A stretch of DNA of 64,000 bases from a phage. Positions within the stretch are counted from its first letter, which is position 1, and each line of letters begins with the position of its first letter. The position numbers and the translations under genes are program-made. Positions 1 to 64,000 of the stretch are shown piece after piece. The stretch lies in assembly GCA_020241865.1 (NCBI GenBank), contig GCA_020241865.1_4709.1, one strand, 5' to 3'. The notes beneath the pieces were generated by a model. The model searched no databases and was not told where the DNA came from. It worked only from the letters and a program-made list of their open reading frames with translations.

Positions 1-6
1 AGTTCC

Positions 7-1323
7 TTAACCTTTGGTATAAGCTTTAACGAGAGTGTTGATAAATGAGGTCAATGCACGAAGATATTGGTAAGCGAATTGGTTTTCAATACGGTTCTCT
101 TTACCGCAAAGCAGAATCGCGCGCTTAACGAGCTTAGGATAGATCTCAACGTACGGTTGGTAGCTCGCATCAAAATTCTGCTCGTTGAAGCGTTTCATGG
201 TAACGTATTGGATGCGTTCCATGGTACGGATTTTATTACGAGAGAAGATCTCAGAGAAAGCACGCCCACGTTTTGTTACCATCAACAGATCTTTCGCGAA
301 CGTCAGTTGTCGAACGCTACGCAAATCGTCAGGTGTCGGTAGGACGTACGTTTCCGGGTCACTATCCCATTCAATATCTTCAACGACAATATCCAAGTCG
401 AGGTAACGTTTAACAGCATCGATGATATTGTCTTTTGACGCATCGAATTCTTTCAAGAAGACCGCACCGTTGACATAACGGATACGTTTTCCGGAAACCG
501 TTGGAGTGATAACGTCAGTACCTTCCACAGAACCGCGATTTTCCAGTGTCGATTTGACAGCGTTCAAGAAAGTCAGATAATCAACGGGAAGTTTTTCAAC
601 CTTATCTAAATGGAAGTCGATGATGTTTAACCCTAACCCATCAATAACTGAATAACCGTCCGATTTAAGGAACATCTGATTGAAGGTATCAATGTTGCTT
701 TTCAGCGCGTCTACACCACCAACGTTGTTACGGTTAGGGAAAAGTGTCCGCCACTCCGCTTTAAACGCAACTTCTTTATTTTCCTCGTATTTGCCTTTAG
801 GCATTTGTTCGAGGTCTGCAACGGCTTTCTGAAAATTGCGCGTCTCGTCGTAAACAAGACGGGTAAGCTTCTCGAAGGCTGCTGCCAGAGTCAGGGCAAT
901 ATCAACGATGATATCCCAGATCTTTTTCATGGCTTTTACAACGGTGTCCTTAAACCCTTCAACAACCAAAGCTTCTCCAACCTCAACACGATCGGTTGGG
1001 GTCAGCAATGCTTCGGAGGGTAGACCCAGAGCAATCGATGCGGATTCTTGAACGTTACGAACTAATGCAACGTCACTGTAGTTAGCCGATTCGATAGTCG
1101 GAGCAACATCAAAACTGATTTCCCGCAGTGCAGCAACAGCAGGGAAAGCACGATCAAGTGCATCTTCATGTTCGTCGATTGTCGCTAAACGTAATTCAAC
1201 ACCATCGGCGTCGATGACTTCAGTGGTAGGCTCCACGGCAAGCGCCTCAGCAACAATAGGATCTTTTTCAAACGCCTCAAGGCTGATATCGCCCTGGGTC
1301 GCAAATAGCGGTATGTGTACCAT
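7..1323 (-). CDS. hypothetical protein (~439 aa)
   Basis: ORF 7..1347; track start is TTG, internal ATG at 1323 is preceded by GGAGA RBS; no recognisable motif. Confidence 0.7.
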   Translation of the reverse strand: MVHIPLFATQGDISLEAFEKDPIVAEALAVEPTTEVIDADGVELRLATIDEHEDALDRAFPAVAALREISFDVAPTIESANYSDVALVRNVQESASIALGLPSEALLTPTDRVEVGEALVVEGFKDTVVKAMKKIWDIIVDIALTLAAAFEKLTRLVYDETRNFQKAVADLEQMPKGKYEENKEVAFKAEWRTLFPNRNNVGGVDALKSNIDTFNQMFLKSDGYSVIDGLGLNIIDFHLDKVEKLPVDYLTFLNAVKSTLENRGSVEGTDVITPTVSGKRIRYVNGAVFLKEFDASKDNIIDAVKRYLDLDIVVEDIEWDSDPETYVLPTPDDLRSVRQLTFAKDLLMVTKRGRAFSEIFSRNKIRTMERIQYVTMKRFNEQNFDASYQPYVEIYPKLVKRAILLCGKENRIENQFAYQYLRALTSFINTLVKAYTKG

Positions 1324-1364
1324 GTGTTGTCTCCAGTAATGATTCAAAAGATAAACCTGAGCGG

Positions 1365-1409
1365 CATAGAACCCTCTCCCAACCCGTAAGGGAAGGGAGA
1401 GGGGATATG
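1365..1409. terminator. GC-rich palindromic intergenic hairpin (family member, forward orientation, loop GTAA)
   Basis: CATAGAACCCTCTCCCAACCC-GTAA-GGGAAGGGAGAGGGGATATG between tandem minus genes. Confidence 0.55.
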
Positions 1410-1425
1410 TCAGTTTATTAACTGA

Positions 1426-2748
1426 TTACTGCTGTGCTGCGTCAGCCGGTTTCTCAGCCGCCTGGCCGCCGTACTCTTTCAGCATTTTAGCAACGCCATC
1501 CAGGACAGCGTTACCTGCCTGAACACCGTATTTCATCAGACCGGTCTGCGGGTTCACGTAGCAGGAACGTGCGTCTTTCAGTGCAGACAGTACAGCTTGA
1601 ACACGCTGTTTTTCCTGAGCGGAAACTTCGCCTTTCTTAGACAGATCGGCTTCCATATCGTCACCGAATTTAACAGCGTCTTTGAAGCCCTGGGATTTCT
1701 TACCGATGTTGCCTTTCAGCGCCAGCAGTTTGTCGGCCAGTGCTTCAACACCGCTAACCGCAGCAGCCAGCTGATTCAGGGACAGGACGGTAGCTTCAAC
1801 TTCTTTTGCTTCGCCAGAGCGTTCCCAGGTTACTTTACCATCATTGGCTTTGAAACCCCAACCTGCCGGGCCAGCAACGTCAGCAATCGCCGGAGCGTTC
1901 AGTTTATCAGCGTACTCGGTGTGAGATTTAGCAACAACGGTACCAACGAATTTATCAGCACGATCGTCAGCAGCCTTCATTGCTTTCTCGAAGGTGTCAG
2001 CGATTTTGGTCGCGCCGGTAACCAGATCATCACCACCGATGTAACCAGAAACGCCGCTACCCAGTTTAACTTTGGTATTTTTAGCAGCGCCTTTACGCTT
2101 GGCGATCATTTCTTTCAGTTTAGCAGCACGTGCTTTCAGTTTGGTCGCGCCGTCGAAGATGCGATCCATGAACTTCACGAAGGTTTCCCAGGAAGTCTTC
2201 AGGAAGTTCTTGATGGTTGCCCACAGTTTCTGCCACCATTTTTGTTCTTCCAGGAAGATCATGTTGGTTGCATCGTAGCGGGAAGCGGAACCACCGAAGC
2301 TTTCGAAGGAAGGCATGGTTTCCGGCAGTTTGAAACCGATAGTACCACACAGACGTTTCAGATTACGCATGTGTTCTTGCGCGGTCTGTGCAGACATACC
2401 ACCGTCTTTCAGGTAGCTTTCGGTTGCAACAACGGTTTCCGTCAGTTCATCCATGGCTTCGTCCATGGCTTCTGCGGTTTCGTCGTCTTTTGCAATTTCG
2501 ATAACAACAGCATCAACCTGCTCGATATCACCACGAACTTCGATAGCCAGTTCGGTTTCAGCTGCGGTATCTTCAGCGATTTCAGCACGTTCGGTCAGTT
2601 CAGCCACAACGGTTTCATCCGCTGGTGCAGCATCAGCTGCCGGTTCTGCTTCAACGGTTGCCGCTGCATCCGGGTCGATCTCAGCAGCCAGTTGAACCAG
2701 CTGTGCGTTAGATGGATTTGCGACAAGACGATCAAAAATAGAAGGCAT
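1426..2748 (-). CDS. hypothetical protein with strongly acidic Ala/Glu/Asp-rich N-terminal ~110 aa, basic C-terminal half (possible scaffold or internal virion protein)
   Basis: 440-aa ORF, ATG with AAGGA RBS; compositional bias only, no catalytic motif. Confidence 0.7.
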   Translation of the reverse strand: MPSIFDRLVANPSNAQLVQLAAEIDPDAAATVEAEPAADAAPADETVVAELTERAEIAEDTAAETELAIEVRGDIEQVDAVVIEIAKDDETAEAMDEAMDELTETVVATESYLKDGGMSAQTAQEHMRNLKRLCGTIGFKLPETMPSFESFGGSASRYDATNMIFLEEQKWWQKLWATIKNFLKTSWETFVKFMDRIFDGATKLKARAAKLKEMIAKRKGAAKNTKVKLGSGVSGYIGGDDLVTGATKIADTFEKAMKAADDRADKFVGTVVAKSHTEYADKLNAPAIADVAGPAGWGFKANDGKVTWERSGEAKEVEATVLSLNQLAAAVSGVEALADKLLALKGNIGKKSQGFKDAVKFGDDMEADLSKKGEVSAQEKQRVQAVLSALKDARSCYVNPQTGLMKYGVQAGNAVLDGVAKMLKEYGGQAAEKPADAAQQ

Positions 2749-2812
2749 AATTTGTTTCCTTTACAATAAATTGCACATTAGCTAATGCGGCTTAAGTGAA
2801 CCGTCAGCTCAC

Positions 2813-3343
2813 TTAAAAGCCCTTAAAACCCGGTGCCATAGGTTGCCCAAACACCGCATTCAAAGTACATATGATGTCCTGGATGCCATTGTCCCAATGG
2901 AGCCAAGTACGCACCATCTCTTCGTCTGACAACGTGATATAACTCATAAGTTTACCGCTGCTTTCCAGGCGTTGGTGTGAACTTAACGACTGACGATCTG
3001 ACCAGTTATCAATCAATTGACCAGCAATCTGAACGTTCGTGTCTCGTCTACCCGTGTGAATGAACCGTAGCGTATCACGGATAAACTCCAGACTGGTGAA
3101 GTTCAGATTTGGGTTATGGCTGTTCATTTCCACCCAATCGGTGATGGGGTACATCAAACGATAAAGGGTAGAAAGAACCTGGCGTTCATATTTCCAGTCA
3201 TCGAGAGGAGTACCGTCGACCAGACGCTGATACAAACTAACAACGTCACGATCGTAGTTCTCCTGGCGTTTTACACCGTTAACCGGAAATCCGAAGAACC
3301 CGGTACCGTATAACGTTAAAGGGACGTCACGAAGTGCATTCAT
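2813..3343 (-). CDS. hypothetical protein (176 aa)
   Basis: ORF in co-directional gene string; start overlaps stop of upstream gene. Confidence 0.65.
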   Translation of the reverse strand: MNALRDVPLTLYGTGFFGFPVNGVKRQENYDRDVVSLYQRLVDGTPLDDWKYERQVLSTLYRLMYPITDWVEMNSHNPNLNFTSLEFIRDTLRFIHTGRRDTNVQIAGQLIDNWSDRQSLSSHQRLESSGKLMSYITLSDEEMVRTWLHWDNGIQDIICTLNAVFGQPMAPGFKGF

Positions 3344-4242
3344 ACAGCCGCCTCTTCTTTTCGTTTAATATCATAACGAAGTTTCTTCAGTCGCTCTTCG
3401 TGATATTCGATCTGCTGCTGGATTTTTGGATCGTTGCCCGCATTCTGCTGTTTTTGCTTCAGTGACAAAATCCAATACTCCAACGCTTGGGCTTCTTCTT
3501 TGGCTGCTTGTAACGACGCTTCTTCACGTTCGCTGCGCCAGATGCGATAACGGTAAATAAGCGTGTTGGTCATTTGAGTGTCGGACCATGAGCCCATACG
3601 CATCGGGTCAGTATTACCCGCGTTGTACAATCCATTACCAACACCGTCTTCATCAGAAACCACAACATCCGGGATTTTATCCAACCCAGCAAGGATCTGT
3701 TGTTTCTGTCCACACAGCACCTCGGTGGCGATGGCGAAACCGTACATGTTGGCGGTCAGGTAAGCAATCTCGTTTTTGGTGAAGAACTCACCAAGTGCTT
3801 TATCACCACCTGGCATGCTTTCGCAGATGACCGTCGCACGAAGCAGCGTACGAGCGTAGCTAACGTAGAAGCCCAGGGACTCAACAAGACGTACCAGAGC
3901 GGCTTCTTTGAAACTCAGACCGTCAGCAGCAACATCGATTTCCAGGTTTTTGTTAACACGTTTAACAATTTCTGGAATCAGATCAACAGCATTACGTAGC
4001 GCTAAGTGAACGTTTTCTACCCAGCTTCCAGAGCGAACGCGGGTTAAACGCTGGTGCAGATCCTTATCAGCAAGTTTCCATAAGGCGCTTTCTCCCTTTT
4101 GGAGAAGCGAAGCGGATGTCTCGTAGTAAGGAATCGCGGTGTTGTTGATTTCGTCACGGATTGATTCAAGTGCGTCAGCAACACCGGTGCGTTTAAAAAG
4201 CGGCTTCAAACCGCGAATGAATTCTTTAAAATCGATTGCCAT
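3340..4242 (-). CDS. hypothetical protein (300 aa), C-terminal Lys/Glu-rich predicted coiled coil
   Basis: long ORF, 4-bp overlap with downstream gene. Confidence 0.7.
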   Translation of the reverse strand: MAIDFKEFIRGLKPLFKRTGVADALESIRDEINNTAIPYYETSASLLQKGESALWKLADKDLHQRLTRVRSGSWVENVHLALRNAVDLIPEIVKRVNKNLEIDVAADGLSFKEAALVRLVESLGFYVSYARTLLRATVICESMPGGDKALGEFFTKNEIAYLTANMYGFAIATEVLCGQKQQILAGLDKIPDVVVSDEDGVGNGLYNAGNTDPMRMGSWSDTQMTNTLIYRYRIWRSEREEASLQAAKEEAQALEYWILSLKQKQQNAGNDPKIQQQIEYHEERLKKLRYDIKRKEEAAV

Positions 4243-4281
4243 GAGTGAGCACCTATGCTATTTCGAAACAGGTTGCGTATA

Positions 4282-5388
4282 TTAACGAATCTGTGGGACG
4301 TTTCCGGTACGGAGCGCCTGGAGGATCGTCAGGAGATCGGAACCCGAGGTTGACGAACTGTTGGATTTTTCCAGCTGCTTGAAGCTTACGGTGGTCCCTT
4401 GATCCAAGCTGTGGAAATAGAAGGTCACCATCTCTTCAGCTTCGTCGATGATGATCAACTGCATTGCGAGGGCTTCAGCCATGACTTTCTGACGTGTGGT
4501 ATAATCAGATAAACGACGTCCGATCTTACGCTCGATGGCTTCCTGGTTAGCCTTAGAGATGATATAGGTGGAGGCGATGGCTCCAGAAGAAGGGATCTTT
4601 GTGCTCGCTGCAGCTTTTGCGGCATTGATGCGCGCAGCATTAACAGCCTTACGGATACCCTCTTTATCCATGCGTGAGATTCGTTTGTGTTCGCGAACCA
4701 GATCGCTAAGCAGGATCATATCGCTCCAGAAAGACAGCTCACCGGCCATCATGCGATGCCAACGTGCTCGCCAGGTGTTCTGTGGGCCGCCAATCGCTAA
4801 AATCGACGCAAGCACTTCCGCTGGAGAGCTTGCAATACGCATGCTGATGTTCAACGGCATTTTCATCGTTGCCTGACCATCGGTCAGCGTCACGGTTAAG
4901 AACTTGCCGGTGACCGCGTTTGCATCTTTGTTCAGCAATTCGATCGCCGCGTCGCTGGCTCCAACATCGAGGCTATTTTTTTGTTTCCCCTGTAGGTTGA
5001 ATCCTTTGTCATCAAGGAAAACAAGGCTTTTGCTATCCGCACTTTCCAGCGCTAATTTAACGGCCTTATCCATCAGGTTAGCGTTACGGTTTGGGTTCAC
5101 ACGACCCAGCGTTTTATCGACACTGATGTTACCCACCTGCATGATGGTATTCAACGCCAGTAAATAGAACCCGGTATACATGTTTTCAGCGGTGCGCATG
5201 CAGTTGCCTAACGCATTGCGTGCGTCGCTATAATACAACTCACGTTCAAAGATCAACGGCGCGATAACGCGTGAAGGTTGTGAGAGTTCAACCAGCGAAC
5301 CTGGCTGGATAAGTTTATTAACTTCGTAGACTTTAGCGATACCTGACGCAACAACATTAACAGCGTCGGCAATTTCTGATGCTACCAT
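4282..5388 (-). CDS. hypothetical protein (368 aa), possibly structural
   Basis: long ORF; ATG 5388 with AAGGA RBS; function not determinable from sequence. Confidence 0.7.
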   Translation of the reverse strand: MVASEIADAVNVVASGIAKVYEVNKLIQPGSLVELSQPSRVIAPLIFERELYYSDARNALGNCMRTAENMYTGFYLLALNTIMQVGNISVDKTLGRVNPNRNANLMDKAVKLALESADSKSLVFLDDKGFNLQGKQKNSLDVGASDAAIELLNKDANAVTGKFLTVTLTDGQATMKMPLNISMRIASSPAEVLASILAIGGPQNTWRARWHRMMAGELSFWSDMILLSDLVREHKRISRMDKEGIRKAVNAARINAAKAAASTKIPSSGAIASTYIISKANQEAIERKIGRRLSDYTTRQKVMAEALAMQLIIIDEAEEMVTFYFHSLDQGTTVSFKQLEKSNSSSTSGSDLLTILQALRTGNVPQIR

Positions 5389-5422
5389 ATTGAAATCCTT
5401 ATTTACAAATAAAGGAAAGAAA

Positions 5423-6628
5423 ATGTCTAATTACTACGACCAAGCTATTCAAACCATTCAGGAGAATAATGCGTCGTTAACACCCGAAGCTGTGGAGGCA
5501 GCGGGCAATGCGGTGTTATTCACTGATTCGGATTGGGCAATAGCGCGGAAGAATATTCGTACCAGTGTCGGTCAAGGGACATACGAGGACAGTATCGCCA
5601 GACGGTATCGGAATGTGTCGCCTATTCCTGGTAACAGCCCGATCCCGATTAACCGCGATCATGCCGGTATTACCTTCTTCACACGACCTAATTTACATCT
5701 TACCGACGCGAACTTAAAACGAGATCGACGTTTGTGGTCGTTACGTACGGATAACCCTAACAGTATTCAGGCTGTTGTCCGTGACTACTTGGACCCTGTG
5801 GGTGCCAGAAAGCGGAACCATCGAGGACGTGCCATCGTCGATGAGCGCAATCCATTCATAAGTATACTGACGGACAACCTGACGGATATCAGCGGTTTCA
5901 ATGACATGGAAATGCAGGTCTATCAGGGTAAACCGGGATTACGCCAAGAAACCGTTGTGATGGCTGACGGTTCAGTGGATATGTTCCAGCCTTATAACCT
6001 GAACGCGACGTTCAAGAACATCATGGGTAACCCCATCATGTTCCTTCATTATATTTGGTTGATTTACATCGCAGGCGTGCATAATGGTGAACTGACGCCA
6101 AGCCCTCAGGCCATCATCGACAATGAAATGGATTACTGGACAAGATGCTATCGTATCATCCTGGATCCGACTGGGATGTATGTTCGTTATATCTTCGCAC
6201 CGACCGCGATGTTTCCTGTCGGGTTACCGATTGGTAATATGGCTAACTACAGCATCGATAAACCCTTCACGCAAGATAACGAACGTATCACTATCCCATA
6301 CCAAGCGGTTGGTAACAACGCATTCGATGAAATTCTGAAGGATGAATTCAATCGCCTTGTCCTGATGTTCTATTACGGTGAGAACGATACCCGTACGTTC
6401 CTTGAAGATGAGGAGTTGGTACCTATCTCACCCTACGAGCGTCGAATCATGTCGTATCGTGTCGATATGTATCCATTTATTCATCCGTTGACCTCAGAGC
6501 TTCTTTGGTTCGTACCCGCTGATGATTACAACGAATTCTATCTGGATCTTGAGCCGTCGGCGTTACCACCGGATACGTTCAGTCGCGATCTTGTCCGTAC
6601 CACCATTCCGCAAAATTACGAGGGATAA
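5423..6628 (+). CDS. hypothetical protein (~401 aa)
   Basis: ORF 5390..6628; preferred start ATG 5423 (MSNYYDQ) with AAGGA RBS at 5412-5416. Confidence 0.7.
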   Translation: MSNYYDQAIQTIQENNASLTPEAVEAAGNAVLFTDSDWAIARKNIRTSVGQGTYEDSIARRYRNVSPIPGNSPIPINRDHAGITFFTRPNLHLTDANLKRDRRLWSLRTDNPNSIQAVVRDYLDPVGARKRNHRGRAIVDERNPFISILTDNLTDISGFNDMEMQVYQGKPGLRQETVVMADGSVDMFQPYNLNATFKNIMGNPIMFLHYIWLIYIAGVHNGELTPSPQAIIDNEMDYWTRCYRIILDPTGMYVRYIFAPTAMFPVGLPIGNMANYSIDKPFTQDNERITIPYQAVGNNAFDEILKDEFNRLVLMFYYGENDTRTFLEDEELVPISPYERRIMSYRVDMYPFIHPLTSELLWFVPADDYNEFYLDLEPSALPPDTFSRDLVRTTIPQNYEG

Positions 6629-6631
6629 TAA

Positions 6632-9625
6632 ATGAGCGTAACCAACAAAGATCTTGCTGAACAGCTCAATCGCTATATGCTTTCACCTATTGAAATGCAG
6701 GCTATTGCAAGCGATATGATCCGTTTGGCCTCTGATGGCGAGTTAACCCTGGTTGACCCCAGCTGTCCGTTTGTTTATCTGCTGGAGGTTGCAACGGCAA
6801 CGGCTGCGAACCAGAACGCGCGGGATGAGTCCCGTGTTCGCGAACTGTATCCGAAGCTTGCAACCAACTGGAGCCAGCTCTATCGTTGGATGTATGACGA
6901 GTCGTACGTCGGACGTTTCGCAATGCCGGGTAAAACGGAAATCATTTATTCGTTAGGGTATCAGGAAATCCTCGATCGCGCTGTAGAGATTCCCAACACC
7001 ATCGCCTCCGATGATTTAAGCCGTTCTTACAGCCGTAAGTTAGTGATACCACGTACGACAGCGTTTACGGTAGCCGGAATGGATTTCGGGTTACATTATC
7101 CCATCGAAATCCAAGTACAAGCGCACGACCAGATCCGCGTCGTTTATAACACCGATAACATCAGCCCATTGCAAACCTTGGAGAGTAACCAAGTTGAGTA
7201 CGGGGTTGTTCGTGTAAAAGCGGGTAAAGTGTTGGTGATGCGTATCCCGCTGTTCCAGTTTAAAACACTGGTAAAAGATGTGCCGTTTAACAGCGTTCAC
7301 GGGATGAACAGCAGTATTACCTTCGAAGATCAGTTTTACCATTGTCGTGCGTACATGTCGTCAGATAACGATACCTGGACGGAGATAGCGACAACGCACA
7401 GTCAACAGATCTACGATCCGTTAACACCAACCATCGCGTTACAAGTAGAAGGGAACAAACTTAACTGGCGTGTTCCTGAAATTTATTTGTCTCAAGGTAC
7501 GATGGATAAAAGCACCATTCGACTTGAGGTGTTGACGACGAAAGGGAAAATCAGCGTCGACCCGTCTGATTACGACGTGACCGATTGGAAAGATAACTAC
7601 ATCGATCTGTCGCCAAAAGCCGAACAGAAATACAGTGCGCCGCTAAGTGCATTCAACATTAAAGGGATTTATAGCGAAGGGGCGTTGTCGGGTGGGCGAT
7701 CCGCGTTAACGTTCGAGGAACAACGTGAACGCGTTATGGCTGGCGTGAACAAAACCAAGGTGCCGATCACGGGAACGCAGGTAGAGCTGGTGCTTCAAGA
7801 TGCGGGCTACGGGATGGTGACCACCATCGACAACGTAACCAATCGTTCGTTCCTGGCAACCCGAGATTTACCGCAATTGAGCGACAGCGTGCCGCAAGCC
7901 GGTTCGTTGATGGGGTCTTTCTATACGTCAGCTGCAGCATTGGTGAAAAGTAAGTTTGTCGCCGATAACGGCGATCGTATTACGATTAAACCTGACTGCC
8001 TGTATCGCGACAGTAACGGAAGTATCACGCTGTTGTCGGACGATGAAATTGACCGTATTAATGCGGGCAACTCCGATGCGAAGTTGAATGCGGTAAACAA
8101 CGCCATGTTGTTTTACAGTCCGTTTCATTACGTATTAGATGCGACAAGCGATTTCGACATCCACGCTTATTACCTGGATGCCCCTAAGATCGGCACGCAA
8201 GCATTCCTCGACGCGAACGAGACAATCCCGTTAACCGCTATGGTGACCGGATACCGTCTGGATCGTATCGCTGAAGGATATCGTCTAAGCCTCATTGTAG
8301 AAGGTAACGACGCATGGAAGGCGCTCGACGATAAAAACGTGCATGTGCAGCTAGGATTCAATCCGCGGGGTGAGGGCGATTATGCGACGATGTTGGCATC
8401 GCCTACAACCGATGAACAAGGTCGTCGTTTGTTCACCTTCGATATCACCACGAACTATGATTTTACACGAATCCTGGCTGATGATTCCACGGCGTATGAA
8501 CCGTATATCGCATTGACCTCTTTCTCGATGTATGAATCGACACCGCGGGCTTACTGGGCATCACTGCAGCAGTATTTGGAAATCTTCCATGTGGTGACGG
8601 ATTATGCGCCGGAAGATGTCGACGGTATTTTACACAGTGCTTCCGATAATTACCTGGTTAAGAAACTCACGCTTCAAAATGGGTATTGTTTCTACCGTGA
8701 ACGTCTCACCGCAACCTTTGGTTATGATCTGGATGGTCTTTGGATGCGTTCTCGTACGGTGGCCTCGGAGATCACGTATAAACGTTACACCGAGAACATT
8801 CCATGGGTGTATGATGAAGATATTCCAGCGACGGATGAGACCGGTTCTGTTATCATTGAGCAAGGCGATGATGGTACGTTGTCGGTTAAATATCTGCATC
8901 GTAAAGGAGATCCGAAATTAAACAGTGATGGGAGCCAAGCCTATCGTTACCTGAAAGGCGACATCATGAAAGATAATTACGGTAATCCGATCCCCGTCGA
9001 TGAACGTGAGGTTCTGCGTAACCTGGACATGTTCTTTATTGATGCATCGTATCTGTTAGCGAACGATACAGACGTGATTGAGTATCGTAATGCGATTCCT
9101 ACGCAGCTTATCGAATGGATCCAGAACGATATCGACACGTTCATGAATTTCTGTTATGAAGAAACAGAGATTTCACTGTATCCTAAACAATCGCTGGGGT
9201 ATGTGGATGTGATTGTGGAAAACGGATTGGAAACGACGCTTCCTGCTGCCCTATCGTTCAACGTAACACTGTACTTACCAGCTAAGCAATACGCTGACCT
9301 GGATTTACGTCAAGTCCTTCAAGCGATGGTGTCGAAAGTCATCAATGAATGCTTGACATCCCGTACAGTAGCTAAAGCAGAAATGATCGCGATGATTCGT
9401 GAGGAAGGAGGTGACGACATCCTGAACGTTGAAATCGATGATTTTGGACCAGGTAAGAACCTCAGTGTTTATACCGCGAAGAACGACGGTGTTCGTTGTG
9501 CGGTGAAGAAAGAGCTTTATGTGAAAGCGGATGGTATCTTGTCCGTACGTGAAGCGATCGATGTAAGTTTTGTGAAACATGCACAAAGCAACAGTTCAGC
9601 GCTAGCACAAGGCCTTCGTGTCTAA
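6632..9625 (+). CDS. large hypothetical protein (997 aa)
   Basis: long uninterrupted ORF immediately after 5423..6628; followed by convergent GC hairpin. Confidence 0.8.
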   Translation: MSVTNKDLAEQLNRYMLSPIEMQAIASDMIRLASDGELTLVDPSCPFVYLLEVATATAANQNARDESRVRELYPKLATNWSQLYRWMYDESYVGRFAMPGKTEIIYSLGYQEILDRAVEIPNTIASDDLSRSYSRKLVIPRTTAFTVAGMDFGLHYPIEIQVQAHDQIRVVYNTDNISPLQTLESNQVEYGVVRVKAGKVLVMRIPLFQFKTLVKDVPFNSVHGMNSSITFEDQFYHCRAYMSSDNDTWTEIATTHSQQIYDPLTPTIALQVEGNKLNWRVPEIYLSQGTMDKSTIRLEVLTTKGKISVDPSDYDVTDWKDNYIDLSPKAEQKYSAPLSAFNIKGIYSEGALSGGRSALTFEEQRERVMAGVNKTKVPITGTQVELVLQDAGYGMVTTIDNVTNRSFLATRDLPQLSDSVPQAGSLMGSFYTSAAALVKSKFVADNGDRITIKPDCLYRDSNGSITLLSDDEIDRINAGNSDAKLNAVNNAMLFYSPFHYVLDATSDFDIHAYYLDAPKIGTQAFLDANETIPLTAMVTGYRLDRIAEGYRLSLIVEGNDAWKALDDKNVHVQLGFNPRGEGDYATMLASPTTDEQGRRLFTFDITTNYDFTRILADDSTAYEPYIALTSFSMYESTPRAYWASLQQYLEIFHVVTDYAPEDVDGILHSASDNYLVKKLTLQNGYCFYRERLTATFGYDLDGLWMRSRTVASEITYKRYTENIPWVYDEDIPATDETGSVIIEQGDDGTLSVKYLHRKGDPKLNSDGSQAYRYLKGDIMKDNYGNPIPVDEREVLRNLDMFFIDASYLLANDTDVIEYRNAIPTQLIEWIQNDIDTFMNFCYEETEISLYPKQSLGYVDVIVENGLETTLPAALSFNVTLYLPAKQYADLDLRQVLQAMVSKVINECLTSRTVAKAEMIAMIREEGGDDILNVEIDDFGPGKNLSVYTAKNDGVRCAVKKELYVKADGILSVREAIDVSFVKHAQSNSSALAQGLRV

Positions 9626-9641
9626 AACAAAATAGCATGAG

Positions 9642-9684
9642 CATAACCCTCCTCCAACCCGTCAGGGAAGGAGGAGGGAATATG
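9642..9684. terminator. GC-rich palindromic intergenic hairpin (family member) between convergent genes
   Basis: CATAACCCTCCTCCAACCC-GTCA-GGGAAGGAGGAGGGAATATG; arms covary relative to copy at 1365. Confidence 0.6.
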
Positions 9685-9687
9685 CTG

Positions 9688-12600
9688 TTATCTTACGTTA
9701 TTGCTGTTCTGCTGTTCGCTGAACCAACCATACACCTTGAGATCGGTACCGTATTTCAACGCGATATACGCATTCAGCGCAGCACAGAACAAAGACGCGA
9801 ATGCCCATATCAGCGAAGGATCAACATCTTCCGTTACCATTGGGAGAGTATTATCCGGTTCCCATGATGGAGAACTGTCCATGAACGTTGCGTACCATCC
9901 CCGCCGTTGTTCTTCGGTGGTAAAGTCGCTATGGGGTTCCAATGCTTCTTTTGCCAGACGTCGATATTCGAACATATGCGTTGCTAAAGCCGATGAGTTA
10001 CCAGATTCGCCTTCATAGTTCGGATCCACCGCATAACAGAGTTCTGTGGAATCTAACAAAGCAACCGCCTGTGTGATGTTGTCGGCAGTGCCTGCACCAT
10101 AGAGCTCGATAGACCGCGAAAGCTTTTCACAGAACGCATTTAACGCGGAAGGATTGGACACCTGAAGGTCAAGGCCTAATGTCCACGGATAGTTACTGAA
10201 TACGCCCGTAAACCGCGGCATAACACCCAACAGATGTTGTCCGATTACAGCACGGTTATAAACAGCCCGGTTATAGACTTGAAACGCAGCCTCCAAAGCT
10301 TGGTTATAATGACGACGAAGTTCGTCACGCGAGTTGCGGAATCTGTTTGCCGCAAGACTTGTGGCTGCGACGCTACAAACATCGTAATTGGTGGACGAGA
10401 GCACAGTTTCGTTAAGATCGAACGATTCCTGTTTCAACGATCCGCTAACCGCTGCTGCTTCGCTGTTTGCTTTATCGACAACAGTACTCAAAGCGTTGAT
10501 GTAACGTTTAGCTCGGACTTCCAGCCATTGTGCGATACCGAGAATATCCACCGCGGCTTTAGCAAGATCGCGTGCATTCACGATTTCGTTCTTCAACGCC
10601 CCTAAACCTTTATTTTCAGGCGTTGAGGCTTGTTGACGAATCATACTGTTCAACATGGTAAGCAGATTATCCAACTCATGTCCGCTGACCTTGTTGCGCG
10701 CATCGGTAATCGGCCCTTGCAGGAATTTACGACAACCGTCATTATACCGAATCAGTTTATCCACGTCGATGGATTCGTTCGTGGTTTCCTTGAACTGATT
10801 CTTTAATTCTTCACGGTAGTCGTGTATCTCGCTTGTAAGATTATCAACGGTGATACCATTGTGACCAAGAAGAACTTTACTGAAGTTGCCCTTCTCGAAC
10901 GCCAGTGCGATGTCTTCACGAATCTTAGCCAGTTTATCCTGATCTAATTCACGACCGTTTGACAGTTCTTTCACTTCAGCACTGATTATTGCTGCAACCG
11001 TTCCAAGGTTATCGGTAACCCCTTTGAACGTGCTTGACCAAACACTTCCCGCTTCAGCGTATTTTGCGATGGTCTGGATACCGACGCTATGTAACGACGC
11101 TAAACGTTTCTTCGTACCTTCGGTAAGCAATGCATCTTTAGCTCGCGTAAGTTGACTGTTATTGGCTTCCGCTTGCTGGATGGCCGCTTTCGCATTCCCG
11201 TTACGCCAGCTCTTAACCAACCAATCGACCAAACGTTTCAGGATGTTGATGGTATATTCCATCGTACGTCGTAACGTTTCCCATGCGCTTTCAGCGGTAT
11301 AGATCCCACCAACAGTGTACCCTTCCATCTTCAGCGCTTTGGTATCGGTTTGACGTGCCAACCATTCTACCGTCGCAGAACAAACGTTTACGAACGCCTC
11401 CAGGTAGTTGTAATAGGCCTCTGTTGCGGAGGTTTCGTTGAGCTTCGAATGCAGATAAAACTGTTCGTATAGCTCGTCGTCATCACCGAAGGCGTCGTAG
11501 TTCCACAGTTCGGTATCGCAGCCGGTACCACAGAAGACATCCGCCGTTGTAAACTCCTTAAGTGCTTTCGTTGCGTCGTTGGTCAGGAATTTACCTGTCT
11601 CAAGTACGTCGTCAACATTAAGTCTCGGGAGTTCGTCAGTAATTGGGTTTTCCAGCATCAACGTATTGAAGAACACGCTGTACTTGTATCCAAGCCATTT
11701 TGGATAACTGTTTTCAGATATCGTAGACGCCGGTTTGATTTTCTTGGCTTCAGCCAACGTGTCTTCTGCAACCTGATATTGGTTTTCCCCAGCTTTGATA
11801 CGTCGTAATGCTTTTTCTTCCAACTGTTTGAGTTTGGTGTGCCGTGCTTGAGCTGGAGCCTCAACCAGTTTTTGTACCGACCGCATGGCGGAAATCGCTT
11901 CTTTCAATGTGGTGATCGGCATACGAACTTTACCGTCATCGAAACTCAGCGCGCGAGCAATACGTCGACTTACAACAGGTTCGGTATGGATGTTTCTTTC
12001 TACCCACGATTTGTTTGCGTAGGTTTGCGTGATTTGCTGCTGGATCTTTTCAAGATAGCCCCAGCTTTTGGATGCTTTGCCGTCCAAAAGCGGATTAGGT
12101 CCTTTCTTATCAAAAAGCTTTTTGATAGGATCAAAGAAACCTTCTTGCACGAGATCGATACGGGTGTAACCATCAGCTGCTTCGATTTCTTCTTGGGTTT
12201 TATCCCAGAAGTCGTCGCTCTTTGCAGCAACCGCTGTATCTTTAATGTCCAGGATGATCTGACCCACCGTTTGCGCAAACAGCAAGGCCGCACGTACCGA
12301 TTGTGCGAACATCCGCTGATATTTGATTCGAACGCATTGCATCTGGGTTAGCAGATTCAGTTGCGCGATCCCATCCAAGGTGCTATCTTGAGCAAGTCCT
12401 TCAGCCTTAGCGATAACCTGTTTTACACGTTCAGCGACATCAACGTATTGCTGGCATACATCCCGCAGAATACGTGCTGCGAAGACCCCGGTACCGATAT
12501 AGTTCAACAGGTCTTTTAATGACCATTCAGACGGACAATCGGCTGGTGCGGTAGGGAGTAAGCAACCATCACCGTCCATGAATCGCTCTAATGCACTAAT

Positions 12601-13281
12601 ATCCTGATTTTCTACTCTCATGGGGATATCAGCATCAGCGGCTTGCAGATCCAGCATCTGTTGTAGGATGTTGGTATCGGTTTGCACAAGCGTCGCAAGC
12701 GCTTGGCTGTGTGCGATTATTGGTAACGCTGGTGACCATACTGCAGCAAGCTTGTCGGCGTGACGTTGAATGGCATACCCCATATCCTCGATCACATCGG
12801 GATGCTCGATAACCCCCTGAAGCGTTTGATGTAGCTCACCGAGTTGCTGAGACAGATCGACCATCATGGTGTTGAAGGTTTCGCCATCCTCTTTGTGGTT
12901 GTCCAGACGCTCAAGTTCATGTTGAAGCAATGCGACGAGCTGTCCGTTGCCTTCTTGCTTCAGCTTGCTTTCCATTAACGTAACGGCTTTATCGACGATC
13001 TGGCACGCTTCACGAAAACCGGTTGTGGAAGGAAGCTCTGTCCATAACGCCAGCGGTTTACCGTCAAGGGCTTCCGGCATCGATAACGAAAGCATAGACA
13101 GTTGTTGACGTGATACTTGCTGTTCACGGTGTAATGTTTCTTTTAACGCCAAGAGATCGTCAAGAAACGCGCCGTTAAGGGTGGTCGTACGCGGTGTTGA
13201 ATTAATACCGTCAGTTAACGATTCAAGCACCAGGAGACCGTTATCAGCTGAAGAGAGTCCCGCGGCAAGATATTTGTTCAT
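9688..13281 (-). CDS. large hypothetical protein (1197 aa), possible virion or tail-length/ejection protein
   Basis: long ORF; ATG 13281 with GGAG RBS; no catalytic motif recognised. Confidence 0.8.
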   Translation of the reverse strand: MNKYLAAGLSSADNGLLVLESLTDGINSTPRTTTLNGAFLDDLLALKETLHREQQVSRQQLSMLSLSMPEALDGKPLALWTELPSTTGFREACQIVDKAVTLMESKLKQEGNGQLVALLQHELERLDNHKEDGETFNTMMVDLSQQLGELHQTLQGVIEHPDVIEDMGYAIQRHADKLAAVWSPALPIIAHSQALATLVQTDTNILQQMLDLQAADADIPMRVENQDISALERFMDGDGCLLPTAPADCPSEWSLKDLLNYIGTGVFAARILRDVCQQYVDVAERVKQVIAKAEGLAQDSTLDGIAQLNLLTQMQCVRIKYQRMFAQSVRAALLFAQTVGQIILDIKDTAVAAKSDDFWDKTQEEIEAADGYTRIDLVQEGFFDPIKKLFDKKGPNPLLDGKASKSWGYLEKIQQQITQTYANKSWVERNIHTEPVVSRRIARALSFDDGKVRMPITTLKEAISAMRSVQKLVEAPAQARHTKLKQLEEKALRRIKAGENQYQVAEDTLAEAKKIKPASTISENSYPKWLGYKYSVFFNTLMLENPITDELPRLNVDDVLETGKFLTNDATKALKEFTTADVFCGTGCDTELWNYDAFGDDDELYEQFYLHSKLNETSATEAYYNYLEAFVNVCSATVEWLARQTDTKALKMEGYTVGGIYTAESAWETLRRTMEYTINILKRLVDWLVKSWRNGNAKAAIQQAEANNSQLTRAKDALLTEGTKKRLASLHSVGIQTIAKYAEAGSVWSSTFKGVTDNLGTVAAIISAEVKELSNGRELDQDKLAKIREDIALAFEKGNFSKVLLGHNGITVDNLTSEIHDYREELKNQFKETTNESIDVDKLIRYNDGCRKFLQGPITDARNKVSGHELDNLLTMLNSMIRQQASTPENKGLGALKNEIVNARDLAKAAVDILGIAQWLEVRAKRYINALSTVVDKANSEAAAVSGSLKQESFDLNETVLSSTNYDVCSVAATSLAANRFRNSRDELRRHYNQALEAAFQVYNRAVYNRAVIGQHLLGVMPRFTGVFSNYPWTLGLDLQVSNPSALNAFCEKLSRSIELYGAGTADNITQAVALLDSTELCYAVDPNYEGESGNSSALATHMFEYRRLAKEALEPHSDFTTEEQRRGWYATFMDSSPSWEPDNTLPMVTEDVDPSLIWAFASLFCAALNAYIALKYGTDLKVYGWFSEQQNSNNVR

Positions 13282-13294
13282 AAAACACTCCGTT

Positions 13295-13328
13295 GGCCTA
13301 GGGGAAGGTTTTCAGCCTTCCCCTAGGG
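13295..13328 (-). terminator. 12-bp perfect-stem hairpin between 13341..16136 and 9688..13281
   Basis: CCTAGGGGAAGG-loop-CCTTCCCCTAGG followed on minus strand by RBS and ATG. Confidence 0.5.
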
Positions 13329-13340
13329 TTATAAACACAA

Positions 13341-16136
13341 TTAAGCTAATTTACCGAAACCGGCTTTTTGCAGTTTCTCGTTGATGATTTTCGCTTCAGC
13401 GAAGACGTAATCGCGGTAGGCGGTCACTAACGCATCCACACGTGAACGCAAGGCTTCTTCGAAGCTATACCACGCTGCGATTTCACGAATCTGTGCGTTG
13501 ATATAATCAACGGTTGAGCGAAGCTCGGTTGCGTTTTCTTGCGGAACGGCTTTCACCTGGCGAGCAACGTCATTTAAACGGCGGAACTGTGTTTCGATTT
13601 CTTTAAACTTACTGTCGGCAAGTTTGCTGAATTCGTCACCAGAACGGGTAAATAACAGATAGCTGTTGCCGTCAAGTGCGGTCGCTAACTGCTGAAGTAC
13701 GTTGGTGTCCGGATACACAGGAGTACCGCTTTGCAGTACTTTCTCACCGAATTCCGCGAAGTCCTTCGGTGGTAAGTGTGCAGACGTTGTCAATTCGTTG
13801 AAACGGAAAGTCAGCGAATTATCATACAGCATCCGGTACGCTTCCATACCCTGTTTCATGGTACCGGCCAGGTTAGCCAGACGCGGAGCAATCTCGCCTT
13901 CTTTAGCGCGTTTCTGGTCTTCTAACGCCCCTTCGAGTTCTTTACACTGGTCGTTCAGATACACGATACGATCAGGACGTAGACGACGCATCTCACGAAG
14001 AATAGTATCCAGCTTACCTTCCTGGAAATAACCCAACGTTAAAGACGTACACGCTTGCTGAAGACGATCGAACACCGGTAAGGTTACCATCTCCTTACGG
14101 ATACCATCAACAATCGCAGAAACAGCCGAAAGTTTCTGTTCTGTAGTCAATGGAACATCAGAGGCCGACTTGCTGGGTGCACCAACAACGTTACGCATTG
14201 CGTCGGTATCCTCGGTTTTATCAACCTCTTTACGAACATGCTCATCAGGAACATAAACGTTCGCGTTACGTTTCGCCTGCTTGATGGCGTCGTTGGCCGC
14301 TTTTTCGGTGGCCGCTACGCTATCGGCACGTTTCTTCAAGAGTTCAATAATCCAGAGCAACAGACGACGAATCGCAGTGTAGGCTGTCGTGATGATGACA
14401 CCGATAACAGCCATCTTCATGATACCGAACGATTCCATGGTCGGCTCTAACGCTTGGTCTGGCATATACCGTTCACGCAGCTCCAGATAGATCTGCTCAT
14501 CTGGTTTGCTGACCTCACCACGATGCGAAGTCCGATAAATGGCTTCGTCAATCTCAACAAGATCTTTGCGTGCCTGACGGTCAGATTCTGTTAGGTAAGC
14601 ACAACCGGATACGTCGTCTTCGAAGCTTAAGAATTTGAAAAAGTCACTGACGTCGATCTTGATCTTCTTCGCTTCATTATCGACATCGATAACATCTTTT
14701 TTCTGTGCCTGATATTCCGCTTTGATGTCGTTCACCGGCTTCAACGCACGTTCTTTTAATACCTGCACGATCTGTTTCCAGTCGGCGTCACGCTCAAGAA
14801 CAAGGAAGTAATTCTTGAGTTCAAAAGCACGGTAACGCGCAACGAGTTGTTCTACCTGAATATGAGCGAGTTGCACATCCATCAGCCAACGCGACATTGC
14901 TGAGATCAAACGGCTATAAGCAAGCAATGTCTGATATGTTAGCTTCATGTGCTTTTCGTACAGCTCAATATCGCCGTCTTGAATATCAGCCGTTGGGTTC
15001 ATTTCCTTCGTTGCTTTGAAGATCTGTTCGGCCTCATTTAACGTTTGTTCGAATTTGACTTCATTAAACGTGTCAAACGGTTCAGCCAACTCCATCATTC
15101 GATCGTGAAGCTCACGAACCCAGGCTTCCTTATTGTTGCGAATAGCTGCGTCATCGTGAAGTTCAGTTTGATGTTTCTGTACCCATTCTTCGACGATATC
15201 AGCGGCGGCAACAATTCCTGTACCATCGGAAACTAACGGAACAACTCCAGCAAGTACGCCTACACACGCCGGGGTTTTCCAATAATCGTTCAAAGCGTTT
15301 CTGAATTCAACGATGGATTGTACGTTTGGTACCGTATCCAAAAACGTACTGCCGTTACGGCTCATTGTCGTTACGATATCAGCGAATTCCTTCTGCTTAG
15401 CGGTAACAAAAGGAACCAGGACCATAAGCCATTCAGCAACCGACTTCGCTTTCTCTTTCAGATTTTTGTCAGCGATTTCCTTAAGGTTTATCGCACCACC
15501 GTAACCTGCAAGCTCTTTATATACGTCGCTAAGGGTCATCTGTTTATCCAACATTTCTTTGAAACGTGGGTAATCAGCACCTAACGCATCGACAATATCG
15601 TTGATTACGTCATCAGTTGTTGCGATAAACTTCTTCGTATCAACGTTTGAATATTTCCAGACGTATCGTACTGCTTTCTTGATTCCTGCAAAGATAAACG
15701 CCCAGATACGCTTGATGAGTTCCCAGACTTTCTTCGCGCCATCGACAAACAGTTTAGAGACCTTGGCAACGAATCCTTCCTGCACCAATTCAACGCCGTT
15801 ACGTGATGGGATTTCCGTGAAGAAAGCATCCGGCAGTTGTTTCGGGAATGCGTCACCAAGACGCATACGCAGTTCCGGTACATCAGCACGAGAAATACCG
15901 CGTGTTACTAATTGTTCGTGAAGACGAACGTTTTCTTCACCAGAGGTCACGAATTCGTCAACATCGAAGGAGACCATTGTTTCCTGATCTTCGGTGGTAA
16001 CGACGCTTGAACCATCACTGGTTTGGATGTCTTCGTCAGGGAATGCCATGAGCATACCGTGACGCATTTCAACCACCCCGTAATCGGTTGCTAAACCGAA
16101 TTCGTTGTGGTCTGGGGTAATAACTGGGATACTCAT
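13341..16136 (-). CDS. large hypothetical protein (931 aa) with internal hydrophobic (TM-like) segment and coiled-coil-like regions
   Basis: long ORF; hydrophobic stretch IMKMAVIGVIITTAYTAI; 4-bp overlap with upstream gene. Confidence 0.8.
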   Translation of the reverse strand: MSIPVITPDHNEFGLATDYGVVEMRHGMLMAFPDEDIQTSDGSSVVTTEDQETMVSFDVDEFVTSGEENVRLHEQLVTRGISRADVPELRMRLGDAFPKQLPDAFFTEIPSRNGVELVQEGFVAKVSKLFVDGAKKVWELIKRIWAFIFAGIKKAVRYVWKYSNVDTKKFIATTDDVINDIVDALGADYPRFKEMLDKQMTLSDVYKELAGYGGAINLKEIADKNLKEKAKSVAEWLMVLVPFVTAKQKEFADIVTTMSRNGSTFLDTVPNVQSIVEFRNALNDYWKTPACVGVLAGVVPLVSDGTGIVAAADIVEEWVQKHQTELHDDAAIRNNKEAWVRELHDRMMELAEPFDTFNEVKFEQTLNEAEQIFKATKEMNPTADIQDGDIELYEKHMKLTYQTLLAYSRLISAMSRWLMDVQLAHIQVEQLVARYRAFELKNYFLVLERDADWKQIVQVLKERALKPVNDIKAEYQAQKKDVIDVDNEAKKIKIDVSDFFKFLSFEDDVSGCAYLTESDRQARKDLVEIDEAIYRTSHRGEVSKPDEQIYLELRERYMPDQALEPTMESFGIMKMAVIGVIITTAYTAIRRLLLWIIELLKKRADSVAATEKAANDAIKQAKRNANVYVPDEHVRKEVDKTEDTDAMRNVVGAPSKSASDVPLTTEQKLSAVSAIVDGIRKEMVTLPVFDRLQQACTSLTLGYFQEGKLDTILREMRRLRPDRIVYLNDQCKELEGALEDQKRAKEGEIAPRLANLAGTMKQGMEAYRMLYDNSLTFRFNELTTSAHLPPKDFAEFGEKVLQSGTPVYPDTNVLQQLATALDGNSYLLFTRSGDEFSKLADSKFKEIETQFRRLNDVARQVKAVPQENATELRSTVDYINAQIREIAAWYSFEEALRSRVDALVTAYRDYVFAEAKIINEKLQKAGFGKLA

Positions 16137-16573
16137 GCATTCTCTCCTTGCAGTGCGTTAGCGAAAGCCGTTGCGAGTTGCGCAACCAGCTTAGGATCAA
16201 CACCTTCGATAACGTCGGGCAGCCCTGCGGTTTCTTGGTCACGAACGGCGGAGGCTAATAACAGCATGGTTTCAGGTGCGGTCGGCTCATGCACCATGCG
16301 GTAACGCAGGCACCAGAAGTAGCGGGCAACGTCTAACGCATCGGCCAGCCCAATAACCAGTACCTTGTTCAGCTTATCCAGCCCTTCACGGATTTTAGGG
16401 AGATGTTCGCGAACGAAAATGCTATCTGCGGTCAGATCTTCTTTTTCAGCGAATACGGGCATGCTGTAACCAGCGATATAACCTGCGGCAATACTTAGCG
16501 CACGGGTCTGTTGTTCGGCTGGGAAATCACGTACCAGGTCTTTCAGCTGAACGGCGAAATCAGAAATATTCAT
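16133..16573 (-). CDS. hypothetical protein (146 aa)
   Basis: ORF translationally coupled (ATGA) to downstream gene. Confidence 0.65.
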   Translation of the reverse strand: MNISDFAVQLKDLVRDFPAEQQTRALSIAAGYIAGYSMPVFAEKEDLTADSIFVREHLPKIREGLDKLNKVLVIGLADALDVARYFWCLRYRMVHEPTAPETMLLLASAVRDQETAGLPDVIEGVDPKLVAQLATAFANALQGENA

Positions 16574-16605
16574 GTTAAATTCCTTTATAGTAAAAATAGA
16601 AGAGA

Positions 16606-17916
16606 TTAGGCGATAATGGAGTCAAGAGTCGCTGCGGTTTTGAACAGATCGCTGTTCATTGTAGAAGAAAGGACTTGCTGAATTTCTTCCTGTTTAACCG
16701 CTTTACGAACCCCAGGACGAAGGATAAGCGTAACCATCTGTGAAAAGGTACGATTATTGTTCATCGCACTCAGCGTTTCATCGATTGTTTTGATGGCATC
16801 CAGCGTCATGGAACGAACATCGCTTGGGATATCACGATCTTTCAAGCGTATAATTAAATCTTGTTTGATTTTACGGAATCGTTCCATGTCGTTATCGTAA
16901 ATGCTGTATGTCGGATCTAACCAAACAGAAAGCGCGGTTACAGCGACAACAACCAACACGCCGATAGCACCAACAGAAGCTAAACCTATCGCCATCATAG
17001 AAGCTATAGTAGCATCCATGATGAAGGAGAGCCAGAACATCGTTTTGGACTTCACGGAGTCTTTGCTATAAAGCCGATACATTTTAGCAAGCCCGCTAAC
17101 GAGATACTCCCCACCGCCATGACGCGTAGCGAACTGATCAGCCATGAATTCGGAAGCAACGTCGGTATATCGTCCAGCGTTGTTTACGTTTCTTAACTGC
17201 ATCGCTCTGTTAGACACGTAAACCGTGTACCAGACACTACCGTCGTCTGAATCACTGATTTTGTCTACGTCGACGTTGGTATCCAACGTTTTGTTTAACG
17301 CTTTCGCCAGTTCGATACGTTTTACCTTATCGGTTGTCCCCAACAGTTCACGCTGTACGGTCATGATTGAGGCTTCGACACGAACCGTTTCCGACAATGT
17401 TTCAAGGAAGGTAAATGCGTGCCCGATTTCATGCAGCATTATGGCTGCTTTTTCTTCCGGAAGAAAGGGTTCTGTCGCCGTTAGCAGTTCATACGTGATG
17501 GCAGAACGAATCTTCAATTCTTCAAAAATACCGTAAACACGACCTTTTTCTAAATCGACGTAACCGACAGGTGTATCTTTAATCTTCTTAAGGAGCGTAA
17601 CACCATCAGCACCGCGCATCCATAACCGATGATAGTCTGCCAGGATTGTGTTGTTTGTCGAAATATCCGGCGGGTACACGTAGGCATTCATCCGGCCCAT
17701 TTTCACGTCGACCGAGAATTCGATGTTCAACCCCGTATAGCGTTTAACCATCTCGGTTAAACGACCGTCCTTGAAAACGTTTAAAACCTCTTTTTTATCC
17801 AGTCCCTGTTTGCTTCTGAAGAACTCGGTCATTTCCTTGAACAAGGAACCATCTTGAAACTTGATGGCCTCCATCGTTAATTCGTCATGACCATACACGC
17901 GTTGTAGTAATGACAT
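16606..17916 (-). CDS. M48-like zinc metallopeptidase with C-terminal transmembrane segment
   Basis: HExxH motif (MLHEIGHAF) followed by ExxADxF-like third-ligand motif (SEFMADQFATRHGGG); hydrophobic stretch MMAIGLASVGAIGVLVVVAVTALSVWL. Confidence 0.75.
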   Translation of the reverse strand: MSLLQRVYGHDELTMEAIKFQDGSLFKEMTEFFRSKQGLDKKEVLNVFKDGRLTEMVKRYTGLNIEFSVDVKMGRMNAYVYPPDISTNNTILADYHRLWMRGADGVTLLKKIKDTPVGYVDLEKGRVYGIFEELKIRSAITYELLTATEPFLPEEKAAIMLHEIGHAFTFLETLSETVRVEASIMTVQRELLGTTDKVKRIELAKALNKTLDTNVDVDKISDSDDGSVWYTVYVSNRAMQLRNVNNAGRYTDVASEFMADQFATRHGGGEYLVSGLAKMYRLYSKDSVKSKTMFWLSFIMDATIASMMAIGLASVGAIGVLVVVAVTALSVWLDPTYSIYDNDMERFRKIKQDLIIRLKDRDIPSDVRSMTLDAIKTIDETLSAMNNNRTFSQMVTLILRPGVRKAVKQEEIQQVLSSTMNSDLFKTAATLDSIIA

Positions 17917-17927
17917 TGTACACTCTC

Positions 17928-17945
17928 TAAATTTACGTAAATTTA
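17928..17945. promoter_or_regulatory. perfect 18-bp palindrome TAAATTTACGTAAATTTA in divergent intergenic region, 12 bp upstream of the metallopeptidase start codon
   Basis: perfect dyad symmetry; position typical of operator or translational-repressor site. Confidence 0.4.
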
Positions 17946-18137
17946 AGGGTTCATGGATCGGCTGGCCGCACCAATCACAATGTGTCCGCTGCTATGCAAC
18001 GGCATTCATAGAAATACCTTTTGACGGTAACATCACCGTTCATACCCCAAGCAATAAGAGTGGTCGGTTAAAAACAACAGAACGTGAGGATGATATAGAA
18101 AATCACCTTTTAACACTTATTACGAGTTTATCAAGCC

Positions 18138-19889
18138 ATGAGCGAACAAGAACGAAAACCTAAGAAGAAACTGCTCGGTATTCAATGTCGACACATCAGC
18201 TATAACGAAGCGAACGATGGCAGCAAGAACGACCTCATGATCGCAAAAGAGATCATGTTCTTCGATGATAATACGCAAGCGACGAACCTTCGCTTCTTCG
18301 AGAATTACAAACGTCCGTTTTGGGTGACGGTAGAGAGTAAACGTAAGAACAAATATAAAAAGGAAAGCGAGAAGCTCTCGCATGTGCGTCGCTACGATGT
18401 CCGCCAAAGCGAACTGGTTGAAAAGATCAGCTCGGTACTTTATAAAAGACGTGCTGACGATAACACCCGTTTACAGCAGCTTGCACGGAGTCCATACCTC
18501 TATGGAACGGACGTTAGCGCCAGCTGTTATTTAAAAACCCAGTACAACACAAAATGGCCGGAATACGTCGATAAATTACCCGCTTCCATTGCCTGTTTCG
18601 ATATCGAAACCGACGTTGTCCACGGACACGGTAAGATCGTTTGTATGTCTATTACAATGGGATACAATGCGATACTTTGCTATACCAAGGACTTCGTTGG
18701 TCATATTCCGAATGCCATTGAGAAAACCCATGAGAAGATTCGATATTACCTGGCCGAACGTCTGAATACCAAAGAAGATCCCCACGCATTCGAAAAATAT
18801 CAGTACGATGTTCGAATCGTAGAAAGCCCGGCACAAGCGGTCATCCAATGCATGCAGAAGGTTCACGAATGGCAGCCGGATTATCTCCTTGGCTGGAATA
18901 TCGCGTTCGATATTCCGCGCATGCTCCAGGCACTGAACGAGGAAGGGTATCGTCCCGAGGATGTTTTCTCCGATCCCCGTATACCACCTAAATATCGTAT
19001 TGCTCGCTGGGTACCACCGAAGACCGACAAGGTATCTGCTTCAGGTCGTAAAACCAACCTTACCCTTGAGCAAACCTGGCCGATGTTTTATACGATGGCT
19101 ACGTATCAGGTTATGGATGCGATGTGTGGCTATAAGTTCGTTCGTTTAGGAAGACCGGATGAAGGACGCTATTCACTCGATGCGGTGTTAGAGCGAAATA
19201 AATGCCATACGAAATTAAAAGCTATTCCTGGTACAGAGGGGTTCACGGAGCTTGCCTGGCACGAAGAGATGCAAACGAACCATCAAATCGACTACGGCGT
19301 ATATAACCTTTGGGATAACCAGGGTATTGAGGCGTTGGACCAGAAAACAAAAGACTATTCGATGACCATCCCTATCCGTTTAGCGGCGTCGGATTTGAAA
19401 GATTTCAGTTCTAACCCTAAACGTATCTGCGATAAACTTTTCTTCGTTTATCTTAACCGTGGGGAAGTCATGGGATGTACCGCTGACGACATGACCCAGG
19501 AAGAAGATAAGTGGGTTATCTCACGAGCTGGACATATCGTCACATTACCATGCGATCTCATGGCTGACAACGGCATTCATCTCTTCTGGGATATGCCGAA
19601 CCTGAGAAGTTATATCCGTCTATTCGTTGCAGACCTTGACATTAGCAGTTCATACCCGAATGGGCAGATCCTGTTGAATCTATCCAGAGCGTGTGTTTTT
19701 CGCGAGCTCTCACGCATTGAGGGCGTCTCTGACTATCAATTCAGGAAGTTAGGTATCAACTTTATTACCGGAGGTAAAACGAACGCTGTAGACTTCTGTA
19801 GAATCGTTTATAAAGCACCATCGATGTTTGAACTTTTAGAACATTTCGATGCAACGCGTCCAAAAGAGGAAGCGCGGACCATCGAATGA
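18138..19889 (+). CDS. DEDDy-type 3'-5' exonuclease domain protein, likely N-terminal part of a split family-B DNA polymerase
   Basis: Exo I (FDIETD), Exo II (GWNIAFD) and Exo III (YSLDAVLE) motifs in canonical order and spacing; motif-A-like DLDISSSYP near C-terminus; ORF ends before motifs B and C. Confidence 0.7.
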   Translation: MSEQERKPKKKLLGIQCRHISYNEANDGSKNDLMIAKEIMFFDDNTQATNLRFFENYKRPFWVTVESKRKNKYKKESEKLSHVRRYDVRQSELVEKISSVLYKRRADDNTRLQQLARSPYLYGTDVSASCYLKTQYNTKWPEYVDKLPASIACFDIETDVVHGHGKIVCMSITMGYNAILCYTKDFVGHIPNAIEKTHEKIRYYLAERLNTKEDPHAFEKYQYDVRIVESPAQAVIQCMQKVHEWQPDYLLGWNIAFDIPRMLQALNEEGYRPEDVFSDPRIPPKYRIARWVPPKTDKVSASGRKTNLTLEQTWPMFYTMATYQVMDAMCGYKFVRLGRPDEGRYSLDAVLERNKCHTKLKAIPGTEGFTELAWHEEMQTNHQIDYGVYNLWDNQGIEALDQKTKDYSMTIPIRLAASDLKDFSSNPKRICDKLFFVYLNRGEVMGCTADDMTQEEDKWVISRAGHIVTLPCDLMADNGIHLFWDMPNLRSYIRLFVADLDISSSYPNGQILLNLSRACVFRELSRIEGVSDYQFRKLGINFITGGKTNAVDFCRIVYKAPSMFELLEHFDATRPKEEARTIE

Positions 19890-19937
19890 TTCAAGTAGGT
19901 TGATCCTCGCTTAACAAAAAAGAAAACACATGCGAAG

Positions 19938-19969
19938 CCCCTCCCCCTGGCGGAAGCCGGAGGGAGGGG
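19938..19969. terminator. GC-rich hairpin between convergent genes (polymerase/exonuclease gene and small-gene array)
   Basis: CCCCTCCCCCTGGC-GGAA-GCCGGAGGGAGGGG, 14-bp stem with one mismatch. Confidence 0.6.
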
Positions 19970-19975
19970 TGAGGT

Positions 19976-20461
19976 TTATGCGCGTTCGTTACCAACCGTT
20001 ACTTTGTAGTCAGCGTCGGTTAAGAAAATAGACAGGAATCCATGTTCTTTGCAAATCTTACTAAGGATGTCAGCAATGATTTCGTTGATCATCGGCTTGT
20101 TTGCAAGGGCATAGATGTACCCGGGTGTAAAAGAAAGTGCGTGATTGATCATAGGCTCATGAGAAGCCAAGATAAGGATCACGTGATGCTTCCCATCGTC
20201 GGTAACGACCGCTTGCGTAGACACGAAGAAATCAGTGAAGCAGCAGCGATCACAGGCTTTAGGTATATACAAGTCACCCAGAGCTTCGTCACGTGCTTTT
20301 ACGTGTGTTTCAGGGGTGATGCTGCTAAGTTGATCTTCAGCGAGATCCAAGACATCCTCAATCGTTTTAAGAATAGCGTTGCGGAAATCCTCACGGTAGA
20401 ATGGGATGATATCACGATCGTTCATGTAATCGCCGGATTCGATAGTAAAGTTGATGTTCAT
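19976..20461 (-). CDS. small hypothetical protein (161 aa)
   Basis: ORF in small-gene array; good RBS. Confidence 0.65.
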   Translation of the reverse strand: MNINFTIESGDYMNDRDIIPFYREDFRNAILKTIEDVLDLAEDQLSSITPETHVKARDEALGDLYIPKACDRCCFTDFFVSTQAVVTDDGKHHVILILASHEPMINHALSFTPGYIYALANKPMINEIIADILSKICKEHGFLSIFLTDADYKVTVGNERA

Positions 20462-20531
20462 TGAATGCTCCTAGTGGTTATGTCGATTGATCGATGTATT
20501 GATTTATGTTTGAAGGTGTTGTTCACCTTCG

Positions 20532-20996
20532 TTAGATATCGTCATCCGTGGTGCCGTAGGACATATGCTGAATTAATTTTCTCGGCTCGATGAAAATACG
20601 ACATGTGATAAACACATCGGGATCGTATTGCTCCACGCAACGTCCGAAGGTTTGTTTTGCGGCTTGGCGCATCGATGTTATTTCCTGATCGTTCATCGCA
20701 TTATCGAATTCGATGTTGATCGCGATTTTATCGGGAAATAAATAGATAAAGTAATCGCCGCTGATACCACCATCATCAAAGTGACGTTCATTGTAGCACT
20801 GGACGAGCTTACCTTCACGTTCTTTCTGATACCACCCAAGGATACTATTAAGACCTCTGTCCACGCATTCGAATGCTTGAGTAATAACATCCTCAACGAC
20901 GGATGCAGGCGTGGGACCATTGAATAGACGATCTAAGCGCTTTTTCATCGATTTGGTTTTCTCGTTCATGATTTCTTTTCCTGTTATAATCGGCAT
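20532..20996 (-). CDS. small hypothetical protein (154 aa)
   Basis: ORF; ATG 20996; RBS lies inside upstream GC hairpin. Confidence 0.65.
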   Translation of the reverse strand: MPIITGKEIMNEKTKSMKKRLDRLFNGPTPASVVEDVITQAFECVDRGLNSILGWYQKEREGKLVQCYNERHFDDGGISGDYFIYLFPDKIAINIEFDNAMNDQEITSMRQAAKQTFGRCVEQYDPDVFITCRIFIEPRKLIQHMSYGTTDDDI

Positions 20997-21036
20997 ACAA
21001 CCCTTCCCCGGCCTGATGGCTAGGGAAGGGGCTATG
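20994..21036 (-). terminator. GC-rich palindromic hairpin (family member) whose arm contains the RBS of gene 20532..20996
   Basis: CATACAACCCTTCCCCGGCC-TGAT-GGCTAGGGAAGGGGCTATG. Confidence 0.5.
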
Positions 21037-21044
21037 CTACGTTG

Positions 21045-21443
21045 TTATGCTTCGCAATCAGCTGAAGGCGTCGCGCCTTTCTTACCAGCGATACGCCAAA
21101 TCCGACACGCTGGGTAATGGTTAACCTCTAGAGAGCAAGGAATGTTATATTTCTCTTCCAGCGCATAAAGACATTTCGTTAGCTGCTCCAGCGCGTTCTC
21201 GTCGTGTCGTAACGCGTGGTGGCCTAATCGATGTTGGTCGTTCTTTATATACGCCTCGAAGAGAACATGTTGGCGATGTACGCTGACGTTTACAGCCTCG
21301 AGTATAGCTTGGTCGAGCATACGACTAAAGCACATCAACGAGTCAGATACGTTTTCTCGCTTAACCAGATCGATCATGGCGGGAATATACGAATGGTCGA
21401 TGTTATCGATGACCGCTTTAGCGACGGAATCAGCAACGTTCAT
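21045..21443 (-). CDS. small hypothetical protein (132 aa), tandem paralog of 21481..21876
   Basis: shared blocks AKAVIDNIDH and EEKYNIPxSLEVN with neighbouring gene. Confidence 0.75.
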   Translation of the reverse strand: MNVADSVAKAVIDNIDHSYIPAMIDLVKRENVSDSLMCFSRMLDQAILEAVNVSVHRQHVLFEAYIKNDQHRLGHHALRHDENALEQLTKCLYALEEKYNIPCSLEVNHYPACRIWRIAGKKGATPSADCEA

Positions 21444-21480
21444 CTTTTTTAATCCCTAGTTTGTTATTGATCACGTATAT

Positions 21481-21876
21481 TTACTCTTTGACGTCAGTTG
21501 TCGTTTCGACATGCTTCTCACTACTGACGTACCAGAGCAGGTACGCTGGGAAAAGATTGACCTCTAAGCTAAATGGGATATTGTATTTCTCTTCCATTTT
21601 ACAGAGATGTTCTTTAAGTAAATTTCTCGCGTCTCTGTCACCACGAACAGAGTGCCAGTCTAGTTCTTTGTTCTCCTTTACCAGGACCTCTACGATGATA
21701 CGTTGCTCGTGAACCTCGGTTTTCACAGTGAAAAGTAAATCGCTGCTATCCAAACGGGTAAAACGAATGTATGAACCAGGTGTTTTTTCTTGTTTAATAA
21801 TATCGATCATGGTAGAAATGCGCGGATGATCGATGTTGTCGTTAACAGCTTTAACGATGGATTCTACAATGCTCAT
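21481..21876 (-). CDS. small hypothetical protein (131 aa), tandem paralog of 21045..21443
   Basis: shared blocks with neighbouring gene. Confidence 0.75.
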   Translation of the reverse strand: MSIVESIVKAVNDNIDHPRISTMIDIIKQEKTPGSYIRFTRLDSSDLLFTVKTEVHEQRIIVEVLVKENKELDWHSVRGDRDARNLLKEHLCKMEEKYNIPFSLEVNLFPAYLLWYVSSEKHVETTTDVKE

Positions 21877-21908
21877 TTTTTATCCTTAATGTTATCGATT
21901 TGGAAATA

Positions 21909-22676
21909 TTACTTATTTTTGCTTTCTTTATAGACAGTTGTTACCCACGATGGGAAAGCCGGATGGAAACAGAGCGTGAACGTAACTGTCGTATCGTATT
22001 TAAACGCACAGTTCACTAACCGGGTATCTAACGTTTTCCTTAATCCGTCATCATCGTTATCGATGATGGTCATATCTCTTAATATCCCAAGCACGTTAAC
22101 GCCATCGGGTGTCTGGGTTACGACAAGTCGTCGTAATGGCCCGCATGTATAGTCACGTACAAATCCTTTCTTCGGGTCCGATACCCTGTTTAACGCATCG
22201 TGATTTTTGATGAATTCATCGGCGATACAATAGGTTTGCTCCCTTGCTTTATCGGGATCGTATTCTGCTAATAGTTCCTTCGTGTCGAATGTTATCGCGT
22301 TATTAGCATTCGATTCAGAAGGGAAACATAAAACTAAACGAACAGGGTATTCATATTGATCTGTTCTCGTTTCGAAAGCATTAGCTAAACACGGCTTGTA
22401 TGCCTTTGCGTCGACATTGTCCAAACACGGATGCAATAATGCGTGAATAACGGCACCATCGTCAGTTAAACCGAATTCCAGAAATTGTGTTTCATCGACA
22501 TCCGTGACGGTTTTCTGAAGATACGCTTTACCGTTAACGATATCGGTATCCCACATATCGTCGTTTAACGATTCTTCAAACTTATCGAATATATGGTTTA
22601 CGAAATTGATGAGTTCATCAATACGACACTGTTGGTTGAATTCGATTAATCGTTGAACTTTATCTCTGATAGACAT
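21909..22676 (-). CDS. hypothetical protein (255 aa)
   Basis: ORF in small-gene array. Confidence 0.7.
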   Translation of the reverse strand: MSIRDKVQRLIEFNQQCRIDELINFVNHIFDKFEESLNDDMWDTDIVNGKAYLQKTVTDVDETQFLEFGLTDDGAVIHALLHPCLDNVDAKAYKPCLANAFETRTDQYEYPVRLVLCFPSESNANNAITFDTKELLAEYDPDKAREQTYCIADEFIKNHDALNRVSDPKKGFVRDYTCGPLRRLVVTQTPDGVNVLGILRDMTIIDNDDDGLRKTLDTRLVNCAFKYDTTVTFTLCFHPAFPSWVTTVYKESKNK

Positions 22677-22678
22677 GA

Positions 22679-23143
22679 TTACTCCTTAGTTCCTTCTTCG
22701 TTGGACGTATATTCCACATAGTGGAATTCACGGCCGTCGATAAACTTGAGTGCTACTGTAATAGGGAAATCACACGGCATAGCGGATTTCGTAAATGCGT
22801 TATCAGCAACATCAGATAACCGACGTATGGTATTCTCCCCTTTTGCTATGAATGGGAATTTAATGTTAATAAGGATACGGTGTTTGTAAATAGTAAAGAC
22901 GACAGTGCTGTCGAAATGTACCCCAGTTAAAGTCATTGTTGGGATACGTTTTACAACGGAGAAATGTGTCCCGTCAATATCGCTACTTCCCACTGACCAT
23001 TCATCGGAATTGCGTAGACTTTTCTTGAGGATATCAACGCTTTGCGTGACCACCTCAGCAACTTGTACGACGTACGTGTCTTTATGCATGTCGAAAAGTT
23101 CGTTGACGTTAGATTTGAATGAATAAACCGTTGCCATTATCAT
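22679..23143 (-). CDS. small hypothetical protein (154 aa)
   Basis: ORF; acidic C-terminus resembles neighbours. Confidence 0.65.
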   Translation of the reverse strand: MIMATVYSFKSNVNELFDMHKDTYVVQVAEVVTQSVDILKKSLRNSDEWSVGSSDIDGTHFSVVKRIPTMTLTGVHFDSTVVFTIYKHRILINIKFPFIAKGENTIRRLSDVADNAFTKSAMPCDFPITVALKFIDGREFHYVEYTSNEEGTKE

Positions 23144-23598
23144 ACCTCTTTTTTCATCTTCATCGGAACAGCGAGTGCTGCACTCGCTGTTCCATTATCC
23201 GGCTCATATTCCAATGTAACGAGATTGCAGCCGTCCGATAATTCATAATCGATCGCTAGGGGGAACGAGATACCGTGCGACTTTATGCATTTACCAAATG
23301 TCTCGTTGGCTGTATACATTAGAAGTTGCTTTGCGGCAAGCCCGTTTACGCTGAAAGGTAATTGTGCTGTCGCAGCGATACGATTATTGTAAACTCTGAT
23401 ATCGGTGATATCTACAATCGTAGCATTGCCGTGTTGTGTTGATGGAACGGATAGGTTGTAGAAGTAAGGTTCGGAGTCGGAATCGGGCTCGTTAAATAAT
23501 TCCCAGCACCCGTCCTCCTGCAATCTTACTTCGAGTATTTCAAAGCTTTTAATTATCGATTCTACCAGCTGCTCACCGTAAGAATCCCATGTCGTCAT
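23140..23598 (-). CDS. small hypothetical protein (152 aa)
   Basis: ORF; ATGA overlap with downstream gene. Confidence 0.65.
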   Translation of the reverse strand: MTTWDSYGEQLVESIIKSFEILEVRLQEDGCWELFNEPDSDSEPYFYNLSVPSTQHGNATIVDITDIRVYNNRIAATAQLPFSVNGLAAKQLLMYTANETFGKCIKSHGISFPLAIDYELSDGCNLVTLEYEPDNGTASAALAVPMKMKKEV

Positions 23599-23669
23599 TT
23601 TTTAACACCTTCGACACCTTTTAACCGATACGTGTCCCATCTAACAAGGGACACGATATCGTTGATTAA

Positions 23670-24164
23670 TTACTCTTCTGTGTTTTCATTGTCAGGATCG
23701 TAGTGGAATTCGAACAGCCCTGAACCGTCGTGTCCGTTGATTGTTAGTATAACGGGCATATCGAATCCTCGGACACGCGAATGAAAACATTGTGCTAATT
23801 TTAGTTTGGCGTATGCCGCTACTTCATTGACAGCAATACACGATTCACCTGTTATACTCAGTATAACGTCGATACTAACAATGTTGTCGTGCAACGCAAA
23901 ACGCCAGCGATCGATACGATTATTATCTTTATCGGTTGTCTCGTTTACGAGATAGACTTTATCGTCAACCGACAAAGCGGGACTCCAGCAACGATCGTTT
24001 ATTAAATTCGCCTGGAGTTTTAGTATCGTCTGATCGATAATATCCCAACACGTAACCAGCGTGGTGTCAGGCACTGAGTAGAGAAGGGCGTGCACTTTAT
24101 CCTTTATTTTAAGTGCTTCCGCAGGACGTCCGCAAATACCATGCATTTCGACTTTCTTATTCAT
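23670..24164 (-). CDS. small hypothetical protein (~164 aa)
   Basis: ORF 23670..24170 (GTG start in track); first ATG at 24164. Confidence 0.6.
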   Translation of the reverse strand: MNKKVEMHGICGRPAEALKIKDKVHALLYSVPDTTLVTCWDIIDQTILKLQANLINDRCWSPALSVDDKVYLVNETTDKDNNRIDRWRFALHDNIVSIDVILSITGESCIAVNEVAAYAKLKLAQCFHSRVRGFDMPVILTINGHDGSGLFEFHYDPDNENTEE

Positions 24165-24208
24165 ATTCACTTCTTTCTTAATCTAAATGTTAGTTGGGGG
24201 TGGGATGC

Positions 24209-24811
24209 TTACATGCTTTCTAGCATATTGACGATCATGGAACCCATACCGAAACTCGGTCTCTCACCGATATACTCAGCAAGCTGGCGATGGACGTCTT
24301 TTGGATTTCCTTCTTCACCGTCAGCATCGATGTAGACTGAAAAAGAAACCGAATCGGAATCCACGCTGATAACCAGACGACGTTCATTGCGTTCCTTGAG
24401 CGTGTCGACGATAGATGCTTTCAGTACCGGGATCGCATTCATCGCGTGCAAGATATCTCCATCGGGTTTCGGCAGATCGATCTTTTCTTTCAGGTCGATA
24501 TTGATGTTGGTTACAATTGGGTTGAGGTCGACCTTGACGTAATCGTTAGGGTACATGCGAATAATCGCACGATCGATATCTGAACCGTAAAAGTCAACAC
24601 GTGGCTTTAACACTTCTTTGTTTGGATCCATGTTTTCATCCATACCCGCCTGCAAGAAACGTTCTACGTTATCCAGTTCACGATAAACTAACGCTTCGAT
24701 TTCTTTCAGATAGTTGGCTGCGGTTTCATGTTCTTTACGCAGCTCGTCTTTAAGGAGCTGTACGGTGGTTTCACTGGAACGAATGCTGTTCGCGAATTGG
24801 GTAATTGACAT
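24209..24811 (-). CDS. hypothetical protein (~200 aa)
   Basis: ORF 24209..24841 (TTG in track); internal ATG 24811 with AAGGA RBS. Confidence 0.65.
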   Translation of the reverse strand: MSITQFANSIRSSETTVQLLKDELRKEHETAANYLKEIEALVYRELDNVERFLQAGMDENMDPNKEVLKPRVDFYGSDIDRAIIRMYPNDYVKVDLNPIVTNINIDLKEKIDLPKPDGDILHAMNAIPVLKASIVDTLKERNERRLVISVDSDSVSFSVYIDADGEEGNPKDVHRQLAEYIGERPSFGMGSMIVNMLESM

Positions 24812-24859
24812 ATCGAATTCCTTAAATTCTCTTGAGTTCAATTAATGATGAAAAGCTGT

Positions 24860-24887
24860 AAAAAAAAAAGGTGGGGCGAACCCCACC
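24860..24887 (-). terminator. rho-independent terminator (hairpin followed by U10 on minus strand)
   Basis: plus strand A10 then GGTGGGG-CGAA-CCCCACC; on minus strand stem-loop followed by T10. Confidence 0.65.
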
Positions 24888-24912
24888 AAAACGTCAGACA
24901 CACGCGGGAAAA

Positions 24913-25338
24913 TTAATTCAGTGATGCATATAAGGCATAACGACTGTAGATCTCAACCGCCGGTCCGTTATGCGTTAACAGACCGTCTCGGCTGTAATAC
25001 TGGAAAAATGAATAACGTTTGTCGAAGTGATAAACAAAAGCAATGTCTTTGCCGTCAAAACCTGTGATGCGTGGTCTGTTTTTATCTAGCAATGCTTTGA
25101 CTTTTAACAGTGTTGCCGCACGTGCTTTAACGTTAGGGATCAAGCCATCACAATCGATATAAACAGTGTAACCTGTTTCAGATGTTGCGACGGTCGTATT
25201 GCGATTGACGCGGAAGATTTTTGTTTCGTATGTACTATCTTCAAGAATTGGGTTTTGTTTTTCGTATTTTCGTTTACGCAGAAATTCTACAACGGTGATA
25301 TAGTTAGCGGTAATATGCCCGGTTATAGCTTGTAACAT
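24913..25338 (-). CDS. small hypothetical protein (141 aa) behind conserved promoter/leader cassette
   Basis: ORF flanked by conserved upstream cassette (25335-25444) and downstream hairpin plus T10 terminator. Confidence 0.7.
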   Translation of the reverse strand: MLQAITGHITANYITVVEFLRKRKYEKQNPILEDSTYETKIFRVNRNTTVATSETGYTVYIDCDGLIPNVKARAATLLKVKALLDKNRPRITGFDGKDIAFVYHFDKRYSFFQYYSRDGLLTHNGPAVEIYSRYALYASLN

Positions 25339-25444
25339 CTTGACATCCTTTTATATTGGATTGGTTGCAATTGTCTTAAATAGATGATAAGATATTTTGC
25401 TCTTATCACTAAGGTAATGTAGTCGCGAAATAAACTGCGTTAAC
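25335..25444 (-). promoter_or_regulatory. conserved promoter/leader/RBS cassette, copy A (upstream of 24913..25338)
   Basis: 29-nt identity (ACATCTTGACATCCTTTTATATTGGATTG) plus ~37-nt block at ~70% identity shared with 53506..53612; leader hairpin GATAAGA...TCTTATC between blocks. Confidence 0.55.
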
Positions 25445-25460
25445 ACGAAATAAAAAACAG

Positions 25461-25510
25461 CATAGAACCCTCCTCCCACATCCTTCAAGAGGACGGTGGG
25501 AAGAGGGAGA
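25461..25510 (-). terminator. GC-rich palindromic hairpin (family member)
   Basis: CATAGAACCCTCCTCCCAC...GTGGGAAGAGGGAGAG downstream of 25513..25914. Confidence 0.5.
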
Positions 25511-25512
25511 GA

Positions 25513-25914
25513 TTAAATGTCGTGGACGGCAATGCCGTTTAACCAGCAATACAGCTTAACGCGACAGGAATACCGCTTCGTTGCGGCAACCATTTCATCG
25601 CGTAAACGCTGGTATATTTCATCCTGGTGTTCACGATCAATGGGGTAATCAGCCCAACATTCGATCATGACGTCACCATTCGTCAGAATCGTCGTACGCA
25701 TCCTGTCCTGGATACGGCGGTCTTTCCCGGCATTAGGGAAATACATTCCTTCAGTACGAATAAGGTCGCCGCAAGGCATGACTAACCATTCGTTCGTTTT
25801 GCCGGTATTCTTATAATCCATTACAGCTTGCATTGCGGTGTCAACGCTAAAAGAAACATAATTCCAAACGGATGTCCAACGATAGATTGCGGGTTGTTCG
25901 AGTGTTTCGTTCAT
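25513..25914 (-). CDS. small hypothetical protein (133 aa)
   Basis: ORF with AGGA RBS; Trp-rich. Confidence 0.65.
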   Translation of the reverse strand: MNETLEQPAIYRWTSVWNYVSFSVDTAMQAVMDYKNTGKTNEWLVMPCGDLIRTEGMYFPNAGKDRRIQDRMRTTILTNGDVMIECWADYPIDREHQDEIYQRLRDEMVAATKRYSCRVKLYCWLNGIAVHDI

Positions 25915-25929
25915 GGAGTGCTTTTCCTA

Positions 25930-25958
25930 TTTTTATTTTCTGCACAGGATAAATTCAA
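25930..25958 (-). promoter_or_regulatory. candidate sigma70-like promoter for 25513..25914 (TTGAAT-17-TAAAAA)
   Basis: hexamers read on minus strand between hairpin 25962..26006 and the RBS; weak -10. Confidence 0.25.
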
Positions 25959-25961
25959 CGG

Positions 25962-26006
25962 CATAAAGCCCTTCCCTGCCCTTATATGGGGCGGGAAGAG
26001 TTTATG
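25962..26006 (-). terminator. GC-rich palindromic hairpin (family member), imperfect
   Basis: CATAAAGCCCTTCCCTGCCC-TTATAT-GGGGCGGGAAGAGTTTATG. Confidence 0.45.
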
Positions 26007-26128
26007 ACCGCAATGAGAATCTCTCACGACAAGCTCACGACGATTATCGCATCACCCCGCGAGTGAGGGAGATCAGGATCACCTCCTACGTCGTAACGAC
26101 AGTAATCCCGTTAACGTCGCCTTAGGCA

Positions 26129-26755
26129 TTATGCGAAGCGACGCATGTAACCTGCCAGATAGTTACGTGTATCGAAGTAAGCAATTTCAGGAATTGCGAT
26201 ATTAAGGTCGATAGCACGGATTTCAACCTGGCGACGGCTTTCATCATAGATCGCATCCATCAGACGCAGTACTGTCAGGAAAGCCATGCGGGTATGGTAG
26301 TCCAGCGGCATGTTATCGATGCCACGATACAGATAACGGTTTGCATTAAATGCTCCTTCGCTGTTATCTTTCCAGATCTTCAGAATATCAGCAAAGGCGG
26401 TGCGGAAAACCTCAGGATTATCCACATCCAGTAACGCACGGAAGGCAGACATTAAAGACCGCTGATGGCGGATCAACGACTGCGGTGTTTGCGGCATGGT
26501 CGGACCCATTTCTTCCGCATATTTCTGGAACGGGGCAACCAGGGTTGCGGCACGAGAAGCCACGATAGAAACAGCAGGCGATTCTTTCACCGCTGGTTTC
26601 GCAGGCTTTTCTTCAACAACGGTTTCCTTCTTCTCAACAGCGACCGTTTCCGGCTGTGCTACAACATCACCAACCGGAGCATCTGCAACGGTGGTTTCTA
26701 CCGCAGTAATCTCCTCGTCCATTTTTGCAGAACGTTGGTCTTTATTCTTGCTCAT
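26129..26755 (-). CDS. hypothetical protein (208 aa), acidic low-complexity N-terminus
   Basis: ORF; ATG with AAGGA RBS. Confidence 0.7.
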   Translation of the reverse strand: MSKNKDQRSAKMDEEITAVETTVADAPVGDVVAQPETVAVEKKETVVEEKPAKPAVKESPAVSIVASRAATLVAPFQKYAEEMGPTMPQTPQSLIRHQRSLMSAFRALLDVDNPEVFRTAFADILKIWKDNSEGAFNANRYLYRGIDNMPLDYHTRMAFLTVLRLMDAIYDESRRQVEIRAIDLNIAIPEIAYFDTRNYLAGYMRRFA

Positions 26756-26780
26756 GTTTATTTCCTTTCATTTAACAAGG

Positions 26781-28082
26781 TTAACTAATATAAAGTTCGG
26801 GATCGTAAGGCGCTAACGATACACTGGCGTTATGCATTGCTTTCATCATAGTGTTCATGAAAACGTTGTTTACACCGGTGATCTCTGCCCCGATCGCGTC
26901 TGGGGTTGGAGCCATCGCGTTACCGCAACAGGTAGCACAGTATTCCAGTGGGCCTGCTTTACAACGTTGAGGATCACGTAACTTGATGGTCTGTCCTTCC
27001 AAGGAAGCAAGTAATTCAGCATCAATAAGTTTAAGCGCTGCGCCGTCGATCATGTAACGGCCGACAAGCAGCTTATCTTTGATATGATCGCGGTTTACCG
27101 TGAACAGAATATGTTCGTGGGTACCACAGTCGTCCATCGTGATTTTAAGGTTCTGTGTCGCACGTTGTGATTCTTTCGCCGTCTGTCCCGCTAAAGCGGT
27201 CAGTGCGCCACGTGAGAACGAACCTGCACGTGCGCTGTTGTTGTACTCCGCCCAATGGTCGACACGCATCCCTTCAGCCAGGCTGTGTGTGATAACGTTA
27301 CGTTTACCAGGGTCAACGAAGTCGGCTTCAACCCCCATCATGATGTGCGTTTTCTTTCGAGTATTACCGAAACTCTTACCGGGGTTAATATAGAACCCTT
27401 CCGATTCATCACCCTTAAAGGATTCCTTATCCATTTTGGTCAGCGTGGCTTCGAGTTTGATCAGTTCTTCAGGCGTGAACTTACCTTCCTCTTGTAAGCG
27501 TGCTAACTCTTTATCGCGATAGGCAATAATATCATCATCGACCGTTAACGCTTTATCACTCATTGATGGAACAATTAAACGGTTGATAGCGGTTAACGCA
27601 CTAATATTGTTGGTGAATTTCTTCACTTCGCTTGCGTACAACGGACCAATTGGACGTTCGTTAGGATCGGGTATTCCCTCTTCAGGATCGTCAGCGACGC
27701 GTGGCGCAATCAGTGACTCCAGTGTACCGCTGGTCAACCGTCCTGCCTGGTATTCAATCTGAATACCGAAAGCATCATAAAGGACGTACATATTGAACAA
27801 CGCTTCACCGAAGGTTGTGGTGGTTGTATTCTTAACCGACGGTAGATCACCAGGTGCAAGCTCCAATGGCTCCCAGAAACTCAACAGGGGTTTTGTTGGC
27901 TCGGTTTCCCATTGGTGTTCTTCACCGTCGATGGTAACCGTAACGACGTTACCTTGACGACGTAATTTAGGCTGATACTTCTCAGCGCCGCCTTCCGTAA
28001 AAGCAAATGCGTCGTTAATCCATTCAAGATAACGGTAGTGCCCTTCACGCATCGCGTAAAGGAAATATTCACGAGGTGTCAT
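26781..28082 (-). CDS. hypothetical protein (433 aa), Cys cluster near C-terminus
   Basis: ORF; ATG with AAGGAG RBS; function not recognised. Confidence 0.75.
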   Translation of the reverse strand: MTPREYFLYAMREGHYRYLEWINDAFAFTEGGAEKYQPKLRRQGNVVTVTIDGEEHQWETEPTKPLLSFWEPLELAPGDLPSVKNTTTTTFGEALFNMYVLYDAFGIQIEYQAGRLTSGTLESLIAPRVADDPEEGIPDPNERPIGPLYASEVKKFTNNISALTAINRLIVPSMSDKALTVDDDIIAYRDKELARLQEEGKFTPEELIKLEATLTKMDKESFKGDESEGFYINPGKSFGNTRKKTHIMMGVEADFVDPGKRNVITHSLAEGMRVDHWAEYNNSARAGSFSRGALTALAGQTAKESQRATQNLKITMDDCGTHEHILFTVNRDHIKDKLLVGRYMIDGAALKLIDAELLASLEGQTIKLRDPQRCKAGPLEYCATCCGNAMAPTPDAIGAEITGVNNVFMNTMMKAMHNASVSLAPYDPELYIS

Positions 28083-28095
28083 GTAACAACTCCTT

Positions 28096-28968
28096 TTAAA
28101 CCCGGGTCAGGTCACCGTGACATGAAACGAACTCTGATAACGCTCGGGTTGCTTCTTTGGATTCTTCAGCCATCGGGAAGTTTGCGGTAATAAGTTCTCG
28201 TAAGACAGGGACGAGTTCATTATCTTCGAGATCGGAAGCTAAGGCGAATGCAATCAGTTCTTGGGTGTATGCATACGGTTGCTGACGTAATGCAGTAAGC
28301 TGATCCCGACACTGCGACATTAGCAGGTCCAGTGGAACCGCTATCGTACCCCCTTCATCAATATACTGGCTGAACACTGGTGGGAACGCATCGCTGATGA
28401 CACGAATACGTCGACGAATATGATCCGGAATCTGGACGTTTTCTTCATCGACGACGTTTTCGCTATCTTTCTCCAGCTTCTTGGTCAGTACCTCTTGAAT
28501 GCGTGGAAGTAAGCTTGAATGCACGAAACCGATTAATGGGGTTACGTTAACAGCATCGACACCGTAAATATAATGCGCGCATTCCGCTAGCGCTTCAGCT
28601 GCGGTGTAGTCTTCATCTTCAACGATAGCGAGTAGAAAAGCGGTATCGTCGTGTGTTTCCAGGTCTAATAACGTAGACGCTAGCGCATGAAGATATTTCA
28701 GGCTATCCAGAGTTAGCTGCCCTTCGTTAATTCGGATCCCGAAGGCAAGCAATTGTTGTTTATAAAGTTCGATACATCCGTTTGTTAAAATGATGTCTAA
28801 TTCGTTTAAATCGTATTGTTCCCCAGCACCTGACAACATCGTACTGCAGAACGTTTCCAGTTGTTCACATTTAAAATCTTGGTATAAACGATGTATGCAG
28901 TGCTGTAACAGCGTACGCCTTGTTTCAGGGATCTTACCTTCTAACAAAGCCAAGACGGAATCAATCAT
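28096..28968 (-). CDS. hypothetical protein (~290 aa)
   Basis: ORF 28096..28974 (GTG in track); ATG 28968 with GGAG RBS. Confidence 0.7.
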   Translation of the reverse strand: MIDSVLALLEGKIPETRRTLLQHCIHRLYQDFKCEQLETFCSTMLSGAGEQYDLNELDIILTNGCIELYKQQLLAFGIRINEGQLTLDSLKYLHALASTLLDLETHDDTAFLLAIVEDEDYTAAEALAECAHYIYGVDAVNVTPLIGFVHSSLLPRIQEVLTKKLEKDSENVVDEENVQIPDHIRRRIRVISDAFPPVFSQYIDEGGTIAVPLDLLMSQCRDQLTALRQQPYAYTQELIAFALASDLEDNELVPVLRELITANFPMAEESKEATRALSEFVSCHGDLTRV

Positions 28969-29064
28969 ATCCACTCCGATGCGGTAAATGTCTACTAGCT
29001 CTCATAATCTATTGAAGAAACTACCAGCTTACGCCAACTTAGATTAATCAGGAGTAACCATCCC

Positions 29065-29538
29065 ATGCCAGTTTCATCCAAACCAAGAAAAAAATCTGTA
29101 GGAAACCCTAAAGCTCAGGAAACAACAGCAATTCGTTGGGACGAGTTACGTGAACCTATCGAAAACTGCGAATTGTTATTAGGTACCCTGGGTGCAGCTA
29201 TTTACCAAGCGACGCAACCCTGTCGTTTACGATTAACCCAAAACAAACGTGATGAGTTCGTTGCGTTATCAACAAGCACGAATAAAGATCTGACCGAACT
29301 TCAAACCGAGTTGACGACGATCAAGAACTCCATCACGCCGATGTACGGTAAAGAAGTTGATGAACAAAGTATTCTGTTACAGTACAACTACGGGATGTCG
29401 TTAATGAACATCCTGGAACGCGCATCCGATATTCTGCGTCCTGACGTTGCACGCCTAAGCCAGCTGCGTGTCGAAGGGATGGAGAACCAGATCCGATTCG
29501 CTAACAGTGTTAAATCTCAAGGAGCCACCGAAGCATGA
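29065..29538 (+). CDS. hypothetical protein (157 aa)
   Basis: first gene of plus-strand unit diverging from 28975-29064; ATGA overlap with next gene. Confidence 0.7.
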   Translation: MPVSSKPRKKSVGNPKAQETTAIRWDELREPIENCELLLGTLGAAIYQATQPCRLRLTQNKRDEFVALSTSTNKDLTELQTELTTIKNSITPMYGKEVDEQSILLQYNYGMSLMNILERASDILRPDVARLSQLRVEGMENQIRFANSVKSQGATEA

Positions 29539-31199
29539 GCGAACAAGAAAAAGAAGTCGTGACGAATCAGGAAGCCGTTGAGCGTTCAGAGTCGTCCGTT
29601 GAAACAACGATTCCGGCAAGTTCCGAGCCTGTTGGTTCCACACAGCAGGAAAGTAAAGACGAAGTAGTGGCTCCAGAAGCAACCCGTGAAGAAGAACCAT
29701 CACATCCACCGCTGGTCGATTTCTCGAAGGCAACGATACGTTTCCAATGCGAAGACATTCGTCCTAAGAGTCCGAAGAAAACAAAACGTCAGCCGTTGGT
29801 GTTACCGCTGTATTCTCCACGTGTGCAGACAACGTATTACCGGGAATACATCAACGAAGCAATGGATACCGTGCAAGCCATTGTCGCTCAACGCGGTAAA
29901 CCGACAGACGAACAATTTGATAAATTCAGTAAAGCGGTGGTGCAATCGGTTGCTGATGGACAATATCATCCGCGTGGCCCAGCTCACGATCGCGCCTTGG
30001 AACGTAAGGGCAGTCAGTGGACTAACGTACCCGTAGACTCATCGGGTGTTGGTCGCGTTATTCCTGGCATTCCACAACCGAACCGTATCCCTGATGATGT
30101 CGAAGCGCCGCTGACAGGAACCGATGCGATCTATTTTGCCATCCGTAATACGAAATCAGGTGCGCCTGCGGTAATGCCGTTATGGCATAGCGGTATTAAG
30201 CTGCAGTTTAATCCGCCGTCAAATGAACGTGTTGCAATTATGCACGAACGTATTGCACGCGATAAAATCCTGGGTGGACGTGATAGTACCGGTTTCCTGT
30301 TTTCAGCAACCTCGATTATCACCATGAAGCACGCTATCGAATTAGCATTAGAATGCTGCTACATGGCCAACGTACCGAACCTGGATATCCAGCGTTTGAA
30401 AGACATTATTCCGGTTACCGATGTTCCAGCGTTATTGCTGAACGTGCTGGTAACCATGTACCCGTACGGATATCCTTACGTACAGACCTGCTATCAGAAT
30501 CCAGAAACCTGCGACTATCGTGTTGAAGATACCGTAAGCTTTGCGAAACTCTATCAAGTTGACAACAGCGCGATAACCAAACGTATGCGACAGATCATGA
30601 CCGAAGGTCCGGTCATGACGGATGAACTTTTGCGTGAGTATGCAAACGAACTGGGTGAAACAAACTCCCGTACGCTGGATCTGTCCGACAACGGTTCTGT
30701 TATCATTGAACTTGAAGTACCGAAGATTTCACGTCAGATCGCCATGGGCGAACGCTGGTTAAGCGATACCCTGGAAGATCTGCGTGATATTCTATCGCGT
30801 CCGTCAATGACCGAAGAAGAGCGTGATCGTGTTATTCGTGAACGTCAGTTCTATAGCTGGATGCGTCAGTATGATGCGTGGATCAAATCGATGCACGTGT
30901 CAGTAAACGGTACCATGCGTCGTGTAAGCGATGCAGATACGGCAACGGTATTAGCACAGCTGTCACGAGACAGCGACCTTCGTGAACGTTATATTGACGG
31001 GTTGATGCAATTCATCGGTGATTCGACGATTGCGCTCGCAGCGATGCCTGCCTGGAAATGTCCGAAATGTAATGCCGATATTGCTGACAATCTGCGTGAC
31101 CAGAAATACTACGATCTGATTGCTTTGGATGTACCCCAGCTTTTTTTTACCCTAAACTCCGTCCAATCTCTTCAGGAGGGGATGGACGCGGTATTCTAA
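29535..31199 (+). CDS. hypothetical protein (554 aa as annotated), probably continues by -1 shift at T8 run into 31262..31621 frame (predicted fusion ~695 aa)
   Basis: acidic N-terminus; zero frame stops 16 codons after T8 run at 31141-31148; -1 frame open from 31100 to 31621. Confidence 0.75.
   Translation: MSEQEKEVVTNQEAVERSESSVETTIPASSEPVGSTQQESKDEVVAPEATREEEPSHPPLVDFSKATIRFQCEDIRPKSPKKTKRQPLVLPLYSPRVQTTYYREYINEAMDTVQAIVAQRGKPTDEQFDKFSKAVVQSVADGQYHPRGPAHDRALERKGSQWTNVPVDSSGVGRVIPGIPQPNRIPDDVEAPLTGTDAIYFAIRNTKSGAPAVMPLWHSGIKLQFNPPSNERVAIMHERIARDKILGGRDSTGFLFSATSIITMKHAIELALECCYMANVPNLDIQRLKDIIPVTDVPALLLNVLVTMYPYGYPYVQTCYQNPETCDYRVEDTVSFAKLYQVDNSAITKRMRQIMTEGPVMTDELLREYANELGETNSRTLDLSDNGSVIIELEVPKISRQIAMGERWLSDTLEDLRDILSRPSMTEEERDRVIRERQFYSWMRQYDAWIKSMHVSVNGTMRRVSDADTATVLAQLSRDSDLRERYIDGLMQFIGDSTIALAAMPAWKCPKCNADIADNLRDQKYYDLIALDVPQLFFTLNSVQSLQEGMDAVF
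31141..31148 (+). other. T8 homopolymer: candidate -1 ribosomal frameshift or transcriptional slippage site (or homopolymer sequencing error)
   Basis: U UUU UUU heptamer in frame of 29535..31199; -1 frame continues to 31621. Confidence 0.45.
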
Positions 31200-31261
31200 T
31201 CGATCCGCGATACGGGTTACATGACGGACAACTTGTTCGTAATGATGAAAAAATCTGGGAA

Positions 31262-31621
31262 TTGCTGTTAGCGCGTAAAGGCGATGGTGGCATGAAGCTG
31301 AACATCGAAATGGGTATTGCGTACGATACCATGTTTGGCTTGTACGATCGTGTTAACGACTGGACGCCGTTGAAATGGGTGGCTCAGCACCCCGCTGAAG
31401 ATCCCTGGGACAGATTGGGGATTAAACCCTTAATCGAAGATTATGTCCGATTCGGTATTAAAGAGTTCATGACGTTGGATGCGTTTTTACAAGCACCGTA
31501 TCCTTACGCGCAAATGGTACTCAAAATCGCACAAGACGAACTGCGGAAACGTAGTGCGGTACTGGACGACGATGAGGACAAGTTACGACGAGAAGAAGAA
31601 CGTTTACGAAACGGAAAATAA
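31262..31621 (+). CDS. ORF probably expressed as C-terminal extension of 29535..31199 rather than independently
   Basis: track start is TTG with no RBS; first ATG (31292) has poor RBS; frame is open upstream through the T8 run. Confidence 0.45.
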   Translation: MLLARKGDGGMKLNIEMGIAYDTMFGLYDRVNDWTPLKWVAQHPAEDPWDRLGIKPLIEDYVRFGIKEFMTLDAFLQAPYPYAQMVLKIAQDELRKRSAVLDDDEDKLRREEERLRNGK

Positions 31622-31622
31622 A

Positions 31623-32132
31623 ATGGCGAGATTTACCAGTTTGATTGGGTTGGATATTTGGGAAACACCGGCTGACGTTCGGGTTATTCCTGTTAACACC
31701 GTCGGTGTGATGGGACGTGGTCTTGCCAAACAGGCAGCCGATCGTGTACCCGGTCTTCTTGAAGCGTACCGTAAGCAATGTCAAGATGGGTTTAAGGTGG
31801 GCGAAGTCGTGTCGTATCAACACGGTGATAACGATCAACTCACCTACGTGTTGTTTCCATCAAAATCGGATTGGCGTGAAAGAACACGACGCGAGTATAT
31901 CGTTAACGGTTTACTGGCGTTAAAAGCATGGTTACTGGAGCTTCAGTTCGAAAGAGACGGCTTCTCATATCGGCGTCCGGCTGAACCGCTGATCGTTGCA
32001 ATTCCTCCGGTTGGTTCTGGTTGCGGTAATATCGGTTACGGACAATCCGAAACAATCCAGCCTCAGTGGGTACGCGCACAAATCAAACAGTATCTTGCCA
32101 CCGTACCGAACGTTCATTTCTACTTGTTCTAA
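31623..32132 (+). CDS. macro-domain protein (ADP-ribose binding/hydrolase-like)
   Basis: N-terminal VIPVNTVGVMGRGLAKQAADRVPG and C-terminal IVAIPPVGSGCGNIGYG blocks resemble macro-domain signatures (cf. YmdB); ATG 31623 (MARFTSL). Confidence 0.65.
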   Translation: MARFTSLIGLDIWETPADVRVIPVNTVGVMGRGLAKQAADRVPGLLEAYRKQCQDGFKVGEVVSYQHGDNDQLTYVLFPSKSDWRERTRREYIVNGLLALKAWLLELQFERDGFSYRRPAEPLIVAIPPVGSGCGNIGYGQSETIQPQWVRAQIKQYLATVPNVHFYLF

Positions 32133-32143
32133 CGCAACGGTAA

Positions 32144-32186
32144 CATAACCCTCTCCCTTCCCTGCTGGGTTGGGAGAGGGCTTATG
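32144..32186. terminator. GC-rich palindromic hairpin (family member, reverse orientation) between convergent genes
   Basis: CATAACCCTCTCCCTTCCC-TGCT-GGGTTGGGAGAGGGCTTATG = reverse complement of the 1365 copy apart from loop. Confidence 0.6.
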
Positions 32187-32197
32187 CTGTTATGCTA

Positions 32198-32572
32198 TTA
32201 ATGTTCGTTCCAGATGGCATCTTCCGGTGGAACAATAGGATCTTTCTTCGGCATTGATGGCACTTCATGGCGATGTTTACGGAACTGCCTATCAATAACC
32301 TCACGAAGCCGGTACGCATCAACCCATGTTGATTTATTGAACAGCTCCAATGTCACAGTTAATCGTGTTCTTGACATTGAATAGCTTTTCTTTGCAATCA
32401 AATTGGGATAATTCAGTTGAGCGAACCACGCACGTATTTGTGCTTCGGTAAAAGCGATGCTGTAATAACTAAGTTTACCGTCATTAAAATCGTGCGCGTG
32501 GGTGTAACGTCCAGCGTAACGCCAGACAAGATGCACATTCAGATCGATCCATGGTGGGGTGGTATCAGCCAT
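32198..32572 (-). CDS. hypothetical protein (124 aa)
   Basis: ORF convergent with macro gene across GC hairpin. Confidence 0.6.
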   Translation of the reverse strand: MADTTPPWIDLNVHLVWRYAGRYTHAHDFNDGKLSYYSIAFTEAQIRAWFAQLNYPNLIAKKSYSMSRTRLTVTLELFNKSTWVDAYRLREVIDRQFRKHRHEVPSMPKKDPIVPPEDAIWNEH

Positions 32573-32581
32573 GTGTTACCC

Positions 32582-33151
32582 TCAACGATTCTTCATCACT
32601 TTACCCAGGCTTTCGATATTATCCCAAAAGCGATTTTTACTTGGCGCATCGCCGACGATAACCGACATCAAATCACGACGTTCGCGACTGATGATGCCTT
32701 GTGATTTCCAGATCACCATCGTCCAGCAAGCGGCCAGAACGAACAGATGGTTAATGCTCGGTTTGGTTTGCGCGATGAACGCAAGCCATGCCCAGATACC
32801 GGTGTATACTAGCGTCACTAAAAAGAGCGAGATTGTTGCAACGACAACAACGAAGTTTTGGACAGCGGGTTGATTAGCGTTATCATGAATAGCGGTAAGA
32901 TCAGGAAGATTACCTTCAACTGAACTCGTTTCATCGATTTCCAATTCTTCGATTTCTTTTCGTGTGTCAGGAGCTAATCCAGCATCATCGAGATGCTTTT
33001 TTAACCGCTGTATGCTTAATCGTTGACCGACAGGAATGTTGATGTTGTCGTAACTATTAAGCGCATCAACCAGGGAGCGTCCATCAACGAGAACCAAGCT
33101 CGCGGTACCCATCGTTTGCGGTTTTATTTTGTAAAGGTCTTTTACTTTCAT
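32582..33151 (-). CDS. membrane protein (189 aa, 2-3 predicted TM helices)
   Basis: hydrophobic segments VVVVATISLFLVTLVYTGIWAWLAFI and LFVLAACWTMVIW. Confidence 0.65.
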   Translation of the reverse strand: MKVKDLYKIKPQTMGTASLVLVDGRSLVDALNSYDNINIPVGQRLSIQRLKKHLDDAGLAPDTRKEIEELEIDETSSVEGNLPDLTAIHDNANQPAVQNFVVVVATISLFLVTLVYTGIWAWLAFIAQTKPSINHLFVLAACWTMVIWKSQGIISRERRDLMSVIVGDAPSKNRFWDNIESLGKVMKNR

Positions 33152-33172
33152 GTAGACACCACCTCCAACGTG

Positions 33173-35785
33173 TTAAGCGTCCGGCGTAAAATCAAAAGGA
33201 ATGTCCGTACGAATGATATCATAACGTTTTCCGAGGAAATAAAACTCTTCGGGAACCTGACCGGGAATAATGCTATCACCGATGAACTGCGGATACGCCC
33301 AGATGTACTGAGTGAGTCCTTCGAACATATCCAGGTTATTTGCGTGGTTACCCATGATACGTTTCCAGAGTTCGCGTTTATACGGCGTTTTAACATCGAA
33401 ACCATAAAGCGGTGCAAGATCTTCACCAGGAACAAATCCCAGGTAATAGTGAATCTGACTAACCGGGAAACCAAGCGTATCTCGCGGAATGGTGATCGCT
33501 TGCTCAGCTTTGGTGACATGCGTTTCAATAATCCAGTCGTAACACTCTGAATAGAACCGATCGAATTTCTCTGGATTATACCACGCTTTGGGAAGATTCA
33601 GTTTCTCCGTGAACGCATTCGACATGATCGTCGGTAAGAACGGAAGAACACCGGTTTTGATCTGCGTGTATTTCGATTTTACCCGGTTAGCCAAATTCCA
33701 GCAACTGTATCCTAACTGTTCGTTACAAAACTCAACGTAGAGATCGTAATCACCGCCGGATAATGGGTTGTTGATATCACCAATGTCTGCAGCGTATTTG
33801 TTGGGATATCGGTTATTGAAAGCCAGTTTGGTTTGGTAATCGTAGATACACGGTTTGTTGTTCGCTGTATTGATCCACCACCAGGGTTCACCCACCTGTA
33901 CACAAATGTCCTGGACATGAGGGTAAATAATATCGGCAAACGCGGTTAACACATCCCCTAACCACGCCATCGCCTGTTGGTTACATGGAGACAGCAACCA
34001 GGATGGTGGTGTATATCCGGTTGCTGCGATGTTTCCTTCCCAATCCTGCTGCGCCCACTCGAACGGGCATGCTGTACTCATCAATTCGTAACTTAAACTG
34101 ATGGTGACAGAGAAATGGTGTTTTGCAGCATATGCGGCGAAAGCTTCATGCCACGCGATACAGGGTGGATTTAATACATCCGTGGTGTTCACCAGTAACT
34201 TACCCGCACTTGGCGTCCAGACAGTATCGTAGAAATGCGACATTCCAACATAATGCACTAATTCATCTTGATACCCCGCATAAACCAGGTTCTCAAATAC
34301 GCGCTCCGGCGTGATGTTGTAATGGTCATCATAAGCGGTTATCGCACGAAGTTCGTGTGGTGTACAGTGGTGACGATTAACCGTCATTTCCTGATACACC
34401 CCATCGATAGGAAGAATCTCGAGGGTTAAACCGAGGTCGATTGGCGTTTCCAGATAGGTCGTTTCAGTCGCACCTTCCTTATAATGTCGAGAACTCATGC
34501 TGAACATCAACGATGCTACCGATTCGAGTTCGATAGGCTCGTCAGCATAGAACCCCGCCATTGCGTCATTGAAATCGATCGTTACGATTGCGCTTCTACC
34601 GTCTTCAGAGACATCGGTGGCGTATCGGGTTAATGAGATATACTGACGGCTATCGTCTTTGTGTACGACGGTTAAAACCGGCGGGTTTTCGGTATCTGCA
34701 AAGTTACGCTGATCGCCAGTAAACGTGATCTTCGCTTTAAAGATCAAACCGAATAACGACGTCATGGGATCATACGCAATACAACCGTGATCCAGCGTAT
34801 CCGTTGTCCGCCATTCTATCCCGACCAACCCGTTAGCGGTATGGCATCGCATATACGCATTAAGTACCATGTCTTCACTGACAACCGCGAAGTTCTCTGT
34901 TGACTGACCGTTGATAATCCAATACATCGGTTGCCAGAGGTTACGCGTACCTTTTGCGTAGCGGTAGGTTGGTGCGCCTTTGGGGTTGCCATTATTAAGA
35001 TGGAATACTGCAGTACCTTGATAATGGTCGTTCGTATTAATCGGAACACTGTAAGCGTCACCGAGGTCCGTACGTTCCACCTTCGTGACCGTTGCGTTTT
35101 CAAATAACCCACGCAGCGCGGGTAAACCGATATCTTCAGGCGCGTTTTCTCGACGAATCGCATCCGCGATGCGATGGGCTAAGGCGGGGTAAATAGCTTC
35201 ACCCTGTTGTAGGTTTGCAAGACCTACAAAGCGATCAGGGTCGATACCAGCAATCAATAACTCAACATCACCCTTCGTTCTATCGTCGTTAAGATATTTC
35301 AGTCCGGTAAGGTCAAGATGCTGAATAAGCGACAACAGGTTGTATTTACGGTTTTCAACAGTTAGTACAAGATCGCCTGCCCAAACCAAACTTCCCTCAT
35401 CCGCTGTTACTTTAACAGATTGTCGGCCTGTGGTAGACGTTGTTGTCGTTTTATTTAATTGTCCTTGTAGGAAGTCGGTTGCGAGGTCAAAGGCAATGCC
35501 GTAACGGTCAGCGACCGCTTGCATGATTTCACGTAACTGGGTATCTTCTTCAATGATAATCTTGACAGGTATTCCCAGGAACGCTTTAGCGAGGTCTCGT
35601 TTAACCAACGAGACGAATACGGATTTGTAGTATCGGCTTCCATCTTTCCCTTTAAAAAGAATGGAGGTTGTTTCGGGTGCCGATAGAACACGTGCAAATA
35701 CAACATCGTCGGAAGTAAGAGAAAGTCCGTTTTTCTCGTTGACCAATCCTAGTATTTCATTTTGCGCGGTTTCATGTAACTTCAT
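33173..35785 (-). CDS. tail fibre/tailspike-like protein (870 aa) with shared N-terminal anchor domain
   Basis: N-terminal ~130 aa (YxSVFVSLVKRDLAKAFLGIPVKI, RYGIAFDLATDFL) paralogous to N-termini of 41406..41933, 42090..43844, 47493..48323. Confidence 0.7.
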   Translation of the reverse strand: MKLHETAQNEILGLVNEKNGLSLTSDDVVFARVLSAPETTSILFKGKDGSRYYKSVFVSLVKRDLAKAFLGIPVKIIIEEDTQLREIMQAVADRYGIAFDLATDFLQGQLNKTTTTSTTGRQSVKVTADEGSLVWAGDLVLTVENRKYNLLSLIQHLDLTGLKYLNDDRTKGDVELLIAGIDPDRFVGLANLQQGEAIYPALAHRIADAIRRENAPEDIGLPALRGLFENATVTKVERTDLGDAYSVPINTNDHYQGTAVFHLNNGNPKGAPTYRYAKGTRNLWQPMYWIINGQSTENFAVVSEDMVLNAYMRCHTANGLVGIEWRTTDTLDHGCIAYDPMTSLFGLIFKAKITFTGDQRNFADTENPPVLTVVHKDDSRQYISLTRYATDVSEDGRSAIVTIDFNDAMAGFYADEPIELESVASLMFSMSSRHYKEGATETTYLETPIDLGLTLEILPIDGVYQEMTVNRHHCTPHELRAITAYDDHYNITPERVFENLVYAGYQDELVHYVGMSHFYDTVWTPSAGKLLVNTTDVLNPPCIAWHEAFAAYAAKHHFSVTISLSYELMSTACPFEWAQQDWEGNIAATGYTPPSWLLSPCNQQAMAWLGDVLTAFADIIYPHVQDICVQVGEPWWWINTANNKPCIYDYQTKLAFNNRYPNKYAADIGDINNPLSGGDYDLYVEFCNEQLGYSCWNLANRVKSKYTQIKTGVLPFLPTIMSNAFTEKLNLPKAWYNPEKFDRFYSECYDWIIETHVTKAEQAITIPRDTLGFPVSQIHYYLGFVPGEDLAPLYGFDVKTPYKRELWKRIMGNHANNLDMFEGLTQYIWAYPQFIGDSIIPGQVPEEFYFLGKRYDIIRTDIPFDFTPDA

Positions 35786-35807
35786 TAAAAACCTCAGCCC
35801 TTTAGAA

Positions 35808-36449
35808 TTAAATGTACTGCTTACCGCCCACGAAGGAAGTTAACCAGTTCCCGCTGACGAGTTGTGATACCCAGCCTGGAACGGCTCTACCATTCTGGCT
35901 CATGATGTTACCACACCAACCAGGGAATCCGGGACGGATGTAATAGAAAGTTAAATTGTAGAGATGGCAATTCCATACCGCAACGTTATGTTTACCAGAA
36001 ACCGCTTTAAAGACAAACGCGACAGGTAACGGAGACGATAACAATTCGGTCACAGGGACGGCTGACCAGTTCGCATTCGCGTTCCATGGTTGCCAGGTAT
36101 GGCTGCGCGAGTCGCAATATACGTTACCGTTGTTACCGCGCCCACCCGCATTCCACCACAGCGACGGACTCATGTTCTTAAGTGAGGTAAATTGCTGCGG
36201 TGGAATATTAGGAATAATAACAGGGTTGGTACCTTGCCCATGTTTCTTTTCTTTTGCGTTCACATACCCGCTTATCGATTCGAGGTATTTGACACCAGGA
36301 TAATTATTCTGGACTTGTGTCGCAATATCACGAACATCGAACGTCCAGCAGATCATGGTGTTGTAGTAAGCATCGGTGTTGTCGTACCATGCGTTACCAT
36401 CTTGTAAACGTGCGCCACTATTCGGTGTTTTATCTGTGTTTATAGCCAT
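35808..36449 (-). CDS. hypothetical protein (213 aa), paralog of 36561..37277 (conserved C-terminal 45 aa)
   Basis: C-terminus RPGFPGWCGNIMSQNGRAVPGWVSQLVSGNWLTSFVGGKQY nearly identical to neighbour. Confidence 0.75.
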   Translation of the reverse strand: MAINTDKTPNSGARLQDGNAWYDNTDAYYNTMICWTFDVRDIATQVQNNYPGVKYLESISGYVNAKEKKHGQGTNPVIIPNIPPQQFTSLKNMSPSLWWNAGGRGNNGNVYCDSRSHTWQPWNANANWSAVPVTELLSSPLPVAFVFKAVSGKHNVAVWNCHLYNLTFYYIRPGFPGWCGNIMSQNGRAVPGWVSQLVSGNWLTSFVGGKQYI

Positions 36450-36547
36450 AGTGTTGTCCTATACTGCGATGATTGAGATATCGGATGCCGGATGTGTGTT
36501 GCCATCAGGTGGTACGTACAGAAACACCCACAGATAAAACAGTAGCT

Positions 36548-36578
36548 TATCTAACTTCAATTAAATTGAAGTTAGATA
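36548..36578 (-). terminator. perfect 15-bp inverted repeat (1-nt spacer), AT-rich hairpin overlapping stop codon of 36561..37277
   Basis: TATCTAACTTCAATT-A-AATTGAAGTTAGATA; followed on minus strand by U-rich sequence. Confidence 0.45.
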
Positions 36579-37277
36579 TTGTTTACCTCCAACAAACGAC
36601 GTTAACCAATTACCTGAAACAAGTTGCGATGCCCAGCCAGGCACTGCCCTACCGTTCTGGCTCATCACGTTACCTGCCCATCCCGGAAAACCAGGTCGGA
36701 AAATATATACTTGAATATGTGTTAAAGCGTTATCATTACCACCGCCAACAGCAACGTTACGACTCCCAGATGACGGGAAATATTCTTTTAAGAACAGAGG
36801 ATCGGTTGCTAATAAAGATGCGGGCCAAGGGTTCGCAGATGCATCAACATCGAATTCGGTCCATCGCCATTTACGTCCCGTGTCGAACCATGTCGATGTA
36901 CCACCACCCCTCACGACAAGATTGCGCGCATCATGGACATTATAAATTGATTCGATGTTACGCCATCCACCTTTTGCAGCGTTTGCTGCATAGCAAACCG
37001 CATTACCACCATTCTTCTTCTCGTAAACGGTTCGTTTGATATGAACACGGTCGATGAACGCTTCACCGTATTTGTTGACGAGCGTTTGTGCGATATCACG
37101 AAGATCGTGCATGTGAAAAGCGATGTCTTCGTTATGGAACCATGTTGTCTGGTTCCAGACGGTACCGTTTGGTTCGGCACACATCGATCGGATATTGTTG
37201 CGTTGATTAATCGCGATAAAACCCATTGTATACCTCGTTCCTATTCTCAAAAAGGAAATTTCATACGATGACGCCAT
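36561..37277 (-). CDS. hypothetical protein (~238 aa), paralog of 35808..36449
   Basis: ORF 36561..37313; N-terminal 12 codons of track ORF translate the GC hairpin; ATG 37277 has AGGAGG RBS. Confidence 0.7.
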   Translation of the reverse strand: MASSYEISFLRIGTRYTMGFIAINQRNNIRSMCAEPNGTVWNQTTWFHNEDIAFHMHDLRDIAQTLVNKYGEAFIDRVHIKRTVYEKKNGGNAVCYAANAAKGGWRNIESIYNVHDARNLVVRGGGTSTWFDTGRKWRWTEFDVDASANPWPASLLATDPLFLKEYFPSSGSRNVAVGGGNDNALTHIQVYIFRPGFPGWAGNVMSQNGRAVPGWASQLVSGNWLTSFVGGKQYLTSI

Positions 37278-37314
37278 AGCAGCTCCTCCTTCCCTTACGG
37301 GTTGGAGGAGCATA
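37275..37314 (-). terminator. GC-rich palindromic hairpin (family member, reverse orientation) containing the AGGAGG RBS of 36561..37277
   Basis: CTCCTCCTTCCC-TTAC-GGGTTGGAGGAG. Confidence 0.55.
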
Positions 37315-37319
37315 CTTAA

Positions 37320-37826
37320 TTACTTACTGATAACCTCAACGGAGTTGGGATCAGCGATCAATGCACGATCGGTAGAACAGTTGAAGAAGACCATACCAAC
37401 ACCATCACCGTTCGAGTTCAGGGTTGAACTTACATAAGACAGGGTTGGTTTATTCATGCGGTAGAAGCGTTCGCTGGTAGTGGTATTGAACCCCAGATCA
37501 ACGTAGTCTTTCACCGTGGTGTACAACTGTGTGGACTCGAAAACGGTTACCGGAGAGTCAACGGTAAACTGACTGCCTTCATCCACAACCAGAACTTTAT
37601 CGTTCCAGATTTCAGTGGTTGAAAACTTCGGTTTCCAGTGTTCGAATTCCTGGGTTGCGCCCCAGCAAGAATAAACAGCGAGATTGCTGTTCTTCTCAAC
37701 AGGTTTCAACCCCACCAGTTGTGTCAGGTCTTTATCCAGGTTCGGTAAGCCTTCCAGCGTAGCGCACCCACCCAGAGAAAGTACCATCAACATACCAAGA
37801 ACGATCGCGCAGAGTTTTTTCATCAT
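37320..37826 (-). CDS. predicted lipoprotein (~168 aa)
   Basis: signal peptide MMKKLCAIVLGMLMVLSLGGC with lipobox-like LGGC; ATG 37826 with AGGAA RBS; immediately downstream of tail fibre gene. Confidence 0.7.
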   Translation of the reverse strand: MMKKLCAIVLGMLMVLSLGGCATLEGLPNLDKDLTQLVGLKPVEKNSNLAVYSCWGATQEFEHWKPKFSTTEIWNDKVLVVDEGSQFTVDSPVTVFESTQLYTTVKDYVDLGFNTTTSERFYRMNKPTLSYVSSTLNSNGDGVGMVFFNCSTDRALIADPNSVEVISK

Positions 37827-37874
37827 TAGATTTCCTTGTGTGTTAACGGAAGTGACTTCCATAAGGATTGATGA

Positions 37875-40800
37875 TTACTTTTTGAGCGCTTTAAGTTCTT
37901 CTTCCAACGCTTCCACTTTTGCCGTAAGCTTCTGTACTTGTTTGATTAATGGAACCACCAAACGTTCGTACATGACACCTTCAGCGACGAGTCCGTTAGA
38001 AGAAACGATAGCGGGGTCATCTTCTTCTGTTGCATCACGCCAGTGCACGTACTGCGGTGCGATCTCGCCAACCTCTTCAGCAATCAACCCATACCAACCC
38101 CAATCCTTGTTGTCTGCTTCACATGTAGAACGATACCACACAGGACGCATCTCCAATACTTTATCCGCTTGTTCATCCGTGATATTCTCGATATCTTTCT
38201 TATAGCGACGCGACGACGTTGAACGAAACACATTGTTGATCCCAGAAACAGGACTGATATACATGTTAGCCCCGCTGGTTGTAGTGCTAATGTCCCATAC
38301 CGCAAATCCGCCGTTACTCCCATTTTTTACGATCAATGTGTTGGCAATAATGTCCAGGTTATTGTCGTAACCGGTTAATTGTCTTTCCGTTACATAACTG
38401 GATAGATTGACCGAGTAGTTCTTACTGTTATAACAACGACGCCATCCTGGGCTGTTGGTACTGCCATTATAGTTGTCGTAGCTATAAATGAACTCGGAGT
38501 TGGTTTTCGCACCACTGACGGAAGACGTGGTTGCGGTCGTAACACGGATGGTATAGTTTGTCATCCCGAAGCTAACGACCTCGATAACAGCACCAGCCAG
38601 AGGGATAATACCGCACTTGGTTTCACTGTCTGGGATGTATGCGCTGTCGGCAGCTGCGAAGGAGCAACGTGCGACCCAGGCGCGGGTATTGAATGCACCT
38701 TGGTTTTGCAACAACGTGATAAACGATGAGGTCGTAATCGAGCTGTTATTATCACCGGTGATCAACCAGCCGGTCGGGCATGCGGTTGCGCCAACGTTTT
38801 TCGCTGTTAACGTGATGTTCTGCGATCCGTCGAAGGCTACGCCACTGATAGTACGCGCAGTCTGCAGTTTCGTCGCCGTTGCTGCGTTCCCTGATGTGTT
38901 CTGGTTCCCTGCGGCGTTAACACCCGGCAGATTGATATTCGCACTACCGTCGAAAGACACCCCACCAATGGTGCGGGCGGTTTTCAGTTTTGTCGCCGTG
39001 GCGGCATTACCGGTCGTGTCTTGGTTACCGGTGGTGTTTACCCCAGGTAGGTTGATATTGGCCGTTCCGTTAAATGAAACACCACCAATCGTCCGTGCCG
39101 TTTGCAACTTCGTTGCGGATGCCGCATTCCCCGTGGTGTTTTGGTTACCTGTTGTATTCACACCTGGGATACTATCCTTAGATGTGTAGATCTGTGCCCA
39201 TTCCGACCAGTTCGCATCTGATGCATCACGACGCGAACGTAGGTAAGCTGGAGCGTGTGCGCCTGAAGTACCTGACCATCCAATAAGGATCTCACCTTCA
39301 CCTACTGCGGTTGCTCCTTTAAGATGAACAACGTTACCGTAGGCTGTAGGGTATCCGTTATTGTACGCTTCATACATCTGGATACCCGTATTGCTGCCCT
39401 GGGTCGCATTAGCTAAAGCGGTGACCCGTCCCTTGGAAGCGAGCACGTTAATGCTAAAGCTAATATCGGTTGTACCGTCAAAGGCGACCCCATTAATCCT
39501 CCGCGCTGTTTGGAGTTTCGTGGCAGTAGCCGCATTACCAGAGGTACTCTGATTGCCTGCTTTGTTCACACCTGGTAAATCAATGTTGGCGGTTCCATCA
39601 AAGGACACGCCCCCTATGGTTCTCGCCGTCTGAAGTTTTGTTGCTGAACCAGCGTTTCCGGAAGTGCTTTGATTACCCGCCGCGTTGACACCTGGTAGGT
39701 TAATGCTAGCAGAACCATCAAAAGAAACTCCACCGATCGTAATAGCTGTTCGCAACTTCGTGGCTGTCGCAGCGTTACCCGTCGTATTCTGATTACCAGC
39801 TGCATTGACGCCAGGTAATGCGATATCAGCTGTGCCATCGAACGCGACACCTCCGATTTTACGGGCGGTTTGTAGCTTGGTTGCTGTAGCAGCATTACCG
39901 CTGGTATTTTGCGTACCGGCTTTATTTACACCAGGAAGATCGATGTTAGCAGAACCATCGAAGCTGACGCCACCTATCGTTCTTGCAGTAGCAAGTTTAG
40001 CGGCTGTAGCAGCGACGTTACCGACTTTTAACCATTCTCCCCATGGACCATCCACACCGTTCCATGATGCCGTTAAACTGCGCACGTATATGTTTCCTGT
40101 ACGTACTGTGTAACGTTGTGTTCCACCGAATTGACCGGCTGGGAGCACTTCGATGTAACCTACAGCATTTGCTTCAGGGAAATTGTGGGCAGCATCGGCA
40201 TTCGTTGATGTTTGTTTGGACCAAATACCCACAGACGCTTCAACCGGACCGTAGGTATTCAGGTTTGCATCGGTTGGGAGTTGTCCTCTGAAACGACGGA
40301 ACGACGAGGCGTTAATTCCCAATATCGTTTGCATCCCTTCAACACCGGACTGCTGTAAGAGAGCGCGTGCGGTAGAAGTGATCGTTGCAAGCGCTACTTT
40401 ATCAGCACCTGTGAAATACGGTAATTTATTCGCTGATGTTGTTAGTCCAGAAAGGGCTGTGAGCAAAGCGTTCAGCGGTTGTTTGCCAGCTAAAGCGTTT
40501 GTTACAGTTGTCGCGAAGTTAGGATCGTTACCTAACGCTTGCGCCAATTCATTGAGTGTGTCCAACGCTTCAGGAGACGATCCGACAAGCGCTGCGATAG
40601 CACGCATCACAAATTCGGTATTCGCAATCTGCTGACTTTTATCGCCTTCGGCTGCGGTTGGTGTTGTCGGCTTATCGGTAAATGCCGGGCTAGAAAGATC
40701 CGCTTTAGCGCTAATTTGTGTTGCTAGGACTTTCCCGGCTTTCGCGGATAGTGCGAGTACTTCACTATCACTGTTCGTCGCCGAGGTTAACTGAACTAAC

Positions 40801-41399
40801 CCTTTACGTGTGGTACTAGCGTCCACTGCTGTGTACTTTCCTTTCGCAACATCCATCACAGCTTTAACTGCTTTTGATGTTGCGGCTTTGGTTTCGTCGT
40901 CACTATTTGTTTCGCTGCTAAGGATCGTTAATCCCCGTTTCTCGGTGGTCGCATCTGGTAAGAATGCGTCACTAACAACCTTCAATTCGATCGCATCGGT
41001 ATTGCTTACGACAACAAATACCTGACAATTTAACACACGTCCTGCCCCTTCGGAAGGCAGTGGTTTGTACCCTTCTGGCGCATTGCCGACAACGACAAGT
41101 TCACCCTGATCGTCGTACAGACCGATCTCACGCACCCAGAACCCACCTTGACTGGCGGGAATAATGCCTTCAACAACAATCCGGGTTGTGTCGTCAACAT
41201 CAATGTGGATGTTAGAAACTTCCCCACGATAAACTTCGTGTACGAGCGCTGTTTGGCTAACATCGGGGGTTGGTGTAGAGCCGTTTCCGTCACCAACAGC
41301 AAAATGTGTGATTCTTAGTTTCTCACCGTCAGGAAGTAGCGCTGCGGCAATACGTTCAGCGCCTTTATCGGTAATGACCGTTTTATAAGTTGTACTCAT
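37875..41399 (-). CDS. long tail fibre (1174 aa) with tandem 38-aa repeats and C-terminal S74-type intramolecular chaperone domain
   Basis: TTRKGLVQLTSATNSDSE fibre motif (cf. lambda Stf); ~8 repeats of ATKLQTARTIGGVSFDGSANINLPGVN; C-terminal SSRRYKKDIENI...WGWYGLIAEEVGEIAP matches auto-cleaving chaperone signature. Confidence 0.85.
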   Translation of the reverse strand: MSTTYKTVITDKGAERIAAALLPDGEKLRITHFAVGDGNGSTPTPDVSQTALVHEVYRGEVSNIHIDVDDTTRIVVEGIIPASQGGFWVREIGLYDDQGELVVVGNAPEGYKPLPSEGAGRVLNCQVFVVVSNTDAIELKVVSDAFLPDATTEKRGLTILSSETNSDDETKAATSKAVKAVMDVAKGKYTAVDASTTRKGLVQLTSATNSDSEVLALSAKAGKVLATQISAKADLSSPAFTDKPTTPTAAEGDKSQQIANTEFVMRAIAALVGSSPEALDTLNELAQALGNDPNFATTVTNALAGKQPLNALLTALSGLTTSANKLPYFTGADKVALATITSTARALLQQSGVEGMQTILGINASSFRRFRGQLPTDANLNTYGPVEASVGIWSKQTSTNADAAHNFPEANAVGYIEVLPAGQFGGTQRYTVRTGNIYVRSLTASWNGVDGPWGEWLKVGNVAATAAKLATARTIGGVSFDGSANIDLPGVNKAGTQNTSGNAATATKLQTARKIGGVAFDGTADIALPGVNAAGNQNTTGNAATATKLRTAITIGGVSFDGSASINLPGVNAAGNQSTSGNAGSATKLQTARTIGGVSFDGTANIDLPGVNKAGNQSTSGNAATATKLQTARRINGVAFDGTTDISFSINVLASKGRVTALANATQGSNTGIQMYEAYNNGYPTAYGNVVHLKGATAVGEGEILIGWSGTSGAHAPAYLRSRRDASDANWSEWAQIYTSKDSIPGVNTTGNQNTTGNAASATKLQTARTIGGVSFNGTANINLPGVNTTGNQDTTGNAATATKLKTARTIGGVSFDGSANINLPGVNAAGNQNTSGNAATATKLQTARTISGVAFDGSQNITLTAKNVGATACPTGWLITGDNNSSITTSSFITLLQNQGAFNTRAWVARCSFAAADSAYIPDSETKCGIIPLAGAVIEVVSFGMTNYTIRVTTATTSSVSGAKTNSEFIYSYDNYNGSTNSPGWRRCYNSKNYSVNLSSYVTERQLTGYDNNLDIIANTLIVKNGSNGGFAVWDISTTTSGANMYISPVSGINNVFRSTSSRRYKKDIENITDEQADKVLEMRPVWYRSTCEADNKDWGWYGLIAEEVGEIAPQYVHWRDATEEDDPAIVSSNGLVAEGVMYERLVVPLIKQVQKLTAKVEALEEELKALKK
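38790..40025 (-). repeat. in-frame tandem ~114-bp (38-aa) repeats inside tail fibre gene, two blocks (approx 38790-39180 and 39450-40025)
   Basis: periodic DNA/protein repeats; antisense ORFs here are repeat artefacts. Confidence 0.8.
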
Positions 41400-41405
41400 G
41401 GCGTT

Positions 41406-41933
41406 TTATCCCGGGTAAATAGTGATGACATCACCGATGACAGTTGCCGCACCGGCGCAAAGATACGCTGGTGATGTATCACGCTGGTTTGTCACGATAA
41501 GATCCAATTGCCCACGCCAAACCATGGAGGTATTCGCGATGGGAATCGAGATCTTCTTGGATGTGTCGTCACGAAAATCAATGACAGTAGCAAGGATAGC
41601 TGAATCAAAATCAGCATCGGTTTCAAAGATGAATCCGTACTGATCTGAAATAGCTTGAATAACCGCTCTTATAGTTGTTGTTTCAACCGACTCCAAAACG
41701 ATTTTCATCGGTATCCCTAGAAACGCTTTCGCGATATCACGTCGTGTGTAAGTGATAAAACTTTCACCACACCACCTTGTTCCTTCATTTGCTGTGACGA
41801 TCACTTTTGCCCTGTTAGCACCAGAACTCCTATCCAGGGTTAAAGTGAGATCGGAGTTGCTGAACACGCTACCGTTACGTTGGTTTATCAACGTAATCAG
41901 TTCGTCTTTCCACGGCAGGTAAAGTGAACGCAT
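41406..41933 (-). CDS. short protein (~175 aa) consisting mainly of the shared tail-fibre N-terminal anchor domain
   Basis: ORF 41406..41954; ATG 41933 (MRSLYLPWKDELI) with GGAGG RBS; YTRRDIAKAFLGIPMKI, DQYGFIFETDADF blocks. Confidence 0.65.
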   Translation of the reverse strand: MRSLYLPWKDELITLINQRNGSVFSNSDLTLTLDRSSGANRAKVIVTANEGTRWCGESFITYTRRDIAKAFLGIPMKIVLESVETTTIRAVIQAISDQYGFIFETDADFDSAILATVIDFRDDTSKKISIPIANTSMVWRGQLDLIVTNQRDTSPAYLCAGAATVIGDVITIYPG

Positions 41934-41950
41934 AAGCGCACCCTCCTCCA

Positions 41951-42001
41951 ACAATCAAATTAAGATGCAAAACGCCTCGAAACCGGAGTGCGATTCGAGG
42001 C
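41951..42001 (-). terminator. putative intrinsic terminator downstream of 42090..43844
   Basis: GCCTCGAA-loop-TTCGAGGC followed on minus strand by GUUUUGCAUCUUAAUUU. Confidence 0.45.
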
Positions 42002-42039
42002 AAACGTAAACAGTCTTAACGACCGCATAAAATTCCGCG

Positions 42040-42093
42040 CATATTACCCCCCCCCCCCTCGCTTCGTCGAGGTAGGGGAGGATAACACTTTAT
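42040..42093 (-). terminator. degenerate family-like hairpin containing a C12 homopolymer
   Basis: CATATTA-C12-TCG-CTTCGT-CGAGGTAGGGGAGG...TTTATG downstream of 42090..43844 stop. Confidence 0.35.
42047..42058. repeat. C12 homopolymer tract (intergenic)
   Basis: 12 consecutive C between 41933 start and 42090 stop. Confidence 0.7.
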
Positions 42094-43844
42094 GCCGCTA
42101 CATACCCAGGCCAACGTTCTCTTGGCCAGTTTGTTGCGCCCTGTCCAACGTTGTCCTTACCAGAAGTTACATTACTTACGTCCCAACCACTAAGATCCTG
42201 GTTAAATGCGGTGTTGTTGCGCATCATGAGGTCGATCCTACGTAACGATTGGGTATTCCAGCCGGAAATGTCTTGGTTGAATGCCGCGTTGTAAGCAAAC
42301 ATGTTAACAACGTCTTGTAATTTTGAAGTGTTCCAGCCGCTTATATCGCTATTGAACCGCATGTTCGAGAACATACTGCTAGCGTTGACAAGACTACCTG
42401 TTTTCCAGTTAACCAGCTTGTCCCCATCAAGTGCATAGCAGCTACTGAACATGTAACTCATGTCGTTAACTTTGGATACATCCCATTTATCTAACCCGTT
42501 ACCAACGAACTTGCGACAATCTTGGAACATCGAGCTCATATCGGTAACCTGGCTCACATTCCATTTGCTAAAGTCGAGGTTGAGGTTTGTGCATCCGGAG
42601 AAGGTTTGATACATACTGGTGATACGACTAACATCCCATTCTTGAATGTTAGGATCATTAAGTATAGATAAGAATTTGAACAATTCGTCTAACGACGTCC
42701 ATTTCTCTGGGATACGGTTTGGTACGGTACGGAGTGATAAAAGGTAACTGGTTGACGGAGAGCGGAACATACCGTTATCCCAATTTACGATTTCTGTAAT
42801 GTTGGACCCACGGATCGTTTGGCGTCCGTTACCATTATACACAGACCCTGTTGCAGTTATTGTATATTCGTTTGTATCAGCATACGTATATTCAGCCTGT
42901 GTAGGCCACTCACCTATTACATCCCTATTCCCATCGCCCCAATCAATGGAAATATCTATCCAACCATCAAGATCTAGGGTAACGGTCCCGCCATTGGTCT
43001 TCAGGACGTATTTACCTGCATTGTCGGTATAATAACAAACAATCATCGCACCGTACAGGTTACCAATTTGCCAATCATCCTTTTGAGTTACCGCGATATG
43101 TGCTGTGCCACGTTGTAGGAAAAGAACCGTACGGTTCTCGTCAGTCTGTAATGTGGTTAATGCTTGAGCCTTATCATCGTCGGTAATTTCACCAGCTTCC
43201 ACTAAAGCACTTAACATTCTTTCGAAGTATTCGATGGGTAATTGGCGTCCTACAGACATATCAACTGATGGAACAGCGAGATCATCCAATGCGGCGGCAG
43301 TTGCAAGCACTAATGATCCATTGGTGGTGTCTGTTTCTTGGAGGTAATGCAGTCCCGTAATCTGGTACGCTTGAATGATTGTAATCAGATCCAGCGTATC
43401 GTTAATGACCTGTACTTGTAAATGTCCAGACCAAACATAGCTGCTTTCAGCAATCGGTAATTCGACCGACTGAATACCCGATGTTTCAAAACTGATCTTC
43501 TTATTAAGATCGGCTTCCAGGAAATCAACCGCGAGGTCGAAATTTATACCGTACTTTTCAGCGATGGAATCTATGATGTTCCTGAAAGCAACATCGGTAC
43601 TTACGATGAATCGTAAAGGGATTCCTGTGAACGCATTAGCAATATCTCGACGAACATACGTAAGTGATTGTTCGAAGAAATAGGGACTGTTATCTCCAGG
43701 TTTGATGGTTACCTGACACATTTCAGGATGTTCAGCTGGGATGAACGATTCAAATTTAACATCGGATTCCTTCAACGAAAGCATGTTCTTCCGGTTTACC
43801 AGCGCCAGAAGATCGGCTTTCCATCCAGGATAAACAGTAGACAT
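42090..43844 (-). CDS. tail fibre/receptor-binding protein (~584 aa): shared N-terminal anchor domain plus C-terminal DUF285-like repeats
   Basis: N-terminus paralogous to 33173..35785; C-terminal repeats FxxCxxF...WDVSKV/ISGWNTS/LSGWDVSNVT; ATG 43844 with GGAG RBS. Confidence 0.75.
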   Translation of the reverse strand: MSTVYPGWKADLLALVNRKNMLSLKESDVKFESFIPAEHPEMCQVTIKPGDNSPYFFEQSLTYVRRDIANAFTGIPLRFIVSTDVAFRNIIDSIAEKYGINFDLAVDFLEADLNKKISFETSGIQSVELPIAESSYVWSGHLQVQVINDTLDLITIIQAYQITGLHYLQETDTTNGSLVLATAAALDDLAVPSVDMSVGRQLPIEYFERMLSALVEAGEITDDDKAQALTTLQTDENRTVLFLQRGTAHIAVTQKDDWQIGNLYGAMIVCYYTDNAGKYVLKTNGGTVTLDLDGWIDISIDWGDGNRDVIGEWPTQAEYTYADTNEYTITATGSVYNGNGRQTIRGSNITEIVNWDNGMFRSPSTSYLLSLRTVPNRIPEKWTSLDELFKFLSILNDPNIQEWDVSRITSMYQTFSGCTNLNLDFSKWNVSQVTDMSSMFQDCRKFVGNGLDKWDVSKVNDMSYMFSSCYALDGDKLVNWKTGSLVNASSMFSNMRFNSDISGWNTSKLQDVVNMFAYNAAFNQDISGWNTQSLRRIDLMMRNNTAFNQDLSGWDVSNVTSGKDNVGQGATNWPRERWPGYVAA

Positions 43845-43859
43845 AAGCACTCCAATCAT

Positions 43860-43876
43860 GGGGCGGTAACCGCCCC
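43860..43876 (-). terminator. short perfect GC hairpin between 43883..47479 and 42090..43844
   Basis: GGGGCGG-TAA-CCGCCCC; no U-run, may be RNA structural element rather than terminator. Confidence 0.4.
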
Positions 43877-43882
43877 CATCAG

Positions 43883-46800
43883 TTAAATTGTCGGTTTCAC
43901 GTCGCGTAATAGGGCAATATAATAGCCTAATCCTCGGAGGATCTCCCCACTCCAGAAACCAAAATACATTCCGTCTCTGCCGAGATTAGCACTATCTGGT
44001 GCAGGACTCCACCCACCATTCATTGCGTCATCAACGGTGTAGCGGTTGATGTAGTTTTCAACGATTTCATTATAAACGTTAACGGCAACAGGATAGCCTT
44101 TATCGTTGGGATGCCCATACAACATCGCTAACGACGCACCCGCTAACCATAATCCTGCCATATGACCAGTAAAGTCATTAGGGATAAAAGCAGGGGGTTT
44201 ATCCATCGGAAAATCCGTAGGAGATTGATAAGCGTTTTCCTGTTGATACGTAAACAAGAAATCGATCCAATGGCTGATGTAAGTGGTTAACTTCTCAGGG
44301 ACAGCCAAACCACGATCAAGCAGTCCGGCATAAAGCCTCACCACTGAAAAGAAAGCCCTCGGCTGATAACCAGGCCATGCTGTCTGATCGCCGAAGTGGT
44401 ACATCGTAAAATCATTAACTTTCGATCCGCTTGGCGCATCCCAACGATCCCACACGTACGCACTTGCTCCTGGCCCTAAAACCCCGAATTTCTGATAATA
44501 CCACTGCTGCGAGTCATACCAGAAATTCACAACATTCTGAATCATGAGGTCACGTCGTTCAGCCGATACGTCCATATCCAGGAAGACCCATGGATGTTGG
44601 TAGCCGGGATAAGGCTGACCACGCCAGCTGTCGAACGTCGGTGCGTTAGGGATATAGTTGTTCGAGAACGGAATAATACCCGGAGTATAAGGCAATGGAT
44701 CCAGACGTTGGTTGACAATCGTACAATCGCCAACACGCAATGTGCCCTCTGCCTCAAAGATTGCTTTTAACGTAAACAGCATGGTATATCCGTCATCCGT
44801 GGTGTAAGTTGACGGTGGATTGTTGATGGCGTAAAGCTTAAATACCCCTTCAGCGATATCGCTGTCATCAGGCAAGAACAGAATTTCAGTTGAACCGTCG
44901 CCCCACACAGGTGCGGAAGGTTTAGGGTCAGTATCAGCATGGCCAGGTTGATACCCTGAGAGCCTCCATCCGTTCGCCGAAAGCGTCAATGTATTTCTTG
45001 CTGTGGTGGCCGGTAGCATATACCACCATCGCCAACCATTTGCATCTTCTACACGAACGTTGTAGTCAATCGACGCGAAATAACTGACCTGCCTTACGAT
45101 CTGTTTTGCGGTTGGATTGAATTCAAATTGTCCGCCTGCCGCAGTAAGCTGCGCTTTTAGGAACAACCCATCCCAGGAATCTTCCACTGCTTCGCTGAAT
45201 TCTGTTGTGATTGCGATATCGTCTTTCCAGCCGACTTTATCAGCCGACATCAACACCGAACCTGTAACAGCATCACCGGTTGGTATTGAAGCTTCATCAA
45301 CCGCATCAGCGGGAATCAACGAGCCTATTTTGAAATCCCATCCTTTCGGTTCAACGCTGGAAGGTAATACCAGCTTGTACGTTTTGGCTTTCGCTTCGGT
45401 TTTGTCCAAAGAAAGCGATAATGAGATCTCAACCGGAATTGCAACGCCTGTCGTATCTTTACCGCCGCAGGTTACCCGAAGAATTGAATCACGATTGACG
45501 CGGAACGGAATGGCCTGCTGTTCAAGGTAAATTTGTGCTGAAGATGCTTGAATCACGATCCAACCATCGGTATCACGCGTGATTGTGAACGGCGCTTTCG
45601 ACGGGTATGTATACGTGTAAGCGATACCGTCGGTGTCGTAACGATCGGTTCCTTTTACTTGACGGAAGAACTTATCGTTAGCGTCAATACGGGTATATTC
45701 TTCAATCGTAAACAAAGACGCCTTGTACGCTTTCTGATAACGCTCCTGCTGCGTTAAACGGTATAAGGTGTAGGCTGCTTCACAAAACCACTGTTCAGCG
45801 TCTGACGCGTTTCCCATGTAGTCTCTGGTGACCGGCACCTGGATCGGTCGGTTATGCTGACACTCGTTCGTTTTGATAAGGTATCCGCCATATTCAACAG
45901 GAACACGCGGTGCCCATGCAACCAAGTAAGAACCGCTGACGGATTTATTTTTGAGTACGATAGTACCTACTTCATCGTCAGTACACGCTTCAAGATCGTC
46001 CCCGTCAGCACTTACGTAACGTTTTGTGCGTAACGCAACTTTCTCGATAGGGAACACCGTACCCTTTGTATCCCAGTCAATCGTCCCATCATCATTGGTT
46101 TTGAACACATCCGCGTTCAAATTCTGCCAGCCGAGTTTACCTTCATAGACCTGAACAACAAGATCCATGTATTCCCCGAACGTTGGTGCCCCATGTGTTA
46201 TTTTCCCGATACCGTTGGTGAATGTAACCGCTGTGTCATGGAAACCGCCATGTGTTGGGTAATCGTCTTTTGCAAGAGGATAATGGGCCAACACAGGTTG
46301 TTTACCATTAACAATCCAGTTAGCGATCCAGCGTGCCGGTGTATCCGGTGGTTCAAGGCCTGCATAGAACGCTTTTATATACGCATCGAACGATGCCTCT
46401 GCTAATGTGAGATAGTGCGCTTTAAGCTTGGTATCATCCGTTGTATGACTGAATATACCCGCACCCAGAATTAACAACGACTGTCCTTCTGTTGTTGCGT
46501 CACCATCCGGTTGTGCTTCTTGTCGTGTTGCTGCAATGAAATGACGGTTGTTTACCATGACCCCGCTTTCATTTAACACGTAATGATCGGTTTCTGGGTC
46601 GGTAAACGTTCCTGTGTTTCGGGTTAAGAATCTTGCATGGCCATAACCAACGAAATTAACCGGCGACGCTGTAATCATCCATTTACCGATAAGTTGAGCA
46701 ACATCATTATAACGCTCGGATGCGGTGATTTGTTTCACGTACCAGTCTTTATGGTTAAATGTCCAAAGCAGGAAGTAATAAGTTGTATCGATTTCCATCA

Positions 46801-47479
46801 CTGGGAACGTCGGCGTTAACGGCTCCAGCGTTAAGTAGTTGCTCCAGTCAATCTGTCCGCCAACCACCGATGGGGTAATCTCTAATAACTGACACCATTC
46901 ATAACGGTCCGGTACACTACTGGACGTTGTTGGTAAAGGTAACTTGTATACGCCAGTACGATTCAGATCGAACGCTTTTCTAGCCGATCCTAAATCAACA
47001 TAAATACTCGATGATGCGCTTGCACTATATGCCCCCAAAGCACCTAGCGTTGACCGATACATTGAGATGAACAACGTATCTTTCCAGTAAGGGTTATCCT
47101 TGGTTGGTTCTAAAGCGATTTGTGCGGAGATGCTGTTCCATGTCCCTAACTGGTATGTCGCATTTAAAGATTCTTCTGTGAAATAACTTTCTGCAATCGT
47201 CAGATGGAACTGCTCGTTCAATAACGCGAGTGCGGCGCGGCCAGTAACATCCTCGTTACCGGTTTCTTTTTTCACGATCGCGCCGAACGGAAACAGTGTC
47301 GCGAATGACCGTTTTGGTTTATTAACCGTAACCGTCCCTGTGTAATTTCCAACACCGTCGAGTTTTTGACTATCGCCAACAGCAGTGACTGCGATACCAT
47401 CAACCGGGATATCTGTTTTATTTAGTATATTGAGTTGGTCAACCAGATCCTGCTTATCGTCAGGTAAGAATGTCGCCAT
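43883..47479 (-). CDS. large hypothetical protein (1198 aa), likely tail fibre/tailspike or other virion protein
   Basis: long ORF within fibre cluster; ATG with AAGGTGGAG RBS; no shared N-domain, no catalytic motif recognised. Confidence 0.75.
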   Translation of the reverse strand: MATFLPDDKQDLVDQLNILNKTDIPVDGIAVTAVGDSQKLDGVGNYTGTVTVNKPKRSFATLFPFGAIVKKETGNEDVTGRAALALLNEQFHLTIAESYFTEESLNATYQLGTWNSISAQIALEPTKDNPYWKDTLFISMYRSTLGALGAYSASASSSIYVDLGSARKAFDLNRTGVYKLPLPTTSSSVPDRYEWCQLLEITPSVVGGQIDWSNYLTLEPLTPTFPVMEIDTTYYFLLWTFNHKDWYVKQITASERYNDVAQLIGKWMITASPVNFVGYGHARFLTRNTGTFTDPETDHYVLNESGVMVNNRHFIAATRQEAQPDGDATTEGQSLLILGAGIFSHTTDDTKLKAHYLTLAEASFDAYIKAFYAGLEPPDTPARWIANWIVNGKQPVLAHYPLAKDDYPTHGGFHDTAVTFTNGIGKITHGAPTFGEYMDLVVQVYEGKLGWQNLNADVFKTNDDGTIDWDTKGTVFPIEKVALRTKRYVSADGDDLEACTDDEVGTIVLKNKSVSGSYLVAWAPRVPVEYGGYLIKTNECQHNRPIQVPVTRDYMGNASDAEQWFCEAAYTLYRLTQQERYQKAYKASLFTIEEYTRIDANDKFFRQVKGTDRYDTDGIAYTYTYPSKAPFTITRDTDGWIVIQASSAQIYLEQQAIPFRVNRDSILRVTCGGKDTTGVAIPVEISLSLSLDKTEAKAKTYKLVLPSSVEPKGWDFKIGSLIPADAVDEASIPTGDAVTGSVLMSADKVGWKDDIAITTEFSEAVEDSWDGLFLKAQLTAAGGQFEFNPTAKQIVRQVSYFASIDYNVRVEDANGWRWWYMLPATTARNTLTLSANGWRLSGYQPGHADTDPKPSAPVWGDGSTEILFLPDDSDIAEGVFKLYAINNPPSTYTTDDGYTMLFTLKAIFEAEGTLRVGDCTIVNQRLDPLPYTPGIIPFSNNYIPNAPTFDSWRGQPYPGYQHPWVFLDMDVSAERRDLMIQNVVNFWYDSQQWYYQKFGVLGPGASAYVWDRWDAPSGSKVNDFTMYHFGDQTAWPGYQPRAFFSVVRLYAGLLDRGLAVPEKLTTYISHWIDFLFTYQQENAYQSPTDFPMDKPPAFIPNDFTGHMAGLWLAGASLAMLYGHPNDKGYPVAVNVYNEIVENYINRYTVDDAMNGGWSPAPDSANLGRDGMYFGFWSGEILRGLGYYIALLRDVKPTI

Positions 47480-47492
47480 TATTTACTCCACC

Positions 47493-48323
47493 TTAATCGT
47501 AACTAAAATAAAGTTTGCTGCTGACGCCGCTATCGGAATGAGGTTTTAATACCAGAACAGAGCTTCCGAACGACGGAAGTATTGGAACATCTAAATCGTT
47601 CGCATCGGCAACTTTTCCATTATAAACGACATTGGCTGTTGTGATGAGTTCCCAGGCTAAGGTATAACTCATTGAAATCAGCGACGAGGCTAAACGGAAC
47701 GCATTGTATCCTTCTGGAGTATCTCCAACCGACATCGAACGTATCGCATCTTGCGGCGGTAAATTTAGCTTGATGCCGTATGTACTGAATGTGTGGAAAT
47801 CCCCTTGTTTACTATCTTCTGGATAATACGAGGTTAGCGGTTCTCGTACCGTAAACAGTTCGCTAATATCGGTACTTACCGCTTTTCGTGCGAGGAATTG
47901 AAACGTACCGTACCACGATGCCGATGCATCAGAATGAACGGGAACAGATATGGTTTTCTCGCCGCTTTCGAATTTAACCTGTGACGCTAACGCTGAAGAA
48001 TCAAAGATCGTTAAATCGATCTTCAACCCATACTTCTTAAACAGCTGCGTTAAGCAGTCTGCTATCGTCGTCATATCAGCAACGACAATAAAAGGTTGGT
48101 GTTTGATAAAGAGCTTATTAATGTCTCGACGTTGAAGATAAACCTGTACGGAGTCTTCGATATAGTAAGTCGATTGTGGTGTGGGGACTATAGAAAGGCG
48201 TAACCGACCCGATGCACCATACCAGGCTGGCGTTAACATAATGTCTGACAGGGATAATGGATGCTGGAGATAGGTGTTTATTTTAGATAACACTTCCTCC
48301 TGCCATGATGCTTCAGGATACAT
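47493..48323 (-). CDS. protein (276 aa) carrying the shared tail-fibre N-terminal anchor domain
   Basis: YLQRRDINKLFIKHQPF and KKYGLKIDLTIFDS blocks align with the anchor domain of 33173..35785 and 42090..43844. Confidence 0.7.
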   Translation of the reverse strand: MYPEASWQEEVLSKINTYLQHPLSLSDIMLTPAWYGASGRLRLSIVPTPQSTYYIEDSVQVYLQRRDINKLFIKHQPFIVVADMTTIADCLTQLFKKYGLKIDLTIFDSSALASQVKFESGEKTISVPVHSDASASWYGTFQFLARKAVSTDISELFTVREPLTSYYPEDSKQGDFHTFSTYGIKLNLPPQDAIRSMSVGDTPEGYNAFRLASSLISMSYTLAWELITTANVVYNGKVADANDLDVPILPSFGSSVLVLKPHSDSGVSSKLYFSYD

Positions 48324-48382
48324 GCTGACCTCATAGATGATCGTTGATAGGAAAGAAACCTAATTCATACCATGGGAACCTC

Positions 48383-48439
48383 AAAAAAAAAACGAAAAAA
48401 TAGGAAAACGGTGTTCATCCTTTTTAGGGATGAACACCG
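48383..48439 (-). terminator. rho-independent terminator (12-bp stem followed by U-rich tract on minus strand)
   Basis: CGGTGTTCATCC-loop-GGATGAACACCG; plus strand preceded by A10 and A6 runs. Confidence 0.65.
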
Positions 48440-48459
48440 CGTACCGTTATATCGAACGA

Positions 48460-49035
48460 TTAGTAAGGAATCAGATCATTAAGCTTTTCTTCTTCAATGA
48501 CAAAGAAGTTGTTCTGGTCGTCTAAATCTGTTAACAGGACTTGTCCGACAGTAAAGCACGTACCGCCCTTCTTAGGCACCCATACCGGCTCATTCGTTAC
48601 CTTATCGGGATACCATTTGAAACGATTGGTATCCAAGAAGAACGCTGCTTTGTTTGCTTTATCGGTTGAACGATAGCTAACCAATGCAGGCCACTCAATC
48701 CAGGTGTTTGTGCATGGTACATGTAAAGGATACCATGCGCGCCAGCGTTTGCCCGGACTGTTAGGATCAACCCAATACTCGGCAGTCAATACAGCATCTT
48801 TATAATGTTTCTGCATTAACATTTCGAGCACAAGCTCATTGCCTTTTGATGCGTCTAAAGTCACTTCCGTCATATAAAGAGATTTAGGTAATTCAGACTG
48901 TTTTGCGGGTGTTACAACACCGGTAACCAACGGTCTGCTCGGTTTACGTTTCTGTTCTTTCCGACGTGTGTAAAAGAATAGTCCGATAGATACAGCAACA
49001 AGTATAATAAACAACACTACCTTAATCCAATTCAT
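48460..49035 (-). CDS. membrane-anchored protein (191 aa, N-terminal signal-anchor)
   Basis: N-terminal MNWIKVVLFIILVAVSIGLFFYTRRK; followed downstream by hairpin plus T-run terminator. Confidence 0.7.
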   Translation of the reverse strand: MNWIKVVLFIILVAVSIGLFFYTRRKEQKRKPSRPLVTGVVTPAKQSELPKSLYMTEVTLDASKGNELVLEMLMQKHYKDAVLTAEYWVDPNSPGKRWRAWYPLHVPCTNTWIEWPALVSYRSTDKANKAAFFLDTNRFKWYPDKVTNEPVWVPKKGGTCFTVGQVLLTDLDDQNNFFVIEEEKLNDLIPY

Positions 49036-49781
49036 TCGTCAATATCTCCTTCCACAAACAGAGTCAATTTGATTTCAGGATCATAGAACATGGTAATCAC
49101 ATCATCTTGCTCTACTGAACGCTGTGCTGTCCATATTAACTGTTCATCCCGAATATCAAATTTATGTCGTTCGTCACTCACCACAGCTTCCGCATCAACG
49201 TAATGGTAAACATCACCGAGAGGATTCTCAATCCAGCCGCGTACCATCAAACGTTCTTTTTGTTTACGTGTAAAGAAGCGATAGGGATCTTCGCACGTGC
49301 GCCATACGTCCCCCTTCTCGCTAACCAGTTCATCATAAACTTTAGAGAGTTCGTCAGGCACCGGAATCAAAATGTTATCTTGATAGTTCGACCAGAAACG
49401 ACGTACGTCTTGGATCAACTCATCGTCTGGGAGTTTAGTCGCTATGTTACTATAATCGATTTCAACAGTATCGATATCAAGACGGGTAAACGGAAGAGCG
49501 TCTAGGTTTCCCACCATGACCTCGATCTGATCATGATGGACACGAATCCATCCATCGAACCATCTGTACCCATCAGCTTGATATAACGTTGTGTGATAAG
49601 TGACGACGTTAATATCCTCGAACGATTCTAATAAGGCTTTAGCGGCTAAAAGCGGTGAAAAGTTCTTCGATTGTCCTGGTTTACGTATTTCTTCTTTGAT
49701 AAACAATTTACCGAGCAGTGGGTGTTCGATAACAAAACCACAGGAAAGCATGATGCTTCCTTGATAACGTGCTTCTTGCAT
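49032..49781 (-). CDS. hypothetical protein (249 aa)
   Basis: ORF with ATGA overlap to downstream gene. Confidence 0.7.
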   Translation of the reverse strand: MQEARYQGSIMLSCGFVIEHPLLGKLFIKEEIRKPGQSKNFSPLLAAKALLESFEDINVVTYHTTLYQADGYRWFDGWIRVHHDQIEVMVGNLDALPFTRLDIDTVEIDYSNIATKLPDDELIQDVRRFWSNYQDNILIPVPDELSKVYDELVSEKGDVWRTCEDPYRFFTRKQKERLMVRGWIENPLGDVYHYVDAEAVVSDERHKFDIRDEQLIWTAQRSVEQDDVITMFYDPEIKLTLFVEGDIDE

Positions 49782-49899
49782 TTTTTATTCCTTAAACAAA
49801 AGATTGTCTTTTACGCGACATGATTACAAGTACACAGGTTACTGAATTTCTGTAAAAGTTAATTTTCGTAAACTAAAAGAAAATGTATCCGTGTTTCCT

Positions 49900-49936
49900 G
49901 GTTCTTCCCCTCCACAGCCTCAGGAAGAGAAGAACC
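49900..49936 (-). terminator. hairpin downstream of 49957..50205
   Basis: GGTTCTTC...CCCCTCC...GAAGAACC stem 8 bp with long loop. Confidence 0.35.
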
Positions 49937-49956
49937 GTTTGCTAAGTTGTTATGTA

Positions 49957-50205
49957 TTAAAATGCATTGATTGGACTGTTCAACGCTTTATCACGGATTT
50001 GAATCGCCGCCAGCATTGCTTTCTGGTACGAATCGTAGGCATCGACAGAAACAGTCGTATCAACCAATTCCTTTAATGCGGATTCAGCCGCTTTTACACG
50101 GACGCGGAACTTGGTGATTGCGTTATCTTTGTTACGATAAACCGTGATATGGTGCAGCGGTTGAACTTTGGTTTTAACAGATTTAGTTGCTTTGATCGTT
50201 TTCAT
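49957..50205 (-). CDS. small basic hypothetical protein (82 aa)
   Basis: ATG with AAGGAAA RBS. Confidence 0.6.
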   Translation of the reverse strand: MKTIKATKSVKTKVQPLHHITVYRNKDNAITKFRVRVKAAESALKELVDTTVSVDAYDSYQKAMLAAIQIRDKALNSPINAF

Positions 50206-50253
50206 GATGATTTCCTTCTTTATTAGGATGATTACGTTTAGTCAGTTTAACAG

Positions 50254-50288
50254 CATAAACCCTTCCCGCCTTACGCAGGAAGGGCATA
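50254..50288 (-). terminator. GC-rich palindromic hairpin (family member, reverse orientation, loop TTAC)
   Basis: CATAAACCCTTCCCGCC-TTAC-GCAGGAAGGGCATA. Confidence 0.5.
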
Positions 50289-50298
50289 CGGATTTGTT

Positions 50299-50796
50299 TT
50301 ACGTGTGTCGTCGTTTACCAAAGAAAATGTGGCTATCTACCACGGTGATATTGGTAGCATGTTTTCTGAAATGTTTAGGGCGAAGATGTTTCGCGTTAAA
50401 GAATACGGCTCCTCGTGTTGGGTCGGCTTTATGGTAAGCCGCAATGTCAGTATAACGTAATGTTGCGACCTCTCGTGCTATTGCTCTTGCTCGCTCAAAA
50501 GCAGCATGATCGCGTATGACAATACGCCTTTGTTTTGTCCAGGGGAATTGACCTCTTTGCAGTACGACGTCTCTGACGTTCGTAGGGAATCGGTAGTCCA
50601 TAGATCGATTATGTATTAAAAACGCCACGGAGTATTGCCCTTTTACAGATTCGCCTCTGGCTTCCATATACACCGCACATGCGACGATCTCTTTCCGGCA
50701 ATCGATTCTAGGTCCTGCGTTCACCGATGCTTGACTGAACGGTGTAATAAGCAACATAACAAGCCCTAAAATCAACGTGTGTAAAATACCTTGCAT
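50299..50796 (-). CDS. SleB-like cell-wall hydrolase (Hydrolase_2 family) with N-terminal signal peptide; endolysin candidate
   Basis: signal peptide MQGILHTLILGLVMLLITPFSQA; catalytic-domain blocks YMEARGE, VAFLIHNR, FPTNVRDVVLQRGQF, GAVFF, VVDSHIFFG. Confidence 0.75.
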   Translation of the reverse strand: MQGILHTLILGLVMLLITPFSQASVNAGPRIDCRKEIVACAVYMEARGESVKGQYSVAFLIHNRSMDYRFPTNVRDVVLQRGQFPWTKQRRIVIRDHAAFERARAIAREVATLRYTDIAAYHKADPTRGAVFFNAKHLRPKHFRKHATNITVVDSHIFFGKRRHT

Positions 50797-51048
50797 CTTA
50801 ATAACCTCACGATAAGGTGCTGTCCACTGGCGTCTTGATAACGCATCCCGTCATCGGGTTGTTCTATTCAGCGGGCAGCAGGTTAGCGTCAGATGTTTGC
50901 CCGACATCCACGACAGAAATAAACGGTACTGAAATTACGGTCTCCTCTGGTTTGGCAATAAACATAACGTTGGATAACAGAACCCATTTCCCGCATCCAA
51001 CGCGGTAAAGGTGTACATCGTTTGAATTCATATAGTTTCTCAAAGATG

Positions 51049-51360
51049 TTAACCTCTACCGTCAAGCCATAGGTTGTATTTATCCCGAACATACGGATCG
51101 CGATAAATACGTCGATAGACTTGATGTGGTATAAACTCGCAATGTACGAGTTCGTCGCTTAATTTATGCCGTCGCTCCATACCGTTGTGAATACGACGTA
51201 TCTCCCGGATATTAAAGGTTGTTTTATTCAAGAGAATAGACATAATGGCAGATCGATGATCCAGATTAAAGATCGCCATCACGCTTCGTATCTCGCGTAA
51301 AACAACTTCTCTATCGACAAGGATGCGATTAGTTAACTTAAGATTCTCCGTGATACCCAT
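51049..51360 (-). CDS. hypothetical protein (~104 aa)
   Basis: ORF 51049..51453 overlaps upstream gene; internal ATG 51360 with GAGGA RBS. Confidence 0.5.
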   Translation of the reverse strand: MGITENLKLTNRILVDREVVLREIRSVMAIFNLDHRSAIMSILLNKTTFNIREIRRIHNGMERRHKLSDELVHCEFIPHQVYRRIYRDPYVRDKYNLWLDGRG

Positions 51361-51709
51361 AACCTTCATCCTCGACACGTCGACACATCGGTAAAAATAA
51401 ACACCAGCTTGTTGCACTGAGGATCGCCGTTGCGATGATATTTGCGATATCACTCAATCGAGCATCGGCTTGCCACATAACAAGCATGAAAAGAACGTAC
51501 GCGAACCCATACACGACAAACCGTCTGATGTTACGCGTCGACCACGTACAAATATACAAAAGGGGAAGCTGCCCTATAACACAAACGATGGTTCGGATAA
51601 CGTAATAAACGCGTTCCGTCGTTGTTTCAAAATCGATATTCGTTGCAGAAATCCCAATCATTATAAAAGTGAAAATGAAATAGATTTTTGCGTATGCTTT
51701 TAAACTCAT
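51338..51709 (-). CDS. membrane protein (123 aa, 3-4 TM helices); holin/antiholin-like candidate
   Basis: multiple hydrophobic helices; located between small 2-TM gene and hydrolase gene. Confidence 0.6.
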   Translation of the reverse strand: MSLKAYAKIYFIFTFIMIGISATNIDFETTTERVYYVIRTIVCVIGQLPLLYICTWSTRNIRRFVVYGFAYVLFMLVMWQADARLSDIANIIATAILSATSWCLFLPMCRRVEDEGYGYHGES

Positions 51710-51725
51710 GGCTTTTCCCGATCGT

Positions 51726-51920
51726 TTATTTGTGTTTTCCTACATTCCTCAACAAGGTAACGATAACGAATACCGCTATCATCAAGAAGACGAACCATAA
51801 CCCTACGTTAATTCGGGCAGCAGGTTCATCGACCATGAAGAACATCATCCCACAAAACCCAATGACCATCCATGCTAGAACCATCCCCGTTAATCCCCGT
51901 AGTAGCATATGTCCCATCAT
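51726..51920 (-). CDS. small 2-TM membrane protein (~64 aa); holin-like candidate
   Basis: ORF 51726..51959; ATG 51920 with AAGGAG RBS; two hydrophobic helices and charged C-terminus. Confidence 0.55.
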   Translation of the reverse strand: MMGHMLLRGLTGMVLAWMVIGFCGMMFFMVDEPAARINVGLWFVFLMIAVFVIVTLLRNVGKHK

Positions 51921-52052
51921 GAACTCCTTCTTACTTTTTCTGATAAAGCGATGATTCAAATTTTAGAAACATCACTAACGCGAATGCGAGTAATAACGCA
52001 CGTACCCACATACCTCCTTGACAACTGTTGTACAACATAAAGACCAGAGCGA

Positions 52053-52072
52053 TGCCGCCCATATGCAGGCGG
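52053..52072 (-). terminator. small GC hairpin downstream of 52094..52303
   Basis: GCCGCC-CATATGCA-GGCGGC. Confidence 0.3.
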
Positions 52073-52093
52073 CACTTATCGAACAGTGTTGGT

Positions 52094-52303
52094 TTATACA
52101 TAAGAGATCAATCGTTGAATGATTTTTACTTTGCCTTTGCCTGGACCTTTCTTGCGGCGATTCAACAGACGGATACTGTTTCCAGTTACGGTGTCGCCAT
52201 CATAATCAGCCCGGAACTGTGATAAAAAAGCAGGTTGTATCTGATCGACACCAGGATTGCTGTGGAAAGGATTGAGACTTAAAAGAGGGTTAGCTGGAAT
52301 CAT
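52094..52303 (-). CDS. small hypothetical protein (~69 aa) with basic C-terminus
   Basis: ORF 52094..52321 (TTG); ATG 52303 with AAGGA RBS; short, low support. Confidence 0.35.
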   Translation of the reverse strand: MIPANPLLSLNPFHSNPGVDQIQPAFLSQFRADYDGDTVTGNSIRLLNRRKKGPGKGKVKIIQRLISYV

Positions 52304-52321
52304 CGTATTGTCCTTACTCAA

Positions 52322-52672
52322 TTATTTACCCAGATAGAGATATTCACCGCCCTGAACAACACCGGTTGCTGGATCAACAAGTATACGAACCCTCGCGTAG
52401 GTCTTGAAAGAGGGGTTGAAAACTTCGAAGTCTGCCACTTTCAATTTCACGCTGGGGTTGGTAGGGTTCTTAACTCCGGGAAGTTCTTTCGGGGTACCGA
52501 AATCAACACCGCATTCTTCAAGGTCTGCTGGCGTCATGCTCTCCATGGCCATGTAGATTGCTTTTGCTTTATCGTAAACTTCTGGGCTATCCAGCAATCC
52601 AGCCTGCGCCGAACCGACAACACTACCGAACAGAATAGCAACAGCAACAAACAATTTAGTTAACGTTTTCAT
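52322..52672 (-). CDS. secreted (periplasmic) small protein (116 aa precursor)
   Basis: cleavable signal peptide MKTLTKLFVAVAILFGSVVGSAQA. Confidence 0.65.
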   Translation of the reverse strand: MKTLTKLFVAVAILFGSVVGSAQAGLLDSPEVYDKAKAIYMAMESMTPADLEECGVDFGTPKELPGVKNPTNPSVKLKVADFEVFNPSFKTYARVRILVDPATGVVQGGEYLYLGK

Positions 52673-52708
52673 GATATTTTCCTCGAAAGTAAAATGTTAC
52701 AATACCTA

Positions 52709-53131
52709 TTAACGTACGGCCGCTACGCTGTTAGCGCATGCCTGAATATCATCGGTATTTACGATGATGGTTTCGTTAAACGCACGAATACGTGCACGAC
52801 GTGCTTCTTTAAGGCTGGCGATTGCGCTAGCAGCTTGATCTGTATTCGCGAGGCTAATAACCGGGATCAAACGCATGTCAGGACTGCAGATATTCAATGC
52901 TTGGTATACACGTCCATTGATTCCTACGGTATCAGACATCGGATAGTGCGCACGGCATTGAAATTGACCCATGACAACAAGCGAACGATCTGAGATACCA
53001 ATCTGATAACGACCATCTTCACTGTAGGCGTAGCAGTTATTCCCACGAGCCATCCAGTTAGCCTGTGCTTGCGTGCTAACAAAAGCCAGGGTGGTGACGA
53101 TAGCGAATACGATATTTTTGAACAGTTTCAT
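52709..53131 (-). CDS. secreted Cys-containing small protein (140 aa precursor)
   Basis: signal peptide MKLFKNIVFAIVTTLAFVSTQAQA; 4 Cys in mature part. Confidence 0.65.
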   Translation of the reverse strand: MKLFKNIVFAIVTTLAFVSTQAQANWMARGNNCYAYSEDGRYQIGISDRSLVVMGQFQCRAHYPMSDTVGINGRVYQALNICSPDMRLIPVISLANTDQAASAIASLKEARRARIRAFNETIIVNTDDIQACANSVAAVR

Positions 53132-53139
53132 GATAAAGA

Positions 53140-53188
53140 TCCTTATTGAAATAAAATCGGTATAAAGGCCCCCCCATTTAGGGGGACC
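53140..53188 (-). terminator. putative intrinsic terminator downstream of 53192..53509
   Basis: C7...G5 hairpin followed on minus strand by U-rich tract. Confidence 0.4.
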
Positions 53189-53191
53189 TGA

Positions 53192-53509
53192 TTAGTTTGC
53201 ACGTAAGAAATGACCTAGAACCGTTACAATTGGAAACAGTCCTGTAACCGTATTATCACCCGAAAACATCATCTTTGAGTCGTTAACGGTGATGAAACGG
53301 ATGTCGGTTGCGGATCCGTCGATAGCGACAAAACGCATTGAGTTCGGTGGAAGATCCTCAACAACTTCCACGAGGTGTTCACGATTTTCAAAGGCTTCTT
53401 TAACACGACGCATGAAACGAATCAATGTTCCTTCAGCGTCGGCTTCCAAATGACCTAAGATATCGCGATTATTGCGAATAGCGAATACAGACATTTTAAA
53501 CATACACAT
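53192..53509 (-). CDS. small hypothetical protein (105 aa) behind second copy of conserved promoter/leader cassette
   Basis: ATG context identical over 29 nt to that of 24913..25338. Confidence 0.65.
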   Translation of the reverse strand: MCMFKMSVFAIRNNRDILGHLEADAEGTLIRFMRRVKEAFENREHLVEVVEDLPPNSMRFVAIDGSATDIRFITVNDSKMMFSGDNTVTGLFPIVTVLGHFLRAN

Positions 53510-53612
53510 CTTGACATCCTTTTATATTGGATTGATTGCTAATAGTTCAAGGTGAAGCTGATTACTGCATTGCTTCACCTAGGTAATATAGCCGTGAAAA
53601 TTAATGCATTAA
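53506..53612 (-). promoter_or_regulatory. conserved promoter/leader/RBS cassette, copy B (upstream of 53192..53509)
   Basis: same blocks as copy A; contains 12-bp palindrome TTAATGCATTAA, TATATT -10-like hexamer, leader hairpin AGGTGAAG...CTTCACCT. Confidence 0.55.
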
Positions 53613-53617
53613 TTTAT

Positions 53618-54571
53618 TCACGACTTCGCCATGTAGGGTTGAATCGCATGGAAGCGTTTAACCACAACTTCAGGAAAAAGTTTGATGATTTCATCAGGCG
53701 GTGCTGCACCTTCTGTCCAACGATAGCGTTCAACCTTCTCGATGCGTGGACTCCCTCCGACGTCAGCGATACGAAAGATACAGGCGATGCCTAAATCAAA
53801 ACACACGCTGTAAATATCTTCCGTGCCTCCTTTATCAGCAAGTATTTTCGCAAAATGCTCGTTATCAGGAAGAATGGCTAAATTACGTATACGCCAAACA
53901 TTATTACCCATTTCTTCAAGGATTGGGTATGTTAAAGTGTGTCCGTGTCGTGTTAACCATCGATGATTTTCGAGGTAGAAGTCCTTATCCCCTGGCCGGT
54001 AACCCATAATCACTCCCGTGTAGAAGAGATTGGGCATATCGAGCAGTTCTTGAATCGTTGGGCCGGTATACTCCCAGAGACAGATTTGTTTGCGGTCTAT
54101 ATCGTAATCTGTGACGTTACTCACCTCCCAACTTATCGTAAGTTCGTCGATAACATGCCAACCTAAAGTGTGTTCGCAACAAAATAGATTAACAATGGCT
54201 GATATCTCATACTTGTCAAATACCCCCAAATTACACGGTGGTTGCATCGTACGTAACGGCTCCCATAACGCACTGTAATCATAGAGCAAGTGCCGACACA
54301 AACTTTTTGTTAGTGGTGTCTGTTCAGTAAACAGTGGAAGAATCACCTTATCCAATAACAGACGTAACGGATGGTCGTCTGGTGGTAGAGGAGCAACTAG
54401 ACGACCTCCTTCTTTAGGGTAATCAAGGCCAAACCCGTAACGCTCCGAAATGAGTGCAATCAACACTTTTGCTACGCGATTACGTAGCATGCGATGGATA
54501 TCATCACTGTAACTGAATTTCGGTTTATTTCCGCAAACGAAGGTGAAGTATCTAGGTGATAGCTTAACCAT
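53618..54571 (-). CDS. hypothetical protein (~318 aa)
   Basis: ORF 53618..54643; internal ATG 54571 with AAGGA RBS removes overlap with upstream gene. Confidence 0.65.
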   Translation of the reverse strand: MVKLSPRYFTFVCGNKPKFSYSDDIHRMLRNRVAKVLIALISERYGFGLDYPKEGGRLVAPLPPDDHPLRLLLDKVILPLFTEQTPLTKSLCRHLLYDYSALWEPLRTMQPPCNLGVFDKYEISAIVNLFCCEHTLGWHVIDELTISWEVSNVTDYDIDRKQICLWEYTGPTIQELLDMPNLFYTGVIMGYRPGDKDFYLENHRWLTRHGHTLTYPILEEMGNNVWRIRNLAILPDNEHFAKILADKGGTEDIYSVCFDLGIACIFRIADVGGSPRIEKVERYRWTEGAAPPDEIIKLFPEVVVKRFHAIQPYMAKS

Positions 54572-54581
54572 AATCTTTTCC

Positions 54582-55028
54582 TTAATCCAAATAGTACGTG
54601 ATGGATAGGTCTTTTCCATCGAATACAATATCCGTGCAGTCATGGATGGTCGGTAATACCATTTTTGCTGCTATTGGGACGTATGCCTGCAGTTCCATGA
54701 AGTTGTTCATACGGAACGCACGACGTACCATCAACGGCGTTAAAGTAAACGTTACGCTAACGTTACCGCTTGGGAGCAGGTGCATTATCGCATGTCCGTG
54801 ATCGCACCAGCAATGGTTTTCGATCCATCCGGTGTAAATCAGAATGTCTTTATCTTCGTCGTAATAAGCAATGCCAGTCTGCTTTAAACGGCTGGTAAAT
54901 CGAGAGGCCTGCTCATAGCCCGCACGCAACATTCGAGCAACCAGGCGAGTGTTGTTAGCGATTCGATTCTGTTCGTTGGTTTTTGTGGTTTTGAAAAGTT
55001 CGATACGTTCTGCTTTTGTAATTTGCAT
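54582..55028 (-). CDS. hypothetical protein (148 aa), His/Cys cluster HCWCDHGH
   Basis: ORF; possible metal-binding cluster. Confidence 0.6.
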   Translation of the reverse strand: MQITKAERIELFKTTKTNEQNRIANNTRLVARMLRAGYEQASRFTSRLKQTGIAYYDEDKDILIYTGWIENHCWCDHGHAIMHLLPSGNVSVTFTLTPLMVRRAFRMNNFMELQAYVPIAAKMVLPTIHDCTDIVFDGKDLSITYYLD

Positions 55029-55033
55029 GATTA

Positions 55034-55399
55034 CTAACCTAATGAATTGCGTTTAAATAATTGGATGTATGGGGTACCAAATAAAGGACTGTATGAATGT
55101 ATTCGGTTCTCCTCTGATTCGTAATACTCGATAGGCCACGATATTGGTTTAGGTAAACGATCTAACGCTTGCAACACGGCGAGTTTAACGCTATTACTTT
55201 CGATCGGATACGGAAGTACCGTTGACGAACAGAACACACGTGTTCGATGTAAATAAATGAGATGCTGCTGTAGCTTAGACAAACGCCTACGCTTGATTAA
55301 GAAACCAGTTACGCGGCAATCGGAGTGATCGTAGTGATAACGTGCGCTATCGAAATAAACCTGTTCTCCTCTAACAATGAGATACTTTATCGCTTGCAT
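55034..55399 (-). CDS. hypothetical protein (121 aa)
   Basis: ORF. Confidence 0.55.
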   Translation of the reverse strand: MQAIKYLIVRGEQVYFDSARYHYDHSDCRVTGFLIKRRRLSKLQQHLIYLHRTRVFCSSTVLPYPIESNSVKLAVLQALDRLPKPISWPIEYYESEENRIHSYSPLFGTPYIQLFKRNSLG

Positions 55400-55446
55400 G
55401 AAAGAGTAACGGCGTAATTATCCATTAGCCAACATGACACGAATCA

Positions 55447-56046
55447 TTACTTATGTTCCAGTGTTGGTCCAAACAACCAGAATGTCAGGCGCTGATAGAC
55501 CTGTTCGCTGACCGCGGCTTCTGTTTGCTCTTCTAGTGATTTCCCTTTTTTATGCTGTATTTCTGGCGGGATGTCGCCCGTGTAAACATACCCTGTTGAG
55601 AAGTCCCACGCCAGCCGTTTACCGAATGTGGGTAAGAACACCTCTTCGAATCGGAACGCTTTCGAATTCCAATGAAGCAGCTGATCGGATTCAACACGTA
55701 ATGCTTTATTACGTTTGCTTGGCATGTTTCCGAAGTACTGAACGATGGCTGACTTCATAACCCGATCAGCGAAGTCTTTGGCTTCGGTCTCATCGAGGGG
55801 AGGCAGGCGATGCGATAGATTCAGCTTGCGTTGTTCAACATCAATCTTACGCATCGCTTTAATCAAATCACTAGGGACGATTTTACCCTTATGTCCTTCC
55901 TGTCGGTGTATGAAACACCCCTGGAATAACACGCAAAGTTCTTGAGGTGCGGTACTTTCCATTCGTCCGTAAGCAACGATCACCGAACGGCGACGGTCGA
56001 TAACTTCGCGGATAAACCGCGGCTCAGTAATACTCACCACTGTCAT
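55447..56046 (-). CDS. hypothetical protein (199 aa)
   Basis: ATG with GAGGG RBS. Confidence 0.65.
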   Translation of the reverse strand: MTVVSITEPRFIREVIDRRRSVIVAYGRMESTAPQELCVLFQGCFIHRQEGHKGKIVPSDLIKAMRKIDVEQRKLNLSHRLPPLDETEAKDFADRVMKSAIVQYFGNMPSKRNKALRVESDQLLHWNSKAFRFEEVFLPTFGKRLAWDFSTGYVYTGDIPPEIQHKKGKSLEEQTEAAVSEQVYQRLTFWLFGPTLEHK

Positions 56047-56090
56047 TTAAAGCCCTCTTTATCTTTTTCCATTTCTCTTTACATAACCAC

Positions 56091-56777
56091 TTAAGACGTT
56101 GCCATCTTATCTTCCAGAGACTTCTTCGGTAAACCATGGATAACTCCTTCCGGGGTTAAGAACACACAGTCTGGATTCTGCGTTCGCGAACGGTCGTCTG
56201 GAGTGTTCAACGAGAACAACAACGCAGAAATACCTTTCGTCCGGTTTAACGTCGCTACGATCACGTCAAGCTGCCGTAGTGCATCCGATACCGTTCGATG
56301 AGGAACGATACGTGACTGTTTGAAGCTGGCTAACCGCCAAGTCTCGAACAAACAACGCAGTTTAAACACGTCAGACGGAACAGCAGTAGATCCCTGTTCG
56401 ATAACCTCAACCCGATCAGCTTCAGGATAACCTACGGCAACCGCACTAAAGTGTCTTACCCCATTATGAAAATCATCGATAGATGCTTCAGCGTATTTAC
56501 ATACCGTGCCAGAAACGACCATCACTTTTGCTAAACCGCGATAATTGATCGTCAACGGAATACGAAATACACGTAAAGCATGTTCCGGATTTAATGAGAC
56601 GTCGTTAACCTTCGTTGCGGTCAGCTTACCACGCTCGTAACGTGCGGTGAACGGCAGCCCGTCATAAACGGGATTGATTACAACGCCCCCTGGGGAGGCG
56701 TTAGCGTTAAGATGGACATTAAGCCAATCGGATACTTCCTGTCTACTAGTTACGATTAACATAAAACGGTCCTCCAT
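56091..56777 (-). CDS. hypothetical protein (~228 aa)
   Basis: ORF 56091..56816; internal ATG 56777 with AAGGA RBS just downstream of upstream stop. Confidence 0.6.
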   Translation of the reverse strand: MEDRFMLIVTSRQEVSDWLNVHLNANASPGGVVINPVYDGLPFTARYERGKLTATKVNDVSLNPEHALRVFRIPLTINYRGLAKVMVVSGTVCKYAEASIDDFHNGVRHFSAVAVGYPEADRVEVIEQGSTAVPSDVFKLRCLFETWRLASFKQSRIVPHRTVSDALRQLDVIVATLNRTKGISALLFSLNTPDDRSRTQNPDCVFLTPEGVIHGLPKKSLEDKMATS

Positions 56778-56787
56778 TTCTTTTCCT

Positions 56788-57438
56788 TTATTCATGACGA
56801 GTATCTTCCAAATCATCCCTTTGTTTTGTAAATTCTGATTGCTTGCGATAAACCGTCCACGAATCGTATATGCCGTGAAAGTTCAAATGACGTGCATTTA
56901 AGTTAACGGTGAATTCTTCCACAGAGGAGAAATCCGAACGAAGCATCGAATGGAAGGCGTCATCTCCGGTGCAGCCCCCGTATCCCTCACCCTGATAGAT
57001 CAAAAGCTGATGTGGTTGAATACGCGCGGCAACCAGCGCAGCTTGTGGTTCGCAGTAAGGCGGCCACGACAGTAAAATAACATCGTACTGTGAAAGATCG
57101 ATGTTCGTGTAGTCGACCTGCTGAATGTCCTCGATAAACGGGTGGGGATGTAATTCCGTATCGTAGGCGGTAACGTCCTCAACACCAAGTTTACGTAGTA
57201 CATAAGTCAGGTAACCTGTCCCACAACCCAAATCAGCGACACGTCGCCCGTAACAGATATTCGCTAACTGGAGCGCGGTATCCATGGTTAACAACGACCA
57301 TCCAATGTGCTGGGTACATTCTTCACGCACACTCCATTGTTGATGGTACGTCATGGGTTCTATGATACTAGCAAGCTGCTGGTACGGCAATGGCATTCTG
57401 GTTTCGCCTTGCGTGAGTAATGCAATAACGTTGTTCAT
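56788..57438 (-). CDS. SAM-dependent methyltransferase (class I Rossmann fold)
   Basis: motif I VADLGCGTGYLT and PPY-like motif LLSWPPY; substrate (DNA, RNA or protein) cannot be decided. Confidence 0.6.
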   Translation of the reverse strand: MNNVIALLTQGETRMPLPYQQLASIIEPMTYHQQWSVREECTQHIGWSLLTMDTALQLANICYGRRVADLGCGTGYLTYVLRKLGVEDVTAYDTELHPHPFIEDIQQVDYTNIDLSQYDVILLSWPPYCEPQAALVAARIQPHQLLIYQGEGYGGCTGDDAFHSMLRSDFSSVEEFTVNLNARHLNFHGIYDSWTVYRKQSEFTKQRDDLEDTRHE

Positions 57439-57458
57439 TTTGTTTCCTTTTTTATCAG

Positions 57459-57486
57459 CATAAACCCTCCCGTGCCGGGAGGGTAC
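57459..57486 (-). terminator. GC-rich palindromic hairpin (family member)
   Basis: CATAAACCCTCCCG-TGC-CGGGAGGG, 8-bp stem. Confidence 0.5.
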
Positions 57487-57488
57487 GA

Positions 57489-57917
57489 TTATTCATTTTC
57501 AATAACTTTAAGATTCGGCGTACCGAGTGTTTTCTTGACCAACGCCTCAGCAACGCGTTTCTCGATGAAATCGGTCGCATTGCTTCCGTCTATCGTGCGC
57601 ATGTCACCACGGAAGTTATTGAAGACCATAAACAAGTCGCAACCGTCGATAGGTATCGCAAGATCATAACTGACTTGTGATGCCGTGAAATGGACACCGA
57701 CGACAACGGCGGGAACGAATTTAACCGCTGTGTTATCTCCTTCTTCTCCGGTTCCGAACGGAAGCTCAACCCGATCACCGATAGAAAATTGCGCAACATC
57801 ACCAATGATGCGAGTTAATGCTGCTCGTTGCATGTCGGCGATATTTTCCTTATTCGCGTCGCAAGGTAGGTCTAAGACTTCTTCCAACGTGAAGAATTTA
57901 CGATCGAACCAGCTCAT
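57489..57917 (-). CDS. hypothetical protein (142 aa)
   Basis: ATG with AAAGGAG RBS. Confidence 0.65.
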   Translation of the reverse strand: MSWFDRKFFTLEEVLDLPCDANKENIADMQRAALTRIIGDVAQFSIGDRVELPFGTGEEGDNTAVKFVPAVVVGVHFTASQVSYDLAIPIDGCDLFMVFNNFRGDMRTIDGSNATDFIEKRVAEALVKKTLGTPNLKVIENE

Positions 57918-57918
57918 G

Positions 57919-58452
57919 TTAAGCTCCTTTCTGTTTGATTGATGATGTTAACCACGATGATCTTACCGTGAAACCCTCGGACTCGTAGAACGCCTGGGCT
58001 TCGTCGTTATCAGCACGAACATCCAGGCCGATAGAATGCCCGCCGCATCGGTAAGCGATGTTACGTGCTTCGTTCATCAAGGCGTGGCCGATCCCGCGTC
58101 CACGGTATTTCGGTTTTACAACAATCGATGTAACATCATGAATGCCCATATGGCTCTCTGTATTCACTTCCAAGAGGCCTACCGGTATCGAAGCGATGGT
58201 GTCGATCATAACGACCAACTTTGCGGTGTCCGGTAAACGCTTCTCTAATTCTAAGGCATCGTACTCGCGTTTTAAATCGGGGATATTCTCAAACATAAAC
58301 GTGGTTGCCCATGCCTCTGATTCTACATCATCGAGAATACGGTACAGCTCACGAATCTGTCGTTTATGTGGGTAAAGGTGTGGATCGGCAGCCGTTGAGG
58401 CGATAACGCAATAGAACGGCCGTTCATTAATAACTACTGTTTTGATGCTCAT
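57919..58452 (-). CDS. GNAT-family N-acetyltransferase
   Basis: acetyl-CoA binding motif VKPKYRGRGIGHALMNEA and C-terminal AFYESEGF. Confidence 0.7.
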   Translation of the reverse strand: MSIKTVVINERPFYCVIASTAADPHLYPHKRQIRELYRILDDVESEAWATTFMFENIPDLKREYDALELEKRLPDTAKLVVMIDTIASIPVGLLEVNTESHMGIHDVTSIVVKPKYRGRGIGHALMNEARNIAYRCGGHSIGLDVRADNDEAQAFYESEGFTVRSSWLTSSIKQKGA

Positions 58453-58955
58453 GCTAAAATTCCCTCATTACCTAACAGTCGATTACGGTGACGTCGGTAC
58501 ATTTGACAAAGTGTTGTGATTTGATAAAGTTTGTTATAACGTAATTCGATACGTTTTTGCACCTCTTTCCATGAAAGTTTATCATATTGCCGATAACGAT
58601 GGATTTCATTCAACATCCGAAGACGCGTAGGATCGGTATTCTTTATTGTTACGAGCTTCACGCGTTGGTATCCGCGCTGCAACCCCGATTCAGAATACGT
58701 AATGCCGAACTCATCCTGAATGATAGTAATGATCTCCCGCCATCGGCGCTTCTCGCCGTCACGTAAATGGACAACCCGCGATAAGATATCGTTCCGATTA
58801 CGATGACTCAGTTTAATGTTAAGCATTGAAGCAATCGCGCTAATTGCTCTCTGACTCCGCCCTAACGCCTCACCGATCTCTTTCGATGTCATGACGCCAG
58901 CGTTTCGACGTATGAATGCGATTTCGGTTGTTGTGTATTCTTTACCTGCCGCCAT
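58449..58955 (-). CDS. HTH DNA-binding protein, member 1 of six-gene paralog array
   Basis: YTTTEIAFIRRNAGVMTSKEIGEALGRSQRAI HTH repeat plus two WxEIxxxIxxEF...Y...LxQxY repeats; overlaps upstream paralog. Confidence 0.65.
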   Translation of the reverse strand: MAAGKEYTTTEIAFIRRNAGVMTSKEIGEALGRSQRAISAIASMLNIKLSHRNRNDILSRVVHLRDGEKRRWREIITIIQDEFGITYSESGLQRGYQRVKLVTIKNTDPTRLRMLNEIHRYRQYDKLSWKEVQKRIELRYNKLYQITTLCQMYRRHRNRLLGNEGILA

Positions 58956-59503
58956 TTCTTACCACGCGTGTTATAATAGTAACGTTGACAAAGATGTGTG
59001 TGATGGTACTCCCGTTTGAACTCGACATTGATAATGCGAGCAACTTCTCTCCAGCTAACCCCTTCATGTCGAAGTGTCGTGATACGGTCTGAAATTTTGC
59101 ACCATTCACCAGGATCGTATCGTCGCAGTTTATGACGTCGTATTACGGAGGCGACGCTCGCTTTCGAGCGACCAAGATGATTCGACATTCGTTTAATCGA
59201 GTATCTATGGATATTATCGCGAATATAGGAAAGCTCGTTGTCTGTATACGTCGCGTTGGTTCTCGGCGAAGGGAACAATACGTATAACTTATTCTTAATC
59301 GCGCTTTCTGTGCGTTGAAACACGGTAACCAGTTCACTAATCGATGGTCTAGGTATTTGATACGCGTAATTCTCGAGGCGTGAGAGTTCCTCATCTGTCC
59401 AGCGGCGGTATTTGCGCATGGGCAACTCCTTTGTTTTTCGTGTAATAACACCAACGTTGATACAACGCATGTTTATTCGTTGTAATCCCAAATTTAACAA
59501 CAA
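58889..59503 (-). CDS. Myb/SANT-like HTH protein, paralog 2 (true start probably near 59422)
   Basis: RWTDEELSRLENY (Myb-like), YTDNELSYIRDN...LGRSKASV, WREVARIINVEF...LCQRYYY. Confidence 0.65.
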   Translation of the reverse strand: MLLNLGLQRINMRCINVGVITRKTKELPMRKYRRWTDEELSRLENYAYQIPRPSISELVTVFQRTESAIKNKLYVLFPSPRTNATYTDNELSYIRDNIHRYSIKRMSNHLGRSKASVASVIRRHKLRRYDPGEWCKISDRITTLRHEGVSWREVARIINVEFKREYHHTHLCQRYYYNTRGKKWRQVKNTQQPKSHSYVETLAS

Positions 59504-59894
59504 CGTCGTATGTGATAATATTCCAATTTTGGGTGACGTTAAGTCGTTCCGCGATAAACGCGATAATCGCTTCCCGTTCTTGCTTGGTTAACGCACGACG
59601 AATTCCATTAAGCCGTATAAACTGACGAACCGAGTCATACGAACGGTTTAAATCATACGCAATCTCCCTCAGCGATTTTTGTTTGATTACGGACTTGATG
59701 TACGCACGTTCTTCTTCCGTATACGGTCGATGCTTCTGGCGTTGACGTATTCCCAAACGCCCCAGACACGCGTCGATGCTGGCGTATGTTCGTCCTGTCC
59801 GTTGTGCGATTTCATCAATCGTCAGCGGCGTGTTCAAGTACATGTGTGTAACATCTTTTAACTCATCGTTACGCCACGGCCGAGGTCGTCGCAT
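59391..59894 (-). CDS. Myb/SANT-like HTH protein, paralog 3
   Basis: three-repeat architecture shared with neighbours. Confidence 0.7.
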   Translation of the reverse strand: MRRPRPWRNDELKDVTHMYLNTPLTIDEIAQRTGRTYASIDACLGRLGIRQRQKHRPYTEEERAYIKSVIKQKSLREIAYDLNRSYDSVRQFIRLNGIRRALTKQEREAIIAFIAERLNVTQNWNIITYDVVVKFGITTNKHALYQRWCYYTKNKGVAHAQIPPLDR

Positions 59895-60372
59895 CTTGTA
59901 TCCCTCTTTTCTTTCTATGATGCCACCAACGCTGATAAACAGCTTGCTTCGTCCGTGTTATGCCAAAATGCGCATTAACCCGTTCAGCAATGTGGTACCA
60001 ATCCTGCGTTTCTTCTAACAATGCATCAACGAAGGCTATGAAGATCTTAGTATCATCCTCGCTTAACCGCTTGAAGCCATGGCGGTGTGCTATTGTTCGA
60101 ATACTGTTTGGATCTCTGTTTAAATCGCGTGCGAGCTGTTTGTAACTTTTGTGCTTACAGTGTAGTCTGATATGTTCTAATTCATCGACGCTGAAACGTT
60201 TATGCGGTTTACGGCGTTCGACGTTTAAGTACCTCAACCTTGATTCGATTGCACCGTACGTCGTTTCCATGATTTCCGCGATTTCACGGATTTTTAATTT
60301 CGGGCGACGATCGTATAGTTTCAGCAACTGCTCATCGTACTTACGATTCCATCGTCGTACTGGGGGTTTCAC
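59869..60372 (-). CDS. Myb/SANT-like HTH protein, paralog 4
   Basis: three-repeat architecture shared with neighbours. Confidence 0.7.
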   Translation of the reverse strand: MKPPVRRWNRKYDEQLLKLYDRRPKLKIREIAEIMETTYGAIESRLRYLNVERRKPHKRFSVDELEHIRLHCKHKSYKQLARDLNRDPNSIRTIAHRHGFKRLSEDDTKIFIAFVDALLEETQDWYHIAERVNAHFGITRTKQAVYQRWWHHRKKRGIQDATTSAVA

Positions 60373-60374
60373 AA

Positions 60375-60854
60375 CTAGATTTCTCCTGTTCTACGCGTTT
60401 TTAATGCTTGAGTGTAGTAAAGGGTATGAACACCGCTTAACGTGTAATGGGTGTTAAATTCGTTATTGATGATATTCTGTATTCTCTCCCAGGTTTTCTT
60501 CTCTTTTCTAAGAGTATGTATTCGGTGATAGATCATCTCTCGACGTTGCGCTTTGCACGCGATAATACCGTAGCGGTAGCAGAGTTTAGCGATCGCATCC
60601 ACGCTACGATTGAACATTACCGCGGCTTCTTTCACGCTGTGCGTCTTGAGATAATCGGCTAACATCACGCGTTCTTCGAAACAACAATAGCGGTGACGCG
60701 ACGTGAGTTTCCAGCGCTTGCGATTACGGTTAATTCGACCTTGAACCGAACCTTCCGTTCGGCCAAGTCGTACCGCAATCTCTTGCATCGGTATACCGTT
60801 TCGGTACAGGGTAATCAACATCGCATCTTCTTCGGGTGTCCAGTCCTTGACCAT
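60375..60854 (-). CDS. Myb/SANT-like HTH protein, paralog 5
   Basis: WTPEEDAMLITLYRNGIPMQEIAVRLGRTEGSVQGR is a close match to a Myb repeat. Confidence 0.7.
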   Translation of the reverse strand: MVKDWTPEEDAMLITLYRNGIPMQEIAVRLGRTEGSVQGRINRNRKRWKLTSRHRYCCFEERVMLADYLKTHSVKEAAVMFNRSVDAIAKLCYRYGIIACKAQRREMIYHRIHTLRKEKKTWERIQNIINNEFNTHYTLSGVHTLYYTQALKTRRTGEI

Positions 60855-60866
60855 AATGCCACCCCA

Positions 60867-63557
<2,691 letters not shown>

Positions 63558-63579
63558 AAAATTGTCAAAATGTACATCG

Positions 63580-63612
63580 GCATAACGCCCGTGCCCGCCC
63601 GTGATGGGAGGG
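63580..63612 (-). terminator. possible weak family member hairpin
   Basis: CATAACGCCCGTGCCCGCCC-GTGAT-GGGAGGG; imperfect. Confidence 0.3.
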
Positions 63613-63637
63613 ACACAGGCAATACGCTTTTATTTCA

Positions 63638-63991
63638 TCAAGACTTCACAACGCATTCGACTTCGTCGTTCATATAGGCTTCGTATAAAGACAGTACTTC
63701 CTTCATTTTAATTTCAGGTAACGCAACAGAACGAATCGCTTTCAGGATATTCCGTGTCTGATGATGTTTAACCTTCGCTTCACGTAGTTTACAGAATTGA
63801 CGGATGCAGGTATTAACTTTACCACCTTCCGCACGTTCGAGGGCGACGTGCAGTTTCAGATCCAGTAATACTTCCGTGAGTTCCTGGGTGGCAGGATCGT
63901 TACGAATAAGTCGCACCGTCCGTTCATCCGGATTCAACATCGTGAGGAACTGAAGCTTGATCTGTTCAGGTACGGGTTTCGTGTTCATCAT
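63638..63991 (-). CDS. hypothetical protein (117 aa)
   Basis: ORF near window edge. Confidence 0.55.
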   Translation of the reverse strand: MMNTKPVPEQIKLQFLTMLNPDERTVRLIRNDPATQELTEVLLDLKLHVALERAEGGKVNTCIRQFCKLREAKVKHHQTRNILKAIRSVALPEIKMKEVLSLYEAYMNDEVECVVKS

Positions 63992-64000
63992 GATGGCGTC

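Follow-up and report, generated by a model that had tools for sequence, protein, structure and literature searches.

What function, if any, does a perfect 18-bp palindrome have when it lies directly in front of a phage operon, in a gap between two divergent transcription units? The question arose in a 64,000-nucleotide stretch of phage DNA (contig GCA_020241865.1_4709.1), referred to here as the window. An initial annotation made from the letters alone had proposed that the palindrome is an operator, most simply for a dimeric helix-turn-helix (HTH) regulator. Between positions 16000 and 20500, a nucleotide comparison gives the window 94.8% identity to Escherichia phage vB_EcoM_Goslar, a member of Goslarvirus and a nucleus-forming jumbo phage (chimallivirus) with a 237-kb genome. 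The sequence context of the palindrome can therefore be read against a known relative.

In nucleus-forming jumbo phages, transcription control is known at the level of two RNA polymerases and short promoter motifs (PMC4666361, PMC7598289). phiKZ-type phages have three promoter classes and can dispense with the host RNA polymerase (PMC7598289, PMC4666361), and phiKZ development is rifampicin-resistant, relying on two phage RNA polymerases (PMC4666361, PMC7598289). Early genes are transcribed by the virion RNA polymerase from a conserved A/T-rich motif near −10 (PMC7598289, PMC4666361), and late genes by the non-virion polymerase, with the start at the G of TATG (PMC4666361, PMC7598289). In phiKZ, middle promoters have the motif AAanTTACc with its center some 24 nt before the start (Yakunina et al. 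2015, PMC4666361), and may involve a DNA-binding factor (PMC4666361). By analogy with phiKZ, transcription in the window's phage is probably host-independent as well.

The divergent gap and its flanking genes

The gap had been singled out as the only sizeable divergent one in the window, and it is indeed the largest that is truly divergent (Table 1), the next having 96 bp (28969-29064). To its left, a minus-strand unit of four co-oriented genes (9688..17916) begins with a gene whose product shares 91% amino-acid identity with Goslar gp067 and is also a homolog of phiKZ gp84, a virion protein. To its right is a DNA polymerase gene. Upstream of the four-gene unit and of the polymerase gene there is otherwise only antisense coding DNA, so both promoters are bound to lie in or next to the 221-bp gap. 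The gene layout thus firmly bears out the description of the gap as a divergent control region.

Neither flanking gene codes for a DNA-binding protein. The first gene of the leftward operon had been labeled a metallopeptidase. Its HEIGH sequence fits the HExxH motif, but the protein matches no Pfam peptidase family, even at E ≤ 10. It has no sequence relative in the PDB and falls into PHROG 2767, a family of unknown function. In the window and three metagenome loci (L018-L020), the polymerase gene runs without interruption. The Goslar gene is divided by a 1.76-kb insertion that carries a NUMOD1/HNH endonuclease gene (6640-8400 of locus L001, which is Goslar 81190-82950). The polymerase protein match stops at residue 499-503 in Goslar and in five further loci (L021-L023, L026, L027); the corresponding point in the window's gene is at about 19632-19640. 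From its sequence, the Goslar insertion resembles a mobile intron that is present in some genomes and absent from others, with diverged exon sequence where it joins the gene; Rfam gave no group I intron model there.

Within the gap, we rejected a small plus-strand ORF (17953-18024, 23 codons, behind TAAATTTAAGGG) as a gene. Its GGG-to-ATG spacing is 3 nt, and the ATG becomes ACG in one of the haplotypes described below (L022); the other changes in it are one non-synonymous and two synonymous. No tRNA and, at gathering score, no Rfam family was found in the window, and the sole Rfam match at E ≤ 1 was a plant miRNA, which is meaningless here.

Table 1. Coordinates of features in and around the divergent gap, numbered from the first letter of the window.
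Feature	Position	Strand	Description
gp067 homolog	16606..17916	−	436 aa; HEIGH motif and hydrophobic segment
Divergent gap	17917-18137		221 bp, between ORFs 16606..17916 (−) and 18138..19889 (+)
Spacer	17917..17927	−	Palindrome to start codon; weak Shine-Dalgarno-like GAGAG at 17923-17927; TGTACA
Palindrome	17928-17945		TAAATTTACGTAAATTTA, 18 bp
Longest invariant run in gap	17990..18024		35 nt; dyad CTATG (17992-17996)...CATAG (18007-18011)
Variable spacer	18025..18053		12 of the gap's 28 variable columns; splits two conserved blocks
TGATATAGA	18091..18099	+	"Extended −10" of the initial annotation
Family-B DNA polymerase gene	18138..19889	+	phrog_3011, E 8e-178; single-gene unit
HTH paralog cluster	58889-61337	−	About five small proteins; Sigma70_r4_2, Myb, HTH_23, HTH_28 or HTH_38

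The palindrome and its chance expectation

The palindrome equals its own reverse complement over all 18 bp, as had been described. It consists of the half-sites TAAATTTAC and GTAAATTTA, and 16 of its 18 bases are A or T. It can also be read as two copies of TAAATTTA, a self-complementary octamer, with a 10-bp period. Because the octamer is self-complementary, an 18-bp palindrome results automatically when two copies flank a central CG at a distance of one helical turn. Eleven bases separate it from the minus-strand ATG (17916-17914), and it adjoins the GAGAG, the sole Shine-Dalgarno-like run there.

The 18-mer occurs once in the window, even when 3 mismatches are allowed, and once in the 237-kb Goslar genome. 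The number of such palindromes expected in the window's intergenic DNA is 0.0115 when sequence is shuffled in 20-nt blocks that keep local composition, and 0.05-0.09 across all Goslar intergenic DNA. Under these intergenic nulls the palindrome exceeds chance. Since the expectation is low, any claim that its symmetry is incidental depends on the octamer-duplication argument. Whole-window Markov simulations, on the other scale, produced a perfect palindrome of at least 18 bp in 25% of runs, and the window contains three, one of them intragenic.

The second intergenic one, AAATTAATGCATTAATTT (53598-53615), is also perfect, 18 bp long and AT-rich, and adjoins an early promoter-like site. The Goslar counterpart is imperfect, and three Goslar-like IMG/VR genomes all lack the exact 18-mer. 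The symmetry of AAATTAATGCATTAATTT is best read, from these sequences, as incidental; being confined to its own genome, it indicates that perfect palindromes do form incidentally in this lineage. A 20-bp perfect palindrome, TATCAAAAAGCTTTTTGATA (12108-12127), lies within the minus-strand gene 9688..13281 (1197 aa) and is missing among the Goslar palindromes of at least 14 bp.

We found no sign that the sequence recurs as a family. The TTACGTAA core occurs 13 times against 10-12 expected from a Markov model and is not enriched. With up to 2 mismatches, TAAATTTAC is in twofold excess only, equally on both strands, as A/T-rich DNA predicts, and the 14-mers of the gap revealed no motif in common with other gaps. 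With the 18-mer unique and its half-site non-recurrent, no regulon is visible; we rejected one because half-site, core and gap 14-mers all fail to recur beyond composition.

The predicted structures are weak. As RNA, the palindrome forms a hairpin of −0.2 kcal/mol alone and −2.5 kcal/mol in context, no better than shuffles. In plus-strand RNA, its stem reaches into the flanks and gives −5.8 kcal/mol (z −1.6), and the DNA hairpin has −2.1 kcal/mol, with z −4.75 against shuffles. Neither strand of the whole gap folded more stably than shuffles (z −0.69 and 0.0), and the gap holds no Rfam family; a structured RNA was rejected on these grounds. An intrinsic terminator was rejected too: the stem is all A-T rather than G+C-rich with a T run, and a terminator scan was silent at the palindrome. 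Since the flanking genes diverge, there is also nothing to terminate at this point.

Conservation among relatives

Conservation, which the initial annotation had named as a check, holds for the near relatives and fails for the distant ones. We collected ten distinct Goslar-like haplotypes of the gap by protein-based searches that were independent of the palindrome. Across them the palindrome has no substitution, and it is missing from the distant phages PhiEaH1, RAY and SPLA10. One haplotype, L022, has one additional A in the left arm; this breaks the outermost pair and leaves a 16-bp palindrome. In the alignment of the ten, 28 of 222 columns are variable; at 12.6% variable columns, the probability of zero substitutions in 18 nt is about 0.09. 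The invariant run around the palindrome has 21 nt, and runs elsewhere in the gap have 35, 25 and 24 nt. Positions 17917 and 17918, in the spacer next to the start codon, vary.

Identity to Goslar is 96.8% in the target gap, 90-100% in other gaps of the window and 93.7% in coding DNA. As the flanking non-coding sequence and other gaps are equally conserved, we set conservation aside as evidence for the palindrome itself. The gap as a whole is a different matter. In a four-genome comparison, 7% of its columns varied, against 18-25% of third codon positions, and this roughly threefold lower variation shows that the gap DNA is under some constraint.

Among the available relatives that carry the palindrome, identity is 91% or more for gp067 and 98% or more for the polymerase. 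The next gp067 homologs after this Goslar-like set are at most 32% identical, and the phage, IMG/VR and metagenome collections yielded no relatives of intermediate divergence. The divergent arrangement of polymerase and gp84-like genes is kept in the Erwinia phages PhiEaH1 and RAY and in Salmonella phage SPLA10. No palindrome with arms of at least 6 bp was found in these three at the start of the gp84-like gene.

Outside the genus, exact copies of TAAATTTACGTAAATTTA occur in nine unrelated IMG/VR contigs (L029-L039). They are intergenic in all nine, and several lie 2-36 nt from a start codon. A composition-matched palindrome used as a control gave 12 stretches, 5 of them intergenic, and a non-palindromic control of the same composition gave 5 stretches, all inside ORFs. 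Because palindromic controls are equally frequent in viral contigs, these occurrences point to a general intergenic tendency of A/T palindromes and provide no evidence of a shared operator family. A viral operator family built on the 18-mer was accordingly rejected.

Promoter motifs in the gap

The initial annotation had also pointed out a TG-N-TATAGA element as an extended −10. TGATATAGA is present on the plus strand, but it is neither sigma-70-like nor recurrent. An extended −10 was defined as TGn followed by a hexamer whose second base is A and whose sixth is T; a −35-like hexamer usually lies 16-18 nt before it. TGATATAGA ends in A, not T. TATAGA does not recur upstream of Goslar genes. 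A sigma-70 promoter was rejected, as the scan returned no site on either strand in 17700-18400 against 1.1 expected in shuffles. Since phiKZ-type phages transcribe without the host RNA polymerase, a sigma-70 reading probably does not apply to a Goslar-like phage in any case.

For early promoters, an early-type motif, TTTCACGGCTATATTAC..GTGA, emerged de novo when upstream regions of Goslar genes were screened for enriched k-mers. The six CTATATTAC sites in the Goslar genome all lie upstream of genes, among them the chimallin gene. We took an early promoter to have, some 10 nt before the start, a conserved A/T-rich core; in Goslar this is TATATTAC, flanked upstream by TTTCACGGC or an A-tract and downstream by GTGA. 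The early-promoter-like motif was seen as TTAATCCAACATTTTTCACGGCTATATTAC(T/C)T..GTGA and in an A-tract form, ATTGAAAAAAAT..CAGG..TATATTACCT, to which the site that precedes the chimallin gene by 73 nt belongs. Early-like sites lie at Goslar 2560, 113790, 142793, 166062, 172971, 201937 and 226688, all on the minus strand. The gap contains no TATATTAC core, and the sole copy in the window is at 53583-53590 (minus strand). AAATTTAAGGGTT, on the right-hand side of the palindrome, agrees at 13 of 14 bases with the upstream half of the early promoter of chimallin, AAATTTCAGGGTT. This likeness lacks the core, however, and the core positions vary among haplotypes; an early promoter in the gap was rejected.

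The palindrome does not provide a late start, since its center reads TACG, not TATG. Elsewhere in the gap, the dyad in the longest invariant run yields one TATG per strand, at 17993-17996 on the plus strand and at 18010-18007 on the minus strand, with the G at 18007. Judged by motif, this pair makes reasonable candidates for phiKZ-type start sites. The implied leaders would be 142 nt for the polymerase gene and 91 nt for the leftward operon, within or just above the 21-137 nt that is common between TTATGC and the start codon in Goslar. In the k-mer analysis, TTATGC is enriched upstream of Goslar genes, often directly after a terminator hairpin. The orientation of TATG in Goslar upstream regions, 79 sense against 63 antisense, is not discriminating.

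Two further observations concern TATG-type motifs in Goslar. Many G+C-rich terminator hairpins are directly followed by TTTATGC(C/T)G, for example at 55080-55101, 86155-86172, 110415-110507, 132985-133005, 140933-140998 and 180588-180607. From their sequence, terminator tail and start motif seem to be fused into one module between co-oriented genes. The divergent late-gene gap between gp219 and the tail sheath gene (Goslar 197079-197221) contains a mirror-image GCATAA...TTATGC about 21 nt apart and two TTTACG. It likely holds a pair of back-to-back TATG-type promoters, to go by these motifs, and makes a useful comparison for the target gap.

Interpretation of the palindrome

The reading we favor, at a probability of roughly 40%, is that the palindrome is an A/U-rich, unstructured leader segment by the ribosome-binding site of the leftward operon, and that its symmetry is incidental. 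In E. coli, A/U-rich leaders bound by ribosomal protein S1 aid ribosome loading. A phage RNA polymerase would start farther upstream in the gap, with the minus-strand TATG and its 91-nt leader as one candidate. The 18-mer would then be transcribed as a near-pure A/U, essentially unstructured stretch directly 5′ of the weak GAGAG, where it would help ribosomes to load. Selection would act on A/T richness and lack of structure, and the perfect dyad would be a by-product. We infer each of these parts, namely the palindrome's transcription, its aid to translation and the incidental nature of its symmetry.

Several results are consistent with such a leader. In composition (16 of 18) and predicted folding (−0.2 kcal/mol), the palindrome is an A/U-rich unstructured stretch 5′ of a ribosome-binding site. 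Goslar genes are 61-63% A/T at −29..−12, against 53% genome-wide, and the most A/T-rich leaders include those of PhuZ, the tail sheath, chimallin and the major head protein. The A/T-rich leader strings TTAAATTAAGGAGAG (sheath) and ATATTAAATTAGGAG resemble GTAAATTTAGAGAG in the gap, and such strings are much like the palindrome's proximal arm followed by GAGAG. We counted the L022 insertion, which breaks the outermost pair, in favor of incidental symmetry. On the other hand, only 4 of 255 Goslar genes have leaders as A/T-rich as this one, so the palindrome leader is extreme rather than the norm, and the orthologous leaders of PhiEaH1 and SPLA10 are not notably A/T-rich, which counts against this reading. 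The dyad's freedom from substitutions in ten haplotypes counts against it too.

That the palindrome is instead a DNA operator, bound by a dimer on its two 9-bp half-sites or by one two-HTH protein on the TAAATTTA repeats 10 bp apart, we consider rather unlikely. Its form suits a two-fold symmetric site of about 14-20 bp: the 18-bp dyad is perfect, has a central CG and sits in a region bound to hold two promoters. Such a dyad is improbable by chance in intergenic DNA (0.0115 for the window, 0.05-0.09 for Goslar), it has no substitution in ten haplotypes, and its exact copies in unrelated viral contigs are intergenic in 9 of 9 cases against 0 of 5 for the non-palindromic control. On the other side, flanking non-coding sequence and other intergenic gaps are conserved equally, and the composition-matched palindrome is as frequent in viral contigs (12 stretches against 12). 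The site is single in 237 kb, and searches of the window and Goslar gave no second site, no half-site family and no cognate regulator gene nearby; the neighbors are a DNA polymerase and an HExxH protein. The palindrome is missing in PhiEaH1, RAY and SPLA10 despite the common gene arrangement, and L022 tolerates an insertion in one arm. If the start is the conserved TATG, the site would lie 63-80 nt downstream (+63 to +80), an uncommon location for repressor binding. Phage proteins that could bind it are on hand, as phiKZ work leaves room for a DNA-binding factor at middle promoters (PMC4666361) and the window codes for a cluster of small HTH paralogs. Several of these have two HTH-like stretches (best match Sigma70_r4_2, E 6e-9, above the Pfam cut-off), and they are candidate DNA-binding or specificity factors by their domain matches; they lie about 40 kb from the palindrome, and nothing ties them to it. 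We know of no gene-specific transcription factors described in chimalliviruses, the nucleus-forming jumbo phages. The more specific proposal that a chimallivirus DNA-binding protein, such as one of the HTH paralogs at 58.9-61.3 kb, binds the dyad and represses or recruits a phage RNA polymerase in this control region is unlikely. If it is true, nucleus-forming jumbo phages would, to our knowledge, have their first gene-specific transcription factor with its operator, or else the specificity factor still missing for middle promoters.

The arms also invite a promoter reading, in which two back-to-back middle-class elements drive divergent starts near 17956 (plus) and 17916 (minus). Both arms read AAATTTAC (17929-17936 on the plus strand, 17944-17937 on the minus strand) and fit all defined positions of AAanTTAC, with motif and −24 position taken from phiKZ (PMC4666361). 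The polymerase gene is plausible as a middle gene, and the 13 of 14 matching bases between AAATTTAAGGGTT and AAATTTCAGGGTT may be added. We nevertheless judge this improbable. The motif, besides being short and degenerate, was matched post hoc. Upstream of Goslar genes, AANNTTAC occurs 12 times in sense and 13 times in antisense orientation against 7.6 expected; being unoriented and not clearly enriched, it makes no promoter class visible, and the twofold excess of TAAATTTAC at up to 2 mismatches is of the A/T type, equal on both strands. The minus start would fall on the start codon, giving a leaderless mRNA with the GAGAG untranscribed, the plus-start bases 17950, 17952 and 17954 vary among haplotypes, and the early core TATATTAC is missing from the gap. 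There is a slim chance that the palindrome has no selected role and is a chance or slippage-derived A/T-rich repeat with too little time to diverge among close genomes. The carriers are indeed at least 91% (gp067) and 98% (polymerase) identical, zero substitutions are only mildly unlikely at about 0.09, a palindrome of at least 18 bp arose in 25% of whole-window simulations, and the second palindrome at 53598-53615 is transient; the intergenic expectation of 0.01-0.09 and the roughly threefold lower variation of the gap (7% against 18-25%) speak against it. Very improbable is a structural switch. At the RNA level it would be a hairpin that masks or exposes the ribosome-binding site; at the DNA level, a cruciform or hairpin that signals a promoter or an origin. 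The dyad can form a 7-bp stem closed by an ACGU loop, the DNA hairpin stands out from shuffles (z −4.75) and, in plus-strand RNA, pairing continues into the flanks (−5.8 kcal/mol, z −1.6), but stability is very low (−0.2 kcal/mol for RNA, −2.1 for DNA), the stem takes in neither the Shine-Dalgarno run nor the start codon, and there are no iterons or further repeats.

The palindrome is real, genus-conserved and statistically unusual, and none of the results connects it with a regulator. We would class it as a putative cis-element of a phage divergent control region, and as an ordinary one unless start-site mapping or a binding assay indicates otherwise. If it is only an A/T-rich leader, it is ordinary as biology and matters mainly for annotation and for the design of expression cassettes in Goslar-like phages. 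As a unique conserved dyad between a polymerase gene and a virion-protein operon, it would also be a cheap and well-defined probe for a gene-specific or middle-promoter factor.

Comparison with known systems

Dyad-symmetric operators of dimeric HTH repressors are known from Cro and CI of lambda, 434 and P22, and LacI-family sites have a central CG. The palindrome resembles them in its perfect two-fold symmetry over about 18 bp, its half-sites one turn apart, its central CpG and its place in a divergent promoter region; it differs in being single-copy and in having no adjacent regulator gene. Each of its arms, AAATTTAC, is like the phiKZ middle-promoter motif and lies in a gap bound to hold phage RNA polymerase promoters, but upstream of other Goslar genes the motif neither recurs nor keeps to one orientation, and the implied minus start would coincide with the start codon. 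The A/T-rich stretch and the AGGGTT after it recall the upstream half of the chimallin promoter and thus the Goslar-type early promoter, whose invariant TATATTAC core is missing in the target gap. The phiKZ-type late TATG has its counterpart in the TATG motifs elsewhere in the gap.

A/U-rich translational enhancers 5′ of the Shine-Dalgarno sequence occur in mRNAs of E. coli and coliphages, for example in the leader of T7 gene 10, and are bound by S1. The palindrome shares with them its position 5′ of the ribosome-binding site, a near-pure A/U composition, a predicted lack of structure and an E. coli host. These enhancers do not require a palindromic form, and the palindrome described here is, by its sequence, a candidate leader of the same kind.

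Follow-up and report, generated by a model that had tools for sequence, protein, structure and literature searches.

The term "split subunit DNA polymerase" has been applied to phiKZ and to gp18 + gp44 of SPN3US (PMC5105663, PMC5694885), and both of these papers cite Cornelissen et al. 2012 for the first recognition of such a polymerase, in phage OBP. For group 1 jumbo phages, Iyer et al. 2021 (PMC7824862) described a divergent family-B DNA polymerase (PolB) without a fused exonuclease (e.g. SPN3US YP_009153312.1); the exonuclease was regarded as a possible stand-alone associate, a shared active site was not described, and no sliding clamp was known for phages of the phiKZ-like group. Antisense knock-down of phiKZ 050 (i.e. 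the catalytic subunit) and of 082 each impaired infection (PMC12571901). A naturally split PolB is also found as gp43A/gp43B in the T4-like Aeromonas/Acinetobacter phages 25, 31, 44RR, 65 and 133, where the products co-purify and are active (PMC2988022, PMC3061061). The split family-B polymerase of phiKZ-like phages has been known since 2012, the protein analysed here is essentially identical to public sequences, and the established picture of this enzyme is unchanged by our analysis. What is gained is that a core replication gene of a Goslar-like coliphage is now correctly labelled.

The window (i.e. the whole 64-kb stretch of DNA that was analysed) contains one gene whose product is very probably the N-terminal subunit of the family-B replicative DNA polymerase that chimalliviruses (i.e. 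phiKZ-like, nucleus-forming jumbo phages) assemble from two polypeptides:

18138..19889, + strand: gene for the very probable N-terminal subunit of a split family-B DNA polymerase, 583 aa (ORF list, PHROG, AF2/Foldseek, RB69 profile); domain order PolB N-terminal, 3'-5' exonuclease, first palm segment (bearing motif A), conserved C-terminal tail

This ORF, singled out in the preliminary description as one piece of a possible split polymerase, is real and has an ATG start in the ORF list. It is the sole plus-strand gene amid a run of minus-strand genes, and its neighbours are virion and structural genes, not replication genes. In a profile search, PHROG 3011 "DNA polymerase" matched residues 8-576 of the 583 (E 8e-178); Pfam returned DNA_pol_B_exo1 only, as a match too weak to pass the cut-off (E 0.008). 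Across the first 1493 nt, the gene exhibited 96% nucleotide identity to gp068 of Escherichia phage vB_EcoM_Goslar, and by sequence comparison the window comes from a close relative of this nucleus-forming jumbo phage (i.e. a chimallivirus). The identical 583-aa protein is present on at least 24 public contigs, including contigs of ~238-239 kb. Homologs of the N-subunit were detected by tblastn in 291 jumbo-phage records, whose hosts or groups include phiKZ-like Pseudomonas, Erwinia, Salmonella SPN3US-like, Vibrio, Serratia, Aeromonas and others. The ORF is assigned as the ortholog of Goslar gp068, phiKZ gp082 and SPN3US gp44; phiKZ gp082 exhibited 36-43% identity to it by BLASTP (E 1e-71). In the phiKZ protein (638 aa), the SYxLD block and Exo III are set apart by an in-frame insertion of ~80 aa that the window protein does not have, and because of this insertion the tblastn matches to phiKZ-like phages fell into two pieces.

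The gene is followed by a structure that the preliminary description had noted as a GC hairpin lying between convergent genes:

19937..19970, no strand: G+C-rich hairpin between convergent genes (sequence, RNA fold)

RNA folding bore this out, giving -38.2 kcal/mol and a z of -3.3. The hairpin starts 47 nt past the end of the ORF, has the convergent gene 19976..20461 (- strand) on its far side and is probably a bidirectional transcription stop. It was not called by a consensus terminator scan, because no T run is adjacent. Elsewhere in the window, 21045..21443 (- strand) and 21481..21876 (- strand) are adjacent ORFs of ~131 aa with clearly alike N-termini (MNVADSVAKAVIDNIDH... vs MSIVESIVKAVNDNIDH...); the pair, part of a series of small minus-strand genes, resembles tandem paralogs.

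Conservation was counted in an alignment of 54 diverse homologs, 34-66% identical to the window protein. The motifs of the exonuclease domain and the neighbouring PolB block were located as follows:

18597..18614, + strand: Exo I, FDIETD (D155, E157), residues 154-159; invariant in 54/54 homologs; aligns with FDIE of RB69
18897..18911, + strand: Exo II, (W)NIAFD (N254, D258), residues 254-258; invariant; aligns with WNVESFDIP of RB69
19170..19184, + strand: YSLDA, the PolB 'SYxLD' block, residues 345-349; aligns with PSYSLDYIS of RB69 (~285-293)
19302..19316, + strand: Exo III, YNLWD (Y389, D393), residues 389-393; invariant; aligns with YNIID of RB69

Three DEDDy motifs had been claimed for this protein, namely FDIETD, NIAFD and YSLDA. 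The first two stood, D155/E157 and N254/D258 being invariant in all 54 homologs, as are Y389/D393 of YNLWD, which is the true Exo III. YSLDA was rejected as Exo III because its Asp (D348) is kept in just 48 of the 54 homologs, and it aligns with the RB69 PSYSLDYIS segment. On this alignment, the DEDDy 3'-5' proofreading site was shown to be complete on the N-subunit (i.e. D155, E157, D258, Y389 and D393).

The fold of the N-subunit was modelled with AlphaFold (AF2) using the 54-sequence alignment, a single-sequence model having been unusable (pLDDT 36). The resulting model had a pLDDT of 85 and a pTM of 0.80, with residues 7-460 confident and residues 460-583 poor (block means of pLDDT 42-81). 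The palm strand, which lies within this poor region, was not seen folded; such behaviour would be expected of a palm fragment that is incomplete by itself and relies on a partner. When the model was compared with the PDB using Foldseek, all of the top 50 matches were family-B polymerases (i.e. RB69/T4 gp43, Pol epsilon and E. coli Pol II), the best E-value being 3.6e-13 and the alignments covering ~450-470 columns. A profile of the 54 homologs searched against PDB sequences matched RB69 gp43 (E 8e-7) in three collinear stretches, namely Exo I/II at RB69 105-232, PSYSLDYIS plus Exo III YNIID at 270-380, and motif A at 404-430. The comparison with polB structures envisaged in the preliminary description thus came out in favour of a polymerase: with PolBs filling the top 50 Foldseek matches, it represents the N-terminal/exonuclease half of a PolB and not a bare DnaQ-type nuclease. 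A stand-alone DnaQ-like exonuclease, with its single DEDD domain of ~180-250 aa, was accordingly rejected as a description of a 583-aa protein with a PolB-wide alignment and a motif A.

These results also bear on whether the ORF could encode a nuclease with no part in replication, acting against host defence or degrading host DNA. Such a role would suit the intact DEDDy site and the location among virion and structural rather than replication genes, but we regard it as highly improbable, since the protein has the complete N-terminal and exonuclease architecture of a replicative PolB and its gene belongs to the core set, occurring one-to-one with that of the catalytic subunit. Virion proteomics of SPN3US did not detect the polymerase subunits (PMC5694885), and the impaired infection that follows knock-down of phiKZ 082 (PMC12571901) likewise argues against this role. 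The preliminary description had offered a stand-alone proofreading or anti-defence nuclease as its alternative, which the PolB-wide structural alignment and the co-occurrence with a catalytic subunit do not support.

The C-terminal part of the N-subunit contains two further features:

19632..19658, + strand: polymerase motif A, DLDISSSYP, residues 499-507; aligns with RB69 404-430
19692..19886, + strand: C-terminal tail, residues ~519-583; no counterpart in RB69 gp43; E523 and N549 invariant; low model confidence

The proposal that DLDISSSYP is a family-B motif A was upheld. D499, D501, Y506 and P507, and then N514 of an N-x-S triplet, are invariant in the 54 homologs, and the stretch is collinear with RB69 404-430. 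In the alignment with RB69 gp43 (FDLTSLYPSIIRQVNISPET), D501 corresponds to D411, Y506 to Y416 and N514 to N424, by which D501 is the predicted equivalent of the catalytic Asp and Y506 that of the steric-gate Tyr. Scored alone in the profile search, the motif A stretch matched RB69 weakly (1.8-4.6 bits), and what makes the match credible is solely its collinearity with the other stretches together with the invariance of its residues across the family. The alignment of the N-subunit ends at RB69 residue 430, and we infer that the C-terminal tail (~65 aa) is a docking element for the catalytic subunit. A second motif-A-like string in the window, DSSSLYP at 32587-32607 (+ strand), was dismissed as a chance occurrence; it lies in a non-coding short ORF over real minus-strand genes (32198..32572 and 32582..33151).

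Could the motif-A-like stretch be a non-catalytic relic, carried by a stand-alone proofreading exonuclease that edits for a self-sufficient divDNApol? Such an arrangement would accord with the catalytic protein without a fused exonuclease, and the possibly stand-alone exonuclease, of Iyer et al. (PMC7824862), with the weak score of motif A against RB69 when taken alone and with the 120 C-terminal residues left unfolded by AF2. We consider it unlikely. A relic would have drifted, whereas D499, D501, Y506, P507 and N514 are invariant in 54 sequences at 34-66% identity, and the motif A site appears to be repeatedly targeted by homing introns, as described below. Two properties of the catalytic partner also count against a relic and are given with that protein.

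The polymerase had been suggested to be encoded in pieces, and this view was sustained: the PolB N-terminal/exonuclease fold and motif A are encoded here and the remainder in a PF20286 (divDNApol) protein. Patterns for motif B (Kx3NSxYG) and motif C (DTDS) were found neither in the ORF nor in any of the six frames of the 64-kb window, and tblastn with two catalytic subunits (i.e. SPN3US YP_009153312.1 and its Goslar ortholog) gave no match to the window, in agreement with the earlier statement that no downstream ORF of the window has these motifs. In Goslar, the partner is gp244 (174314-176467, minus strand, 717 aa; Pfam PF20286 divDNApol, E 2e-204), which lies ~95 kb from gp068 on the opposite strand, downstream of the SH3DP gene and near the chimallin gene. 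The full Goslar annotation has no DNA polymerase besides gp068/gp244. Goslar gp039 ("polymerase") was rejected as a partner, being unlike the SPN3US catalytic subunit and having no Pfam match. On Goslar-like contigs, the PF20286 gene directly follows the SH3DP gene (PF20287), and chimallin is two genes away (contig coordinates 2290-2703, 3001-5154 and 6570 onward for this neighbourhood); this order agrees with the conserved neighbourhood described in Iyer et al. 2021 (PMC7824862). The catalytic subunit was found in 302 phage records, with genus counts near-identical to those of the N-subunit (291 records), and the two families co-occur in about 290-300 jumbo-phage genomes. From Goslar and near-identical metagenomic contigs, we infer that the window phage has a PF20286 partner in its own genome.

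The residues of the PF20286 protein that are invariant in 54 partner homologs lie in the fingers and motif B (R122, K126, Q148, K152, N156 and G160), in motif C (S404-D-T-D-S408), in KxY (K484, Y486) and in KG (K506, G507). This protein was shown to carry fingers with motif B, the palm motif C (SDTDS), KxY and the thumb. A partner profile aligned partner residues 79-145 with RB69 438-505, and gave further matches at motif B (RB69 554-570) and KxY (RB69 706-758). The first 170 residues of the partner contain no conserved acidic residue, the best being D59 in 35/54 homologs. In the partner, motif B is therefore preceded by no conserved acidic residue able to stand in for the motif A Asp, and the alignment of this protein to RB69 begins at 438, just past motif A; both observations speak against a relic. 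Because of this lack in the partner, the motif A Asp (D501) is probably supplied to it in trans.

As the RB69 alignment of the N-subunit ends at residue 430 and that of the partner starts at residue 438, the break lies inside the palm. The alignments place it at about RB69 residues 431-437, roughly 20-25 residues past the motif A Asp. On either side of the break there is extra sequence as compared to RB69, namely the conserved N-subunit C-tail of ~65 aa and a partner N-extension of ~78 aa. No fused N+C protein was present among 232 retrieved homologs of either half (lengths of 457-796 aa). An exhaustive profile search returned 1608 cluster representatives (610 at E <= 1e-30), and no N+C fusion was found among the best 150, which were ~450-700 aa in length with one exception (P0234, 894 aa). 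P0234 was rejected as an N+C fusion, its excess being a ~330-aa acidic C-terminal extension with no Pfam match that is not the catalytic half, and P0359 was likewise rejected, its extra part being an N-terminal DUF4326. P0234 and P0359 are rare variants of the N-subunit, in each of which the added part may be genuinely fused or may stem from two genes merged during gene calling.

Under the preferred reading of a two-polypeptide polymerase, the two subunits would associate non-covalently, probably through the ~65-aa C-tail of the N-subunit and the ~78-aa N-extension of the catalytic subunit. The motif A strand would then insert beside the motif C hairpin to form a composite active site, and the exonuclease of the N-subunit would edit the primer end. 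It is likely that D501 of the N-subunit and D405/D407 of the partner together bind the two catalytic metal ions. The only experimental evidence for such a pair is indirect, namely that phiKZ 050 and 082 both scored in the antisense screen (PMC12571901). With the split point fixed to the palm just past motif A, neither subunit is predicted to polymerise alone, a prediction that is useful for reconstituting the chimallivirus replisome.

Further evidence on motif A came from Goslar, in which gp068 is interrupted by a 1762-nt insertion between codons 499 and 500 (NC_048170.1 81187-82948; window nt 19634|19635), i.e. between the two invariant aspartates of motif A. The insertion contains a group I intron core (Rfam RF00028, 44.7 bits against a gathering score of 50, E 1.5e-9) and an HNH/NUMOD1 gene (gp069); the intron is unannotated. 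Predicted splicing at GAT|CTC yields a 583-aa Goslar protein identical to the window ORF at 580/583 residues (3 residues differ). As the intron was missed, RefSeq gp068 (499 aa) is exon 1 only, and the database entry for Goslar gp068 can be corrected. A homing intron located exactly in motif A fits the expectation that such elements occupy functionally critical sites.

Over its whole length, the CDS of the window shares 95.3% identity with the spliced Goslar CDS. Between 19628 and 19657, however, 15/30 nt differ, all synonymously, as compared to 3.8-4.7% in the rest of the gene, and Ser codons in this patch swap between AGY and TCN. Co-conversion during intron homing, or recoding of an endonuclease target, is the probable origin of the patch. 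Among truncated metagenomic homologs (P0041-P0117, 457-508 aa), ~15/20 end in ...HVAD or ...HVADLD, which suggests that motif A is a recurrent insertion hot spot, with at least two adjacent positions, in uncultured chimalliviruses.

With introns active in the gene of a relative (i.e. Goslar), joining of the two halves into one covalent chain after expression has to be considered, by either a split intein or RNA trans-splicing. Split PolBs elsewhere use split inteins (e.g. Nanoarchaeum), which lends this route a precedent. The preliminary description had raised intein or intron signatures in the ORF, but none was found: the ORF has no Hint/intein Pfam domain (E <= 1), and Rfam introns are absent from 17500-20600 at E <= 1 and from the whole window at the gathering score. 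The catalytic subunit also gave no Hint/intein match at E <= 1. The sole intein-like PDB match (phmmer, E 0.43, a chance value) falls inside the confidently folded exonuclease/N-domain region, the termini of both proteins are conserved, ordinary sequence, and in Goslar the genes of the two halves are on opposite strands and ~95 kb apart. Covalent joining therefore has very little probability, and a non-covalent pair of subunits is preferred.

A wider implication of such a pair can be put forward tentatively. With a bipartite active site, synthesis would begin only once both chains meet, which might confine the replicase to the phage nucleus, and motif A would be a shared target of homing endonucleases. 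In that case, the 30 nt recoded around the Goslar intron position would be a trace of interference competition among relatives.

When compared with described systems, the window gene is closest to the phiKZ-type pairs (i.e. phiKZ gp082 + gp050, SPN3US gp44 + gp18, OBP, and Goslar gp068 + gp244), which are of the same family and architecture and have the PF20286 partner encoded far off in the genome; nothing essential differs in the window, except that Goslar gp068 has a group I intron and the window allele has none. The single-chain gp43 of RB69/T4 has the N-terminal/exonuclease fold, Exo I-III, SYSLD and motif A collinear with the N-subunit (RB69 ~105-430). It differs in being one chain rather than two, with an overall identity of 13-16%, and in lacking the C-tail of the N-subunit and the N-extension and long helical insert of the partner. 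The gp43A/gp43B pair is likewise a naturally split phage PolB, but its split is in the finger tip, as compared to the palm just past motif A here, and its genes are adjacent (2 bp to 3 kb apart) whereas those of Goslar are ~95 kb apart. Distant genes are also found for PolB1/PolB2 of Methanothermobacter thermautotrophicus, which are 85 kb apart (PMC3061061), with a split further C-terminal in the palm. The PolB of Rhodothermus phage RM378 is split near the border of the N-domain and palm, before the palm (PMC3061061), such that motif A would stay with the catalytic half, whereas in the chimallivirus polymerase it is found with the exonuclease half.

Follow-up and report, generated by a model that had tools for sequence, protein, structure and literature searches.

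An accessory island of early, paralogous ORFans in Goslar-like nucleus-forming jumbo phages

The eleven-gene region at positions 19976 to 25914 of the window (the whole 64,000-nt stretch of phage DNA that was analyzed) is a lineage-specific accessory island in a conserved core block of Goslar-like nucleus-forming jumbo phages. Seven contiguous genes of this island (W2 to W8, 20532 to 24170), with eight or nine domains among them, form one ORFan superfamily composed of two families, A and B. The window DNA is 91% identical to that of the E. coli jumbo phage Goslar (Chimalliviridae), and all 12 proteins considered here are identical to their counterparts on contig L005. The core block around the island consists of an RNA-polymerase beta-like gene, a capsid decorator gene (W12, the neighbor of the island; gp077 in Goslar), and then the convergent DNA polymerase gene, polB.

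A superfamily confined to the island

The preliminary description of this DNA listed eleven consecutive minus-strand genes, and all eleven open reading frames (W1 to W11) were confirmed at their coordinates, with lengths of 131 to 255 aa. The accompanying statement that the products are acidic held for 10 of them (pI 4.4 to 6.0) but not for W10, which is basic. That they lack enzymatic motifs was borne out, as searches of Pfam, PHROGs, and NCBIfam gave no significant match to any of the eleven; the best E-values (0.0025 to 0.16) all belonged to unrelated families, and no described anti-defense family reached its curated cutoff in these libraries.

Family A comprises W2 (20532..20996; orthologue of Goslar gp071, 73% identity), W5 (21909..22676; 255 aa), W6 (22679..23143; 154 aa; gp072 orthologue, 67% identity), W7 (23140..23598; 152 aa; overlapping W6 by 4 nt), and W8 (23670..24170; gp073 orthologue, 79% identity); W5 and W7 are not found in Goslar. 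BLASTP interlinked W5, W6, W7, and W8 at E-values of 1e-3 to 1e-6, and W2 was recovered from the 317 window ORFs at 1e-5 by a profile made without it. These same five genes had been proposed to share an acidic C-terminal tail. BLASTP and HMM comparisons showed them to be exactly one family, but the literal motif, (F/L)E(Y/F)xxDxE, is an exact fit to none of the five proteins, and W5 does not end in it. What is conserved is an element that forms the final beta-strand, x-E/S-Y-x-P/S/T-D/N, and its Tyr is nearly invariant. In W5 the element is internal (LAEYDPDKA, about aa 139 to 147) because an extra C-terminal module is present after the family A domain, which takes up about aa 1 to 150. The domain may recur, in truncated form, in this module of some 105 aa, as judged from an HHalign probability of 35 to 38% and a score of 28.8 (control maximum, 16.3), although pairwise comparison was not significant; a 143-aa form of W5 with the N-terminal domain only is present in L017. 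The only invariant or nearly invariant columns of family A are Leu, Trp, Tyr, and Pro, plus one Lys in the N-terminal helix, and no set of acidic or Lys residues that might be catalytic is invariant in the family alignments.

The start codons of two family A genes probably lie inside the called frames. Orthologues of W2 are called at 145 to 150 aa and the ATG at 20996 falls within a hairpin element, so the true start of W2 is probably the ATG at 20969, giving 145 aa; comparison with orthologues likewise makes the ATG at 24164 the probable start of W8, giving 164 aa.

Family B consists of W3 (21045..21443; 132 aa), which has no Goslar counterpart, and W4 (21481..21876; 131 aa). Their earlier designation as tandem paralogs is supported by 38.8% identity over 129 aa (E 1e-29). 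An all-against-all profile comparison, which had been suggested as a check, placed seven of the eleven proteins in one superfamily, with families A and B joined by HHalign at 74% probability (E 2.8e-5, 123 columns). Structure prediction led to the same grouping. The AlphaFold2 models of W4 (pLDDT 86, pTM 0.79) and W8 (pLDDT 82) have their helices and strands in the same order, H H E(3-4) H H E E, and are alike rather than unrelated folds, and the sole significant BFVD match of the W4 model in Foldseek was Goslar gp73, a family A protein (E 1e-6, TM 0.58). In these models the family B protein W4 has the family A fold, predicted to be a compact arrangement of alpha-alpha, beta-meander, alpha-alpha, and beta-hairpin elements around a conserved hydrophobic core.

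No relative of the superfamily was found in Pfam, PHROGs, NCBIfam, or the PDB, nor was any further member found elsewhere in the genome. Only 15 clusters of it exist among 1.84 billion representatives, and every genomic context checked was a Goslar-like contig.

The four remaining genes flank this run. W1 (19976..20461; 161 aa, pI 4.7) is 100% identical to Goslar gp070, W10 (24913..25338; 141 aa, pI 9.4) is 99% identical to gp075 and a singleton by sequence, and W11 (25513..25914; 133 aa), within the lineage-specific insertion, is 98% identical to gp076; none of the three gave an HMM or HHalign signal to the superfamily. W9 (24209..24841) is conserved (gp074 orthologue, 95.5% identity) and, judged from orthologues, probably starts at the ATG at 24811, giving 200 aa. 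It ranked among the top two or three subthreshold HMM matches genome-wide (E 0.035 to 0.11; HHalign, 5%) and would at best be a marginal relative of the superfamily.

Transcription and intergenic elements

The preliminary description took loci of this type to be early. In published Goslar RNA-seq data, transcripts of gp070 to gp075 persisted under knockdown of ChmA, which blocks nucleus formation (log2 fold change, +1.0 to +1.3; +1.0 to +1.2 for gp070, the W1 orthologue), whereas those of gp068/069 and gp076 to gp079 fell (about -3.5 to -6). Early expression is thus upheld through these orthologues for W1, W2, W6, W8, W9, and W10 but not for W11, whose orthologue gp076 (-4.5 to -6.1) belongs to the nucleus-dependent class. 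W3, W4, W5, and W7, which have no Goslar orthologues, are assumed to be early by position only, because they lie between early genes of the same strand with gaps of no more than 37 nt. The Goslar orthologues of the early island genes need no phage nucleus for their transcription, which takes place with the genome still inside the early infection (EPI) vesicle.

Minus-strand hairpins punctuate the island. The one at 25458..25505, between W11 and W10 (hairpin, GGGTTCTATGCTG, and a T-run; fold, -29.1 kcal/mol), is the border between nucleus-dependent W11 and the early block, of which W10 is the first gene. Further elements of hairpin plus TATG type occur upstream of W11 (25959..26000, with GGGCTTTATGCCG; -20.3 kcal/mol) and between W3 and W2 (20991..21030, with GGGTTGTATGCCG; -23.1 kcal/mol), the latter being the hairpin+TATGCCG element that contains the ATG at 20996. 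The element occurs 12 times (1.07 occurrences expected), in each case on the minus strand, and the copies within the block may add later transcription. Between W10 and W9, an intrinsic-terminator-like hairpin of 7 pairs followed by T10 (24870..24887, minus strand) carries a terminator annotation in Goslar. Downstream of W1, a GC-rich minus-strand hairpin followed by a T-run (CCCCTCCCTCC...GGGGGAGGGG CTTCGCATGTGTTTTCTTTTTTG; 19890..19975) closes the island at its distal end, adjoining the convergent polB. This hairpin is similar to the hairpin+TATGCYG elements. Upstream of W10, the minus-strand motif CTACATTACCTTAGTGA (25406..25422) is a candidate early-promoter-like sequence; the motif, CTAYATTACCTWRGTGA, occurs at just one other site, 53575-53591, and two matches were reached in 18 of 100 shuffles, which is not significant on its own.

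Variation among related phages

The comparison across relatives that had been suggested revealed about nine island architectures of 7 to 12 genes in 17 Goslar-like genomes, with both copy number and cassette content varying and with deep alleles at 60 to 70% identity. The earlier proposal of duplication followed by divergence is strongly supported by the seven-gene superfamily, its variable copy number, and one island protein that is a chimera of two paralogs. W7 is missing from several further genomes besides Goslar. In L013, L015, and L016, a pair of family A genes takes the place of W1; in L014, only the 148-aa gene of this pair is intact. Genes of the island are duplicated in tandem or deleted, paralogs recombine with one another, and old, divergent alleles are swapped, while the flanks stay nearly identical: polB is at least 99.2% identical, and neither polB nor RNAP-beta falls below 97.5% identity, among the same genomes.

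Alleles of W2, W5, W6, and W8 descend to 55 to 72% amino acid identity, with dS values of up to 1.0 to 1.1, and W6 is among the most variable genes (minimum identity, 62%; dN/dS, 0.37). Ratios of dN to dS were 0.24 to 0.37 for the island, 0.08 to 0.14 for neighboring accessory genes, and 0.01 to 0.02 for core enzymes; being gene-wide values below 1, they do not demonstrate positive selection. The high dS shows that much of the variation consists of old alleles exchanged by recombination, a pattern also compatible with relaxed constraint.

In Eowyn and SPLA5c, which represent two other chimallivirus genera, the island is absent, the flanking genes are 42 to 52 nt apart, and the genes for RNA polymerase and DNA polymerase lie side by side with a small ORF. 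Since Goslar was isolated and propagated without W3, W4, W5, and W7, these genes are not essential. The polB gene beside the island contains an intron that is polymorphic and carries a homing endonuclease.

Proposed function and comparison with known systems

What purpose might such a changeable set of proteins serve? We see about an even chance that they are early cytoplasmic binders of variable targets in the host or in competing phages, most likely in host immunity or takeover. What suggests a role in host takeover or anti-defense is when the genes are expressed, how variable they are, and that they lack catalytic motifs. The proteins would not be enzymes but would bind their targets, doing so in the cytoplasm ahead of or during the building of the nucleus; these targets would be variable, differing between strains of E. 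coli, Salmonella, and Shigella, and different paralogs and alleles would cover different targets. Set against purely cytoplasmic effectors is the fair abundance of the W1 orthologue in virion preparations. A more specific version strikes us as rather unlikely: the 7 to 9 copies of one fold would be swappable early inhibitors that act in the cytoplasm, perhaps as nuclease-like decoys without catalytic activity, and shield the vulnerable pre-nuclear (EPI-vesicle) stage, each against a different host immune protein, with the composition of the island setting host range at the strain level.

The deep, exchanged alleles also fit frequency-dependent selection among related phages, as would be expected if the island served superinfection exclusion or incompatibility between coinfecting Goslar-like phages rather than countering host immunity. 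The same enteric hosts carry many different Goslar-like variants in circulation, and the intron and homing endonuclease of the adjoining polB imply nearby activity of selfish or competitive elements. However, none of the proteins is similar to any known exclusion protein, no obvious membrane segment was apparent when the sequences were read by eye, and the proximity of the endonuclease, located in polB outside the island, may be coincidental; we regard this explanation as improbable. No more probable is a role as accessory factors for the early compartments of the phage (the EPI vesicle, the vesicle-to-nucleus transition, or import and mRNA adaptors) that coevolve with phage partners. Expression at the pre-nuclear stage would suit such factors, and published work describes many lineage-specific ORFans in the compartment biology of chimalliviruses, but the phage core is nearly invariant (at least 97.5%) while island genes fall to 55 to 72%, natural isolates do without whole genes, and other genera form the same compartments without the island.

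Somewhat less likely again is that the proteins belong, in degenerate or atypical form, to the PD-(D/E)XK (restriction-endonuclease-like) group and have nucleic acid as the substrate that they bind or cut. Both models showed a weak but reproducible Foldseek likeness to this fold, matching herpesvirus UL24, YqaJ, and Cas4-like and RecB-type proteins (E 1e-3 to 1e-1, probability up to 0.96), and the alpha-beta-beta-beta-alpha-beta core is contained in, and compatible with, their order of helices and strands; the strands of family A carry no conserved acidic pair and Lys corresponding to the catalytic D...(D/E)xK.

Peptides have been found for all seven Goslar orthologues, gp070 to gp076, and LC-MS estimates put gp070 at 110 to 260 copies per virion (4 peptides, 37 spectra), as though W1, at least, were a virion or injected protein delivered with the DNA rather than newly made. 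This is very unlikely: the contaminants PhuZ and chimallin, neither of them part of the virion, occurred at levels similar to gp070 in the same preparation, and gp070 mRNA is early and nucleus independent, unlike that of true virion genes such as gp077. Neither gp070 nor gp071 to gp076 appeared among those rows of the composite virion model that were consulted, and gp70 to gp74 go unmentioned in the main text of that paper. With early-class transcription and low copy estimates for their orthologues (below 1 for gp072, gp073, and gp075, 2.5 to 6 for gp071, and 5 to 12 for gp074), W2, W6, W8, W9, and W10 do not qualify as virion structural proteins. Finally, the idea that these are functionless, decaying ORFans kept by chance, to which the lack of known homologues or function, the natural dispensability, and the elevated dN/dS might point, is largely refuted by dN/dS values well below 1 over dS of up to about 1, ORFs intact in 17 genomes, confident and compact models, and the peptides of the Goslar orthologues.

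Besides the PD-(D/E)XK fold, the closest known structures include the T3S4/PscP substrate-specificity-switch domain (PDB 5cuk) and PA3611 (PDB 3npd). As early binders of variable targets, the island proteins may be compared with two kinds of known locus. The anti-defense islands of phages and mobile elements are clusters of small inhibitor genes (anti-CRISPR, anti-restriction). The island is like them in that its proteins are small, mostly acidic, early, and without a catalytic signature, with fast turnover, cassette exchange, and deep alleles; it differs in having no match to described families in the libraries searched and no Aca-type regulator. Hyperplastic or accessory early regions are also known in virulent phages, for instance in T4-like phages with their variable regions and in phiKZ-like phages, whose early ORFan operons the virion RNA polymerase transcribes. 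With these the island shares small same-strand ORFans, without enzymatic motifs, that are early, variable, and dispensable and lie between core genes. Unlike them, it consists mostly of one paralog superfamily (seven genes, and up to two more at the W1 position elsewhere), this superfamily is confined to a single locus in a single genus-level lineage, and the early stage concerned is the EPI-vesicle stage of chimalliviruses. This kind of locus is already known; what is new is the uncharacterized, fast-diversifying protein family that fills it.

Gene array and the seven-gene superfamily

Among 50,697 phage records, the 5.9-kb region matched only Escherichia phage vB_EcoM_Goslar (91% identity, 62% of the length), a 237-kb nucleus-forming jumbo phage of the Chimalliviridae, and the 238-kb contig L005 (GCA_020395325.1, a bacterial assembly) encodes proteins 100% identical to those of the window. 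All eleven minus-strand genes of the island (19976-25914; W1 to W11, numbered from 19976 upwards) were recovered, and orthologue comparison shifted the start codons of W2, W8 and W9 to 20969, 24164 and 24811. The preliminary description of an acidic array holds for ten of the eleven proteins (pI 4.4-6.0) but not for W10, which is basic (pI 9.4); the absence of enzymatic motifs that it reported was upheld, none of the proteins having a significant match in scans of Pfam, PHROGs and NCBIfam. An Rfam scan of the island gave no match.

W3 and W4 (21045-21443 and 21481-21876), taken from the outset to be tandem paralogs, are 38.8% identical (E 1e-29) and constitute family B. The acidic C-terminal tail thought to be common to W2, W5, W6, W7 and W8 picked out precisely the members of a single sequence family, termed family A, but the motif as literally written fits none of the five exactly. 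The tail corresponds to the final beta-strand of the domain, which bears a near-invariant Tyr and is followed by acidic residues; in W5 the motif (LAEYDPDKA) is internal because an additional C-terminal module is present. BLASTP joins W5-W8 (E 1e-3 to 1e-6), and a profile built from these four and two Goslar proteins recovered W2 (E 1e-5) among the 317 window ORFs, with no match outside the array.

The AlphaFold2 model of W8, based on a 36-sequence family alignment (pLDDT 82.4, pTM 0.72), runs from two N-terminal helices through a four-strand meander and a short and a long helix to a beta-hairpin, and that of W4, from an alignment of family B sequences only (pLDDT 86, pTM 0.79), has the same order of elements minus one strand. 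In a Foldseek search of BFVD, the single significant match of the W4 model was the family A protein gp73 of Goslar (E 1e-6, probability 1.0; TM 0.58, 138 columns, 13% identity), and HHalign of the family A profile against a 27-sequence family B alignment gave 74% probability (E 2.8e-5, 123 columns across both proteins). On the strength of these profile and model comparisons, which were the check first proposed for the array, W2-W8 (20532-24170) are treated as one superfamily.

Its outer limits are less sharp. The C-terminal ~105 residues of W5 scored 28.8 in HHalign (38% probability), with all 42 control ORFs at or below 16.3; compared directly with the N-terminal part of the protein, however, they gave a non-significant score, which 177 of 1000 shuffles attained. 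Genome L017 carries a natural 143-aa W5 consisting of the N domain alone, which makes W5 modular at the least. W9 ranked with the two or three strongest sub-threshold matches genome-wide (E 0.035-0.11; HHalign just 5%), and no relationship to the superfamily was detected for W1, W10 or W11; HHalign between single orthologue groups was too shallow to tie any of these four to it.

Early expression and candidate signals

Goslar RNA-seq at 30 min has compared ChmA knock-down, which arrests infection at the early vesicle stage, with a control (bioRxiv 10.1101/2023.09.20.558163, Supplementary Table 2). In that data set gp070-075 changed by +1.0 to +1.3 log2 units, as did other early genes, whereas gp068, gp069 and gp076-079 were down 3.5-6 log2 units. 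Since gp070-075 are the orthologues of W1, W2, W6, W8, W9 and W10, the early unit extends from W10 to W1 and W11 lies outside it; with that exception, the orthologue data support the early locus suggested initially. W3, W4, W5 and W7, of which Goslar has no orthologue, are assumed to be early by position, as they sit within the run of early genes, on the same strand and separated by at most 37 nt. Other Goslar blocks with the early signature (gp001-004, gp014-021, gp037-040, gp044-047 and gp094-105; roughly +0.2 to +1.4 in the same study) contain no superfamily members; most are same-strand runs of small hypothetical proteins. Peptides are tabulated for all of gp070-076 (mass spectrometry, bioRxiv 10.64898/2026.04.21.720040), and the proteins are therefore made.

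Directly upstream of the island, W12 (26129-26755, minus strand) matches phrog_18957 (E 8e-19) and is the orthologue, at 95% identity, of gp077, a capsid decorator protein with 60 copies in the model of the 2026 Goslar virion structure preprint (bioRxiv 10.64898/2026.04.21.720040). Window positions 31572-32132 (plus strand) encode an orthologue (97% identity) of the Goslar macro-domain protein gp083; a chimallivirus DarG2-like antitoxin has been described as a nucleus-localised anti-defence factor (2026 Cell Reports, PMC13309987).

The spacer between W11 and W10 is 174 nt long and contains a strong hairpin with a T-run, and between W10 and W9 a terminator-like hairpin is followed by T10. The same W11-W10 spacer measures about 640-680 nt in L017 (12586-13224) and L019 (12580-13261), and the W11 of L017 is 138 aa long, with identity down to 81%. 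A 17-mer, CTAYATTACCTWRGTGA, occurs on the minus strand at 25406-25422 and 53575-53591, one copy preceding the start codon of W10 by 68 nt; it contains the TATATTAC/ATTACC core known from phiKZ early and middle promoters. It is a candidate early-promoter motif, and the consensus search returned these two copies only, which is not significant; a sigma-70 scan found sites to be rarer than in shuffled sequence.

A second element joins a C-rich/G-rich hairpin (-18 to -29 kcal/mol) directly to a following (G/A)GGNTNTATGCYG. Pattern search placed it on the minus strand at 1362-1374, 20991-21003, 25458-25470 and 25959-25971, with further copies at 50251-50263, 57456-57468 and 63578-63590; the pattern had 12 matches against 1.07 expected, all 12 on the minus strand and seven with strong hairpins. 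Because TATG is the consensus of the phiKZ late nvRNAP promoter (PMC4666361), these hairpin-TATG elements may be joint signals, combining a terminator with a middle/late promoter.

Variation, recombination and the insertion site

Comparison of 17 Goslar-like genomes revealed about nine architectures. Most have the eleven-gene form of the window; Goslar is without W3, W4, W5 and W7, L002 without W4, L009 without W4, W9 and W10, and L019 without W5, while L017, besides its N-domain-only W5, lacks W2, W3, W4 and W7 and carries a divergent 148-aa family A gene. In L013 and L015, 169-aa and 148-aa family A genes stand in place of W1 (19976-20461 in the window) and W7 is missing; L016 is similar but retains W7, for a total of 12 genes, and L014 matches L013 except that its 169-aa gene is not intact. 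These replacements occupy 7478-8447 in L013, L015 and L016 and, as the 148-aa gene only (database protein P0133), 8001-8447 in L014.

Allelic divergence is centred on family A, with minimum amino-acid identities of 55% (W2), 59% (W5), 62% (W6) and 72% (W8) and dS up to 1.0-1.1, in genomes whose polB and RNAP-beta are, by contrast, at least 99.2% and at least 97.5% identical. Family A has a mean dN/dS of 0.24-0.37, compared with 0.08-0.14 in W1, W9-W12 and other neighbours and 0.01-0.02 in the two polymerases; the family A genes are thus under purifying selection, though of a weaker or more heterogeneous kind. Much of the diversity consists of old alleles in a shuffled mosaic, as in L003, where a 66% W6 allele lies beside a 96% W5 allele. 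Protein P0145, from an 18.6-kb Logan/ENA contig, combines the exact N-terminus of W8 (84/84 residues) with the C-terminus of W7 (77/83), its parent genes lying at 23140-24170; the joint falls in a 13-nt stretch (AATAATCGTATCG) identical in the two genes, at non-homologous positions of the fold, so that one beta-strand is lost. Judged by this sequence match, the chimera is a direct trace of recombination between paralogs. The duplication and divergence supposed at first sight are thus seen in a seven-gene superfamily, in its many architectures and in a paralog chimera.

The family-B DNA polymerase gene beside the island (18138-19889; exonuclease-containing, 583 aa) is uninterrupted in the window. 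Goslar and several other genomes carry a ~1.76-kb insert after residue 499 (L001 3899-5657; site in the window about 19630-19653) with an HNH/NUMOD1 homing endonuclease and a group I intron (RF00028; 44.7 bits, E 1e-9, slightly below the gathering score), a presence/absence polymorphism that adjoins the island.

Exhaustive HMMER searching of 1.84 billion representative proteins yielded 15 clusters in total; every member whose surroundings were inspected came from a Goslar-like contig (about 236-260 kb), either in an assembly of E. coli, Salmonella or Shigella or in a metagenome. The search missed the 169-aa family A gene, so the superfamily is probably larger than these 15 clusters. No member was found outside the island locus among 981 ORFs of the Goslar genome and the window, and a scan of IMG/VR gave 3 related loci only. 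Beyond the genus, the closest cultured relatives lack the island: in Klebsiella phage Eowyn (whose RNAP-beta is 34% identical) and Seoulvirus SPLA5c, only a small ORF lies between the RNAP-beta gene and the convergent DNA polymerase gene, and the gaps are 42-52 nt. This island-free junction argues that the whole W1-W11 block is an insertion unique to the Goslar lineage within a conserved core block.

Complete or near-complete Goslar-like genomes were present as contigs in many isolate assemblies of the same three bacteria, as well as in metagenomes, and the exact W1 sequence in 117 index blocks, which suggests that these virulent jumbo phages are often carried in cultures.

Possible functions and relation to known systems

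Our findings demonstrate that the island is early, lineage-specific, dispensable and highly plastic, and that one ORFan superfamily of compact, apparently non-catalytic domains dominates it. Its proteins would act in the cytoplasm by binding, ahead of nucleus formation or while it proceeds, and their targets would differ among hosts or competitors. That they act on the host, in anti-defence or takeover as the preliminary description had it, we consider about an even chance. Competition between phages, in which the varying targets would be those of competitors, is unlikely; roles in phage-internal compartments, for proteins expressed at the pre-nuclear stage, are similarly improbable.

A nuclease-like function on nucleic acids is a degree more doubtful. 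The W8 and W4 models both gave weak, recurring Foldseek matches to PD-(D/E)XK-type proteins (TM 0.25-0.34), including herpesvirus UL24, YqaJ and Cas4-like proteins, and no conserved catalytic acidic/lysine set was found in the family alignment. The conserved residues (Leu, Trp, Tyr and Pro) resemble those of a core, the variable parts being chiefly helices and loops, and the domains appear to be non-enzymatic. The BFVD matches were too weak for a UL24 or PD-(D/E)XK identity to be called, and profile searches of PDB sequences with families A and B returned no match; a confident relative of the fold is absent among these PDB profile and BFVD Foldseek searches.

Virion or junk explanations have little to recommend them. 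Estimated copies per virion are <1 for gp072, gp073 and gp075, 2.5-6 for gp071 and 5-12 for gp074, and the 110-260 copies of gp070, the W1 orthologue, by LC-MS are similar to the level at which PhuZ and chimallin, both non-virion proteins, occur in that preparation (bioRxiv 10.64898/2026.04.21.720040). gp070 is either a very abundant early protein co-purifying with virions or a packaged protein.

In the literature searched we found no paper discussing Goslar gp70-74, and neither the superfamily itself, nor its confinement to one locus of one genus, nor its connection with the pre-nuclear phase of a chimallivirus appears to have been described there. If these proteins are anti-defence or host-range determinants, their variation between otherwise near-identical phages from E. 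coli, Salmonella and Shigella assemblies offers a natural allele series and a ready-made experiment; if they are not, a 6-kb block of ORFans has nonetheless been cleanly annotated for transcription class and paralogy, with its boundaries defined and its start codons corrected. Virulent phages are well known to carry variable accessory blocks of small early ORFans. The compartments of nucleus-forming phages are believed to shelter them from DNA-targeting immunity; to our knowledge, little is known of how these phages protect themselves or subdue the cell while the nucleus has yet to form, or of what counters defences aimed at something other than DNA, and for such pre-nuclear protection or takeover the island supplies concrete candidates, together with their natural variants.

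Follow-up and report, generated by a model that had tools for sequence, protein, structure and literature searches.

Two immediate-early units of a Goslar-like chimallivirus probably share an ancestral translation-initiation leader that has been kept by purifying selection. On sequence comparison, only the initiation region appears to be homologous between the two loci; the promoter and hairpin that precede it appear to be common to about a dozen other early units. The initiation region most likely derives from one ancestral leader, via duplication or recombination within that leader, and its near-invariance can be accounted for without continued copying from one locus to the other. The arrangement is mostly known phage regulatory architecture, and what is new are the members of the promoter family and the unusually conserved initiation region that the two units share.

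The window (the whole stretch of 64,000 nucleotides that was analysed) was 96.6% identical, over a test kilobase, to Escherichia phage vB_EcoM_Goslar (MK327938), and was collinear with Goslar from ~62 to 125 kb. Goslar is a nucleus-forming jumbo phage of the Chimalliviridae and the E. coli model chimallivirus. The two genes under study are as follows.

24913-25338, minus strand: ORF A, 141 aa; its orthologue is Goslar_00075, annotated as hypothetical.
53192-53509, minus strand: ORF B, 105 aa; its orthologue is Goslar_00105, annotated as hypothetical.

Gene order and the ~27-kb spacing between A and B were constant in the window, Goslar and UViG11560. Comparison of proteins A and B revealed no similarity between them, which bore out the original prediction that the two units carry unrelated cargo. 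Neither protein matched a Pfam or PHROG family and homologues of both were confined to Goslar-like phages; thus, both are ORFans. The AlphaFold model of protein A was a confident alpha/beta structure (pLDDT 81) for which a search for structural neighbours returned no significant fold match, and the model of protein B was unreliable (pLDDT 44). The most variable part of protein A was its N-terminal ~25 residues, which adjoin the invariant block described below.

Both genes begin within copies of the same initiation block.

25335-25368, minus strand: initiation block copy A (GCAAC-CAATCCAATATAAAAGGATGTCAAG-ATG-T), containing the exact 29-mer repeat; 2 of 28 sites segregating among 9 genomes.
53506-53539, minus strand: initiation block copy B, containing the exact 29-mer repeat; 1 of 28 sites segregating among 8 genomes.

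The 29-mer CAATCCAATATAAAAGGATGTCAAGATGT occurred exactly twice in the window, at 25335-25363 and 53506-53534 (both minus strand), and was matched in 0 of 100 shuffles, which ruled out a chance repeat as its source. The 29-nt identical block with RBS and start codon that had been described previously was therefore exact, and the similarity between A and B in fact reached 34 nt with one mismatch (GCAAyCAATCC..., i.e., 5 nt more upstream). The block comprised an A/U-rich upstream segment, the Shine-Dalgarno (SD) sequence AAGGA(UGU) and, after a 7-nt spacer, the ATG of ORFs A and B. The first nucleotide of codon 2, which had been counted as part of the identical block, did match in the window phage, but it was not fixed among relatives (ATG AGT in Goslar gene B and ATG GGT in another relative), such that this match is incidental and peculiar to the window phage. 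A search of the Goslar genome for a third copy found none, even with 4-7 mismatches allowed. No other repeat in Goslar was of the initiation-region type, all remaining long repeats being terminator-family hairpins, early promoters or tail-fibre coding repeats, and no related block was found in other phage genera. Description of the two loci as a duplicated cassette of ~100 bp was accordingly overstated: approximately 34 nt are specific to this pair, and the promoter and hairpin are traits of a wider family.

Copies of the block were gathered from ~15 Goslar-like genomes in IMG/VR, metagenomes and isolate assemblies. Segregating sites were far rarer in the block (3 of 56) than at third-codon positions (81 of 244; p = 5e-6) or in the adjacent UTR (21 of 90; p = 0.005), and in these genomes 3-15 of 28 sites segregated in the initiation regions of neighbouring genes, cf. 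1-2 for the block. Within the Goslar-proper clade, the only variable positions of the 28-mer were 13 (A/G, at both loci) and 22 (A/G, at locus A). The block was kept despite a diverged linker and diverged N-terminal codons of gene A (L026 and L028), it was kept in a genome that had neither promoter nor hairpin (L029), and its first 20 nt were kept before an ORF only 55% identical (L025). Copy A had diverged in one lineage (L030) and read CAATCCATTGTAAAGGGATGAAGAAAT in ERZ28623650 scaffold_5. In a more divergent clade (clade 2), for which the A and B copies were drawn from separate samples of the same protein clusters, copy B read CAATCCAACACAAGAGGATGCTAGG, with 5 differences from the canonical block, and copy A was canonical. 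All copies examined, diverged ones among them, kept AAUCAAUCC, a 9-nt A-rich spacer and GGAUG. These comparisons indicate that the block is functionally constrained and under strong purifying selection.

Ectopic gene conversion (concerted evolution), as opposed to selection, might also keep the two copies identical, and this was first suggested by UViG11560, in which both copies read AAGAGGA, as they also did in ERZ1026852; both copies of the window, Goslar and OGZS genomes read AAAAGGA. In 5 of 6 genomes the two copies agreed at position 13 of the block, which could hint at co-evolution. However, position 13 was homoplasious, with G the majority state and probably the ancestral one; the two copies of ERZ1643250 differed there (A in copy A, G in copy B), and the position also toggled independently in L028. 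A GTCG variant occurred in copy A only, the free position directly 5' of the block differed between the copies in every genome, and the homologous tract flanking the variable site was just ~13-14 nt long on either side. Together with the clade-2 copies, which differed from each other at 5 positions, the ERZ1643250 state and the homoplasy of position 13 undermined concerted evolution, and we consider it highly improbable that conversion maintains the block. Since the copies drift apart independently in the more divergent clade, ongoing homogenisation is not supported, and purifying selection is the preferred explanation for their likeness.

Upstream of the block, the original prediction had placed a second shared segment of ~37 nt at ~70% identity, with a -10-like TATATT/TACATT. 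A similar segment was indeed present at both loci, as follows.

25402-25451, minus strand: early promoter A, with a T-rich upstream part, TTTCGCGAC, the core TACATTAC (25414-25421) and GTGA (25406-25409, the putative region of the transcription start site, TSS); position weight matrix (PWM) score 47.4 bits.
53571-53620, minus strand: early promoter B, with TTTTCACGGC, the core TATATTAC (53583-53590) and GTGA (53575-53578); PWM score 47.9 bits.

The string TAYATTACC occurred just twice in the window. With a PWM built from 8 strict Goslar sites, a scan of the Goslar genome returned 13 sites of at least 33 bits, all of them intergenic and on the minus strand, which is the transcribed strand; the same PWM gave 0-3 matches of at least 10 bits in shuffled genomes. 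The resulting consensus for the Goslar clade was a T-rich tract, TTTCACGRC, TAYATTAC and N4-(G)TGA. The identity between promoters A and B (-30 to +17) was 60%, ranking 29 among the 78 pairs of family members, for which the median was 57%. Promoter A was nearest to the Goslar 49732 site (79-83%) and promoter B to the 2567/166069 sites (77-81%). Because the identity between A and B was ordinary and each copy was nearer to other sites in the genome, the second block reflects family resemblance and not a duplication specific to the pair, which we ruled out for the promoter. A sigma-70 promoter with TATATT as its -10 box was also rejected: the coding strand lacked a matching -35, neither locus had a sigma-70-type promoter on that strand, and the motif is one of the phage's own early-promoter family.

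Predicted early promoters have been published for phiKZ (TATATTAC), 201phi2-1 (TTTRARR-BTATATTACDWHDGTG), EL (...CCTACATTATY) and also OBP (PMC7058600). Mapping in 201phi2-1 and phiKZ by dRNA-seq and ONT-cappable-seq placed an AT-rich box ~10 bp before the TSS, preceded in turn by a T-rich element. Like these, the Goslar-clade sites had the core, a downstream GTG and a T-rich upstream part, and occurred as many co-oriented intergenic copies, mostly before hypothetical proteins and one before chmA. They differed in having TTTCACGGC directly 5' of the core and TGA at +14 to +16, and in number, with ~13 strong copies in Goslar compared to the 28-32 reported for phiKZ. The site before chmA (gp189) lay 80 nt upstream of its start codon. 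RNA-seq of Goslar has revealed early transcription in the injection vesicle (10.1101/2023.09.20.558163), and the same paper displays a chmA "TSS sequence" that begins 91 nt before the start codon, in rough agreement with the position of the family site. A literature search turned up no published early-promoter motif for Goslar. From its sequence, then, the second block can be read as a phiKZ-type early promoter of the virion RNA polymerase and as one member of a genome-wide family. The TSS has been mapped in phiKZ and 201phi2-1; by analogy with those phages, transcription at loci A and B would start near GTGA, around window positions 25409 and 53578 (Goslar 86693 and 113785), and would depend on the virion RNA polymerase (vRNAP).

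Each promoter overlapped a stem-loop, as follows.

25381-25411, minus strand: 5' stem-loop of leader A (UAGUGAUAAGA / UCUUAUCAuCUA); -10.1 kcal/mol, z = -3.5.
53550-53580, minus strand: 5' stem-loop of leader B (AGGUGAAGC / GCUUCACCU, 13-nt loop); -13.2 kcal/mol, z = -3.7.

A leader hairpin at the same position but of different sequence had been anticipated for both loci, and both hairpins were present at the z-scores given. If transcription starts near GTGA, as the analogy above suggests, each mRNA would begin with its hairpin. A clear hairpin (z < -2) at or beside the GTGA element was found for 8 of the 13 members of the promoter family. Stem A was kept in 11 orthologues with wobble-compatible changes only, and its 8-nt loop was fully replaced in two of the genomes (L007 and L024); similarly, the 9-bp stem B was invariant among 7 distinct orthologues and its 13-nt loop was variable. 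Different extra hairpin modules were inserted directly after the core of the copy A promoter in OGZS/L028 and in UViG11560. The 5'-terminal stem-loop thus appears to be a selected, sequence-free feature of many early units. Stem-loops at the 5' end stabilise bacterial and phage mRNAs, the ompA leader being an example. Leaders A and B resemble the ompA type in that the predicted transcript carries a stable hairpin only a few nucleotides from its 5' end, with the stem kept and the loop free to vary, but differ in that both a stabilising function and the exact 5' end are presumptive for the phage leaders.

The units are bounded by further hairpins, as follows.

24860-24887, minus strand: intrinsic terminator of unit A (GGTGGGG-TTCG-CCCCACC + T10), an annotated terminator in Goslar.
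53168-53188, minus strand: stem-loop downstream of ORF B (GGTCCCCC-TAAAT-GGGGGGCC), whose U-tract is weak; doubtful as a terminator.
25468-25507, minus strand: terminator-family hairpin (CCCTCTTCCC...GGGAGGAGGG) at the end of the upstream gene, directly 5' of promoter A; a member of a genome-wide hairpin family in Goslar.

The claim that each gene is followed by a hairpin-plus-U-run terminator, giving two monocistronic units, held for the terminator of unit A, where the hairpin (24870-24887, minus strand) was canonical, with a 7-bp stem containing 6 GC pairs followed by T10. It was not borne out for unit B, as the hairpin at 53168-53188 is followed by UUUAUACC, a poor U-tract, and a terminator scan reported no site there.

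Both units present the same regulatory shell, as originally described, consisting of promoter, 5' hairpin, shared RBS block and ORFan. An alternative is that the terminator, early promoter, stem-loop and SD/ATG together form a recombination module through which ORFans are swapped, inserted or deleted, the shared block being the footprint of an exchange. The closest published concept is that of the PeSLs (promoter-early stem-loop cassettes) of T4-type phages, which consist of an AT-rich region, an early promoter, a stem-loop and a 3' SD and start codon, mostly located before ORFans (PMC2839356), and which number ~50 per genome (Arbiol et al. 2010, PMC2839356; Comeau et al. 2014, PMC4122927). 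The anatomy of the two units parallels that of PeSLs, with a terminator/stem-loop, early promoter, SD and start codon before ORFans, and relatives show some junctions and indels there. The L025 leader, which is nearly identical to Goslar copy A, is joined inside the SD-AUG spacer to its 55% identical ORF, the block of L029 stands without promoter or hairpin, the two hairpin-module insertions described above follow the promoter core, and an indel of a 151-aa ORF abuts cassette A in L007, L013 and L030. However, the L025 ORF was homologous over its full length, and fast N-terminal divergence explains that junction equally well. Both cassettes lay within long blocks that are collinear between the window phage and Goslar, no indel of >500 bp between these two phages ended at an early promoter, and the conserved gene order and A-B spacing also argue against exchange. 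PeSL promoters are sigma-70-like, whereas the promoter here is of the phage virion-RNAP type; the stem-loop of the Goslar type sits at the 5' end of the transcript; and the shared element is an initiation region found at two loci only, compared to ~50 PeSLs per genome. No recent shuffling was evident between the window phage and Goslar. We thus regard the recombination-module reading as unlikely. The original view of a portable expression cassette is weakly supported, by the L025 junction, the promoter loss in L029 and the 151-aa ORF indel, and is opposed by the collinearity of the window phage and Goslar; active mobility of the cassettes is possible but unproven.

Purifying selection on a shared initiation leader, although the preferred reading, does not cover all features of the block. 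Selection for translation alone does not obviously account for the invariance, in diverged copies, of AAUCAAUCC, which lies upstream of the SD, nor does it explain why just 2 of ~13 early units share the block. In predicted equilibrium folds, moreover, the SD and AUG were largely paired (unpaired probability 0.06-0.29), and pairing of this kind is not expected of a simply "strong" initiation region. T4 RegA-type translational operators overlap the SD and AUG of mRNAs from unrelated early genes, and a comparable mRNA operator for a trans-acting post-transcriptional regulator (a RegA-like repressor, CsrA or rRNA pairing) might co-control proteins A and B. Conservation well past the SD and AUG, with AAUCAAUCC, GGAUG and the 9-nt A-rich spacer constant in every copy seen, would fit an operator, as would the restriction of the block to two genes and the agreement of the copies at position 13 in 5 of 6 genomes. 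Like RegA sites, the block is a sequence over the SD/AUG that is common to the mRNAs of unrelated early genes; it differs from them in being much longer, more exactly conserved and limited to two targets.

Each of the candidate partners met with contrary evidence, and no link between the HTH paralogues and the block emerged. The segment AUAAAAGGAUGU fitted the CsrA SELEX consensus RUACARGGAUGU at 11 of 12 positions, but shuffled genomes had just as many CsrA-like sites, and AAGAGGA, the commoner form of the block, fitted worse, which counts against a CsrA site. The segment AGGAUGUCAAGA is complementary to E. coli 16S rRNA (~988-999) at all 12 of its positions (p ~ 0.015-0.035, by shuffling, as one of ~6 post hoc tests), but this complementarity, although real, was not conserved in diverged copies, being absent from L025, L030 and L033. 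For a phage antisense or sRNA partner, the longest complementary run in the Goslar genome was 13 including G-U pairs, cf. 13-16 in shuffled targets, and was thus not beyond chance. Mimicry of an E. coli leader was discarded, as a comparison with 5,426 genomes gave only matches at E = 10. An anti-initiation switch formed by the 3' arm of the 5' hairpin was significant in the window/Goslar subclade of A only (z ~ -2.7) and was absent from other A orthologues and from all B copies. A search of Rfam 15 gave only sub-threshold chance matches and no family at threshold, and copy B of clade 2 departed from the canonical block at 5 positions although copy A of that clade was canonical. An operator for a trans-acting regulator is therefore quite unlikely. 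A broader alternative, that the block is a dedicated post-transcriptional element (an operator for a phage or host RNA-binding factor or an enhancer pairing with 16S rRNA ~988-999) coupling the translation of the two immediate-early ORFans expressed from the injected genome, or else that the vRNAP promoter-leader modules are PeSL-like recombination points, we hold to be rather unlikely.

On the preferred reading, in which purifying selection has kept a shared leader, the injected virion RNA polymerase would, by analogy with phiKZ, read a standard phiKZ-type early promoter (T-rich tract, TTTCACGRC and TAYATTAC at about -10) and start near GTGA. The first ~30 nt of each mRNA would then fold into the predicted 5'-terminal stem-loop, which may, from what is generally known of such structures, protect the mRNA from 5'-end-dependent decay. 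Approximately 20 nt further downstream, the 28-34-nt initiation region, with its A/U-rich segment, SD (AAGGAUGU), 7-nt spacer and AUG, would load host ribosomes onto two unrelated ORFan messages.

The analysis provides a concrete set of ~13 candidate early promoter sites for Goslar, and identifies Goslar_00075 and Goslar_00105 as probable early ORFans transcribed by the virion RNA polymerase, a class of gene that is usually searched for host-takeover and anti-defence functions. The shared initiation region, strongly constrained and compact, is a candidate part for early gene expression in jumbo-phage infection. Should a factor prove to bind the block, it would offer a small case of coordinated translational control in a phage that keeps transcription and translation apart.

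Directly 3' of the core of the early promoter of cassette A (TATATTAC), two distinct insertions of 40–52 nt were found among the relatives of the window phage, each comprising one or two hairpins and accompanied by a duplicate of the downstream box ACCTnnGTGA. The presence of these insertions together with the duplicated box suggests that the 5'-terminal stem-loops are turned over via recombination at the promoter. Separately, in three relatives cassette A is set apart from the gp76 homologue by an additional ORF of 151 aa, which both the window phage and Goslar lack; this indel adjoins the cassette's terminator hairpin and promoter. The positions concerned, in the relatives denoted by L-numbers, were:

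L013 2868–2925: hairpin insertion after the promoter A core
L021 and L028, upstream of gene A: hairpin insertions after the promoter A core
L007 3488–3943: extra 151-aa ORF
L013 ~2330–2785: extra 151-aa ORF
L030 2385–2840: extra 151-aa ORF
L031 and L032, ~9860–9900: 15-nt tandem duplication in leader B

The last of these, seen in two metagenomic relatives, is a tandem repeat (GCAGTAATCAGCTTC, two copies) within the leader-B hairpin, located in its loop and 3' arm.

Near-palindromic hairpins rich in GC (CCCTCCTCC-AACCCGTAAGGGAA-GGAGGAGGG and variants) also recur as a family in intergenic gaps, and their many copies make up the longest exact repeats of Goslar. These are probably conserved terminators, possibly bidirectional, and probably resemble a terminator motif that phiKZ and 201phi2-1 are reported to share. 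Members in the window were:

1372–1404, 9647–9678, 19939–19971, 25468–25507, 32149–32180 and 37281–37312: GC-rich intergenic hairpins

Within the translation-initiation block common to genes A and B, AGGAUGUCAAGA is a perfect 12-nt complement to 16S rRNA UCUUGACAUCCU (shuffle p ~0.015–0.035). This complementarity, which is gone from diverged copies of the block, is probably a coincidence. The original prediction had named HTH paralogues as candidate factors binding the conserved block; these are presumably a run of 4–5 small paralogous proteins (~106–176 aa) with no more than faint Pfam hints of HTH, Sigma70_r4 or Myb-like domains, and no link between them and the block was found in the present analysis.

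25338–25349 and 53509–53520, minus strand: AGGAUGUCAAGA, complementary to ~988–999 of E. coli rrsB (L039)
~58.9–61.3 kb (ORFs 58889–61337), minus strand: small paralogue run, also at L031 2239–4034

At Goslar 49732 (L002), upstream of Goslar_00046/47, lies a strong early promoter (47.9 bits) that has a 5' hairpin. Since this promoter falls within the annotated ORF Goslar_00047 (49584–49772) and is followed ~70 nt downstream by an SD and ATG, the annotated start of Goslar_00047 is probably too far upstream.

Compared to the window phage, Goslar has an additional 1.78 kb inserted in its DNA-polymerase region, including the gene for a NUMOD1/HNH endonuclease, Goslar_00069; where the Goslar annotation gives a 499-aa ORF and then the endonuclease, the window shows a single 583-aa ORF (18138–19889). 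This difference looks like presence or absence of an intron or homing endonuclease. Goslar_00096 and Goslar_00120 are absent from the window phage, and the extra window segments include ORFs 21045–22676, 36561–37313 and 42090–43859.

Goslar 81183–82966 (L003): 1.78-kb insertion, corresponding to window 19630–19653
Window 11305–12127, 21054–22720, 36499–37222 and 42051–43847: segments differing in gene content from Goslar
Goslar 109591–110094 and 121395–122105: segments differing in gene content from the window

Many isolate assemblies of E. coli (including O157), Salmonella and Shigella contained Goslar-like contigs of ~236–250 kb (the sources of P0010, P0013, P0018, P0038–P0048 and P0055–P0059). 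Their occurrence fits a preprint that reportedly deals with the persistence of virulent phages in bacterial isolates.
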